A stretch of DNA of 64,000 nt from Pristiophorus japonicus (Eukaryota). Shown piece by piece: positions 1-64,000 of the stretch. Numbering within the stretch: the stretch's first letter is position 1; every line of letters starts with the position of its first letter. The notes under the pieces are model-generated. The model was not told the origin of the DNA, searched no databases, and worked only from the letters and a program-made list of their open reading frames with translations. A program made the position numbers and the translations under genes. The stretch covers positions 123,132,001 through 123,196,000 of the forward strand of contig NC_091992.1 in assembly GCF_044704955.1 (NCBI RefSeq), read 5' to 3'.

Positions 1-141
1 AATTAAGGGTTATGGGGAGCGGGCGGGTAAGTGGAGCTGAGTCCACGGCCAGATCAGCCATGATCTTGTTGAATGGCGGAGCAGGCTCGAGGGGCTAGAT
101 GGCCTACTCCTGTTCCTAATTCTTATGTTCTTATGTTCTTC
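1..141 (+). mobile_element. CR1 LINE 3' end fragment
   Basis: Ends ...IKGYGERAGKWS*, then the CR1 3' motif (gctcgaggggctagatggcctactcc) and a (TTCTTATG)n tail. Confidence 0.85.
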
Positions 142-674
142 TACATCGAAGGTGTGTATTCAAACCAACGTAAGTATACAGCATTAGCACAAGGGATACA
201 ATGAGAGATGGGACAGAGATTAGACTCCAAACTTTCAACATCAAGACATTAAGAACTAGAAAAAGGAAACTAGAACTTTGGTTACATAATTAGAACAACC
301 GATAGAGGTCATCCTTAGGCTTTATAATGCACAGGTCAGATTTCAGTTGAATATTGTGTGCCATTCTGGTCACTGCATATAAAAAGGCAAATACATGCAT
401 TGATGAGGAATAAGAATGAACCCAGCTGGTGGGGGCGGGGGGGGTGGATAAGCTACGAGAATTGATCAGCGAAGATTAAACTCTACATAAGAACACAAGA
501 AATAGGACAAGCAGGCCATACGGCCCCTCAAGCCTGCTCTGGCACTCTAGAGAAGTGAATATGTGACTTCTATGAAGTATTAAATGGTATACACAAGGTG
601 ACCCAGAATATGACTGCGATCAGTTAGGCCACTAGAATGAGATGACTGAAATTTACATTGATGAAAAGTACATT

Positions 675-980
675 TCTTCTTCTTCTTCTTAGATAGACCC
701 TCGAAGACAAGGATGACTTGCTTCCACACTAATGAGTTCTCAGGTGACTGATGAGTCCGATGCAGAACCTACAGTCTCTGTCACAGGTGGGGCAGACAGT
801 GGTTGAGGGGACGTTGTTTGAAGGGCCGGTTGGTTGGGGTGCTTGGGTTGTCGTGCGCTCCTTCCGTTGTTTGGACTCGGTTTCCGCTTGCTCCCGGCGA
901 AGAGGCTCGAGGTGTTCAACGCCTTGCCGGATTTTTCTCTTCCACTTTGAGTGGTCTGGGGCCAGGGATTCCCAGGTGTA
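675..980 (-). mobile_element. RTE-clade LINE 3' fragment
   Basis: Reverse complement of the RTE 3' end at 18100-18385 (gaagcaagtcatcct...), with an (AGA)n tail. Confidence 0.75.
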
Positions 981-1884
981 CTATGTTGCTCATTCTTTCT
1001 TCCACCATGCAGTGCTTTGTAGCTCTGTGTTTATTTTAATTTGCCATTAATCTGACCAATTCCATAACGGATCCAAATCTTTATGCAAAAATTGAACTGT
1101 ATCCTTGATTTCTACTGCACTCACTGCACTAGTGGATTCTATAAATAATAAACAAGGGCCAAAATACTGAACTCCCATTTCATCCTTTAAAAAAAAATCT
1201 GATTTCCATGGACCATTTCATTTAGTTTTTTGTTGAACGCTGCTTAGAAGCGCAGATAAATTACATTGTAGGGTCTTCCATTATTTATTTTATTTATAAT
1301 GTCCTCAAAAGTCAGGAAATGTGCAGGTCTTTTTAGCTGATGGACTACAGAAAATGTACTTTTCAAAAATTTGCTGGACCAACAGTAATGTGATTCAGCT
1401 AGCTTAAAACATTTAAGTGTAATGAGAAGTGATGTGGATAGTATTAATGTCAGAGAGCAACGCACACGTAAGGCAACCTGTTAAATTGCTACCCAGTGTT
1501 TGATGAAATAACTGGCACTTTCCTGTAAGCGATAATAACTGCGATTGCATTGGCTGCATGTGGTTGATGAGATCGTTCTAAAGCACGATGACTCTGCACC
1601 CGCTGTGATTAGGTGTTGACTGATTGTTTGCCCAAGACCAGACTTGGCCATCAGCAGATTGATTTGACCGTCTGACTTCTCATAGCTGTTATAAACTGTG
1701 GTGTGTGAGCTTGGGCTACCCAGTCACTGCTCTATGTATATCCTATAGCACATTTTCTCAGTGAGTGTGCATGCAGCATAATGATGGTATTTTGGGTCTC
1801 TGATTCAGTTGTAGAATTTTCTTTGGACAGCTTTGAATCTACCGATGTCATGATGCTCTTGGCGTTGCAATATCGGAAATATTT

Positions 1885-2290
1885 TTTCAAATGTTGTTCT
1901 CGTTCGGTGGGTGACACGGGTAGACCATATTTCTTGCCCATTCCTAGTTGCTCTAAGAAGACAGTGGTGGGTATTCTCCTTGAACCGCTGCAATCCTTGT
2001 GGTGTTGATAGGGAATTCCCACAATATTGACTCCGTACTGCTGAAGGAATAGCGATATATGCCCAAGTCAGAATGTTATGTGACCTGGAGGGGAACTTGG
2101 AGGTGATGGTGTTCCCACAACATTGTTGAACTTGTCCTTTGATGATAGAGGTCACAGGGGAGTGAAGTACTGTCGGAGTACCCTTGGTGAGTTGACGCAG
2201 TACATCTTATCGATCGCACATGCTGCAGCCATGGTGTGCCTGTGATGGAAGGGTTGGATATTGAGCCTGGTGTCAAGCAAGCAAACTGCT
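1885..2290 (-). mobile_element. CR1-group LINE 3' fragment ('family X', same as 11213-12100 and 18566-19440)
   Basis: Remnant peptides LNIQPFHHRHT..KMYCVNSPR, WEHHHLQVPLQVT and GLQRFK match the other copies. Confidence 0.7.
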
Positions 2291-2309
2291 TTCTTCTGGT
2301 TGATATTGA

Positions 2310-2940
2310 GTTTCTGTGGCCCCGCGGCCTGCGAGAGAACAGCTCCGCAGGTCAGGCCATAAAAGAGCTGGAGCGGCATATCACTTCAATCTCCAGCGTG
2401 AGCTGCTCCAAGTGTGCGATGTTTTTGAGATGGGCGACTGGGTGACATCATCAAAACCCTGGTTGCCGTTTTGGAGTGTGGGCAGGAACATCAGCAGGGC
2501 CCAGGTAGAGGAGTGGGAAGGTCGGGGCGGATGACCGGTGAGTGTTTGTGACGAGATGCGGTGAATGTTTATGGTGAAGGAGCAGCGAGAGGTCGTGGCG
2601 GAGGTGCGACAGATGAGGGTATGGGACCCAGAAGAGCCGAGGGCCCAGGGGCAGCACGGACCAGCCCACACTGCGATATGTGTGCACGCTAGGTCTGTGC
2701 AGCAGAGCAGGTCTCCAGTCGCCTTGGTTAATCTTTGCCACTGGACTAAGACCTAGCTCTGTCAAGCCCGTGTGGTGACTGGTGTGCAATGGCCACCACA
2801 TGTTAAAAAAATTAATGCACAGGCATCTTCCACCCCCTCAATTGGAGTTCAGGACTGGAACATCGGGTCCTTCATCGAAACACCTGTGAACTCGTGGAAG
2901 CAAGTCATCCTCGTTCGAAGGACTGTCTATGATGATGATC
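2310..2940 (+). mobile_element. Non-autonomous bipartite RTE derivative (long 5' UTR fused to RTE 3' tail)
   Basis: Shares gcccacactgcgatatgtgt...gcacaggcatcttccaccc with 17438-17787 and partly with 41490-41755 and 51340-51797. Ends gaagcaagtcatcctcg..gggactg.ctatgatgatga like the RTE tail. Confidence 0.75.
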
Positions 2941-5211
2941 TACTGAAACCAGATAGGCCAGTTTGTGAAATGTTTCAGCTCACTATCTGCTTCCAACTGA
3001 TACAATAAGGGTCAATTGTCTGTTGGGAACATTGTGGGGAGGGGCCATAGCCAGTTTTATTGCCAGGGCTGCTGGCACATCACTAAGGTGAGGAAATCAG
3101 GATCTCAGCCCTCCTCTTGGCTGGGGACACAAGGCGCTGGATGGGCAGGTAGGTTTTAAGCAAAGCGACTGTGGCACAAAGCATTGGGCATGGAGCTGGA
3201 GGATTAAAATGCTGCTGGTCAGGCTTTGCAGTTAGAAGTACTCTGAAAGAAAGGTAATGTCACAAACAAGCATTTTAGTGCACATGGATGGAATGTGTGG
3301 TTTGCTATTTCTTTTTCCATTTTTTTCAAAGAGAGAATTAGCAATTCATGTCTGTACTCGTCTCACCAAGTGTTAGTTTGCTATGAAAAGATTGCAGAGA
3401 CCCACCTCGGGGCATGTGCAAAAAATCCCGTTCAGATCACCTGGTAATCATACTGTTACACTCCGAGGTTACGCTACTGTATTATACAGGCACACTGTTG
3501 AATACAAGATGATCAGATCACGAACGGGCGTGCCCAATACTACTCTAACCGAGACATTATCTAAGGCAAGACCCAAAACTTGTAACATAATATGGTTATG
3601 TAAGATAAGACCATATACTGCGAGGTAAGGTAATTATCCTTCAGACCTATATACATTGCTAAAAATAAAAGGAAATCATGACCTAAACTCGTGTTTAAAA
3701 CTTTTCTTTCAATTGGAATCCTTCCTTATAAGAGTATGAAACACAGCATTGACTCTGGTGGCAAATAACTCCCATGACAGTTGGATCTGCTATTTTTTTG
3801 TTGGATAGATTTCAGACCTGTAAAGACTTTCCTATTTTCCCTCATGCAGTGACTATAATCTGCAGGAGATCAGCAGTAAAACTGTCCATTTGTGCTTTGA
3901 TCTCTCCATTGCTATTCAAATTTGCTCACTGCACAACCATATTTGCTCACTGTATGCTATTTTTTTAGTCTCAGTTGTACAGGTGAAAAATGAGTTATTG
4001 ATTTTACAGTAGCTGTTATTAATTTGGCTGCTCTGTTCTGCATTAGTACTAGTACATTAGGTCACAAGGCAAGTACAGTGAGTACCGTTGCGTGGAAATG
4101 GGCACGTGTTACAAAACAGGAGGTACAATTAAGTCTAACTTAACACACATTCTCTGCATTACAAATACATCAGACCCCTAATGGTTACCTAACTCTCATT
4201 CAATCACTGTAGCTGTGCCTTGTTCAAACTTTCCTCTATGGAAGCAAATGGATTCTGGTGCCCTCACCTCAAACAAGCCACGTTCAACCCTTGTACTGCA
4301 AGTAGTACGATCCAGCCCAGTATCAATGGATTGTGTGCTCAGGTGCCTTCTAGAGATTCTGATAGCCATGATAAACTGGCTGTGTGGGTTCATTCCACTC
4401 CCTCCTCTGAAGAACGTTGACCAATGAAGATGGAGAGAATTGCTCCATCAGTTAATTGTATTATTTTCAGATTGCATTTGAATAATTCCTTGACTCAGGC
4501 TGACTCCAAAATTCATTTGTGACTACATTAGTGAAACATTTTGCTCCACAGGTACCCTAGATTAATGCATTTATTATGTGATATTCAATGGTCTTGTACC
4601 TAACTAGAATCTACCCAGTCATTTACTAAAGAGTATTGGAGCTTATGTTACAGTGTGAATATTTCTCTGAAGGCGTGTGGCTTTCAGGCTTAGTAGTCAT
4701 CATTTAATGTCAGCGCCCTTCATTTTGGGCAGTTTGAAGTGCTGGAGTTGGGACATAAGAATCTGTCGACTTTACCACAAGTGCATATTGGTGACGAGAC
4801 CATGACTAAATAAGTGTTTGAATAGGAAGAGCTTAATAGCAGGGCAGGGAAATGGTATCAAATAGCTCGACTTGAACTAGATCTTGCCCTTGTTCTTTTT
4901 AGAATTTATTCAGAGTGATCTCCTGGTATTTTCATCAACTATTTGACTTCTGGCTTCCTCTTACTAAACAGATACTTCAGCCAAACAGGTTTACTTATTT
5001 ATTAAAGGGTGAGATAAATGAGTGTCCTTTTAATTTTATTGATCAGAGTACACTGAGTGCAGCCAGTCAGTTAAATATATTCTCAAAGCTACCATTTGTA
5101 TCTTTTTTTTTAAGGCATATGAATTACAATGGAGAAATGTACCTATTTGTCACAGTGCAATTGCCAGGATGCTACATACAAGTAATTTAGTTTAGAAGGA
5201 GTTTAGAAGAC

Positions 5212-8200
5212 TGAGTTCGGGGCGTTGGTGAGGCCTATAAAGGCCCAGCGGCAGAGGAGAGGCGGTGGTAGTCGGAGAGGCGGGAGTTCGGGGCGTTGGT
5301 GAGACCTATAAAGGCGGAGCTAGTGCAGCTGCAGCAGGGAGAGAAAGCAAAAAAGAAGTAAAAAGAAATCGAAAGGTGACGTCACAGCCAAGGGGGTAAG
5401 TGATTGGTAAGTAGCTTTTCTTTTTTCTTTTCTTTATCAGTAATTAACCTTTAGCATTGTTGTTGCCAAATTAAGTTTATCTAGGGTTAAGTCATGGCAG
5501 GACAGCTCGGACGCGTGTTATGCTCCTCCTGTACTATGTGGAAAGTCAGGGACGCTTCCAGTGTCCCTGACGACTACATGTGCGGGAAGTGCATCCGCCT
5601 CCAGCTCCTGATGGACCGCATTGCGGCACTGGAGCTGCAGGTCGATGAACTCTGGAGCATCCACGATGCTGAGAATGACGTGAATAGCACCTTTAGCGAG
5701 TTGGTCTTACCGCAGGTAAAGGGTACACAGCCAGATAGTAAATGGGTGAGCAACAGGAAGAGCAGTGCAAGGAAGGTAGTGCAGGGGTCCCCTGTGGTCA
5801 TCCCCCTGCAAAACAGATGCACCGCTTTGGGTACTGTTGAGAGGGATGACGCATCAAGGGGAAGCAGCAGCAGCCAAGTTCATGGCACCTTGGGTGGCTC
5901 TGCTGCACAGGAGGGCAGGAAAAAGAGTGGGAGAGCTGTAGTGATAGGGGATTTGATTGTAAGGGGAATACATAGGCGTTTCTGCGGGCGCAACCGAAAC
6001 TCCAGGATGGTATGTTGCTTCCCCGGTGCAAGGGTCAAGGATGTCTCGGAGCGGGTGCAGGACATTCTGAAAAGGGAGAGTGAACAGCCAGTTGTCGTGG
6101 TGCATATAGGTACCAACAATATAGGTAAAAAACGGGATGAGGTCCTACAAGACGAATTTAGGGAGCTAGGAGCTAAATTAAAAAGTAGCACCTCAAAAGT
6201 AGTAATCTCAGGATTGCTACCAGTGTCACGTGCTAGTCAGAGTAGGAATCGCAGGATAGCTCAGATGAATACGTGGCTTGAGGAGTGGTGCAAAAGGGAG
6301 GGATTCAAATTCCTGGGACATTGGAACCGGTTCTGGGGGAGGTGGGACCAGTACAAACCAGACGGTCTGCACCTGGGCAGGACCGGAACCAATGTCCTGG
6401 GGGAGTGTTTGCTAGTGCTGTTGGAGAGGAGTTAAACTAACATGGCAGGGGGATGGGAACCTATGCAGGGAGACAGAGGGAAATAAAATGGAGGCAGAAG
6501 CAAAAGATAGAAAGGAGAATAGTAAAAGTGGAGGGCAGAGAAACCCAAGGTAAAAAACAAAAAGGGACACATATAGCAAAATTCTAAAGGGGCAAAGTGT
6601 GCTAAAAAGACAAGCCTGAAGGCTCTTTGCCTTAATGCGAGGAGTATTCGGAATAAGGTGGACGAATTAACTGCGCAGATAGCAGTTCACGGATATGATG
6701 TAATTGGCATCACGGAGACATAGCTCCAGGGTGACCAAGGCTGGGAACTCAACATCCATGGGTATTCAACATTTAGGAAGGATAGGCAGAGAGGAAAAGG
6801 AGGCGGGGTGGCATTGCTGGTTAAAGAGGAAATTAATGCAATAATAAGGAGGGACATTAGCCTGGATGACGTGGAATCAGTATGGGTGGAGCTGCAGAAT
6901 ACCAAAGGGCAGAAAACGCTAGTGGGAGTTGTATACAGACCACCAAACAGTAGTAGTGAGGTTGGGGACAGCATCAAACAAGAAATAAGGGATGTGTGCA
7001 ATAAAGGTACAGCAGTTATCATGGGGGACTTTAATCTACATATTGATTGGGCTAACCTAACTGGTAGTAATGCGGTGGAGGAGGATTTCCTGGAGTGTAT
7101 TAGGGATGGTTTTCTAGACCAATATTTCGAGGAACCAACTAGAGAGCTGGCCATCCTAGACTGGGTGATGTGTAATGAGAAGAGGCTAATTAGCAATCTT
7201 GTTGTGCGAGGCCCATTGGGGAAGTGTGACCATAATATGGTAGAATTCTTTATTAAGATGGAGAGTGACACAATTAATTCGGAAACTAGGGTCCTGAACT
7301 TAAGGAAAGGTAACTTCGACGGTATGAGGGGTGAATTAGCTAGAATAGACTGGCAAAGGATACTTAAAGGGTTGACGGTGGATAAGCAATGGCAAACATT
7401 TAAAGATCACATAGATGAACTTCAGCAATTGTACATTCCTGCCTGGAGTAAAAATAAAACGGGGAAGGTGGCTCAACCGTGGCTAACAAGGGAAATTAAG
7501 GATAGTGTTAAAGCCAAGGAAGAGGCATATAAATTGGCTAGAAAAAGCAACAAACCTGAGGACTGGGAGAAATTTAGAATTCAACAGAGGAGGACTAAGG
7601 GTTTAATTAAGAGGGGGAAAATGGAGTACGAGAGGAAGCTTGCAGGGAACATAAAAAATGACTGCAAAAGCTTCTATAAATATGTGAAGAGAAAAAGATT
7701 AGTGAAGACAAACGTAGGTCCCTTGCAGTCGGATTCAGGTGAATTTATAATGGGGAACAAAGAAATGGCAGACCAATTGAACAAATATTTTGGTTCCGTC
7801 TTCACGAAGGAAGACACAAATAACCTTCTGAATGTACTAGGGGACAGAGGGTCTAGTGAGAAGGAGGAACTGAAGGATATCCTTATTAGGCAGGAAATTG
7901 TGTTAGGGAAATTGATGCCATTGAAGGCCGATAAATCCCCGGGGCCTGATAGTCTGCATCCCAGAGTACCTAAGGAAGTGGCCCTAGAAATAGTGGATGC
8001 ATTGGTGATCATTTTCCAACAGTCTATCGACTCTGGATCAGTTCCTATAGACTGGAGGGTAGCTAATGTAACACCACTTTTTAAAAAAAGGAGGGAGAGA
8101 GAAGACGGGTAATTATAGACCGGTAAGCCTGACATCAGTTGTGGGGAAAATGTTGGAATCAATCATTAAGGATGAAATAGCAGCACATTTGGAAAACAGT

Positions 8201-9500
8201 GACAGGATCGGTCCATGTCAACATGGATTTCTGAAAGGGAAATTATGTTTGACGAATCTTCTGGAATTTTTTGAGGATGTCACTAGCAGAGTGGTCAAGG
8301 GAGAACCAGTGGATGTGGTGTATTTGGATTTTCAAAAGGCTTTTGACAAGGTCCCGCACAAGAGATTGGTGTGCAAAATCAAAGCGCATGGTATTGGGGG
8401 TAATGTACTGACGAGAATAGAGAACTGGTTGGCAGACAGGAAGCAGAGAGTCGGGATAAAAGGGTCCTTTTCAGAATGGCAGGCAGTGACGAGTGGAGTG
8501 CCGCAGGGCTCAGTGCTGGGACCCCAGCTCTTTACAATATATATTAACAATTTATATGAAGGAATTGAGTGTAATATCTCCAATTTTGCAGATGACACTA
8601 AACTGGATGGCGGTGTGAGTTGTGAGGAGGACGCTAAGAGGCTGCAGGGTGACTTGGACAGGTTAGGTGAGTGGGCAAGTGCATGGCAGATGCAGTATAA
8701 TGTGAATAAATGTGAGGTTATCCATTTTGGGGGCAAAAACACGAAGGCAGAATATTATCTGAATGGCAGCCAATTAGGAAAAGGGGAGGTGCAACGAGAC
8801 CTGGGTGTCATGATTCATCAGTCATTGAAAGTTGGCATGCAGGTACAGCAGGCGGTGAAGAAGGCAAATGATATGTTAGCCTTCATAGCTAGGCGATTTG
8901 AGTATAGGAGCAGGGAGGTCTTACTGCAGTTGTACAGTTGAGGCCTCACCTCAAAAATTGTGTTCAGTTTTGGTCTCCTAATCTGAGGAAGGACATTCTT
9001 GCTATTGAGGGAGTGCAGTGAAGGTTCATCAGACTGATTCCAGGGATGGCTGGACTGTCATATGAGGAGAGACTGGATAAACTGTGCCTTTATTCACTGG
9101 AGTTTAGAAGGATGAGAGGGGATCTCATAAAAACGTATAAGATTCTGACGGGACTGGACTGGTTAGATGCGGGAAGAATGTTCCCGATGTTGGGGAAGTC
9201 CAGAACCAGGGGACATAGTCTTAGGATAAGAGGTAGGCCATTTGGGACAGAGATGAGGAGAAACTTCTTCACTCAGAGAGTTGTTAACCTGTGGAATTCC
9301 CTGCTGCAGAGAGTTGTTGATGCCAGTTCATTGGATATATTCAAGAGGGAGTTAGATATGGCCCTTACGGCTAAGGGGATCAAGGGGTATGGAAAGAAAG
9401 CAGGAAAGGGGTATTGAGGGAATGATCAGCCTGATCTTATTGGTTCGAAGGGCCAAATGGCCTACTCCTGCACCTATTTTCTATGTTTCTATTTTTCTAC
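5212..9500 (+). mobile_element. Near full-length but mutated CR1 LINE (5' UTR, ORF1, ORF2, 3' tail), antisense to TMEM235 intron 1
   Basis: ORF1 at 5494-6440. ORF2 has APE (LNARSIRNK, YRPP, GDFN, CDH) and RT (QGSVLGP, FADDTK) motifs, with stops and frameshifts near 6721, 8090 and 8940. (TTCTATGT)n tail. It appears to split an older CR1 fragment (gagtttagaagactgag before, gagaggtg after). Confidence 0.95.
5494..6440 (+). pseudogene. CR1 ORF1: zinc finger/leucine zipper plus SGNH/GDSL esterase domain
   Basis: CxxC...CxxC, heptad leucines, then VVIGDLIVRG (GDS to GDL, catalytic Ser lost), HIGTNN and DGLH. A frameshift near the C-terminus relative to the copy at 49359-49787. Confidence 0.9.
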
Positions 9501-9897
9501 GAGAGGTGTTCTTATTGAAACGTATAAGATTCTGAAGGGGCTTGACAGGATAGTTGCAGAGAGGATGTTTCCCCTCGTGGGGGAATCTACAACTAGGGGG
9601 CATAGTTTCAGAATAAGGGGCCCATTTAAAATCAAAATGAAGAGGAATTTCTTCTCTCAGAGGATCGTGAATCTTTGGAATTCTCTACCCCAGAGAGCTG
9701 TGGAGGTTGGGTCATTGAATATATTTAAGGTGGAGATCGACAGATTTTTGAAAGATAAGGGAGTCAAGGGTTATGGGGAGCGGGCAGGGAAGTGGAGTTG
9801 AGGCCAAGATCAGATCAGCCGTGATCTTATTGAATGACGGAGCAAGCTCGAGGGGCCAAATGGCCTACTCCTGCTCCTATACCTTATGTTTTTATGT
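9501..9897 (+). mobile_element. CR1 3' fragment
   Basis: LIETYKILKGLDR...GYGERAGKWS* plus 3' motif and tail. Confidence 0.85.
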
Positions 9898-10809
9898 ACT
9901 GCAAGTACATTTGAAAGAAATCTGGAGGAGAGTTTTTTTATGTCAAAAACATCAAAATTAGTGCCTTCGTTACAATCTCAACATTTAACGCACTGTTGTG
10001 TCAAGATTACCCATTGCGGATGGAATTTCTTAAAATAAAAAAAATAGATGGATAGGAGTGACTTCAATGAGAATAATCTCATGCAATGATTTAGTATGCT
10101 GCTGTGACTTACCACACCAACTGAACAACAACATCAACAATTTGCATTTATATAGCAACATTTAAGGTAGAAAAATGTCCCCAAGGTGCTTCATAGCAAC
10201 GTAATAGGACAAAAATTGACACAGAGTGAAAGGAGGTATTAGGATGGGTGATTAAAAGATTGGTTAAAGGTGTAGGCTTTAAGGAGCGTCTTAAAGGAGG
10301 AGGCAGAGATGGAAAGGTTTAGAGAGCCAATTCCTGAGCTTAGAGCCTAGACGGCAGAAAGAACGACCACCATGGCTGGGCGGGGAGTTGGTGATGCACA
10401 AGAGTTGGAGGAATGCAGAGTGTTTGTCGCATTGTAGGGCTGTAGGAGGTTACAGAGATCGGGATAGGGTGCGGCCATGGAGGGATTTGAACGCAAAGAT
10501 GAGAATTTTTAAATCAAGGTGTTGGTGGACTGGGCCCAGTGTAGGTCAACAAGGACAGTGGTGATGGGTAAGCAGGACTTGATGTTGGGGGGGGGGGGGG
10601 GAGGGGGGTAGGATACGGGCAGCAGAGTTTTGGATGAGCTGAAGTTTACAGAGCTTGGTGGATAGAAGGCCAACCAAGAAAGCATTGGAATAGTCGAGTC
10701 TGGAGGTGACAAAGTCATGGCTAAGGGTTTCAGCAGTAGATGGGCTGAGGCAGAGACAGATGCAAACATTACTATGGAGGTGGAAGTAGACTGTCTTTGT
10801 GATGGATAG

Positions 10810-11046
10810 TGTTATATCTTTAGACGTTGTGGAGTTATTCATAAGAGTATTAGTGTTGTACTTGAGCTGTTATGACTTTAGTCCCATTTATTGTAACTCC
10901 AGAGTGAGGCACAAGCATGGTGGGCAGCCTTTTATACTGGGCCCTGCACACCTATGCAGGTGACCCTCAGGTCTCCCACCACAGTGCTCTCTGGTGGCAC
11001 ACCTTATGTGACTATACAGTTAGGTACATGGTCTACATACATGACA
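10810..11046 (-). mobile_element. Solo LTR (Gypsy type)
   Basis: TGT...ACA termini and a 5-bp TSD GATAG (10805-10809, 11047-11051). AATAAA and TATAAA on the minus strand. Layout similar to the LTRs at 23990-24200 and 60114-60320. Confidence 0.85.
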
Positions 11047-11212
11047 GATAGGGTATGGGATAAGAATCTCAGCTCAGGGTCAAATAGGATGCCAATATTG
11101 CAAAGTGTGGTTCATGTTGAGGCAGTGGCCTGGGAGGGGGTTGGAATCAGTGGTGAGGGAGCTAAGTTTGTGTTTAATTGGAGGAAAATGTGGCTCATCC
11201 ATGACTGGATTT

Positions 11213-12100
11213 TAAAAAAATTACTCATACAGGGGATCTGGGCATTTTTGGCAAGGCCGGCATTTATTGCCCATCCCTAATTGCCCTTGAGAAAGTGGTG
11301 GTGAGCTTCCTTCTTGGACCGCTGCAGCCGTGTGGTGAAGGTACTCCCACAGTGCTGTTAGGGAGGGAGTTTCAGGATTCTGACCCAGCGACAATGAAAG
11401 AACAGCAATATATTTCCAAGTCAGGATGGTGTGTGACTTGGAGGGGTTCGTGGGAGTGGTGGTGTTCCCATGCATCTGCTGCTCTTGTCCTTCTAGATGG
11501 TGGGGGTTGGGGATTTAGGAGGTGGTGTCGAAGAAGCCTTGGTAAGTTGCTGCAGTGCATCTTGTAGATGATACACTCTGCAGTCATGCTGCGCCGGTGG
11601 TGGAGGGAGTGAATGTTTAAGGTGGTGGATGAGGTGCCGATCAAACAGGCTGCTTTGTCCTGGATTCTGTCGAGATTTTTTGAGTGTTGTTGGAGCTGCA
11701 CTCATCCAGGCAAGTGGAGAGTATTCCAATTCACTCCTGACTTGTACCTTGTAGGTGGTGGAAAGGCTTTGGGGAGTCAGGAGGTGAGCCACTCGCCACA
11801 GAATATCCAGCCTTTTGCCTGCTCTTGTAGTCACAGTATTTATGTGGCTGGTCCAGTTAAGTTTCTGGTCAATGGTGACTGCACCCCGCCCCCCCCCCCC
11901 CCCCCGCCCCCAGGATGTTGATGGTGGGGGATTTGACAATGATAATATTATTGAATGTCAGTGGGAGGTGATTTGACTCTCTCTCTTGTTGGAGATAGTC
12001 ATTGCATGGCACTTGTGTGGTGCGAATGTTACTTACCACTGATAAGCCCAAGCCTGGATGTTGTTCAGGTCTTGCTGCATGTGAGCACGGACTGCTTCAG
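11213..12100 (-). mobile_element. CR1-group LINE 'family X' 3' portion
   Basis: QQDLNNIQAWA, VTIDQKLNWTSHIN, VRSELEYSPLAW, LNIHSLHHRR. Exact clade not resolved. Confidence 0.8.
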
Positions 12101-12604
12101 TTTCTGTCGGGCAAGCAGTCTGACAACACAGACGCAGTGGAGGAGTCAAGAGAGGTGGTAATGAGGTCGAGCTACGTGTCATCAGTGTACATGTGGAACC
12201 TGATGTCATGTCTTCAGAGTATGTCGCCAAGGAGCAACATGTAGATGAGAAATAGGAGGTGGCCGAGGATAGATCCTTGGGGGACTCCAGACATAACAGT
12301 GTGGTACCATCTCAGTAAGGTTATTTTTATATGGTCACCGTTCAAAAAAAATCATCACCCCCAAAGCACTACATCACCATCAATGCCAGCTAGTGTTTGA
12401 AAATGTTGACTCGACACACATTAGGGAACTGCCCTCAGCTACCTCTATTGAAATAAAGCGCATCACCACTACCTCTAATTAAATGAATTTCATATTCAGA
12501 TAACCGAACCCAAGTGTGTCACAGGCAGGGTTAGAAAGTAAAGGTAAGAAGTATCTCTGCTCCAACACAGTTACAGTGAGAGTACAAGAACATAGTCTGG
12601 GGAA

Positions 12605-13564
12605 GGGGGCAATTTTCCCCGGATAATTTAGGCACTCAAGAGCCTCCGCGGTGGTCAAGATGGGGTCTTAAGCTGAAATGCTGGACTGGCCCGCTATCTT
12701 GGTAAAGGAGTTGATGTGTGTACTGGGAATGGGCGCCTGGAGAATCATTAAGGGGTTGATTGCCACTTAAATTGTCTCCTAGCAATCGTTAAGGAGGTTG
12801 CACAGCATATTGGTGGCTAGCACTTGACCTAATGCCCTCTCCGAACAGTGACCAGTTGATTGAGAGCAAACAAGCTGCTGCAGAAGATTTCGAGTGCCAC
12901 TTAAAGATATGTCTCTTTTTACTGTCACTTGCTGCAGGAGGGTGGAAAAGCACTTTTCAAACACATCGGGAGACTTTATGGGACACTTTATCAAGACTTC
13001 ACCAACACTCTCTCAGCATTTATTCTGGAATTTCTGAGGACTTCACCTAAAAAGAATGTGCTGTGCCACTGTACCATATAGGAGTCAGCAGGAGTAAGGG
13101 GTTAGAGGTCTGCAGGAGGAATGGGAGGAGGACATGAGGCCAGGCAGACCAGCACCAGCAGGAGAGAGGGACAGGAGGACGAGGCGGACTCCTTCCCGAC
13201 CTCTGAGTACAGAACATCTCACCTCTTCTATCATGACCTCCAGTGCCGTGTTTGAGAACCTGTACACCCTCTCACTCAGTCCCTGAGCCATCCTGAAACC
13301 TGCTGAAGTGTGTCAGTCAGCAAACTCAACACCTTCAGCGGAAGTGGGTGAGTGGAGCCCACATATACTGCTCCACAAAAATTGCATCTAATCAGCACTT
13401 GAGTGCTAAACCTGTGGGTATCTCTGATTTAACACCTCCAGGCAAGTTCAAATTAGGGTAATCAGCAATTAGGCCCAAATTTGCGCACTAAAAACAGACT
13501 TTCAAACAGGCGTGTGTTATTAGCACAACACCCATTTAGCACCTGTTTTCACGAAAATAACCCC
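12605..13564 (-). mobile_element. Non-autonomous PIF/Harbinger-like DNA transposon with Myb/SANT remnant
   Basis: Imperfect TIRs ggggcaattttc / gaaaataacccc. Minus-strand peptide ERVYRFSNTALEVMIEEVR resembles the Harbinger Myb/SANT N-terminus. Absent from the paralogous block near 37510. TSD unclear. Confidence 0.55.
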
Positions 13565-13894
13565 TTGGGTCTTCATCCAAACACATCTGCAAATGTTTCA
13601 AGGGACTGACGACTCCTGGAACCATTCCCTGCTACATGAAATTTGGAAAAGTGACGAACTTTGACATCTTGGGTGTACTTCAGTGCTTTGATGCCTAGTT
13701 TTTATCTTAGTAATATTAGTTATAACTTGACAGATGGTTGCAGTTATCGCTCGCACTGAGTGAGACCGACATAAAATGGGCAGTTCTGGATCTGTTGTAG
13801 CCCATCTAACAGATGTATCGGAACCATAAACAGACTTGCAACGGGGTGCGGGAGTTAATTGGAATTCAGCTCCGATCACTCTACAGATCTAAAC

Positions 13895-14275
13895 GTTTAA
13901 TTTGTTTATTGTGCCAGTTTTAGTGCCCCCCCCCCTCTTTTAGCCGGGGGCACTTGTATAATTTGTGTGTTGGTGCCCTCAAAAGAAAAACAAGGGGGCA
14001 CTTGAAAAGTTTTTGGAATGTGCCTCCCCCTTTGATCAGGGGGCACTTGATTACTGATACAACTTAAAATAGTTGTAGAGCTGTTGCATTGTGAGTGGCT
14101 TAGCCAGTCACATGGTGTTCACAAGACTCAATAAAACCCCAGTTGGGTCTAGACCAGTCATGATGACATATGTTGTGATGTTTAAAGTGCACAACTAAAA
14201 TAGTTGAAATGTTTTCGACCCCCCCACCCCGTTGCAGGGGCATTTGTTTAAGGTGCACAACTAAAATAGTTGAAC
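13895..14275 (+). mobile_element. Tx1-like LINE 3' UTR fragments with tandem GC hairpins, mixed with an LTR-like segment
   Basis: Three gtgcc...ggcac hairpins (13922-13954, 13973-14001, 14020-14046) and three caact(t)aaaatagttg mini-hairpins. A similar hairpin follows the Tx1-like ORF end at 57531-57815. Confidence 0.5.
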
Positions 14276-15491
14276 TGGTGCTGTGTGATTGTTAAACTTT
14301 GCGAATACTGCTACAACTACAGTGAGAGTGAAGGTGAACCCAGGACCGTGTGAGAGGAGGAAGAAAAGCTGCAGTTGTGAACCTAGTGGATGAACTGAAT
14401 TGTTAAACCCTTGTTGACAGCACAAATAGATACAATACTCCTCTTTCCTCATCCGCCCTGCCCCGCCAGTCGAAGACGTTGTACTATCCCTCGCTGTTTC
14501 AGTGGAATCCAGTTGCTATTCAGCAGTAGCTGAGAACCCAAAACTTTACCATTCAAGTTGTTTTACTGCTTGCCCCCAAGCGGCTGCCCGGGGGGTCATT
14601 TTTACTCTCTCTTAAACCCGTAACAATGTGTCGCCGGTGTAAAAATAATTCTGAAGAATTATTATGGCAGCGTTGCTGCGCTGTGTGAGAGGGCAGAGCG
14701 AGGTGAATGTTTTCACAATTCTTACAGTAATGTACAGGTGGATAGAAACCGGCTCAGTATACTGGCGCCTTTCAGATGTGTATTTGCTTTGTGCGGATCC
14801 TGGCAGAGCCGTTCACCATTATTTCTGTCAGCGATTGTACAATTCTGCTCTTGATCTTGAGTAATTGCCGAGGTTCGAGATTAACACGGCGCTGGTTTTA
14901 CCTTGAATTCTGTTTACATTTCTGTTCAGGAATATGTTCGCGTGTGTCTGCGGTTGCTCGTGTTTGTAAATACAAGTTGTGTGTTCATGCTGTAGAAAAG
15001 GACATTTTGATGCAAAAAGGGGAACTGTTTGAATTTCCATGTTTGAAGCTAGATGATCGTTACCCCGCAATACCTGTTGTATATATCTTTGAACCCCACA
15101 CTAATTTCGGAAGACTACCGACTATTTTTTCTTCCCTTGTATCAATAGCAATGATTCCATTGCAAGTACATGGAAGAAATGGCATGACAAGTCATCACCA
15201 ACTACAATGAGAAAGTGCGGCACCATATGAAGCAACTGATGGGAAGGTTTAAGGGGAAACCAATACTGAAAAACATTATATTCGACCTGTCCAAAATCTT
15301 ACAAAAGGTAAAGTGCGGGTGCGATTGCGGTGACACATGATGAAACGAACAGGAGTCGCTATAACCGATTACGATAGAGTAAAAAAACAGGATTAACCCC
15401 GAAACCGTCCTCAATAGTTTATAACTTAAAATGTCTCATAATTAAGTTACAATCACTATGAAATATCGCAACTGATCAAGAATCGCTGTAC

Positions 15492-15672
15492 CTTCGCAAA
15501 TTCTCCAGAGCCCAGAATGGGAGTTTAAATCTTCCCAGTCCTCGCCGTAGTTATATCTGGAGTTTGAAACGTCGATAATGTACCAATAATCCGTGCCGAT
15601 CGCTACCGCTAGAAACACGAAACTTAAGAGTCCAATTAACCCAGCGGTCACGCAGACCGTTCCAAGAGTCAT
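15492..15672 (-). CDS. TMEM235: Transmembrane protein 235 (PMP22/claudin superfamily), coding exon 1; later exons not found in window
   Basis: MTLGTVCVTAGLIGLLSFVFLAVAIGTDYWYIID...NSHSGLWRICEG: TM1, TDYWY and HSGLWRxCEG signature of TMEM114/235. Phase-1 GT donor at 15491-15490. CpG-rich. Tandem downstream of BIRC5 as in human, which favours TMEM235 over TMEM114. Confidence 0.88.
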
Positions 15673-16149
15673 CTTATTACAAATATCGCTCGCTATGTCA
15701 GGCTGATCATGGTATTGGGTTGAATCCTCCCCTTTCTGCGTGTTCCTGTCTGCGGACGGTGCTCGATTAACTGTGCGCGATTTCCTCGAACTCAATGTCC
15801 TTTCCAATCCCAAAATTCCAGTTACAAAAGATACAAAGAGATGGGAAACAAGAGCCTCCACAAACGTACATTTAAAGGGGTGGGGGAAGCTGTAGACAAT
15901 TGTTAGTGGTTGGATGTTATCTCTCTCCCACCCCGAGCTTCATTTACAGGTATTTGGGCTCTTGCATTATTGTTACTCTTTATCGGGGTCACGTTCAATT
16001 TCCAAGGCTTTGGCAATCAGTTAAAATAACAAACTAAAATCCTTGGTTTTTACAGCAGGTACCTGGCAGGTGGTTAGCCCACAGCTAACTCCTGGCTGCA
16101 AACGGGTCACATGCCATGTTCTCAGTGACCATAATACATTGACTGTACC

Positions 16150-16211
16150 AATTGTAAATACGCCTCCTTAACCCTTGCTAGATGGAGTAGCACTAGAAAA
16201 GCTCCCGCAGC
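16150..16211 (-). pseudogene. HSP70 pseudogene fragment 4 (putative extreme C-terminus)
   Basis: Joins fragment 3 across the RTE target-site duplication. gttaaggaggcgtattta resembles a decayed I-E-E-V-D-stop. Weak match. Confidence 0.35.
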
Positions 16212-18387
16212 AAGCTATCCGCCACCACCTCAGTAAAACCCCAGCACTGCAGGAGGGAGAAAAAGCCATAAGACAGCTTAAGAGCAAGGCTACGGGAGGG
16301 GATGGAATCCCGGTTGGGGCATGGAAGTATGGTGGAGAGGCACTGTTGGTGCGAATACACGACCTCATCCCTCATCTGGAGGGAGGAGAGCATGCCGAGG
16401 AATCTCAGAGATGCAGTGATCGTGACCATCTTTTAAAAAAGGGGACAAGTCCAACTGCGGCAACTACAGAGGAATCTCCCTGCAATCAGCCACTGGGAAA
16501 GTCTTCGCTAGAGTCCTCCTCAACCGTCTTCTCCCTGTGGCTGAGGAGCTCTTCCCGGAGTCACAGTGCAGATTTCGTCACCTACGGAGCGCAACGGACA
16601 TGATTTTTACAGTGCGACAGCTGCAGAAAAAAAATGCAGGGAACAGCACCAGCCCTTGTACATGGCCTTCTTCGACCTTACAAAAGCTTTTGACACTGTC
16701 AACCGCGAGGGTCAATGGAGCGTCCTCCTCCATTTCGGATGCCCCCAAAAGTTCGTCACCGTCCTCCGCCTGCTCCACGATGACATGCAGGCCGTGATCC
16801 TTACCAACGGATCCATTACAGACCCATTCCACATCCGGACCGGGGTCAAACAGGGCTGTGTCATCGCCCCAACCCTCTTCTCAATCTTCCTCGCTGCTGT
16901 GTTCCACCTCACAGTCAACAAGCTCCCTGCTGGAGTGGAACTAAACTACAGAACCAGTGGGAACCTGTCAACCTTCCGTCATCTCCAGGCCAGGTCCAAG
17001 ACCACCACAAACTCTGTCGTCGAGTTACAGTACGCGGATGACACCAGCATCTGCGCACACACAGAGGCTGAACTCCAAGTCATAGTCAACGTATTTACTG
17101 AGGCGTATGAAAGCATAGGCCTTACGCTAAACATCCGTAAGACAAAGGACCTCCACCAGCCTGTCCTTGTCGCAAGAATTGCCCCCCAGTCATCAAGATC
17201 CACGGCGCGGCCCTGGACAATGTGGACCATTTCCCATAACTCAGGAGCCTCTTATCAACAAGAGCAGATATTGATGACGAGATTCAACACCGCCTCCAGT
17301 GTGCCAGTGCCGCCTTCGGCCACCTGAGGAAAGAATGTTTGAAGACCAGGCCCTCAAATCTGCTACCTAGCTCATGGTCTACAGGGCTGTAGTAATACCT
17401 GCCCTCCTCAGAGACATGGACCATGTACAGGAGACACATTGCTCCCTCCGCTCCCCGGCATGCTCCGATGGTGCTCGCAGGCCGGGGGCCGCGCAGACTG
17501 CTGGGCCAGCCCACACTGCGATATGTGTGCGCACTAGGTCCATGCAGCAGAGCTGGTCTCCTGTCGTCTTGGATAACTCTTGTCACTGGAACAAGACCTA
17601 TCTCCATCAAGCTCATGTGGTGGCTGGTGTGCAACGGCCACCACATGTTAAAAAAATCCACGCACAGGCATCTTCCGCCCTTCAAGATTTAGTTCGTGAC
17701 CTGGAATATTAGGTCCTTCAATGAAACATCTGTGAACTTTTTGGCATGGAAGCAAGTCATCCTCGACTCGAGGGACTGCCTATGATGACAGTAGACACCT
17801 CAAGTCGCTGGAGAAATACCACCAACGATGTCTCAGCAAGATCCTACAAATTCCCTCGGAGGACAGACGCTCCAACATTAACGTCCTCGACCAGGCCAAC
17901 ATCCCCAGCATTGAAGCACTGACCACACTTGATCAGCTCCGCTGGGCAGGCCACATTGTTTGCATGCCAGACACGAAACTCCCAAAGCAAGCGCTCTACT
18001 CGGAACTCCTTCACGGCAAATGGGCCAAAGGTGGGCAGAGGAAACGTTACAAGGACACCCTCAAAGCTTCCCTGGATAAAGTACAACATCCCCACTGACT
18101 CCTGGGAGTCCCTGGCCAAAGACTGCCCTAAGTGGAGGAAGTGCATCCGGGAGGGCGCTGAGCACCTCGAGTCTCAACACCGACAGCATACAGAAACCAA
18201 GCGCAGGCAGCGGAAAGAGCATGCAGCAAACCAGTCCCATTCACCCCTTCCCTCAACAACTATCTGTCCCACCTGTGACAGGGACTTGGTTTTCGTATTG
18301 GACTGTTCAGCCACCTAAGGACTTTTTCTTTTAAAGAATGGAAGCAAGTCTTCCTCGATTCCGAGGAACTGCCTATAATGATGTTGA
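16212..18387 (+). mobile_element. 5'-truncated RTE-clade LINE
   Basis: RT motifs FFDLTKAFDTV, GVKQGCVIAPTLF and LQYADD; C-terminal CPTC remnant; (ATG)n tail. Degenerate ~16-bp TSD gaaaagctcccgcagc (16196-16211) / ggaaagctgccccagc (18388-18403). Confidence 0.92.
17438..17787 (+). mobile_element. Non-autonomous RTE derivative inserted into the RTE LINE
   Basis: 11-bp TSD acaggagacac (17427-17437) / acagtagacac (17788-17798). Body matches 2650-2940. Confidence 0.85.
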
Positions 18388-18565
18388 GGAAAGCTGCCCC
18401 AGCCCTCAATATAACTGATTGGTAGGGATGCAGTTCTCACTTGTTGCAACTCATTTTCTTTCTTTACAGTCGTTTGGTTCTTATCTAGACAGTTAATCAC
18501 TTTATTACATTTATCCAATTTTTTTGGCTCATCATCATCTCCAGGTTTTCCTTTTCAGTTTCAGT
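18388..18565 (-). pseudogene. HSP70 pseudogene fragment 3 (alpha-helical lid)
   Basis: LDKCNKVINCLDKNQTTVKKE matches HSP70/HSC70 [21 protein letters not shown]. Confidence 0.85.
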
Positions 18566-19449
18566 GTGTAACCTGGAGGGGAACTTGCAGGTGGTGGTGT
18601 TTCCCATGCACCTGCTGCCCTCGTCCTCCTAGGTGGTAGAGGTCGCGGGTTTTGGAGGTGTTGTCGAAGAAGCCTTGGTGAGTTGCTGCAGTGCATCTTA
18701 CAGATGGTACATATTTCAGCCACGGTGCGCCGGTGGTGGAGGGAGTGAATGTTTAAGATGGTGAATGAGGTGCCAATCAAGTGGGCTTCTCAAGTGTTAA
18801 TGAAGCTGCACTCATCCAGGCAAGTGGAGAGTATTCCATCATACTCCTGACGTGTGCCTTGTAGATGGTGAAAAGGCTTTGAGCAGTCAGGAAGTGAGAC
18901 ACATGTCTCAGAATACCCAGCCTCTGACCTGCTCTTGTAGCCACAGTATTTATGTGGCTTGCCCAGTTAAGTTTCTGGTCAATGGTGGCCCCCAGGATTG
19001 ATGGTAATGATGATAAATGTAGGGGGTGGTGATTAGACTCTCTCTTGTTGGACGTAGTCATTGCCTGGCAATTGTGTGGCGCAAATGTTACTTGCCACTT
19101 ATCAGCCCAAGCCTGAATGTCATCTACGTCTTGCTGCATACGGACATGGATTGCTTCATTATCTGAGGAGCCCCTCCGGGGCTGAGATGATTAGCCTCCA
19201 ACAACCACCATCCTTTATGCTAGGTATGACTCCAGCCAGTGGAGAGTCCCCCCCTCCCCCGCCCCGATTCCTATTGACTTCAATTTTACTAGGGCTCCGT
19301 CAAATGTTGCCTTGATGTCAAGGCCAGTCACTCTCACCTCACCTCTGGAATTCAGCTCTTTTGTCCTGTCCATGTTTGGACCAAGGCTGTAATGAGGTGC
19401 GGTGCCAAGAGGTCCAGGCAGAATCCAAACGGAGCATCAATGGAAAGGT

Positions 19450-22003
19450 CATAGAAACATAGAAACTAGGTGCAGGAGTAGGCCATTCGGCCCTTCGAGC
19501 CTGCACCGCCATTCAATGAGTTCATGGCTGAACATGCAACTTCAGTACCCCATTCCTGCTTTCTCGCCATACCCCTTGATCCCCCTAGTAGTAAGGACTA
19601 CATCGAACTCCTTTTTGAATATATTTAGTGAATTGGCCTCAACAACTTTCTGTGGTCGAGAATTCCACAGGTTCACCACTCTCTGGGTGAAGAAGTTTCT
19701 CCTCATCTCGGTCCTAAATGGCTTACCCCTTATCCTTAGACTGTGACCCCTGGTTCTGGACTTCCCCAACATTGGGAACATTCTTCCTGCATCTAACCTG
19801 TCTAAACCCGTCAGAATTTTAAACGTTTCTATGAGATCCCCTCTCATTCTTCTGAACTCCAGTGAATACAAGCCCAGTTGATCCAGTCTTTCTTGATATG
19901 TCAGTCCCGCCATCCCGGGAATCAGTCTGGTGAGCCTTCGCTGCACGCCCTCAATAGCAAGAATGTCCTTCCTCAAGTTAGGAGCCCAAAACTGTACACA
20001 ATACTCCAGGTGTGGCCTCACCAAGGCCCTGTACAACTGTAGTAACACCTCCCTTCCCCTGTACTCAAATCCCCTAGCTATGAAGGCCAACATGCCATTT
20101 TCTTTCTTAACCGCCTGCTGTACCTGCATGCCAACCTTCAATGACTGATGTACTATGATACCGAGGTCTCGTTGCACCTCCCCTTTTCCAAATCTGTCAC
20201 CATTCAGATAATAATCTGTCTCTCTGTTTTTACCAACTAAGTGGATAACCTCACATTTATCCACATTATACTACATCTGCCATGCATTTGCCCTCACCTA
20301 ACCAAGTCACTCTGCAGCCTCATAGCATTATCCTCGCAGCTCACACTGCCACCCAACTTAGTGTCATCCGCAAATTTGGAGACACTACATTTAATCCCCT
20401 CGTCTAAATCATTAATGTACAACGTAAGCAGATGGGACACCAGCACGGAACCCTGCGGGACCCCACTAGTCACTGCCTGCCATTCTGAAAAGTCCCCATT
20501 TACTCCTACTCTTTGCTTCCCGTCTGCCAACCAGTTCTCAATCCACGTCAGCACACTACCCCCAATCCCATGTGCTTTAACTTTGCACATTAATCTCTTG
20601 TGTGGGACCTTGTCGAAAGCCTTCTGAAAGTCCAAATATACCACATCAACTGGTTCTCCCTTGTCCACTCTACTGGAAACATCCTCAAAAAATTCCAGAA
20701 AATTTGTCAAGCATGATTTCCCTTTCACAAATCCATGCTGACTTGGACCTATCATGTCACCTCTTTCCAAATGCGCTGCTATGACATCTTTAATAATTGA
20801 TTCCATCATTTTACCCACTACCGATGTCAGGCTGACTGGTCTATAATTCCGTTTTCTCTCTCCCTCCTTTTTTAAAAAGTGAGGTTACATTGGCTACCCT
20901 CCACTCCATAGGAACTGATTCAGAGTCTATGGAATGTTAGAAAATGACTGTCAATGCATCCGCTATTTCCAAGGCCACCTCCTTAAGTACTCTGGGATGC
21001 AGACTATCAGGCCCTGGGGATGTATCGGCCTTCAATCCCATCAATTTCCCCAACACAATTTCCCGACAAATAAGGATTTCCCTCAGTTCCTCCTTATTAC
21101 TAGACCCTCTGACCCCTTTTATATCCAGAAGGTTGTTTGTGTCCTCCTTAGTGAATATCGAACCAAAGTACTTGTTCAATTGGTCCGCCATTTCTTTGTT
21201 CCCCGTTATGACTTCCCCTGATTCTAACTGCAGGGGACCTACGTTTGTCTTTACTAACCTTTTTCTCTTTACATATCGATAGAAGCTTTTGCAGTCCGTT
21301 TTAATGTTCCCTGCAAGCTTCCTCTCGTATTCTATTTTCCCTGCCCTAATCAAACCATTTGTCCTCCTCTGCTGAGTTCTAAATTTCTCTTAGTCCCCGG
21401 GTTCGCTGCTATTTCTGGCCAATTTGTATGCCACTTCCTTGGCTTTAATATTATCCCTGATTTCCCTTGATAGCCACGGTTGAGCCACCTTTCCTTTTTT
21501 ATTTTTACGCCAGACAGGGATGTACAATTCTTGTAGTTCATCCATGCGGTCTCTAAATGTCTGCCATTGCCCATCCACAGTCAACCCCTTAAGTATCATT
21601 CGCCAATCTATCCTAGCCAATTCACGCCTCATACCTTCAAAGTTACCCTTCTTTAAGTTCTGGACCATGGTCTCTGAATTAACTGTTTCATTCTCCATCC
21701 TAATGTAGAATTCCACCATATTATGGTCACTCTTCCCCAAGGGGCCTCGCACAACGAGATTGCTAATTAATCCTCTCTCATTACCCAACACCCAGTCTAA
21801 GATGGCCTTCCCCCTAGTTGGTTCCTCGACATATTGGTCTAGAAAACCATCCCTTATGTACTCCAGGAAATCCTCCTTCACCGTATTGTTTCCACTTTGG
21901 TTAGCCCAATCTATATGCATGTTAAAGTCACCCGTGATAACTGCTGCACCTTTATTGCATGCATGCCTAATTTCCTGTTTGATGCCCTCCCCAACATCAT
22001 TGT
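19450..22003 (-). mobile_element. 5'-truncated CR1 (young subfamily, like 60321-63415)
   Basis: APE C-terminal half plus RT (FADDTK) plus tail, with several frameshifts. Confidence 0.93.
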
Positions 22004-22711
22004 TAAGTGCCACTTGATAGCACTGTCGACGACACCTCCCATCACTTTGCTGATGATTGAGAGTAGACTGATGGGGCGGTAATTAGACAAATTGGATTTG
22101 TCCTGCTTTTTGTCGACAGAACATACCTGGGCAGTTTTCCACATTGTCAGGTAGATGCCAGTGTTGCAGCTGTATTGGCACAGCTTGGCTAAAGGCACGG
22201 CTATTTCTGGAACACAAGTCTTCAGCATGACAGCCAAGATGTTGTCATGGCCCATAGCCTTTGCTGTATCCAGTGCGCTCAGCCGTTTCTTTCATGTGGA
22301 GTAAATCAAATTGGCTAAAGACGGGCTTCTATGATGGTAGGTACTTCAGGAACAGGTCGAGGTGGATCATAAACTCGGCAATTCTGGCTTAAATGGTTGC
22401 AAATGCTTCAGCCTTGTCTTTTGCACTTGTGTGCTGATCTCTGCCATCATTGAGGATGGAGATGTTCATGGAGCCTCCTCCTCCTGTTAGTTATTTAATT
22501 GTCCATCACCATTCACGACTGGATGTGGCAGGACTGCAGAGCTTTGATCTGATCCGTTGGTTGTGGGATCACTGAGCTCTGTTTATAGCATGCTTCTTCT
22601 GCTGTTTAGCATGCACGTAGTCCTGTGTTGCAGCTTTCTCAGGTGGGCACCTAATATTTAGGTACGCCTGGTGCTGCTCTTTGCATTCTCTTCTGCACTC
22701 CTCGTTGAACC

Positions 22712-24960
22712 AGGGTTCTAGACTCCCCAGTAGGAGGAAACATCCTCCCTGCATCTACCCTGTCAAGCCCTGTTAGAATTGTGTATGTTTCAGTGAGATC
22801 ATCTCCCATTCTCATAAACACTAGAGAATATAGGCCTAGTCTACTCAATCTCTCCTCGTAGGAGAATCCCCATCCCAGGAATCATCCTGGTGAACCTTCG
22901 TACTCCTTCCTTAGGTATGAGACCAAAACGGTACACAATACTCCAGGTGCGGTCTCACCAGGGCCCTATATAATTGCAGTAAGATGTCTTTACTCTTATA
23001 TTCAAATCCTCTTGTAATAACAGCCAACATTCCTTTTGCTTTCTTAATTGCTTGTTGTACCTGCATGTTAACTTTCAGTGCACCTCTGAACACCAACATT
23101 TCCAAATCTCACCATTTAAAAAAATACTCTGCTTCTCTATTTTTTTCTACCAAAGTGGATAACTTCACATTTCTCTACATTATATTCCATTTGCCATGTT
23201 CTTGCCCACTCACTTAGCCTGTCTATATCTCCTTGAAGTCTCTATCCATCCTCCTCACAACTTACATTCCCACCTAGCTTTGTATCATCAGCAAACTTGT
23301 ATATATTACATTTGGTCCTCTCATCCAAATCATTCATATAGATTGTGAATAGCTGGGGCCCAAACATCGATCCTTGCCCCACTAGTTACAGCCTGCTAAC
23401 CCAAAAATGACTCGTTTATTCCTACTCTCCTTTTTCTGTCCGTTATCCAATCCTCAATCCATGCTCGGATATTACCCCCAATCCCATGAGCCCTAATTTT
23501 ATTTAATAACCTCTTGTGTGGCCCCTTATTGAATACCTTCTGAAAATCCAAATACACAACATCCACTGGTTCCCCCTTATCTATTCTACCAGCTCTAACA
23601 GATTTGTCAAACGTGATTTCTGTTATGTTCTTAATAAAGTGGTGTAACTAAGTACTATAGACGTGAGTAAGTTGATACCTTGCCATCAGTACGCTCTCCT
23701 TCGGATTTAGATGTTCCCGGACCAGCATACACAGTTCTTCATACGATTTTGTTTTTGGTTTCACCGGAGCAAGAAGATTCTTCATGAGGCCATAGGTTGT
23801 TGCCCCACAGACGGTGAGGAGGATCGCCCTTCATTTGGCAGCGTTCTTATCCCCTTCCAGCTCGTTGGCCACGAAGTATTGGTCAAGTCACTCCATGGAG
23901 GCCTCCCAATCGTCCCCTTCTGAGAATTTCTCTAGGATGCCAACAGTTCTCTGCATTTTCGCGTGATAGTTCGTTATCACGTCGCCAGTTGTTATGTTCA
24001 TAATAAAGTGGTGTAACTGAGTACTGTAGATGTGAGTAAATGTGACCTTAGTTCCTTTATTCTAACTCGAGTGCTGGTACAGCATGGGAGGCCTGCTTAT
24101 ATACAGTGCTCCCAAGGGATGCTGGGATCCCTTGGGACTCCAACAGGTACGCCCTCAGGTGGCGGTATAATACTGATTACATAGGGTTGCATACATAACA
24201 ATTTCCATTTCATAAATCAGTGTTGACTCTGCCCAATCCTATTATTCTTTTCTAAGTGCCCTGTTACCACATCCTTAATAATAGATTCTAACATTTTCCC
24301 TACTACTGATGTCAGGCTAACTGGTCTGTAATTCTCCGTTTTCTCTCTCCCTCCTTTCTTAAACAGCGGGATTACATTTGCTACCTTCCAATCTGCAGGA
24401 AACACTCTAGAATCTATGGAATTTTGGAAGATGACAATCAGTGCATCCACTATCTCCATAGCCACCTCTTTCAAAACCCTAGGATGTAGGCCATCAGGTC
24501 CAGGGGATTTATCTGCTTTCAGTCCCATTAATTTCTCCAGTACTTTTTTTTTTACTCATGAATTTCTTTCTGTTCCTCATTCTCGTTAGATCCTTGGTTT
24601 CTCACTATTTCCTGGAGGTTTTTCCTGTCTTCTGTGAAGACAGACAACCAGTATTTGTTTAATTTCTCTGCCATTTCCTTATTCCCCATTATAATTTCTC
24701 CTGTCTCAGCCTGTAGGGGACCCACATTTACTTTTGATCTTTTCCTTTTTACATACCTATAGAAGCTTTTACAGTCTGTTTTTGTCTGTTGCTAGTTTAC
24801 TCTCATTCTATTTTCCCTTTCTTTATCAATTTCTTGGTCCTCCTTTGCTGAATTCTAAAATCCTCAGGCTTACTGCTATTTTTGTCAACATTATAAGTCT
24901 CTTCCTTTGATCTAATACTATTTTTTACTTCTCGATAGCCTGTGGGGCTTTTGTGCCTTA
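22712..24960 (-). mobile_element. CR1 ORF2 fragment, older, split by a Gypsy insertion
   Basis: KSPGPDGLHPRVLKE, NYRPVSLTSVVGK and LVRPHLEYCV. Confidence 0.88.
23621..24200 (-). mobile_element. Internally deleted Gypsy (Mag-like) LTR element
   Basis: 5-bp TSD ATTTC on both sides. Full 5' LTR 23990-24200, PBS tggcgacg, gag start MQRTVGILEKFSEGDDWEASME*LDQYFVANEL...LNPKESVLMARYQ. Only ~52 bp of the 3' LTR remains (23621-23672). Confidence 0.88.
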
Positions 24961-25130
24961 AAGTACATTTGTTGTAAATTATGTATTAATTCTTTAATAC
25001 ATAAAGTAGAGTGAGGGATATGCTTAGCCATAAGGTCACTGATTGTGATGGAATACAATTCTGCAGCTGCTGATGGCTCATAGCGGCTCATGGACGCCCA
25101 GTTTTGCGCTGCTAGATCTGTTCTGAATCT

Positions 25131-25449
25131 ATGTTGAAAGCATTGGATTCCAAGTATCTTTAAGAAACCTTTTCACATTGCTGGTCATCTTCACATTCTG
25201 ATTTCTCAGCCCTCTGAACTATAAATTCAATGTATTCATTGCTGAAGACACCTTTGTCATTTGTGATGGTGAGCTTCTTTTCATTTCCCAGTGTTCTTAT
25301 CCACCGCAGCACATTTGCACCAATATCAAAAAGCATTTCAATTTGGGGCACATCCCATGTAGCAAGTGGAATTTCAGACAGCTTAAACTTGCTCAGCAAG
25401 TTGTTATCCATGGTCATGGCTTTTTCACCCTCATAAACCTGAATCGGCA
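25131..25449 (-). pseudogene. HSP70 pseudogene fragment 2 (substrate-binding beta domain)
   Basis: IQVYEGEKAMTMDNNLLSKF...VPQIEMLFDIGAN...KLTITNDKG...CEKVS*..LESNAFN. Confidence 0.93.
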
Positions 25450-25815
25450 CATAAGAACATAAGAAATAGGAGCAGGAGTAGGCCATACGGCCCTTCGTGC
25501 CTGCTCCGCCATTTAATACGATCATGGCCGATCCGATCATGGACTCAGGTCCACTTCCCTGCCCAATCCCCATAACCAGTTATCGTTTAAGAAACTATCT
25601 ATTTCTGTCTAAAATTTATTCAATGTCCCAGCTTCCATAGCTCTGAGGCAGTAAATTCCACAGATTTACAACCCTCAGAAGAAATTTCTCATCTCAGTTA
25701 TAAATGGGCGGCCCCTTATTCTAAGATTATGCCCTCTAGTTCTAGTCTCCCATCGATGGAAACATCTTTTCTGCATCCACCTTGTCAAGCCCCCTCATAA
25801 TCTTATACGTTTCAA
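25450..25815 (-). mobile_element. Old CR1 3' fragment (5' remnant at ~30533-30572), inserted in the HSP70 pseudogene
   Basis: CR1 tail and terminal ORF sequence that resumes beyond the nested plus-strand CR1. Confidence 0.75.
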
Positions 25816-28800
25816 TGCAAGGAGTATTCGTAATAAGGTGGATGAATTAACTGCACAGGCAGCAATTAACAAATATGATATAATTGGCATCACAGAGACA
25901 TGGTTCCAGAGTGACCAAGGCTGGGAACTCAACATCAAGGGGTATTCAAACATTCAGGAAGGATAGACAGAAAGGAAAAGGAGGTGGGGTAGCGTTGCTG
26001 GTTAAAGAGGAAATTAATTCAATAGTAAGGAAGGGCATTAGCTTGGATGATGTGGAATCTGTATGAGTGGAGCTGCGGAATACCAAAGGACAGAAAACGC
26101 TAGTGGGAGTTGTGTACAGACCACTAAACAGTAGTAGTGAGTTTGGGGACAGCATCAAACAAGAAATTAGGGATACGTGCAATAAAGGTATAACAGTTAT
26201 CATGAGCAACTTTAATCTATATATAGATTGGGCTAACCAAACTGGTAGCAATACAATAGAGGAGGATTTCCTGGAGTGTTTTAGGGATGGTTTTCTGGAC
26301 CAATATGTCGAGGAACCAACTAGAGGGCTGGCCATTCTAGACTGGGTGATGTGTAATGAGAAAGGGCTAATTAGCAATCTTGGTGTGCAAGGCCCCTTGG
26401 AGAAGAGTGACTATAATATAGTAGAATTCTTTATTAAGATGGAGAGTGACACAGTTAATTCAGAGACTAGGGTCCTGAACTTAAGAAAAGGTAACTTCGA
26501 TGGTATGAGACGTGAATTGGCTAGAATAGACTGGCAAATGATACTTAAGAGGTTTGACGGTGGACAGGCAATGGCAAACATTTAAAAATCACATGGATGA
26601 ACTTCAACAATTGTACATCCCTGTCTGGAGTAAAAATAAAACGGGGAAGGTGGCCCAACCGTGGCTAACAAGGGAAATTAAGGATAGTGTTAAATCCAAG
26701 GAAGAGGCATATAAATTGGCCAGAAAAAGCAGCAAACCTGAGGACTGGGAGAAATTTAGAATTCAGCAGAGGACAAAGGGTTTAATTAGGAGGGGGAAAA
26801 TAGAGTATGAGAGGAAGCTTGCCAGGAACATAAAAATTGACTGCAAAATGGGGAACAAAGAAATGGCAGACCAGTTGAACAAATAGTTTGGTTCTGTCTT
26901 CACGAAGGAAGACACAAATAACCTTCCGGAAGTACTAGGGAACCAAAGGTCTAGTGAGAAGGAGGAACTGAGGAGGACAAAGGGTTTGATTAGGGCAGGG
27001 AAAATGGAGTACGAGAAGAAGCTTGCAGGGAACATTAAGACGGATTGCAAAAGTTTCTATAGATATGTAGAGAAAAAGGTTAGCAAAGACAAACGTAGGT
27101 CCCCTGCAGTCAGAATCAGGGGAAGTCATAACAGGGAACAAAGAAATGGCGGACCAATTGAACAAGTACTTTGGTTCGGTATTCACTGAGGAGGACACAA
27201 ACAACCTTCCGGATATAAAAGGGGTCGGAGGGTCTAGTAAGGAGGAGGAACTGAGGGAAATCCTTATTAGTCGGGAAATTGTGTTGGGGAAATTGATGGG
27301 ATTGAAGGCCGATAAATCCCCAGGGCATGATGGACTGCATCCCAGAGTACTTAAGGAGGTGGCCTTGGAAATAGTGGATGCATTGACAGTCATTTTCCAA
27401 CATTCCATTGACTCTGGATCAGTTCCTATGGAGTGGAGGGTAGCCAATGTAACCCCACTTTTTAAAAAAGGAGGGAGAGAGAAAACAGGGAATTATAGAC
27501 CGGTCAGCCTGACATCGGTAGTGGGTAAAATGATGGAATCAATTATTAAGGATTTCATAGCAGTGCATTTGGAAAGAGGTGATATGATAGGTCCAAGTCA
27601 GCATGGATTTGTGAAAGGGAAATCATGCTTGACAAATCTTCTGGAATTTTTTGAGGATGTTTCCAGTAGATTGGACAAGGGAGAACCAGTTGATGTGGTA
27701 TATTTGGACTTTCAGAAGGCTTTCGACAAGGTCCCACACAAGAGATTAATGTGCAAAGTTAAAGCACATGGGATTGGGGGTAGTGTGCTGACATGGATTG
27801 ACAACTGGTTGTCAGACAGGAAGCAAAGAGTAGGAGTAAATGGGGACTTTTCAGAATGGCAGGCAGTGATTAGTGGGGTACCGCAAGGTTCTGTGCTGGG
27901 GCCCCAGCTGTTTACACTGTACATTAATGATTTAGACGAGGGGATTAAATGTAGTATCTCCAAATTTGCGGATGACACTAAGTTGGGTGGCAGTGTGAGC
28001 TGCGAGGAGGATGCTATGAGGCTGCAGAGCGACTTGGATAGGTTAGGTGAGTGGGCAAATGCATGGCAGATGAAGTATAATGTGGATAAATGTGAGGTTA
28101 TCCACTTTGGTGGTAAAAACAGAGAGACAGACTATTATCTGAATGGTGACAGATTAGGAAAAAGGGAGGTGCAAAGAGACCTGGGTGTCATGGTACATCA
28201 GTCATTGAAGGTTGGCATGCAGGTACAGCAGGCGGTTAAGAAAGCAAATGGCATGTTGGCCTTCATAGCGAGGGGATTTGAGTGCAGGGGCAGGGAGGTG
28301 TTGCTACAGTTGTACAGGGCCTTGGTGAGGCCACACCTGGAGTACTGTGTACAGTTTTGGTCTCCTAACCTGAGGAAGGACATTCTTGCTATTGAGGGCG
28401 TGCAGCGAAGGTTCACCAGACTGATTCCCGGGATGGCGGGACTGACCTATCAAGAAAGACTGGATCAACTGGGCTTGTATTCACTGGAGTTCAGAAGAAT
28501 GAGAGGGGATCTCATAGAAACGTTTAAAATTCTGACGGGGTTAGACAGGTTAGATGCAGGAAGAATGTTCCCAATGTTGGGGAAGTCCAGAACTAGGGGA
28601 CACAGTCTAAGGATAAGGGGGATGCCATTTAGGACCGAGATGAGGAGGAATTTCTTCACCCAGAGAGTGGTGAACCTGTGGAATTCTCTACCACAGAAAG
28701 TTGTTGAGGCCAATTCACTAAATATATTCAAAAAGGAGTTAGATGAAGTCCTTACTACTAGGGGAATCAAGGGTATGGTGAGAAAGCAGGAATGGGGTAC

Positions 28801-30532
28801 TGAAGTTGCATGTTCAGCCATGAACTCATTGAATGGCGGTGCAGGCTAGAAGGGCCGAATGGCCTACTCCTGCACCTATTTTCTATGTCTATGTTTCTAT
28901 GAAGGATATCCTTATTAGGCGGGAAATTGTGTTCGGGAAATTGATGCGATTGAAGGCCGATAAATCCCCGGGGCCTGATAGTCTGCATCCCAGAGTACTT
29001 AAGGAAGTGGCCCTAGAAATAGTGGATGCATTGGTGATTATTTTCCAACAGTCTATCAACTCTGGATCAGTTCCTATGGATTGGAGGGTAGCTAATGTAA
29101 CACCACTTTTTTAAAAAAAAGAGGGAGAGAGAAAACGGGTAATTATAGACCGGTTAGCCTGTCATCAGTAGTGGGGAAATTGTTGGAATCAATTATTAAA
29201 GATGAAATAACAGCGCATTTGGAAAACAGTGACAGGATTGGTCCAAGTCAACATGGATTGATGAATGGGAAATCATGCCTGACAAATCTTCTGGGATTTT
29301 TTGAGGATGTAACTAGTAGAGTGGACAAGGGAGAACCAGTGGATGTGGTGTGTTTGTCTTTCAAAAGGCTTTTGACAAGGTCCCACACAAGAGATTGGTG
29401 TGCAAAATTAAAGCACATGGTATTGGGGGTAATGTACTGACGTGGATAGAGAACTGGTTGGCAGACAGGAAGCAGAGAGTCGGGATAAACGGGTCCTTTT
29501 CAGAATGGCAGGCAGTGACTAGTGGGGTGCTGCAAGGCTCAGTGCTGGGACCCCAGCTATTTACAATATACATTAATGATTTAGATGAAGAAATTGAGTG
29601 TAATATCTCCAAGTTTGCAGATGACACTAAGCTGGGTGGCGGTGTGAGCTGTGAGGAGGATGCTAAGGCTGCAGGGTGACTTGGACAGGTTAGGTGAGTG
29701 GGCAAATGCATGGCAGATGCAGTATAATGTGGATAAATGTGAGGTTATCCACTTTGGTGGCAAAAACACGAAGGCAGAATATTATCTGAATGGCGGCAGA
29801 TTAAGAAAAGGGGAGGTGCAACGAGACCTGGGTGCCATGGTACATAAGTCATTGAAAGTTGGCATGCAGGTACAGCAGGCGGTGAAGAAGGCAAATGGTA
29901 TGTTGGCCTTCATAGCAGGGGGTTTTGAGTATAGGAGCAGGGAGGTCTTACTGCAGTTGTACATGGTCTTGGTGAGGCCTCATCTGGAATATTATGTTCA
30001 GTTTTGGTCTCCTAATCTGAGGAAAGGCATTCTTGCTATTGAGGGAGTGCAGCGAAGGTTCACCAGACTGATTCCTGGGACGGCTGGACTGACATATGAG
30101 GAGACTGGATCGACTGGGCCTTTATTCACTGGAGTTTAGAAGGATGAGTGGGGATCTCATAGAAACATAAAATTCTGACAGGACTGGACAGGTTAGTTGC
30201 AGGAAGAATGTTCCCGATGTTGGGGAAGTCCAGAACCAGGGACGCAGTCTAAGGATAAGGGGTAAGCCATTTAGGACTGAGATGAGGAGAAACTTCTTCA
30301 CTCAGAGTTGTTAACCTGTGGAATTCCCTACTGCAGAGAGTTGTTGATGCCAGTTCGTTGGATATATTCAAGAGGAGTTAGATGTGGCCCTTATGGTTAA
30401 AGGAATCAAAGGGTATGGAGAGAAAGCAGGAAAGGCGTACTGAGGTGAATGATCAGCCATGATATTATTGAATGGTGGTGCAGGCTCGAAGGGCCGAATG
30501 GCCTACTCCTGCACCTATTTTCTATGTTTCTA
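25816..30532 (+). mobile_element. CR1 ORF2 copy with a younger CR1 nested at 26971-28900
   Basis: Starts at NARSIRNK. The host sequence gaggaactg|aaggatatcc is split by the insert. The nested copy has a 567-aa RT ORF (27146-28849) and its own tail. Confidence 0.92.
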
Positions 30533-30572
30533 AGATCAGCTCTCATTCTTCTGAATTGCAATGAGTAGAGGC

Positions 30573-31700
30573 TTGTTATCAGATCAGGTAGTAAAGATCT
30601 GAGTTTGCTTTGTTGGAATAGTGATGTTACGCTTGATTAGTGCAGTCAAAACACTACAAGCAGTCTCACTAACCAGGGATCGAGTAACATACTGCACGTT
30701 TTCTGCCTTGGCATCAGACAGTTGCATCATATGAAACGGCCATATGATGGTGTCCTTCTTTAGATCTCTTCCAATAAATAAATCCTGGAGCAATTACTGG
30801 ATTTAGGGAATCTGGTATGGATCCACCAAATAACAGTGTCATGCATTTGAATGTCGTCAAGTTTGGCATCTGGTAAGGATTTCTCTCCAGCATCAAATTT
30901 ACCTCAAAATACATCATCATTGACTTCTTCAAATCATATAGGGAGTATAGAAACTAATATCCTCAGATAGATTAAATATCAATACTAACCTCTACTTGGA
31001 TAACAAGGTTGTAGACAGAGCACCAGCTCTTGCCGTCATGTCGTGTATTTCCCTTTCAATTCAGTAATTAAAAGGCTGTCCAGGTGGTTGTCCAAGTTCT
31101 CATCACCAAAGATAGGTGCCAGCAGCTGTAACCTTTACTGCAAAAATACCATCTTCAGTAGTCAAAATAGAGACATCAAAAGTATCACCAGCCAAGTCAA
31201 AAAATAGTATGTCTTACAGACTCATCGTGTTCATTTCGTAAGCAATAGCAGCTCCAGTTAGTTCATTGATCATTCAATGCACATTAAGGCTAGAAATACT
31301 ATGTTTTTTTGTGGCTTCTCACTGAATCATCAAAGTAGGCTGGCACTGAGATAACTGAAATTATAAGCATCTTTCCATGGTAAGCTTCAGCAATCTCTTT
31401 CATCTTAGTTAACATCATGGAAGAAACCTGGGTAAAAGTTGTTTTTTCAGATGTGTATTCAACGTCAACCTTAAGACAGCCACCATCATTTACACAAGTG
31501 AAAGACCAGTTCATCAGGTCAGGTTGAGCCTGGGTATTTTTCAATCAGCAGCGAATAAGACCATTGGCATCTAAGATGGCATTGGATGCATAAATCATCA
31601 CCTAATATTCAAGGTGGCAAAATCCTATTATCAATTTCCCCCAGTAACTAAGATATATTGTTTGTGATCAATAAGAAAATTGCCACTTTTAACAAGCCTG
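30573..31700 (-). pseudogene. HSP70 pseudogene fragment 1 (ATPase domain to start of substrate-binding domain), intronless and heavily decayed
   Basis: [84 protein letters not shown]. Many stops and frameshifts. The 5' limit is uncertain. Confidence 0.93.
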
Positions 31701-31745
31701 ATTCTTCTCAAAAATAACAGCAAATTTGCATTCTATTAATTAATA

Positions 31746-32100
31746 CAGGTTGTACTTCTCCAGTCCGACAACCTCCCTGGTCCGGCATCATTCCCGCGGC
31801 ATGTCCTGGGGCTGGCTGCGCGTCACCCACTGCTTCTGGTGTTCCCTCCTTGGTCAGGTCGGCATGGAGAGGGAGCAAGGCGGCTGACTGAAGCGCCAAA
31901 GCTGGGCTTGAGAAATGCTGTGCAGTATGCTTCTGCACAGCACATGCGCAGAACGCAGCCAGATCGTTGTCAGCAGTATCTGGTAAGTCTAGGGTACTGC
32001 TGACAATGCTCGGGTAGGTGTGACCTCCCGAGGTCCGGAAAATTCTCTGGTCCGGCACCGGTCAGGTCCCAAGGGTGCTGGACTGGAGAGGTACAATCTG
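31746..32100. mobile_element. Tc1/mariner-pogo (Tigger-like) MITE
   Basis: TIRs caggttgtacttctccagtcc / ggactggagaggtacaatctg, flanked by TA on both sides. Confidence 0.85.
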
Positions 32101-32899
32101 TATCTCATTTATACTAGAAAATAGGTGCCTTAATGTAACTTCAGTCTGTCAATTTGTTATTTCTATCCTGCACATTTATCTAGTTCGATACGTATGTTTA
32201 ATATATTAGTGATCATTTTTTTGTCTGAGGCATAGTTGATCACATTCCCTTACTGCTATCATCAGGCTCACAAAGACAATAGACTCCAGAGAACTGGCTG
32301 CCTCTTGGCACAAACATTGTTACAATTCACAAGACTTTAAGTATTAGAAAAACAGGAGCAGCAATATCTACAGAAAAACAATAGTTATCAACCTGAAGAC
32401 AGATTTTATTAGGCTTTTTTTTTAGGAGCCTAGCCATTTTGAATAGGAACATAAGAATAGGAGTAGGTAATTCAGCCCCTCGAGCCTGTTCCGCCATTCA
32501 ATGAGATCATGGCTGATCTGCGACCTAACTCCATATTCCCGCATTTGCCCCATATCCCTGAATATCTTTGGTTAACAAAAATCTATCAATCTCAGATTTA
32601 AAATTAACAATTGATCGAGCATCAATTGCCGATTGCACAAATGTAATCAAAATAATTAATGCTTTTGCTTGACCTTGATAGTCGTGAGGCACATCACCCA
32701 ATTCCACAGAATAAAGCTCTGCAACTTCTGGTAAAAGGGAATCTAAAGCACGACAAACATCCAATTTCTAAGAAGGCATCTCCTGCCAATGAAGTTGCAT
32801 GAAGCCAACTAACTCTTTCCAGCTTATGTAGCACTTTCAAAAGATTTTTCATCTCTCCTCAAGGCACTGTCACATACTAAGGTACACTTTTATGGGTAC

Positions 32900-34118
32900 A
32901 CAGAAACTAGGTGCAGGAGTAGGCCATTCGGCCCTTCGAGCCTGCACCACCATTCAATAAGATCATGGCTGATCATTCACCTCAGTACCCCTTTCCTGCT
33001 TTCTCTCCATACCCCTTGATCCCTTTAGTCATAAGGGCCATATCTAACTCCCTCTTGAATATATCTAACGAACTGGCATCAACAACTCTCTGCGGTAGAG
33101 AATTCTACAGGTTCACAACTCTCTGAGTGAAGAAGTTCCTCATCTCGGTCCTAAATGGCTTACCCCTTATCCTTAGACTGTGACCCCTGGTTCTGGACTT
33201 CCCCAACATCGGGAACATTCTTCCTGCATCTAACCTGTCCAGTCCCGTCAGAATTTTATATGTTTCTATGAGATGCCCTCTCATTCTTCTAAACTCCAGT
33301 GAATACAGGCCCAGTCGATCCACTCTCTCCTCATATGTCAGTCCTGCCATCCCAGGAATCAGACTGGTGAATATTCACCTCAATAGCAAAAACGTCCTTC
33401 CTCAGATTAGGAAACTAAAACTGAACACAATATTCCAGGTGAGGCCTCACCAAGGCCATGTACAACTGCAGTAAGACCTCCCTGCCCCTGTACTCAAATC
33501 CCCTAGCTATGAAGACCAACATGCCATTTGCCTTCTTCACCACCTGCCGTACCTGCATGTCAACTTTCAATGACTGATGTACCATGACACCCAGGTCTCA
33601 TTGCACCTCCCCTTTTCTTAATCTGCCACCATTCAGATAAGATTCTGCCTTCACGTTTTTGCCACAAAAGTGGATAACCTCACATTTATCCACATTATAC
33701 TGCATCTGCCATGCATTTGCCCACTCACCTAACCTGTCCAAGTCACCCTGCAGCCTTAGCATCCTCCTCACAGCTCACACCGCCACCTAGCTTAGTGTCA
33801 TCTGCAAACCTGGAGATACTACACTCAATTCCTTCATCTAAATCATTGATGTATATTCTAAATAGCTGGAATCCCAGCACTGAGCCCTACGGCACCCCAT
33901 TAGTCACTGCCTGCCATTCTGAAAGAACCCGGTTATCCCGACTCTGCTTCCTGTCTGCCAACCAGTTCTCTATCCACGTTAATACATTACCCCCAATACC
34001 ATGTGCTTTAATTTTGCACAACAATCTCTTGTGTGGGACCTTGTCAAAAGCTTTGTGAAAGTCCAACTATACCACAGCCACTGGTTCTCCCTTGTCCACT
34101 CTACTAATTACATCCTCA
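32900..34118 (-). mobile_element. 5'-truncated CR1
   Basis: RT C-terminal half and 3' motif. Confidence 0.9.
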
Positions 34119-34649
34119 AGCAGTCCTTCAAAACTAATTCAAGTTGGCCTTTTTCATGCAAGTCTAGATGGCTATTCATAGAATATATCAGTTTAGCCAA
34201 ATCACGTCCTCACCTGCCATCTAATTTATGTACTTTCCACCAAGAGTCAATTGCTGCTTTTTCACCTCTCGCCCAAGTTGCTGAGCCGACTTGTAACATC
34301 TATAATGCAACTAGCTAGCACACAGGCCAGGGATCAAACCTGAAACCTTCTGGTCTGTATGTCTCATTACTACACCAGGCATTTAATTTATTTAGGAAGA
34401 TATCAAAAAGAGCTCAAGTTCATGCAGTCCCAACTCAATTCCTATTTAGTATAGAACCCAGGATAATTTTGATTCAAGTGGTTAATCTGACAAAGGATGC
34501 AGGAATTCTGCAATAAGAAATATTGTCAGTTAAAGGGAATTGTAGGAATGAGAATAGAAGGAGTTTAACTTACCCAATACTGATAGTCATCAATACCATA
34601 AGAAACTTTGAATTTTAATTGTTGATAGTCATGAATTAAACATGCCTGC

Positions 34650-34845
34650 AGGTGCTAAACCACAGATCTGCAGGCTTAGCACTCAAGCGCTGATTAGACA
34701 CAATTTTCCTGGAGTGGTGTATGTAGCCTCCTCACACCCACTTCCACTGAAAGTGTGGAGTGCACTGGGTGACAGACAACGGCACGAATCAGGATGACTC
34801 ACGGACCAAGGGAGAGGGATCAAAGGTTCTCAGATGCAGCTTAAG
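34650..34845 (+). mobile_element. Fragment of the same Harbinger-like element as 12605-13564
   Basis: Reverse-complement similarity to ~13250-13440 (ttagcactcaag.gctgattaga, cacccacttcc.ctgaa). Peptide RERDQRFSDAA. Confidence 0.55.
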
Positions 34846-34849
34846 GACC

Positions 34850-35175
34850 TAAGGAGCAAGAGTATGCTATAAGGCCTCTCAAGCCCGCTCCGCCATTCAA
34901 CAAGATCATGGCTGAGCTTTTACATCAACTACACTTTCCCGCCCTGTCCCCGTATCCCTTGATTCCCTTTGTGTCCAAAAATCTATCTATCTCAGTCTTA
35001 AATATACTCATTGACTGAGCATCCACAGTCCTCTGGAGTAAAGAATATCAAAGATTCACAATGCTGAGTTAAGAAATTTCTCATCAGTCCTAAATGGCCA
35101 ATCTCCTATCCTGAAACTATGACCCCTAGTTCTAGACTCTCCAGCCAAGGGAAACAGCTCCTCAGCATCTACCAT
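34850..35175 (-). mobile_element. CR1 3' fragment
   Basis: Decayed terminal CR1 sequence. Confidence 0.75.
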
Positions 35176-35949
35176 CTTTCACCTTGATGAGCAAAATCAA
35201 TAAGCAAGAACCGTTACAAAATCAAACAATACTGTGCCAAAGTGAAAGTGCTAGTGGGAAAGGGAAAGCGAAGAGAGTCGAGGTGTTCATACGCATTGTG
35301 GTATCGATTGAGAGTTGGATAGGGAAGAATAGATATTCTCAGCAAATTGTACAGTGGATTCCAGGCCAGAATTATCAGGCTTAAACAAAAAAAAACACAC
35401 TTAAAAATGCAATTTTCTACTGATAGCAATTAAGACTTCAATTTGAGCCCCTCCTGCAAAAAAAAATACACTTTCTCTTTTTGGTACTGCATTGAAATAT
35501 GACACTGGGGCTACTTGGTTCTCCACCATATTTTCTGCAATCAAATTGACCCAGGATTATTACATTTATCCATAGATAATTAGAAATTACTTGTTTTCTT
35601 GCTCTCTCCCCTACCACCATGGCCCACGGGGTAAATGTATTGATGGTGTGGCACTGAACACAAAACAGAGTTCCAGCTTGAATGTCTCATCTGGTCTTGG
35701 CAGGGGCAGCTGATCACTAACTTGTGATAGTTGCTAGAATGAGTGTTCGTGGATGTTAGAGAAGGGTAGGATCAAGCCCTGGTTTTTTCCATCAAATTGA
35801 ATAGTCTACAAGGATGCACAAAGAATCCATTTTCGAAATAGTGGTGAGAGCTACCATTTCCCAGTACAAGTACCCAGCTCAAGTGCTAGGGAGAAAAATT
35901 AGAAGTTACTTTAACATTTTTCCAAATGTGGCTCTCGGGTATAAAAATG

Positions 35950-37575
35950 AAATGACTCCTCTGCTTGCTGAGTCTGCTTATTGGCTGGATATCCTTCAGA
36001 TTGGTCAAGATGTTCCTATTCTTCATCTCACTTACCAGAACCTACAAGACATAATTAATAAAACTGGCCTTTTTGCTATCTCCATTTCTCTTCAACTTTA
36101 CTCATTATAACCCTTTCCTGCCAATTGCACTGTCAAGAGAGAGCAATATTTTATAGCAGGTGTGATTAAGTTGTCTGCTCTGTTCATTAGTGTGAGCATG
36201 TCAGGTTTCAAAGATCGTGGTGAGATTTGGGCCATGTGCAACAACACAGGGTGTACAATTAAGGCTAATTTAACACACACTGCACGAGAGTATAATTAGA
36301 CACCTAATAGTTACCGGTACCTACATTTCACTCACTGTACCAACTTTGCTCAATGGAAGCAAAAATAATCTGATGTCCTCACTTCAAACAAGCCAGGTGG
36401 AACCCTTGATCTGCAGAATATAATAGTGTGATCCAGCCCATTATCAATGGATTGTGTGCTTAGGTGCCTTCTAAAGATTGTTAGCCATGATAAACTGGCT
36501 GTGTGGGTTTATACCGCTCCTTCCTCAACTTAATTGACCAATGATGATGAGGATAATTGCTTAGTTGGTTAATTGTATTTTCAGATTATATTTGAATAAT
36601 TTCTTGACTCAGACTGATTTCAAACTCAGTTTTTGGCTATATTAAATAATTTTGTTCTATAGGTACCCTAGCTGAACACATATACTTTAATGGTTTTGTG
36701 CATTGCTGGAATTTACCCAGTCTTCTGCAAAAGGTTTAGAATTTATGTTACCATATGAATATTTCTCTGAAGATTTGTGGCTTTTAGGCATGATAGCCCT
36801 CCTTTAATGTCAGTGCTCTTCATTGTTGGGTAGTTCATACATGCTGGAGGTGAAACTTAAGCATCTGTTAAGTGGACTTTGAGGTGGAGATCATATAATT
36901 TAAAAACGAACTGGATGAGTGCTTGAAAAGTATATGGGCAGGGAAATGGCAACAGATGTGGATTGCATTGCTTGCCATTTTAAAAAAATATAATTTATTC
37001 CTGTAGTAGTCATTTCCTCAAGTCTGTTCCACCCTTGTTAGGTCATTGCTGATCAGTAACCTACTCCATTTACCCACTTTTGCTCCATAATTCCTTGATA
37101 CCCCTACCCAACAAAAATGCATCAACCTTCATCTTGAAGCAAGTGAGTCTTCAATTCTGTGTTTTATTTAATGTAAAAAAAATGGGAATTAGTGCCTTCT
37201 TTACAATCATAAGCACTTGAAATAACATTATTACCATTGCAAATTGAATCCCTCTGCATATAAAAATAGATGGCTAGGAGTGATTGTAATGAGAATAACC
37301 TCATGCCATAATTTAGCAAAGTGCTGTGTTACCATATCACCATCAATGTCAGCAAGATTTTGAAGGTGTTGATTCCCCAACTATCTCTAATGAAAAAATG
37401 AGAATTGCTGATGCTTATAATTTAATGGATTCCTCAATCAGCCATACAGCCAAGGTTGTCCCAGACAGGGCAAGAAAGGCCTGTGCTGTGCAACACAAGA
37501 AAGTCAGTCTGGGTCTTCATCAATTATAGCTGCAAATGCTGCGAGGGGCTGATGCTCCCAAAACCATCCCCTGCC
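35950..37575 (+). repeat. Copy B of the old non-coding duplicated block, starting ~0.7 kb 3' of the BIRC5 stop
   Basis: Collinear with the unique parts of 3770-13632. Confidence 0.85.
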
Positions 37576-38292
37576 GCTCACTGTACAGGTTTACAGTGCT
37601 CATTCCTCTTCCACCCAACTTGCCAGTCAAGGACACTGAAAACCCTTGCTCCGTTGACAAGTCAGCAATAGATCCTCACCCAATTATATATGGGGTATGT
37701 TTACAGAGATTAGACCATTAATATATCTGGCTTCAAACTAATTGTCAAGTCACTCACATTGTGGGTACAAATTCATTACATACAACAGGAGGATGGAAGG
37801 AATAATACTCAAAAACCTTTGATCAATATTCCACAGATACTTCTGCATTGTATAAAAGAGTGAAAGTGGCAAGGCAGTAATATAATGCAAACAAGATAGA
37901 TGTGATAGCAAGATACTCTTCCACATCACCTAAAAATCAATACCTGCCCCTCTTGGGCATTTCTGCACTAGGCCTTTAAGCAGTAATGACCTGCTTTTAT
38001 AGACAGCACAATGCTTGACCAGGATAAGAAAAGTCAAGCTGCCAGCTATGAATAAGTACCCAAGCAATTCTGACCACTACAAAGAAAGAAGAAAATCACT
38101 TCGTCCCACTCCTTCCATGTAAAATGATTTGACAAAGAACATTCCAGAAGTTTACAGACAATTTTAGAAGTATGATGTACAATACATAGCCATGATCCTC
38201 ACTTTGAGGATTCTGATCAACTCAATTGAGCTTTGGATAAACAGATCTTTTTAAAACAAAAAAACTTTACAATAAGAGAACATCCTGCATCA

Positions 38293-38385
38293 TTAGCAGG
38301 CTTTAGTAACAAAGTCTTCAATTGCACTTCTTACAATTTTTGCCTCTTGCTCAAACGACTGAATTCTTTCAGAGATGTGTTTCTT
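38293..38385 (-). CDS. BIRC5: Survivin coding exon 4
   Basis: ctttttcag acceptor; KKHISERIQSFEQEAKIVRSAIEDFVTKAC-TAA (C-terminal helix). Confidence 0.93.
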   Translation of the reverse strand, partial: KKHISERIQSFEQEAKIVRSAIEDFVTKAC

Positions 38386-39119
38386 CTGAAAAAGTAAACA
38401 AAAGTCCATTCTTTACCATTTTTTGTATTTCAAATTTTTCTTCATCCTGTTAAAGGTGGGGGGGGGCACGAGGTGTGGTTATGTCCAACAAATTTATAAT
38501 CACAATACAGTTGTCCCAAGGGGTCCAAGCACAAAAGCAGAGAGTCAATAGAAATGACAAACGCTATCTTAAATCAAACACAGCAAGTAGAAGAGATACA
38601 ACCACATCGCAGTTCTTGTATTTAAAAAAACACAGCAGAATTGAGAACCAGACTTCAACTCAACTAGTTTAATATACAATATGGAAATTATAACTCATTA
38701 AAGTACTATTGGAAATAAATTTCTGCATCCAGAGTCTACGCGCATTAATTCCAAGTAACTTCAAAGTCAAAATTCAAATTAATGGACAATTCACTTTTTT
38801 TGGTGCAAAAAATAACTAAATTAACAGTAGATATTATGAGAGAAAGAAAGAAGTCAGGGAGGATTATTTTATTCAAAGAGCTCTCCCATTTAGAAAATGA
38901 AAATTAGGCACCAGTGGTATTCAGATATAAAACAGGACTACTCTGACATACCCCCTAGTAGCTGACAAAGCAGCAGGTGGAGGCCCAGGAGTAGATATCT
39001 GCAGCTTATACAAGTCCTGGAGAGAAAACCTCAAATAAAACAAAGCTGCCTCTGGTAAACAGTGTCCCTTTTTATATGCATTCTACTGTATCACTGATAA
39101 AGACAAATGAGCAACCAAC

Positions 39120-39237
39120 CATGATATTCTTTACTCTTTCCTTGTCTAGCTTGAGAAACTCTTCTGCTGTTACATGTTCAAACTTTTTTTTCAGTGCTAT
39201 GAAAGCACACTTCGAGGAATGGCTTTGATGTTCAACT
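39120..39237 (-). CDS. BIRC5: Survivin coding exon 3 (118 nt)
   Basis: ttccag acceptor and GT donor; [39 protein letters not shown] with Zn ligands H77 and C84. Confidence 0.97.
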
Positions 39238-39928
39238 CTGGAAGAGAATGTGAAAGTTACTAAGTTCATGATGCTCAACATCTTACTTGTGAAGCCAGAA
39301 ACAGTTTAAGCTAGCACAAGATTTTAGTACAGCTACTTTGTGTCATTTCAAATATTTGAACTTGTTAAAGCCACCTTCCCAGCCAATGTTTAACTATCGA
39401 TTCTATCACTATGAAAGATATGAGCATATGTTTCTCTTGACCAAGAAAACAGGAAGATCTGCTACTTGTGTCAGGTCATTTGCTTGGATTGGCACTAAAT
39501 CAGATTGCTGGTACAAATTCCATGTGTAAAACCATTTTACAGTAAGACAAAAGCATTTAAGCCCTCATTGCTATAAAGCCGCTGGGTAAACACCAAGCAT
39601 AAATTGCATTACAATGTTCAAAGCAACAACAAAAATTCACATGAATAGATTTTACAGCCATTTTGCTACAGTTTGAGTATAAAGATAGTCAAACCAGTAC
39701 AGGTGTGCACTGAAGTACAAATTAACCAAGCAGCATCAGTACAGTCAAGTACTTGTCCAGAGTTCTTCACTGGCTGCAGATTTACTTTAAAAACAGTTCC
39801 TTCACAGGATCTTGTACCCCACCCCCCCCCCATCTCACCAATTCTTGCTGAAACCTCAAGACATGATTGACATCCAAGAGAACGACAAAGACCTTGCTAG
39901 GGGAAATGACCATGCTAGAATTCAAGTA

Positions 39929-40193
39929 CAGGTTGAACCACCCTTATCCAGCACCACTCCCAGCTGCTCCAACACGAACAAATTGAAGTGCTTCCTTGCT
40001 GCCGACTCCCGCAATCGCTGGGCTGACCCCGCAATCTCACTGCCGCACTCCCAGTCCCAAGCCAGCCAGCCCCGATATCTCCTTGCTCAGCACTTGTACC
40101 ATCCAATTTAACGTGACCTCCCCTCGTCTGGCAAAATCCCTTATCCAGCACAGGCCAGATTCGGAGAGTGACAGATAAGAGAGGTTCAACATG
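39929..40193. mobile_element. Tc1/mariner-pogo MITE in BIRC5 intron 2
   Basis: TIRs caggttgaaccacccttatc / gataagagaggttcaacatg with TA flanks; related to 31746-32100. Confidence 0.8.
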
Positions 40194-40212
40194 TACATAA
40201 TTTAGTACTTAC

Positions 40213-40322
40213 AAAGGCTCATCTTGAGGTTCCCATCCTTCCAACTCTTTGCAGCAAAAGAAGCACTGAGCAACATCAGGACCATTCTCACTTGGGGTGT
40301 GAATAAAGCCTGCTGCAGCCAT
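40213..40322 (-). CDS. BIRC5: Survivin coding exon 2 (110 nt)
   Basis: tttcag acceptor and gtaagt donor; [36 protein letters not shown] (BIR core, C57 and C60). Not in the supplied ORF track. Confidence 0.98.
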
Positions 40323-40496
40323 CTGAAAGCAACACAACCACTTTTAGGTTTAAAAAAGATTTTCTCTATCCTTAATTTAAGTTAATTTGATTTGATGACC
40401 AAAAAGAAAGTTCATGGAATCAATGACCACATTGGAGATGTGGTCTGACTAGCGATTCCTTATATCTTCAGTGTGTGCAAAAGAGGTATTAGAAAT

Positions 40497-40735
40497 GTTA
40501 GCGTGGCTCAGTCAGAGGGTTAAAGCCTCACACTAGGCTTGAACATAATCTAGGCAGACACTTCAGTGCTGCACTGAGGGACTGCTGTCTTGTCAGAGCT
40601 TTTTCAGATGAGTTATTAAGCAGAGGTCTTGTTGGTCAGTGTAGGTAGAACTAAAAAAGATCCCATGGCACTGTTTGAACAGCAGAGTCTCCCAGTGTTT
40701 TCACCAACATACAACCCACAGACAACATCATAACT
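40497..40735 (+). mobile_element. Deu-domain tRNA-derived SINE (SacSINE1-like), decayed; a 3' part may be at 41760-41880
   Basis: cagtgc..cactgaggga.tgctg, tttcagatgag and aaaagatcccatggcact match my recollection of the Deu domain. Confidence 0.65.
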
Positions 40736-41489
40736 AGTAATTTTGCAGCGGCCCTCCCCTTTAACTGGAGAGAGACGTTGTGACCCATTTCGGGCGGAGG
40801 GCAATTTCTATCCCGATATAGGGTCTGCTTTCCATCAACTCAGCACCACTGATTAAGTCAAGTTCTGTTTTTATTATAAAAGAGATTGTGATTTTTTGGG
40901 GGGATGTTTTTGTACAATTCCATCTGATATTAAATGTGATAACTGAAACCCATGCCCCCCCCTGATCAACTTGCACTTCAGTGGGCGTCCTGGCCTATTC
41001 AGTCAGTCGCTCAGTTGGTACCACGCTCACTGCTGTGTCAGAAGATTGCGGGTTCAATGTGACTTCTCTATTCTTCCTATCTCACGTTTATCTGCGTTTA
41101 ATTTCATTTGGCAATTATATGCCCATTATGCAAGTTTATTAATGTCCTCCTGTAATTTGTTGCAGTCCTCCGCATTGACTATACCCACCACCCCCAATTT
41201 GGTATCATCCGCAAATTTAGAAATTGTTTTTGATTCCAAGGTCTAAATCATTAATATAAATTGTGAACACCAATGATTGTCTTTTTATTGTAGTAATGTC
41301 AACTTTTAACCTTTGTAAACAAAGATTCTAAGATTTGTAATACCTTAAAATAACTCATTAATGCTAAAATTGTGCAGCGACACACAGCAGGTGACCAATG
41401 AACTGTTGAACTGAGAATTAACCCCAACAGCACCACAATGTTAATACGCTTCGCCTCAGCACAGGATCTATGGATGGTAGGAGCATGCG

Positions 41490-41755
41490 TGCGCACTAGG
41501 TCCATGCAGCAGAGTTTGGTCTCCAGTCGTCTTGGTTAACTCTGGCCACTGGATCAAAACCTAGCTCTGTCAAGGCCGTGTGGTGGCTGGGGTGCAACGG
41601 CCACCCCACGTTAAAATAATCCACACACAGGCACCTTCCACCCTTCAATATGTAGTTCAGGACCTGGAATGTTAGGTCCTTCATTGAAACGCCTGTGAAC
41701 TCATCCCTTTTTTGGTTTGGAGGCAGGTTATCCTCCATAGGAGGAACTGCCTACC
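41490..41755 (+). mobile_element. Non-autonomous RTE derivative in BIRC5 intron 1
   Basis: Same body as 17520-17787. Confidence 0.8.
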
Positions 41756-42608
41756 TAATACTAATAATTTATCTCATTTGCTGCTGTGCAGAATTTGGGA
41801 GTAACTACATTTCAAAACAATTCATTGGCTGTAGAGTGCTTGGATACATCCCAAAATATACAAATGTAAGCCTTTTTCCCTCTTCAGGGATATAAACAGT
41901 ATTTAAGTCCAACAGACGTTAGTAATAAAGCCAAGAACAGCTGAGCAGATTGCCCGAAAGAAAGCACCTCCAGTATTGATGGAATGCTGCACAGCTGACA
42001 CAAAAAGGCAGCATAACACTTCACTACCAATAGTTATAGCAGTTAATCTTTTCATTAGTTTTTTTTTAAATAGTTCTTTGCTAAATTACAATGTCCTTGC
42101 ATGCTATTTCTCTTATCGTAAACAGAAACTATCCCTCCAAAAAGTTCACAATAGACTCATCAATTTGAAAAGTACTTTGAAGACACTGACTTGGGGCTGT
42201 TACAGGTACGACCATTTGGAAATGAAATATTTTGGAACAACTTATACCAAACCTCCATTCTTCCTATCCCATCCCACCATCACTTCTCCCTCTCTATCTA
42301 TCTCCTTCCCTTCTACATCCCACCCCTATTTCCCAACCCCTCTATCCTACCCCAAGAAGGAGTAAACACGTTCTGCACAGGAAACTGCTGGGGGGTGATC
42401 CTGGCAGTTCATACAGAGGCGGTATTAGAAAGTATTACTAAAGAAGCAGGTTGGTGAGCAGTGCCCACCATTTGGCCGGCAGAAAGTATACCGCACAACC
42501 GCGGCGCGCCTTTAACAAGCCCAGTGATTGTAGAAAGGCGGCCGCGGCACCGTCCCGGCGGGGACACGGGCAGAGCACAGCCGGCCCGCCCGCCGAGCGA
42601 GCACTCAC

Positions 42609-42719
42609 ATTCTCCGGGGTGCACATACAGTCGTTGACGAAAGGCCAGTTGATGAACGTGTTCAGGCGCTCCTGGAAGTAATAGTATTTGCGGTCCTGCT
42701 GCTTCAGGAAAACCTCCAT
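42609..42719 (-). CDS. BIRC5: Survivin coding exon 1 (111 nt)
   Basis: Strong Kozak ggcgcaATGg; MEVFLKQQDRKYYYFQERLNTFINWPFVNDCMCTPEN; gtgagt donor. Spliced exons give a continuous 143-aa ORF. Confidence 0.97.
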
Positions 42720-42960
42720 TGCGCCGGCTGTCGCGGGGGGGTGGCGCTGGCTCCCCAGCATTCGGCGCGCGCGCGCATTCAACCGCCAACAGATTCAAAC
42801 AACCGACCATCATCCGCGCGCTCGCCTTGCCCTGCGCTTATTGGCGGACGGCACCGTTGCGTCACAGAGACAGTCACGTGGTGAGACAAAGGCCGGGCTC
42901 GAAGATCACCAGGTGAGGACCCGCGCAACGGCAGGAGGCCATTCAGCCCATCGAATCAGC
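42720..42960 (-). promoter_or_regulatory. BIRC5 CpG-island promoter with cell-cycle motifs
   Basis: CHR TTTGAA (42794-42799), adjacent TTGGCGG (42783-42789), CCAAT (42840-42844), TGACGCA (42858-42864), E-box GTCACGTG (42873-42880). CpG-rich from ~42450 to 42960. Confidence 0.75.
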
Positions 42961-43021
42961 GTCAGCTCTTTCCCAGAACAATCCAGTTAGTTGCACAACT
43001 CGCTGCTCTTTCCCCATGTTT

Positions 43022-43392
43022 TTAAAAAAAATCATTCACGGGATGTGGGCAAGACCAACATTTATTGCCCATCCCCAGTTGCCCTGGTGAGGGTGGTGAT
43101 CCAGCTGCTGCCTTGAATACATACTTGCTGGGCCATTTTAGAGGGCAGTTAGAAGTCAACCACTTTGCTGTGGGTCTGGAGCCACATCTCGGCCAGATCG
43201 GGGGTGGGGTGCAGGCAGCAGATTTCCTTAACCAAAGGGCATTAGTGAACCAGTTGGGATTTTACAACAGTTTGATGTTTTCAGATTTATTTCATTTAAT
43301 TTTCACTAAAAGTTTATTTGAACTTGCATCTCTGGATCATTAGTGCAGGCCTCTGGATTACTGAGGCCAGTAATTTATATTACTGTGTTACC
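43022..43392 (-). mobile_element. tRNA-derived SINE with family-X LINE 3' tail, inserted in a CR1 3' fragment (42930-43020 and 43395-43570)
   Basis: catttattgcccatccc..ttgccct is shared with 11261-11290. Central ggttcactaatgccctt...aaggaaatctgc domain and a decayed tRNA-like head. Confidence 0.65.
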
Positions 43393-43594
43393 TTACCAAC
43401 TGTATTTATCCAATTCCCTTTTGAAGGCTACTATTGAATCTATCTACTATCCTATCAGGCAGTGCATTCCAAATCCTAACCATTCGCTGCGTCAAAATGA
43501 TTTTCCTCATTTCATCTCTTGTTTTGCCAATCTTAAATCTGTGCCCTCTGGTTACTGACCCTTCAGGAAGGTTATTTGGTTCAAGAAAATAAAT

Positions 43595-43880
43595 AACTTG
43601 CATTTATATAGCGCCTTTCACGTCCCAAAATACTTCATAAGTGTGGCTGGCCACTGTTATTTTGTCAGTTAAATCAGTTTACACACAGCGAACTCCCACA
43701 AACTGAAATGAGATCAGTGACCAGTTAACTTTGTTTTTGGTGGTGTTGCTTAAAGGGGAAATGTTGTCCAGGTCATCATGAGAGTTCTCTGCTCTTTGAA
43801 TATTGCCATGGGACATTTTACATGCAGCTGGATAAAGCTTTGGTGTAACGTCTTATCTTCCAATATGACATCTCCAACAA
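43595..43880 (-). mobile_element. Deu-domain SINE fragment
   Basis: Minus strand gtaaaatgtcccatggcaatattc...gaaaggcgctatataaatgcaag (L2-type tail). Confidence 0.65.
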
Positions 43881-44155
43881 TTAGGGTTGTCACCTTATTC
43901 CTGTAGGTTTTATAATATAAACTACCGCCTCCAACCACCCCACCCCCTGTTCCCCCCCCACCTCCCCACCGGTCAAACTGCCCTTTTTACCCATCTCCCA
44001 ATATTTTTTCAACTAATGAACAAACATATTCACCCTGGTTGCTTGCAGCAGTGAGATTAATCTTTCTGACCATGTGACGGCTGATCTTGTGACATCTGCT
44101 CATGCAGCATCTGCTGTTCCAGGAGTCGTCAGTCCCTTGAAACATTTGCAGATGT

Positions 44156-47100
44156 AAGAACATAAGAACATAAGAATTAGGAACAGGAGTAGGCCATCTA
44201 GCCCCTCGAGCCTGCTCCGCCATTCAAAAAGATCAAGGCTGATCTGGCCGTGGACTCAGCTCCACTTACCCGCCCGCTCCCCATAACCCTTAATTCCCTT
44301 ATTGGTTAAAAATCTATCTCTCTGTGATTTGAATACATTCAATGAGCTAGCCTCAACTGCTTCCTTGGGCAGAGAATTCCACAGATTCACAACCCTCTGG
44401 GAGAAGAAATTCCTTCTCAACTCGGTTTTAAATTGGCTCCCCCATATTTTGAGGCTGTACCCCCTAGTTCTAGTCTCCCCGACCAGTGGAAACAACCTCT
44501 CTGCCTCTATCTTGTCTATCCCTTTCATTATTTTAAATGTTTCGATAAGATTACCCCTCATCCTTCTGAACTCCAATGAGTAAAGACCCAGTCTACTCAA
44601 TCTATCATCATAAGGTAATCCCCTCAACTCCAGAATCAGCCTAGTGAATCGTCTCTGTACCCCCTCCAAGGCAAGTATATCCTTCCTTAAGTAAGGTGAC
44701 CAAAACTGCACACAATACTCCAGGTGCGGCCTCACCAATACCCGTACTGTTGCAGTAGGACCTCCCTGCTTTTGTACTCCATCCCTCTCGCAATGAAGGC
44801 CAACATTCCATTCGCCTTCCTGATTACCTGCTGCACCTACAAACTAACTTTTTGGGATTCATGCACAAGGACCCCCAGGTCCCTCTGTACCGCAGCATGT
44901 TGTAATTTCTCCCATTCAAATAATATTCCCTTTTACTGTTTTTTTTTCCAAGGTGGATGACCTCACATTTTCCGAATTTGTATTCCATCTGCCAAACCTT
45001 AGCCCATTCGCTTAACCTATCTAAATCTCTTTGCAGCCTCTCTGTGTCTTCTACATAACCCGCTTTCCCACTAATCTTTGTGTCATCTGCAAATTTTGTT
45101 ACACTACACTCTGTCGCTCTTCCAGGTCATCTATGTATATTGTAAACAGTTGTGGTCCCAGCACCGATCCCTGTGGCACACCACTAACCACCGATTTCCA
45201 ACCCGAAAAGGACCCATTTATCCCGACTCTCTGCTTTCTGTTAGTCAGCCAATTCTCGATCCATGCGAATACATTTCCTCTGACTCCACGTACCTTTATC
45301 TTCTGTAGTAACCTTTTGTGTGGCACCTTATCGAATGTCTTTTGGAAATCTAAATACACCACATCCATCGGTACACCTCAATCCACCATGCTCATTATAT
45401 CCTCAAAGAATTCCAAGGAATACCTCCCCAGAGTCCAGAGAATTTTGGTAGATTATAACCAATGCATCTGCTATAACTTCCGCCATCTCTTTTAATACCC
45501 TGGGATGCATTTCATCAGGACCAGGGGACTTGTCTACCTTGAGTCCCATTAGCCTGTCCAGCACTACCTCCCTAGTGATAGTGATTGTCTCAAGGTCCTC
45601 CCTTCCCACATTCCTGTGACCAGCAATTTTTGGCATCTACTGTGAAGACAAAAGCAAAATAATTGTTTAAGGTCTCAGCCATTTCCACATTTCCCATTAT
45701 TAAATCCCCCTTCTCATCTTCTAAGGGACCAACATTTACTTTAGTCACTCTTTTCCATTTTATATATCGGTAAAAGCTTTTACTATCTGTTTTTATGTTT
45801 TGCGCAAGTTTACTTTCGTAATCTATCTTTCCTTTCCTTATTGCTTTCTTAGTCATTCTTTGCTGTCGTTTAAAATTTTCCCAATCTTCTAGTTTCCCAC
45901 TAACCTTGGCCACCTTATATGCATTGGTTTTTAATTTGATACTCTCCTTTATTTCCTTGGTTATAAGAACATAAGAATTAGGAACAGGAATAGGCCATCT
46001 AACCCCTCGAGCCTGCTCCGCCATTCAATAAGATCATGGCTGATCTGGTCGTGGACTCAGCTCCACTTACCCACCCTCTCCCCGTAACCCTTAATTCCCT
46101 TATTGCTTAAAAATCAATCTATCTTTGACTTGAAAACTTTCAATGAGCCAGCCTCAATTGCTTCCTTGGGCAGAGAATTCCACAGATTCACAACCCTCTG
46201 GGAGAAGAAATTCTTTCTCAACTCGGTTTTAAATTGGCTCCTCCGTATTTTGAGGCTGTGCCCCCTAGTTCTAGTCTCCCCCACCAGTGGAAACAACCTC
46301 TCTGCCTCTATCTTGTCTATCCCTTTCATGATTTTAAATGTTTCCATAAGATCACCCCTCATCCTTCTGAACTCCAAGGAATAAAGACCAGTCTACTCAA
46401 TCTATCATCATAAGGTAACCCCCTCATTTCTCGAATCAGCCTAGTGAATCGTCTCTGTACCCCTTCCAAAGCTAGTATATCCTTCCTTAAGTAAGGTGAC
46501 CAAAACTGCATGCAGTACTCCAGGTGCGGCCTTACCAATACCTTATACAGTTGCAGCAGGACCTCCCTGCTTTTGTACTCCATCCCTTTCGCAATGAAGG
46601 CCAACATTCCATTTGCCTTCCTGATTACCTGCTGCACCTGCAAACTAACCTTTTTTTTGGGAATTCATGCACAAGGATGCTGTGTCATCCAGGGCGGGTG
46701 GCACGGTTTAATGTTTTTTGTTTTGCAGATAAACTCCAAAAAGAGTTTCATGCACAAGGACCCCCAGGTCTCTCTGCACCACAGCATGTTGTAATTTCTC
46801 CCCATTCAAATAATATTCCCTTTTACTGTTTTTTTTTCCCAAGGTGGATGACCTCACACTTTCCGACATTGTATTCCATCTGCCAAACCTTAGCCCATTC
46901 GCTTAAGCTATCCAAATCTCCTTGTAGCCTCTCTCAGTCCTCTACACAACCCGCTTTCCCACTAATCTTAGTGTCATCTGCAAATTTTGTTGCACTACAC
47001 TCTGTCCCCTCCTCTAGGTCATCTATGTATATTGTAAACAGTTGTGGTCCCAGCACTGATCCCTGTGGCACACCACTAACCACTGATTTCCAACCCGAAA

Positions 47101-50100
47101 AGGATCCATTTATCCCGACTCTCTGCTTTCTGTTCGCCAGCCAATTCTCTATCCATGCTAATACATTTCCTCTGACTCCGCGTACCTTTATCTTCTGCAG
47201 TAACCTTTTGTGTGGCACCTTATCGAATGCCTTTTGGAAATCTAAATACACCACATCCATCGGTACACCTCTAACCACCATGCTCGTTATATCCTCAAAG
47301 AATTCCAGTAAGTTAGTTAAACATGATTTCCCCTTCATGAATCCATGCTGCGTCTGCTTGATTGCACTATTCCTATCTAGATGTCCCGCTATTTCTTCCT
47401 TAATGATAGTTTCAAGCATTTTCCCCACTACAGATGTTAAACTAACCGGCCTATAGTTACCTGCCTTTTGCCTGCCCCCTTTTTTAAACAGAGGCGTTAC
47501 ATTAGCTGCTCTCCAATCCGCTGGTACCTCCCCAGAGTCCAGAGAATTTTGGTAGATTAGAACAAATGCATCTGCTATAACTTCCGCCATCTCTTTTAAT
47601 ACCCTGGGATGCATTTCATCAGGACCAGGGGACTTGTCTACCTTCAATCCCATTAGTCTGTCCAGCACTACCTCCCTAGTGATAGTGATCATCTCAAGGT
47701 CCTCCCTTCCCACATTCCTATGTCCAGAAATTTTTGGCATGGTTTTTGTGTCTTCCACTGTGAAGACGGAAGCAAAATAATTGTTTAAGGTCTCAGCCAT
47801 TTCCACATTTCCCATTATTAAATCCCCCTTTTCATCTTCTAAGGGACCAACATTTAATTTAGTCACTCTTTTCCGTTTTATATATCTGTAAAAGCTTTTA
47901 CTATCTGTTTTTATGTTTTGCGCAAGTTTACCTTCGTAATCTATCTTCCCTTTCTTTATTGCTTTTTTAGTCATTCTTTGCTGTTGCTTAAAATCTTCCC
48001 AATCCTCTAGTTTCCCACTAACCTTGGCCACCTTATACGCATTGGTCTTTGATTTGATACTTTCCTTTATTTCCTTGGTTATCCACGGCTGGTTATCTCT
48101 TCTCTTGCCGCCCTTCTTTTTCACTGGAATATATTTTTGTTGTGCATTATGAAAGAGCTCCTTAAAAGTCCTCCACTGTTCCTCAATTGTGCCACCGTTT
48201 AGTCTGTGTTCCCAGTCGACTTTAGCTAACTCTGCCCTCATCCCACTGTTGTCCCCTTTGTTTAAGCTTAGTACGCTCGTTTGAGACACTACTTCCTCAC
48301 CCTCAATCTGTATTACAATTCAACCATACTGTGATCACTCATTCTGAGAGGATCTTTTACTAGGAGATCGTTTATTATTCCTGTCTCATTACACAGGACC
48401 AGATCTAAGATAGCTCGCTCCCTTGTAGGTTCTGTAACATACTGTTCTAAGAAACAATCCCGTATGCATTCTATGAATTCCTCCTCCAGGCTACCCCGTG
48501 CGATTTGATTTGACCAATCAATATGTATTTTAAAATCCCCCGTTCCTTTTTCACATGCCTCCATTATTCCCTTGATTATTGCCTGCCCCACCGTGAAGCT
48601 ATTATTTGGGGGCCTATAAACTACGCCGACCAGTGACTTTTTCCCCTTACTATCTCTAATCTCCACCCACAATGATTCAACATTTTGTTCATTAGAGCCA
48701 ATATCATCTCTCACAACTGCCCTGATATCATCCTTTATTAACAGAGCTACCACCTCCTTTCCCTTCTTGTCTATCCTTCCGAATTGTCAGATACCCCTGT
48801 ATGTCTAATTCCCAGTCTTGGCCACCCTGCAACCACGTTTCTGTAATGGCCACCAAATCATACCCATTTGTAATGATTTGTGCCGTCAACTCATTTACTT
48901 TATTTCGAATGCTGCGTGCGTTTAGGTAGAGTGTTTTAATACAGTTTTTAAACCATGATTTTTAGTTTTGGCCCCTCCTGCAGCCCCTTTATATTCATAC
49001 ATATTGTCCCTTCCTATCACATTGTGATTTACACTTACCCCAGTGCTACTCTGCTCTGTTGCCTCCTGCCATTTGCATTCTTTCTTGGGGTCCTGTTCAT
49101 CTGCGCTCTCACCCACTCTAACTAGCTCAGAGCCGTCTCCTGGGTTCCAAGTACTCCTCGCATTGAGGCACTGAGCTTTCAGGCTTGCCTTTTTATTACA
49201 CTTTGACCCTTTAGAATTTTGCTGTACATTGGCCCTTTTTGTTTTTTGCCTTGGGTTTCTCTGCCCTCCACTTTTACTCATCTCCTTTCTGCCTTTTGCT
49301 TCTGTCTCCATTTTGTTTCCCTCTGTCTCCCTGCATTGGTTCCCATCCCCATGCCATATTAGTTTAACTCCTTCCCAACAGCACTAGCAAACACTCCCCC
49401 TAGGACATTGGTTCCGGTCCTGCCCAGGTGCAGACCGTCCGGTTTGTACTGGTCCCACCTCCCCCAGAACCGGTTCCAATGCCCCAGGAATTTGAATCCC
49501 TCCCTGCTGCACCACTGCTCAAGCCACGTATTCATCTGCGCTATCCTGCGATTCCTACTCTGACTAGCACGTGGCACTGGTAGCAATCCCGAGATTACTA
49601 CTTTTGAGGTCCTACTTTTTAATTTAGCTCCTCGCTCCTTAAATTCATCACGTAGGACCTCATCCCTTTTTTTACCTATGTCGTTGGTACTATATGCACC
49701 ACGATAACTGGCTGTTCTCCCTCCCTTTTCAGAATGTCCTGCACCCCCTCCAAGACATCCTTGACCCTTGCACCAGGGAGGCAACATACCATCCTGGAGT
49801 CTCGGTTGCGGCCGCAGAAACGCCTATCTATTCCCCTTACAATTGAATCCCCTATCACTATCGCTCTCCCACTCTTTTTCCTGCCTTCCTGTGCAACAGA
49901 GCCAGCCACGGTGCCATGAACTTGGCTGCTGCTGCCCTCCCTGATGAGTCATCCCCCTCAACAGTACTCAAAGCAGTGTATCTGTTTGGCAGGCGGCTGA
50001 CCGCAGGGGACCCCTGCACTACCTTCCTTGCACTGCTCTTCCTGCTGGTCTTCCATTCCCTAGCTGGCTGTGGACCCTTCACCTGCGGTAAGACCAACTC

Positions 50101-50102
50101 GC
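44156..50102 (-). mobile_element. Composite CR1: ORF1 and linker of one subfamily (49150-50102), ORF2 copy of another (45963-49150) and a tandem second 3' copy (44156-45962)
   Basis: ORF1 esterase with intact GDSIVRG. Two successive LNARS endonuclease starts. 451-aa ORF 46934-48289. Two (TTCTTATG)n tails. Confidence 0.88.
46678..46746 (+). mobile_element. 69-bp insertion with 14-bp target-site duplication (probably a Tx1/L1-type 3' end)
   Basis: ttcatgcacaagga at 46664-46677 and 46747-46760. The sister CR1 copy (~44857) has one copy of this sequence and no insert. Confidence 0.7.
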
Positions 50103-51339
50103 TAGTTGTGTTCCCTGTAATTGAGCCTCTTTGCTCATGGTTTTGTATCAGTAACTGTTATGCAAAAAGATCCAAGAGGCCACCCGCGAGCAGGCAAAGA
50201 AGGGAAACCGAGGGCGGGTATCTCGCAGAGGGGAAACCAGGAGTTGGAGCAACTGTGATGCCACCAGTAACTAATAGTAACTCCCTGAAATCGCACCGAT
50301 AACTAATAGTAATACTGGCAACACTTAGATTCCATTCATAACTAACAGAAATACAATAACTCACTAAAAGTTTATGTGTAACTGGTAGTAATATGTATAA
50401 CACTCTGATATCTTAACTGTAATCCTATAACCCACTGATAATCCTTAACTGAGTTTCCGAACCATATCCTCTCCTTCACCAAGATTGCCTACTTCCAGCG
50501 CTGTAATATTGCCCATCTGCTGCTGAAACCCTCGTCCATGGTTTTGTTGCCTCCAGATTCAACTATTCCAATGCTCTTCTGGCCTGCTTCCCATTTTTCA
50601 CAACAACAATAACAACAACTTATTTATATAAATGCCTTTACCGTAGTAAAATGTCCCAAGGCGCTTCACAGTAGTGTTATAAGACACTACATAAGAAGAA
50701 ATTACGGCAGATGACCAAAAGGTAGGTTTTAAGGATCATCTTAAAAGGAGGTAGAAAGGTGTAGAGACGTAGGAAGGGAGTTCCAGAGCTTAGGGCCCAG
50801 GCAGTTGAAGGCACTACCACCAATGGTTGAGCAGCTATAATCAGGGATGCTCAAGAGGGCAGAATTTGAGGAGTGCAGACATCTCGTGGAGTTGTGAGGC
50901 TGAAAGAGATTACAGAGATAGGCCATAGAGAAATTTGTAAACAAGGATGATAATTTTGAAATCAAGGCATTGCTTAACCGGAAGCCACTGTAGGTCAGCG
51001 AACACAGGGGTGATGGGTGAGCGGGACTTGGTGCAAGTTAGGACATAGGCTGCCGAGTTTTGGATGACTTCAAGTTTACTAGGGTAGAATGTGGGAGGCC
51101 AGCAAGGAATGCATTGGAATAGTCAAGTCTCGAGGTAACAAAGGCATGGATGAGGTTTTCAGCAGCAGATGAGCTGAGGCAGGGACAGAGGCGGGCAATG
51201 TTACGGAGGTGAAACTAGGCGGTTTTAGTTATGCCACGGATATGTGGCCGGAAGCTCATTTCAGGGTCAAATATGACGCCTAGGTTGCAAACAGTCTGGT
51301 TCAGCCTCAGATAGATAGATACATTCTTTCAGTCTGTGG

Positions 51340-51797
51340 TTCGGACCTATGAATCCCAGGGAGAGAAGACATGTGAGAAGCAGGACAGTAGGAGTACGCG
51401 CGTGTTTATGTACTAGTCCCATGCAGCAGAGCCTGGTCTCCAGTCATCTTGTATCCCCTTACCACTGGACCAAAACTTTGCTCTGTCAAGCCCGTGTGGT
51501 AGCTGGTGTGCAACGGCCACCCCACATTAAAAGAATTCACGCATAGGCATGTTCAAATGAAGTTCAGGATCTGGAACGTCAGGACCCTCATGGACAACCC
51601 CAACAGTGACAGACCAGAACATCGCACTGCTATCATTGCCCGAAAACTCAGACGTTTTGATGTAGATATCGCCGCCCTAAGCGAGACCCAGCGGGCAGAG
51701 GAAGGCCAGCTCATAGCTCATCAATCACCTGATAACTCATTTTTAGTGCAGAAGCAAGTGATCCTCGACTCCGAGGGACTGTCTAAGAAGAAGAAGA
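51340..51797 (+). mobile_element. Internally deleted RTE retaining the first ~52 endonuclease codons
   Basis: MKFRIWNVRTLMDN...DIAALSETQ (RTE APE N-terminus) joined directly to the RTE 3' tail with (AGA)n. Confidence 0.82.
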
Positions 51798-52038
51798 TGC
51801 TAGAGAGAGGGATGGAGTCAGTGGCTAGGGAACCCAGTTTGTGGCGGGGACCATAGACAATGGCTTCGGTCTTCCCAATATTTAATTGGAGAAAATTACT
51901 GCTCATCCAGTACTGGAATGTCGAACAAGCAGTCTGACAATTTAGAGACCATGGAAGGGTCGAGAAAAGTGGTGGAGAGGTAGAGCTGGGTGTTGTCAGC
52001 GTATTTGTGGAAACTGACTCCGTGTTTTCGGATGATAT

Positions 52039-52792
52039 CATAGAAACATAGAAAAATAAGTGCAGGAGTAGGCCATTCGGCCCTTTGAGCCTGCACCGCC
52101 ATTCAATAAGATCATGGCTGATCATTCCTTCAGTACCCCTTTCCTGCTTTCTCTCCATACCCCTTGATCCCCTTCACCATAAGAGCCAGATCTAACTCCC
52201 TCTTGAATATATCCAGTGAACTGGTATCAACAACTCTCTGCGGCAGGGAATTCCACAGGTTAACAACTCTCTGAGTGAAGAAGTTTCTCCTCATCTCAGT
52301 CCTAAATGGTCTACCCCTTATCCTAAGACTATGTCCCCTGGTTCTGGACTTCCCCAGCATCGGGAACATTCTTCCTGCCTCTAACCTGTCCAATCCCGTC
52401 AGAATTTTATATGTTTCTATGAGATCCCCTCTCATCCTTCTAAACTCCAGTGAATAAAGGCCCAGTTGATCCAGTCTCTCCTCATATAACAGCCCAGCCA
52501 TCCCTGGAATCAGTCTGGTGAACCTTCGCTGCACTCCCTCAATAGCAAGTCCTTCCTCAGACTAGGAGACCAAAACTGAACACAATATTCCAGGTGAGGC
52601 CTCACTAAGGCCCTGTACAACTGCAGTAAGACCTCCCTGCTTCTATATTCAAATCCCCTAGCTATGAAGGCCAACATACCATTTGCCGCCTTCACCGCCT
52701 GCTGTACCTGCGTGCCCACTTTCAGTGACTGATCAACCATGACACCCAGGTCTCGTTGCACCTCCCCTTTTCCTAATCTGCCGCCATTCAGA
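52039..52792 (-). mobile_element. CR1 3' fragment nested in L2
   Basis: LVRPHLEYCVQFW...GYGEKAGKGY* plus tail. Confidence 0.9.
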
Positions 52793-55700
52793 TCGCCAAG
52801 GGGCAGCATACAGATGAGAAATAGGAGGGTCCAATGATAGATCCTTGGTAGACACCAGAGGTAATGATGCGGGAGTGGGAAGAGAAGCCAGTGCAGGAGA
52901 TTTTCTGACTACGATTAGATAGATAAGAGTGGAACAAGGCGAGTATAGTCCCCTCCAGCTGGAGGATGGTAGAGAAGCGTTGGAGGAGGATGGAGTGGTC
53001 AGCTGTGTCAAAGGCTGCAGACAGGGCGAGGAGGATGAGGAGGGTTACTTTATCCTTGTCACAGTCACAAAGGATGTCATTTGTGACTTTGATGAGAGCA
53101 GTTTCGGTACTGTGGCGGGGCGGAAACCAGATGGAAGGGATTCAAACATGGAGTTCCGGGAAAGATGGGCACGGATTTAGGAGGCGAAAACAAGTTCAAG
53201 GACTTTGGAGAGAAAAGGGAGGTTGGAGATGGGGACTATCAAGCACAGTGGGGTCGAGGGTTCTGTTTTTGAGGAGATATGTGATGAAGGCAGATTTGAA
53301 GGAGAGGGGGACAGTACCTGAGGAGAAAGAACCGTTAACAATGTTGGCTAACATGGGAGCCAGAACAGGAAGTTGGGTGGTCAGCAATTTAGTGGGAATA
53401 GGGTCAAGGGAGCAGCAAGTGGGTCTCATGGACAAGATGAGCGTGGAGAGGTCAAGAGGGGAGATCAGAGAGAAACTGGAGAAAGATGCGAGTTTATGGC
53501 AGGGGGAACCTCAGAGGAAGTTTGGCCCGGTGGGCTAGGGGAAGGAAGGGAATTGGCTGAGGCAGCTGATTGGATGGTCTCTATCTTTGAGACAAAGAAG
53601 TCCATGAGCTCATCACATTTGTTGTTGGAGGCAAGTGTAGTGGAGACAGGGTAGAGAGATTTGAGAAGACGGTTAGCAGTAGAGAATAGTAGCCAGGGTT
53701 ATTTTTGCATTCCAGAATGATTCTGGAATAGTGAGCAGTTTTGGAAGACAAGAGTAAGACCCGATAATGCTTTATGTGGTCCAGTCAGATCTGGCGGTGA
53801 ATGGCTGAACCAGTTGTCCGCCACATTCATTCAAGTCTACGTCCGTTGGACTTGAGGGAGCGAAGATGAGGACCGTACCAGGGGAAACGGCCAGGTTGAA
53901 AGAGAGTAATGGTTTTAATAGGGACTAGAGCATCAAAGATGGTGGTGAGGGTGCGGTTGAGCAGATCGGTGGCTGCAGAAATATCATGGTGAAAGGAGGG
54001 AAAAAGGCTGGACAGCTTGGAGTTGATAAGTGCAGGTGTAAGAGAGTTTGGAGAATTTGTTCCAGGGGTAGATGCAGAAGGAAGTAGGGTTGGGTGGGGA
54101 AGGGGGATGTGGGTGGAGAGCGATATAAGGAAATGGTCAGAGATGGCCTTAACTGTAATTGACACGGTAGGAATAGCGAGGCCACAAGAGATGGCAAGGC
54201 CAAGGGGGTGGCTGTGAATATGGATTGGAGAGTTTACATGGAGGAAGAGATTAAGGAGGGTAGTGAACTCAGAGAGAGCATAATGAATTGAGATGGAGGT
54301 TGAAATCACCGAGGATGAGAAGTCGCTCGGTGCAGAGGCTGAGGGAGGAAAGCAGTGAAGATATCTCGGTGATAACATTTTTATCATTCTTGGGTGGGCT
54401 GTAGAGAATGAAAATTTTAAATGAGAGGTGAGAGGGGTGGAATAAGGTGAGATGTTCAAAGGAGGAGAAAGTGCCAGAGGCGTAGGGGGACAGACCAAGG
54501 TATGATTTGGTGATGAGAGTTACACCGCCACCACGGCCATCTGAGTGGGGCAAATGGTGGAAGGTATAGCCAGGCAGGGAAGCTACGTTTAAAGGTAAGG
54601 TGTCATCACCCCTCAGCCAAGTTTCAGTCAGGGCCATGGTGTCGATGTAATCATCCACGATAAGCTCATGGACGGCAGGGGTCTTGTTCGCAATCGAACG
54701 GACGTTCTGCATGGAGATCCGGAAAGGATCAGTGATGGCTGATCCACTGCCAGCATACACAGGATCAGCGCTTGGAGGGATGAGTTGGACGGGGAGGAGA
54801 TTGGCAAGGTTAGTCTCCCGTGGGCAAGCTGGGTGGCAAGGTCGGTGAGAGAGTAGGATGAGACAGTTGGGGTTGCTACTCGTGAGGAGACAGCGACGAG
54901 TGCCACGGTGGACCCTTCGGAGGATGCCAAGAAAGGCCCAGAGGGAAGCTGCAGGCTTGTCTAAAAGGGAGTCGAGGCTGGGATGGCGGCAGGGAGAGTA
55001 GGAAGGTCGAAGAGTAATGAAGGGTTGGGGTAGGGATTTGGGAGGACAGAGTGTCCAAGAGAGGAGAGATGAAAGGCAGCATAATGACAGGAGGGACTGG
55101 TCAGGGAGGGATAGAGAGAAAAGAGAAAGCTGGAGAAGAAAGTGGAAATTGAAGTGAATACAGCAGCCAAAACGCGCACGTAAATAGGGGAAAAATCAAT
55201 TTACATAGGTAAGTGGTTGATGACAATAGTAGAATCAGTGTAATCAAGATCAATTATATTGAAACAAAATTGATTAAAATATAGATTATAAGTAAATTAA
55301 AAAAATCAAAAGTTGAGTAAGTGAAAAGTTAAATCATTCTCTAGCTGTCTCATTAAATCATTCTCTGGTGGATCAAAAGGCACGACGAGAAGTCACCATT
55401 CCAAAGACCGTTGATCCAACCACCAGTAAAAAAAACTTTCTTGAGGTGATTTAAATAGAGACTGCACTCTCCTGCAAGATTGCGGGACAGTTTGAAAGAA
55501 AATCTTGAAACAAGTGGCAATGTAAAATTCTTCCACGGAAGAAATTAGAAATTGGCAGGAGCCATGATCAATATCAGGAACAATAATGATGTTAGTTTCA
55601 AAGTGATGCAGCAACAACCAAGGTGAAACTGATCAATGACAGCAGCCCGATGAATAACTGACAATCTAAATAACGTATAGAAATTGTTAGACTTCTTTTC

Positions 55701-56509
55701 TTCTCATTCTTCTTTTCATCCTCCGTAATCTTAGACCTCCTCCAAAACTCTGCTGCCTGTACTCTGACTTGCATCAAGTCCTGTTCTCCCATCACCGATG
55801 TGCTTGCTGTTTTTATTTCAGGTTCCAGCATCCACAGTGTTTTGCTTTTGTGCTCGCTGACCTACATTGGCTCCTGGTCGAGCAACACCTCGATTTAAAA
55901 TTCTCATCCTTCTATTCAAATCCCATCATCTGTCGCTGCAGCATCTAAATTATCTGTACTCCACCAGCAGACACTACATAACATCCATCATGTACCCAAC
56001 GGTCTAAGTTTAATACTAACAGTCTGCATTCAGAACCTAGTGCTCTTTTCTCCATGTTTCAACACAAAAATCCTTCAACCTGTCAGCTGTTGAAGGACTG
56101 GGTAGGTCAGATCCGTATAAAAGCACAAAATCCAGCTCCACTTGCTCTTTCCTGCAAACCAGAGGCACATGCAGAGAAGATGCTAGGAATGTGACTGCAT
56201 CCCTTTATAGTACAGATAATTGTGTTAGTTTGATAGCACCAGTTGTGTGAGTGGAGCCAATTACTGCATTAATGTCAGCACTGCTGAGCGTTGGAAGGAT
56301 CGGCTACAATCATATCAACACAGGGCAACATTCACTGGGCTCTCTCTCTGTAGATACATTGCTGCTTTTGCAGAGGCATGTAGGTCTGTCAATGTCTGTA
56401 GTGAGGCTTGAGGCAGCCTGCTTAGAGTTTGTTAGCATAAAGCCAGTTGGATTTATGTCGCAGAAGGTGCGTGTTAGAAAAAGTTTCAGTTAATAAATTA
56501 ACTTGGTGC

Positions 56510-56884
56510 ATTTAAAATTCTGACGGGTTTAGACAGGTTAGATGCAGGAAGAATGTTCCCAATGTTGGGGAAGTCCAGAACCAGGGGTCACAGTCTAAGG
56601 ATAAGGGGTAAGTCATTTAGGACCGAGATGAGGAGAAACTTCTTCACCCAGAGAGTGGTGAACCTGTGGAATTCTCTCCCACAGAAAGTAGTTGAGGCCA
56701 ATTCACTAAATATATTCAAAAGGGAGTTAGATGAAGTCCTTACTACTCGGGGGATCAAGGGGTATGGCGAGAAAGCAGGAAGGGGGTACTGAAGTTTCAT
56801 GTTCAGCCATGAACTCATTGAATGGCGGTGCAGGCCAGAAGGGCTGAATGGCCTGCTCCTGCACCTATTTTCTATGTTTCTATG
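56510..56884 (+). mobile_element. CR1 3' fragment
   Basis: FKILTGLDR...GYGEKAGRGY* plus (TTCTATGT)n. Confidence 0.9.
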
Positions 56885-57530
56885 AATGTCCAATGGAAGG
56901 AACGGAGCCCTGTAAAGTTGTGTGGCAATCTATAACTGAGACAATTAGAAAAGCAATTAACAAAGGCATGCACAATACAATTAAACAATAATGGGTGAAA
57001 TCATACAGTCTGTTTATAAAAAATTAAGACTGCAGTTCTCTCTAGGCTCCAACCCAGCCTTAACCTCAGGAATACCACTCCTCCCAGCCTAAGTCCCAGG
57101 AACACCTCTATTCCTGTCTTCAGCCTCAGAAATGTCTCCAGCCACCTCACGCTTGGGACCTTGTTGCTGTCAGTTGCCATATAACAAGAAACCAATACCA
57201 TTCCATCCCTGCTTCAACTTGGGCCTTGTGTGCCATTCCAACTCTGGCTCCACTGCACCCAATCACACCATTCCCTGAGTCAATGTTACATTCCCCATCT
57301 GACTGCTCTGGTCCTCTCCAAAAAACATAGGATTTATCAGGAGCCATGAACTCTGATTGTATTACTATGGCTAAACACTGGAGTTTTAAAAAAATCGTTT
57401 TAAATTTACTGTGGCTTTGCTCACAGTGAGTCTGGGATACAGTGGAACAGTTGGATGGGGGATGAATGCTAAAAGATAATACACTGGGAGTAAAACCTGG
57501 GACGTTTTAGATCAGTATTACTCATTGCAG

Positions 57531-57815
57531 GGGGTCGTTCGGCCCAACTGCCTGCCTCTCTTCCGTGGCTACATTCGAGCCCGCGTGTCCCTGGAAATGG
57601 AGCACGCAATGTCCGCTGGTACGCTCGATACCTTTCGTGACCGATGGGCACCGGAGGGACTGGAGTGCATTATCACAACCGGGAACAACATTTTAATTTG
57701 ATTTATTAAGTTTCATTTAAAATTTGTTAATTTAAAGTATTTATTGGTCATGCCCTTTAAAAAAGGAGGCACACGCTTGACTTTTAATTGGCAATTGCCA
57801 ATATTTAAAAGAGTC
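57531..57815 (+). mobile_element. Tx1/L1-clade LINE 3' end
   Basis: GVVRPNCLPLFRGYIRARVSLEMEHAMSAGTLDTFRDRWAPEGLECII...* resembles Tx1 ORF2 C-termini; AT-rich 3' UTR with a tgccc..ggcac hairpin. Confidence 0.6.
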
Positions 57816-59269
57816 AGCACCACATTGCTGTCACCCACTGGGCTATTGGAGGAGCTGTGTGAAAACTTTCATTTGAATGCAATATGACAGCCTTTCACTA
57901 AACAAGCTTTCACAGGCAGTGACATTAATTGGTTGTCAGTTGCATCACACATACCATACATCGTCCAAGCAATTCATTCCAACAGACTACCTGACCATGA
58001 ATGAAATTGAAGCTTATAGATATTTATTTATACTTGTATTAGTCTAGGCATCTACCACCTGAGACACTATGTAAATGGAAGTAAGTGCACGTATTCCACA
58101 GAGCTTTTTATTTTAGAGATTAGACTCAAAATGTTTTATACAGAGTATTACTACAATCAGAAAGTTTCCTGAGAATTACGTAATATTTAATTAGTGGTTA
58201 ATTATTTATCATCAATAAACTTTGTTACAAATATGCACAGATTTTGCCATAACTACAAACAAATGATTTGCTGGATCTAAGAATATCTGCAATTACGCTT
58301 GTAGCAATGAGGTAACAATTATGTTGTTATAGGTAACAAGTATTGTTTGCTTTTGTAGTTCTGCACAGACCTACTCATTTTCTAGTCACCATTTTCAGCA
58401 GGACCTAAAAGAAGCAAACATACAGTGAATGTTAGATTAATATTTTTAACTGAACTACAGACAAGGTTTCTCGATTCTAATGAAATGAAAACCTGTTGTC
58501 TGAAATAGTTTTTGTATTCATCATAATTCTTTAGAAATCTCTATTTATATTATAATAAACAATATAATCTAAGACCACCCCCACCCCCCTGGCATTTTCC
58601 ATGGAGGCTGGTTAGTTGCAAGTTAGAAAATTGGGCCAGCAATCTAGCTGCTCTTAAAAAGTTCATGCTTACCCTCAAAGTGGAGTAGAGGAACTCTGCT
58701 GCTGGGTGAAGGTGAAGGTGCACTAGACATTTGTTCAATGATGGCCATAGACAAGACTCTAAGTTTTAGTAATGATACCTTGGAGGTCTCGTTGCACAAG
58801 GTGCAGAAGATCACCGTTTCTGAAAGCAGAGGCACAACCTTCTTGCAAGGAGTTGGCCGGGCAAATCAATACTTGTATGGTATGCTGGACTGGAAACTAG
58901 ATGACAAGGAAGTTCAGTGGCATCAAAAGAAGTATCAAGATTTGTGTAGGGATCTTTGCATACTATCGCTTCATATAAGGAGTGATCCCAGTGTGAGTAT
59001 CGTTAGTTGCACCCCTCAAGGAGAATACCTAAAAACTAGCACGCAGTATTATTTATTTTTGCAGCACACCTGGATTTCACAGAAGCTGCATGGCACATTA
59101 GCAGCAGGGGCCAATTGTTCTTGGCAGCTCAACCACAAGAGAGACATATCTAGAAAACTATTATGAGCTTGTGGAAATAGTTGGGACCAGAGAGGAAAGT
59201 AGTCACGGCAGAGTGGTGCTGTTTTGTCTGCACACACCTTCCTAACATCTTCGTAGGTTTTCTGTGCTT

Positions 59270-59850
59270 ATCATCATCATCATCATAGGCAGTCCCTCAG
59301 AGTCGAGGAAGACTTGCTTCCACTCTTAAAGTGAGTTCTTTGGTGGCCGAACAGTCCAATACAAGAGCCAAAGACTCTGTCACAGAGGGAAGGGGTGGGT
59401 GGGACTGATTTGCCACACACTCTTTTCGCTGCCTGCGCTTGATTTCTGCATGCTCTCGGCGACGAGACTTGAAGTGCTCAGCGCCCTCCGGATGCACTTC
59501 CTCCACTTAGGGTGGTCTTTGGCCAGGGACTCCCAGGTGTCAGTGGGGATGTCGCACTTTATCAGGGAGGCTTTGAGGGTGTCCTTGTAACGTTTCCGCT
59601 GCCCACCTTTGGCTCATTTGCCGTGAAGGAGTTCCGAGTAGAGCACTGGCTTTGGGAGTCTCGTGTCTGGCATGCGAACTATGTGGCCTAACAGCGGAGC
59701 TAATCGAGTGTGGTTAGTGCTTCAATGCTGGGGATGTTGGCCTGGACAAGGACGCTAATGTTGGTGCGCCTGTCCTCCCAGGGGATTTGTAGGCTCTTGC
59801 GGAGACATCGTTGGTGGTATTTCTTCAGCGACTTGAGGTGTCTGCTGTAC
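59270..59850 (-). mobile_element. RTE 3' fragment
   Basis: Reverse complement of 17790-18385, with an (ATG)n tail. Confidence 0.88.
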
Positions 59851-60113
59851 TGTGCTTACAGGCCAAGGCTGTCTGCCATTGGGAGAAAATCAGGACAAGA
59901 GGTGAGTCAGCAATACTAAATTAGCTCACTGTCTCTGGTGAGATAGCAACCACCCTGTGTGGACTGGAATCCATAGAGGTCATAGACAGTTTGAAGTCAC
60001 TGTGCTATCACCCAGCAAGTATCTCCCATTTGTTATAATCCAGCATAGTGAAAGAAATTGTTTAAGAACAATTCAGTTGGAACAATTGACTTGGAAATTA
60101 AAATCGGAAGAGA

Positions 60114-60320
60114 TGTTGGTGTATGAAATGATACAATGAACTCCGTATTGTGAGCCAGTAACCAAGTGTAACCTGGTCAGTCTTTAATGGCTTCCAGAAG
60201 TGACAATGCAAAGGTGAAGTTCAACTTATATACCGGGCCCAGCACAAGTGTACCTATGACCCTAGAACCTCCGACGGTAGTGCCCTCTGATGGTGGGCAG
60301 ACCTTATGTACATACATTAC
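60114..60320 (-). mobile_element. 3' LTR of the Gypsy element at 63416-64000, separated from it by a CR1
   Basis: Similar to the other LTRs; ends ...ACA on the minus strand; continues from the PPT at ~63415-63428 once the CR1 is removed. Confidence 0.7.
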
Positions 60321-63300
60321 ATAGAAACATAGAAAACAGGTGCAGGATTAGGCCATTCGGCCCTTCTAGCCTGCACCGCCATTCAATGAGTTCATGGCTG
60401 AACATTCAACTTCAGTACCCCATTCCTGCTTTCTCGCCATACCCCTTGATCCCCCTAGTAGTAAGGACCTCATCTAACTCCTTTTTGAATATATTTAGTG
60501 AATTGGCCTCAACAACTTTCTGTGGTAGAGAATTCCACAGGTTCACCACTCTCTGGGTGAAGAAGTTCCTCCGCATCTCGGTCCTAAATGGCTTACCCCT
60601 TATCCTTAGACTGTGACCTCTGGTTCTGGACTTCCCCAACATTGGGAACATTCTTCCTGCATCTAACCTGTCTAACCCCGTCAGAATTTTAAATGTTTCT
60701 ATGAGGTCCCCTCTCATTCTTCTGAACACCAGTGAATACAAGCCCAGTTGATCCAGTCTTTCTTGATAGGTCAGTCCCGCCATCCCGGGAATCAGTCTGG
60801 TGAACCTTCGCTGCACTCCCTCAATAGCAAGAATGTCCTTCCTCAGGTTAGGAGACCAAAACTGTACACAATACTCCAGGTGTGGCCTCACCAATGCCCT
60901 GTACAACTGTAGCAACACCTCCCTGCCCCTGTACTCAAATCCCCTTGCTATGAAGGCCAACATGCCATTTGCTTTCTTAACCGCCTGCTGCACCTGCATG
61001 CCAACCTTCAATGACTGATGTACCATGACACCCAGGTCTCTTTGCACCTCCCCTTTTCCTAATCTGTCACCATTCAGATAATAGTCTGTCTCTCTGTTTT
61101 TACCACCAAAGTGGATAACCTCACATTTATCCACATTATACTTCATCTGCCATGCATTTGCCCACTCACCTAACCTATCCAAGTCGCTCTGCAGCCTCAC
61201 AGCATCCTCCTCGCAGCTCACACTGCCACCCAACTTAGTGTCATCTGCAAATTTGGAGATACTACATTTAATCCCCTCATCTAAATCATTAATGTACAGT
61301 GTAAACAGCTGGGGCCCCAGCACAGAACCTTGCGGTACCCCACTAGTCACTGCCTGCCATTCTGAAAAGTACCCATTTACTCCTACTCTCTGCTTCCTGT
61401 CTGACAACCAGTTCTCAATCCATGTCAATACACTACCCCCAATCCCATGTGCTCTAACTTTGCACATCAATCTCTTGTGTGGGACCTTGTCGAACGCCTT
61501 CTGAAAGTCCAAATATACCACATCAACTGGTTCTCCCTTATCCACTCTACTGGAAACATCCTCAAAAAATTCCAGAAGATTTGTCAAGCATGATTTCCCT
61601 TTCACAAATTCATACTGACTTGGACCTATCATGTCACCTCTTTCCAAATGCACTGCTATGACATCCTTAATAATTGATTCCATCATTTTACCCACTACCG
61701 ATGTCAGGCTGACCGGTCTATAATTCCCTGTTTTCTCTCTCCCTCCTTTTTTAAAAAGTGGGGTTACATTGGCTACCCTCCACTCCATAGGAACTGATCC
61801 AGAGTCAATGGAATGTTGGAAAATGACTGTCAACGCATCCACTATTTCCAAGGCCACCTCCTTAAGTACTCTGGGATGCAGTCCATCAGGCCCTGGGGAT
61901 TTATCGGCCTTCAATCCCATCAATTTCCCCAACACAATTTCCCGGCTAATAAGGATTTCCCTCAGTTCCTCCTCCTTACTAGACCCCCGACCCCTTTTAT
62001 AACCGGAAGGTTGTTCGTGTCCTCCCTCGTGAATACCGAACCAAAGTACTTGTTCAATTGGTCCGCCATTTCTTTGTTCCCCATTATGACTTCCCCTGAT
62101 TCTGACTGCAGGGGACCTACGTTTGTCTTTACTAACCTTTTTCTCTTTACATATCTATGGAAACTTTTGCAATCCGTCTTAATGTTCCCTGCAAGCTTCT
62201 TCTCATACTCCATTTTCCCTGCCCTAATCAAACCCTTTGTCCTCCTCTGCTGAGTTCTAAATTTCTCCCAGTCCCCAGGTTCGCTGCTATTTCTGGCCAA
62301 TTTGTATGCCACTTCCTTGGCTTTAATACTATCCCTGATTTCCCTTGATAGCCACGGTTGAGCCACCTTCCCTTTTTTATTTTTATGCCAGACAGGAATG
62401 TACAATTGTTGTAGTTCATCCATGCGGTCTCTAAATGTCTGCCATTGCCCATCCACAGTCAACCCCTTAAGTATCATTCGCCAATCCATCCCAGCCAATT
62501 CACGCCTCATACCTTCAAAGTTAGCCTTCTTTAAGTTCTGGACCATGGTCTCTGAATTAACTGTTTCATTCTCCATCCCAATGCAGAATTCCACCATATT
62601 ATGGTCACTCTTCCCCAAGGGGCCTCGCACAACGAGATTGCTAATTAATCCTCTCTCATTACATAACACCCAGTCTAAGATGGCCTCCCCCCTAGTTGGT
62701 TCCTCGACATATTGGTCTAAAAAACCATCCCTTATGCACTCCAGGAAATCCTCCTCCACCGTATTGCTTCCAGTTTGGTTAGCCCAATCTATGTGCATAT
62801 TAAAGTCACCCATTATAACTGCTGCACCTTTATTGCACGCACCCCTAATTTCATGTTTGATGCCCTCCCCAACATCACTATTACTGTTTGGAGGTCTGTA
62901 CACAACTCCCACTAACGTTTTTTGCCCTTTGGTGTTCTGCAGCTCTACCCATATAGATTCCACGTCATCCAAGCTAATGTCCTTCCTAACTATTGCCTTA
63001 ATCTCCTCCTTAACCAGCAATGCTACCCCACCTCCTTTTCCTCTATCCTTCCTGAATGTTGAATACCCCTGGATGTTGAGTTCCCAGCCCTGATCATCCT
63101 GGAGCCACGTCTCCGTAATCCCAATCACATCATATTTGTTAACATCTATTTGCACAGTTAATTCATCCACCTTATTGCGGATACTCCTTGCATTAAGACA
63201 CAAAGCCTTTAGGCTTGTTTTTTTAACACCCTCTGTCCTTTTAGAATTTTGCTATACAATGGCCCTTTTTGTTCTTTGCCTTGGGTTTCTCTGCCCTCCA

Positions 63301-63415
63301 CTTTTCCTCATCTCCTTTCTGTCTTTTGTTTTTGCCTCCTTTTTGTTTCCCTCTATCTCCCTGCATTGGTTCCCATCCCCCTGCCATATTAGTTTAACTC
63401 CTCCCCAACAGCACT
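60321..63415 (-). mobile_element. Young CR1 truncated just 5' of the ORF1 stop; ORF2 nearly intact
   Basis: 413-aa APE ORF (61962-63203) and 507-aa RT ORF (60412-61935) separated by one frameshift; tail present. Confidence 0.95.
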
Positions 63416-64000
63416 CCCCCCCTCCAGTTCTTGGCACAAGTCCATATTACAAGTTCAGATGGTCCAGAGCCCTTCGCTCCCTGGTTGACCGTCTCAGTAC
63501 AATCCCAGTGCTTTCCGAGTCTCTCACGACTTGGGGCTGGGTGTTGACCACAGTGGGTTCTTCTGATGGCTGGATGTGGGTTGGTTGGTTGTCTAAGCTC
63601 GCGGTGTCTTCTTCCAACTGTTCCGGTTCATCATTGTGTCTTAGCTTGATTTTATCAATGTGTTTCCTGCACATCTGCCCATTCTTGAGCTTCACCATAT
63701 ACACCCTGTTTCCCTCCTTATCCATAACATTACCTGGGAGCCACTTGGGCCCTTGACCATGGTTAAGTACATACACTGGGTCATTTACAAATATGTCGTG
63801 CGACACTGCGGCGTGGTCGTGATACCACTGCTGGCATTGACGTCGGGTTTTGACATGATCGTTAAGGTCAGGATGGACTAGCGAGAGCCTGGTTTTGAGG
63901 TCTCTCTTCTTCAATAGTTCCGCAGGCGGGACCACGGTGAGCGTGTGTGGCCTTGTCCTGTAACTGAGCAGTATGCATGACAAGCGTGTCTGCAAGGAAT
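63416..64000 (-). mobile_element. Gypsy (Mag/K02A2.6-like) integrase C-terminus and polypurine tract
   Basis: LLSYRTRPHTLT..PAELL, GPKWLPG, RKHIDKIK, LRRSTRERR; PPT ggagggggga. Confidence 0.88.

Follow-up and report, generated by a model that had tools for sequence, protein, structure and literature searches.

A candidate -1 frameshift signal at the ORF1/ORF2 junction of esterase-type CR1 LINEs, shared by deeply diverged lineages

INTRODUCTION

The described elements closest to the one analysed here are the canonical CR1s of vertebrates with a type IV ORF1 (zf/lz plus esterase), as presented in PMC4120745 and PMC13343379; they have the same esterase ORF1, an ORF2 with an APE endonuclease and an RT, and a microsatellite tail. 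The main texts of these two papers contain neither 'frameshift' nor 'overlap', and no slip site at the junction is described in them. For LINEs in general, passages in the reviews PMC3894237 and PMC3708506 call the translation of ORF2 an open question, with reinitiation as the default answer and the accepted model (PMC2881922, PMC3894237, PMC3708506). L1 and SART1 likewise have a bicistronic LINE RNA and low-level ORF2; they make a separate ORF2p and, unlike the CR1 junction, need neither a slippery heptamer nor a fixed phase. Since ORF2 of mammalian L1 is reported in a review to start by AUG-independent initiation (PMC5009743), the lack of an AUG alone is no proof of slippage.

A -1 frameshift is stated to be required for ORF2 in the Dictyostelium elements TRE5-A and TRE3-A, which are APE-type non-LTR retrotransposons (PMC5911963); this stated requirement is what they have in common with the mechanism considered here for CR1, and clade, ORF1 and host are different. 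The ORF1a/1b junction of arteriviruses and coronaviruses and retroviral gag-pol likewise use an X_XXY_YYZ heptamer to connect the polymerase frame with the ORF that precedes it (PMC5009743). The same review, from 2016, counts U_UUA_AAC, G_GGA_AAC and A_AAA_AAC among the most shifty heptamers, gives the G_UU(A) form as the site of equine arteritis virus, and states that G-quadruplexes were not known to serve as frameshift stimulators in nature. In the portions of the literature covered by our searches we found no description of CR1/LINE frameshifting, and an earlier remark in the classic CR1 papers is possible. For the LINE that prevails in sharks, reptiles and birds, a conserved slip site would offer a different answer, and one that can be tested directly.

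RESULTS AND DISCUSSION

Junction copies in the window

The DNA analysed (hereafter the window) is a stretch of 64,000 nt from Pristiophorus japonicus (NC_091992.1 of GCF_044704955.1, positions 123,132,001-123,196,000, forward strand; genome 5.9 Gb). The stretch flagged in the original prediction is, by its domain content, the junction between ORF1 and ORF2 in a CR1 LINE of the esterase type. ORF1 (5491..6435, +) has a Cys-rich zinc-finger N-terminus followed by an SGNH esterase domain, found by profile (PF13472, E 5e-12) as well as by structure match (PDB 4C1B, E 4e-33); its last residues are out of frame. On translation, the remains of ORF2 (APE endonuclease and RT) lie in three pieces at 6724..9417 (+), and in an intact relative (L209) the -1 frame carries PF03372 (APE endonuclease) and then PF00078 (RT). 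The genome copies L202 and L209 both have an open ORF1 and an open -1 frame of 995 codons. Esterase-type CR1s end in a stem-loop and short tandem repeats without poly(A), and the 3' tail of the window element (9448..9500, +) likewise consists of a stem-loop region and TTTCTATG-type repeats.

As originally predicted, three copies read GTTAAAC TAA across the junction: direct reading of the window located heptamer plus stop at 6431-6440 (+), 49368-49359 (-) and 63398-63389 (-). That ORF2 lies in the -1 frame relative to ORF1 at this point was borne out by translation. The motif KTTAAACTAR occurs four times in the window versus 0.70 expected, a number reached in 0 of 100 shuffles, and this count is not independent evidence because the three junction copies are homologous; the fourth match (47436, +) is antisense, within an ORF2.

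In the flagged copy the heptamer G_TTA_AAC (6431..6437, +) is directly followed by the native ORF1 stop TAA (6438..6440, +). Because 1 nt has been lost from the G-run 6399-6403, heptamer and ORF1 do not share a phase here (in most relatives they do), and ORF1 ends in the shifted frame with ...LLERS* at 6433-35. The basic linker read in the -1 frame to LNARS, the first endonuclease motif (6437..6640, +), is broken twice, by TAA at 6551-53 and by another 1-nt loss, in agreement with the initial caveat that this copy has other lesions. It is a dead relic of the CR1 junction layout, and because it is broken the slip signal has to be judged on its relatives. Among the 30 scored copies nearest to it (L001-L030), retrieved by a search biased to the query's own lesion, 12 have the same 1-nt loss before the heptamer and six other copies have the TAG linker codon described below; these shared lesions possibly reflect non-autonomous sublineages or mutation hotspots.

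For the second copy (49359..49368, -; chimeric family B linker), the prediction of an intact ORF1 end and a -1 frame open to LNARS held in part. Heptamer and TAA are in phase with the end of ORF1, but only the last ~110 codons of ORF1 keep the native frame. The -1 frame does reach LNARS, but the chimeric linker has two of these motifs and it is the first that is reached; ahead of the second, from which the endonuclease follows, the frame is broken. In the third copy (63389..63398, -; 5' cut at ~63415) just ~20 nt of ORF1 precede the heptamer. The TAG linker codon is indeed present in window copies (in the third at 63252-54), but it is a minority lesion, with TAG in 6 versus CAG in 93 of the 101 family A/B copies scored; at position 63254, CAG is read in >99% of the contig depth from three sequencing runs.

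Families and relatives of the element

Among named ORF1 homologues found in a protein search, one of a sawshark comes closest (83%), followed by those of rays and skates (47-54%). In an ORF1 tree, which was made by a quick method with midpoint rooting and serves only to describe groups, the window family falls together with proteins of turtle and snake, and the ZfL2-1-like clade is separate from it. Family B is recombinant: family A supplies ORF1, junction and the linker as far as LNARS, and a family-C-like linker and ORF2 follow in frame. In most intact copies its second LNARS lies 468 nt past the heptamer (window 48922-49383, -; L061-L090), the -1 phase being kept over this 468-nt chimeric linker, and at least 40 matches have 97-100% identity.

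Some side observations concern these relatives. The locus of L209 (G000:C7:246493300-246502500) holds two near-identical CR1 copies ~2.9 kb apart on the same strand, the second of which has the fully open ORF2. Within ORF1 a motif L-x-N-R-(Y/F)-x-x-L is found ~630 nt 5' of the junction (window ~5805-5830), at a near-constant distance to the stop in shark, sturgeon-like and bird-type ORF1s. Databases also contain pieces of CR1 ORF1 under unrelated names (P0007, P0040, P0041, P0194), one being called a 'Pseudomonas' hydrolase and others TMEM204 and hydroxyacid oxidase 2 in gene models of rays; such entries likely stem from contamination or mis-joined gene models.

Conservation of the heptamer across lineages

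Copies were collected from the same genome by DNA and protein searches and joined with 43 metagenome loci, 12 of them reaching the junction, whose host taxa are inferred from the similarity of their proteins. The anchor used to find junctions left out the last 8 codons. ORF1 is closed by [GT]TTAAAC plus stop in 161 of 191 junction candidates (28/31, 43/49 and 58/69 in the family A/B sets, 21/30 in family C and 11/12 among the metagenome loci). Because copies of young families are alike throughout, the comparison was made between lineages, of which 11 were left after eight indel-bearing family A copies, split falsely by clustering, had been dropped. All 11 lineages end in TTA AAC, the codon in front of it always ends in G or T and specifies one of five amino acids, and the heptamer keeps its phase across CR1 lineages as X_XXY_YYZ in the ORF1 zero frame.

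Ten of the lineages are 27-76% identical over the 57 codons before the junction, and synonymous sites are largely saturated between lineages. With L122 left out on account of a one-codon insertion, the codons of shared four- and six-fold residues agree in 191 of 529 pairs, and shared Leu codons elsewhere are identical in 43 of 166 pairs (26%), counts that are not independent and allow no simple probability because the lineages share ancestry. The invariant Leu of DGxHL is encoded by five different codons across lineages, and TTA, the rarest Leu codon in the same stretch, accounts for 3 of the 72 other Leu codons there. Free variation of the heptamer at synonymous sites, which would have spoken against a slip signal, is thus not what we found. 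TTA AAC is invariant, against a rate of 26% identical pairs for the other shared Leu codons; the codon comparison therefore indicates that constraint at the heptamer acts on the nucleotides, beyond the coding need.

Protein ends give a wider view of the same site. Among 43 ORF1 homologues 28 end in LN and one in IN, the remaining 14 being truncated, fused or unrelated at the end; named proteins with LN ends are from sharks, rays, sturgeon, turtles and one snake. At 50% identity there were 150 representatives, of which 96 could be scored at the end (LN in 49, QGN in 8 and SKN in 1). LN aside, a slip-compatible final dipeptide is seen in 10 of 47 ends compared to a background of 6.7% (p ~0.001, kinship uncorrected), and the residue before LN is one unable to end in U in 1 of 49 cases, versus 13 and 15 at the next two positions. 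Judged from the protein alone, QGN and SKN ends could be encoded by G_GGA_AAC and A_AAA_AAC. DNA of a QGN-type family was not found in viral contigs; prokaryote genomes gave only bacterial esterases, and a QGN query on the own genome retrieved family A/B in the 30 loci inspected. A clade of eight near the zebrafish ZfL2-1 esterase is without LN-, QGN- or SKN-type ends. Frame-joined database proteins (P0030, P0194, P0090) read ...GFKL or SFKL, which is the -1 reading of TTTAAACTA. Among longer proteins we found no natural full-length ORF1-ORF2 fusion, which is weak evidence, and one partial one (P0194).

Phase and openness of the linker

ORF2 is in the -1 frame across linkers of 96, 108, 141, 150, 195, 204 and 261 nt. 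The first endonuclease motif was located in 165 copies (26 were without location), and its distance from the heptamer is a multiple of three in most of these 165 and 195 nt in 100 of them. In relatives of the flagged copy the linker to LNARS is 195 nt long and usually open, and the majority linker has no fixed -1-frame stop, a feature that would have weakened the prediction. Seven metagenome loci have an intact heptamer and an endonuclease motif that could be placed; in all of them the phase is kept and the frame open. Upstream of the junction, a -1-frame stop is found within 3-15 codons in 14 of 16 representatives and an AUG in that frame in none of the 16, so that ORF2 cannot start before the junction.

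Subfamily C3 reads TTTAAAC followed by TAA or TAG in 23 of 30 copies. Its 68-codon linker is open in 3/3 in-phase copies tested (P 0.013-0.021, by shuffling), and the other frames carry 5-9 stops. The proportion of copies in phase is 15 of 28 in C3 and 12 of 22 in older family C; for the out-of-phase copies we infer slippage in the G-run after insertion. Compared across deeply diverged lineages, heptamer, phase, immediate stop, open -1 linker and downstream G-run are shown to be conserved.

Search for a stimulator

The downstream G-tracts that had been predicted are present, in the flagged copy at 6448-52, 6455-57, 6468-70 and 6478-80. The conserved G-run G5-AT-G3 (6448..6457, +) begins 11 nt past the heptamer and is likely part of the stimulator; the third and fourth GGG tracts (6468..6480, +), which complete a three-tier G4 motif, are kept only in part of family A. 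A four-GGG quadruplex as stimulator, as first proposed, did not survive the comparison: the motif is found in 3/3 window copies and 4/5 family A loci, is absent from subfamily A4, and occurs in 0/4 family C and 0/9 metagenome junctions. We rejected the three-tier G4 as a general stimulator, the motif being limited to part of family A. In the intact copies L202 and L209 it is the sole four-GGG cluster on the sense strand. A first GGG at +8 to +12 nt past the heptamer is found in 21 of 21 junctions examined, and for most of them a two-tier quadruplex could be drawn by eye.

Over the same 21 junctions no conserved downstream hairpin was detected (z -3.6 to +1.3), the downstream folds of the window copies reach only -7 to -8 kcal/mol, and Rfam gave no match at the junction. 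In this respect CR1 differs from the viral sites, as it is without a stable hairpin 5-9 nt downstream and has the G-run at +8 to +12 instead; this spacing is near the 11-14 nt given in a review for the arterivirus -2 and cardiovirus sites (PMC5009743).

Two long-range partners of the G-run were considered. Pairing with the element's 3' tail is possible over 7-8 bp, and 13-65% of shuffles scored as well (shark queries with the tail of their own family); the tail window ranked about fourth among 82-115 windows in most of eight elements, and the pairing had no own-family specificity. Tail pairing is unsupported, shuffles matching its score. In family A, the 'VIPLQ' codons of ORF1 (5799..5809, +) contain an exact 11-nt complement of 6445-6455, ~640 nt upstream, which is kept in most family A copies (p 0.000-0.01, found post hoc); in the 49-kb copy both partners of the pairing are damaged. 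This candidate partner is not general (six-group permutation p 0.12; absent in L121 and L122). The stimulator is probably the G-run 8-12 nt downstream, acting as a two-tier quadruplex, a bound protein's site or a long-range pairing partner, and not a local pseudoknot; it is the weakest step of the frameshift explanation.

Frameshifting and rival explanations

At this junction CR1 ORF1 ends in (G/U)_UUA_AAC plus stop, with ORF2 in the -1 frame, and we consider it likely that a minority of ribosomes slips back one base here and makes an ORF1-ORF2 fusion. G_UUA_AAC is not a triple-identical slip site. A ribosome with UUA in its P site and AAC in its A site would slip by one base, tRNA-Leu and tRNA-Asn moving in tandem from UUA AAC to (G/U)UU AAA, and the product would read ...L-N-L-(I/T)-W.... 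Slipped ribosomes would pass the stop and then read the basic linker, the endonuclease and the RT, whereas most ribosomes would stop and leave ORF1p in excess; a fusion of ~1,310 residues is predicted beside abundant ORF1p. The gag-pol-like fusion proposed at the outset is thus supported in part: slip site, phase and open linker are conserved, but the four-GGG G4 is restricted to part of one family and linker AUGs are common.

These linker AUGs speak for termination-reinitiation as in L1 and SART1, in which ribosomes would restart at an AUG (+2, +17 or +27) or at a non-AUG codon, ORF2p would be a separate protein, and the TTAAAC-stop-G-run would be a termination or re-start signal. The original caveat that linker ATGs allow reinitiation is well founded: an in-frame AUG is present in 94 of 99 phase-intact family A/B copies, at codon +17 only in 32, at +27 only in 30 and at both in 32 (the +17 AUG of the flagged copy is at 6488..6490, +), and subfamilies without one of the two mostly retain the other. 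Moreover, four bird/reptile-type loci have an AUG at codon +2, and L148 has a SART1-like TAATG overlap (UAAUG in the RNA). However, the AUG position varies (+1, +2, +17, +20, +26, +27 or absent), leaving no fixed short distance from the ORF1 stop, whereas the heptamer is constant. In subfamily C3 the first ORF2-frame AUG common to at least 10 of the 29 copies aligned comes 131 codons into the endonuclease (some linker Met occurs in 10 of 28), and in the sturgeon-like L121 the first AUG comes after LNARS; both are thus without a shared AUG before the first endonuclease motif. Reinitiation also requires no fixed -1 phase, no open stretch before the AUG and no X_XXY_YYZ shape. It is a serious rival that we regard as the clearly less likely explanation of this junction; frameshifting and reinitiation could coexist there.

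An incidental constraint, i.e. an esterase that needs a terminal Leu-Asn with codons inherited or set by A-rich bias, would agree with the A-richness of the elements and with the terminal Leu fitting the i+4 hydrophobic pattern of the last helix in the alignment. It does not agree with the rarity of TTA among the Leu codons of the stretch at largely saturated synonymous sites or with the ZfL2-1-like esterases that lack LN, and it leaves phase and open linker unexplained; the lineage codon comparison largely refutes it, and we rate it as very improbable. The probability is slighter still for a splice signal joining ORF2 to an upstream exon, either a branch point (CTAAY) or a 3' splice site (TAG): family A does read CTAAC or CTAAT and the tetrapod-type loci CTAG, but the sequence in family C is CTAAA or CTAAT, TAA instead of AG is found in the shark families, and the surroundings are purine-rich without a pyrimidine tract.

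If frameshifting is the answer, the polymerase would be covalently tied to ORF1p, the ORF1:ORF2 ratio would be set by slippage, and the real start of ORF2p would move; read from its first AUG, CR1 ORF2 loses the first endonuclease motif in some families. Much more tentatively, CR1, which predominates among the LINEs of vertebrates other than mammals, might have made its RT as a retrovirus-style ORF1-ORF2 fusion since before the split of sharks and bony vertebrates. The slip site would be of the coronavirus/arterivirus type, its stimulator would be a G-run (acting as a natural quadruplex, as a motif bound by protein or through long-range pairing) and not a pseudoknot, and related families would have swapped U_UUA_AAC, G_GGA_AAC and A_AAA_AAC.

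Other features of the window

By eye, the ORF at 63447-63998 (-) resembles the end of an LTR-retrotransposon pol, with no Pfam match, and the purine run after it abuts the truncated third CR1 copy. Three further stretches on the minus strand resemble cellular genes: 42438-42794, in a GC-rich island, may be the first exon of a BIR-domain (survivin-like) gene, 15442-15939 may be that of a claudin-like TMEM gene, and 25160-25579, which adjoins a CR1 tail, may be a decayed HSP70-like fragment.
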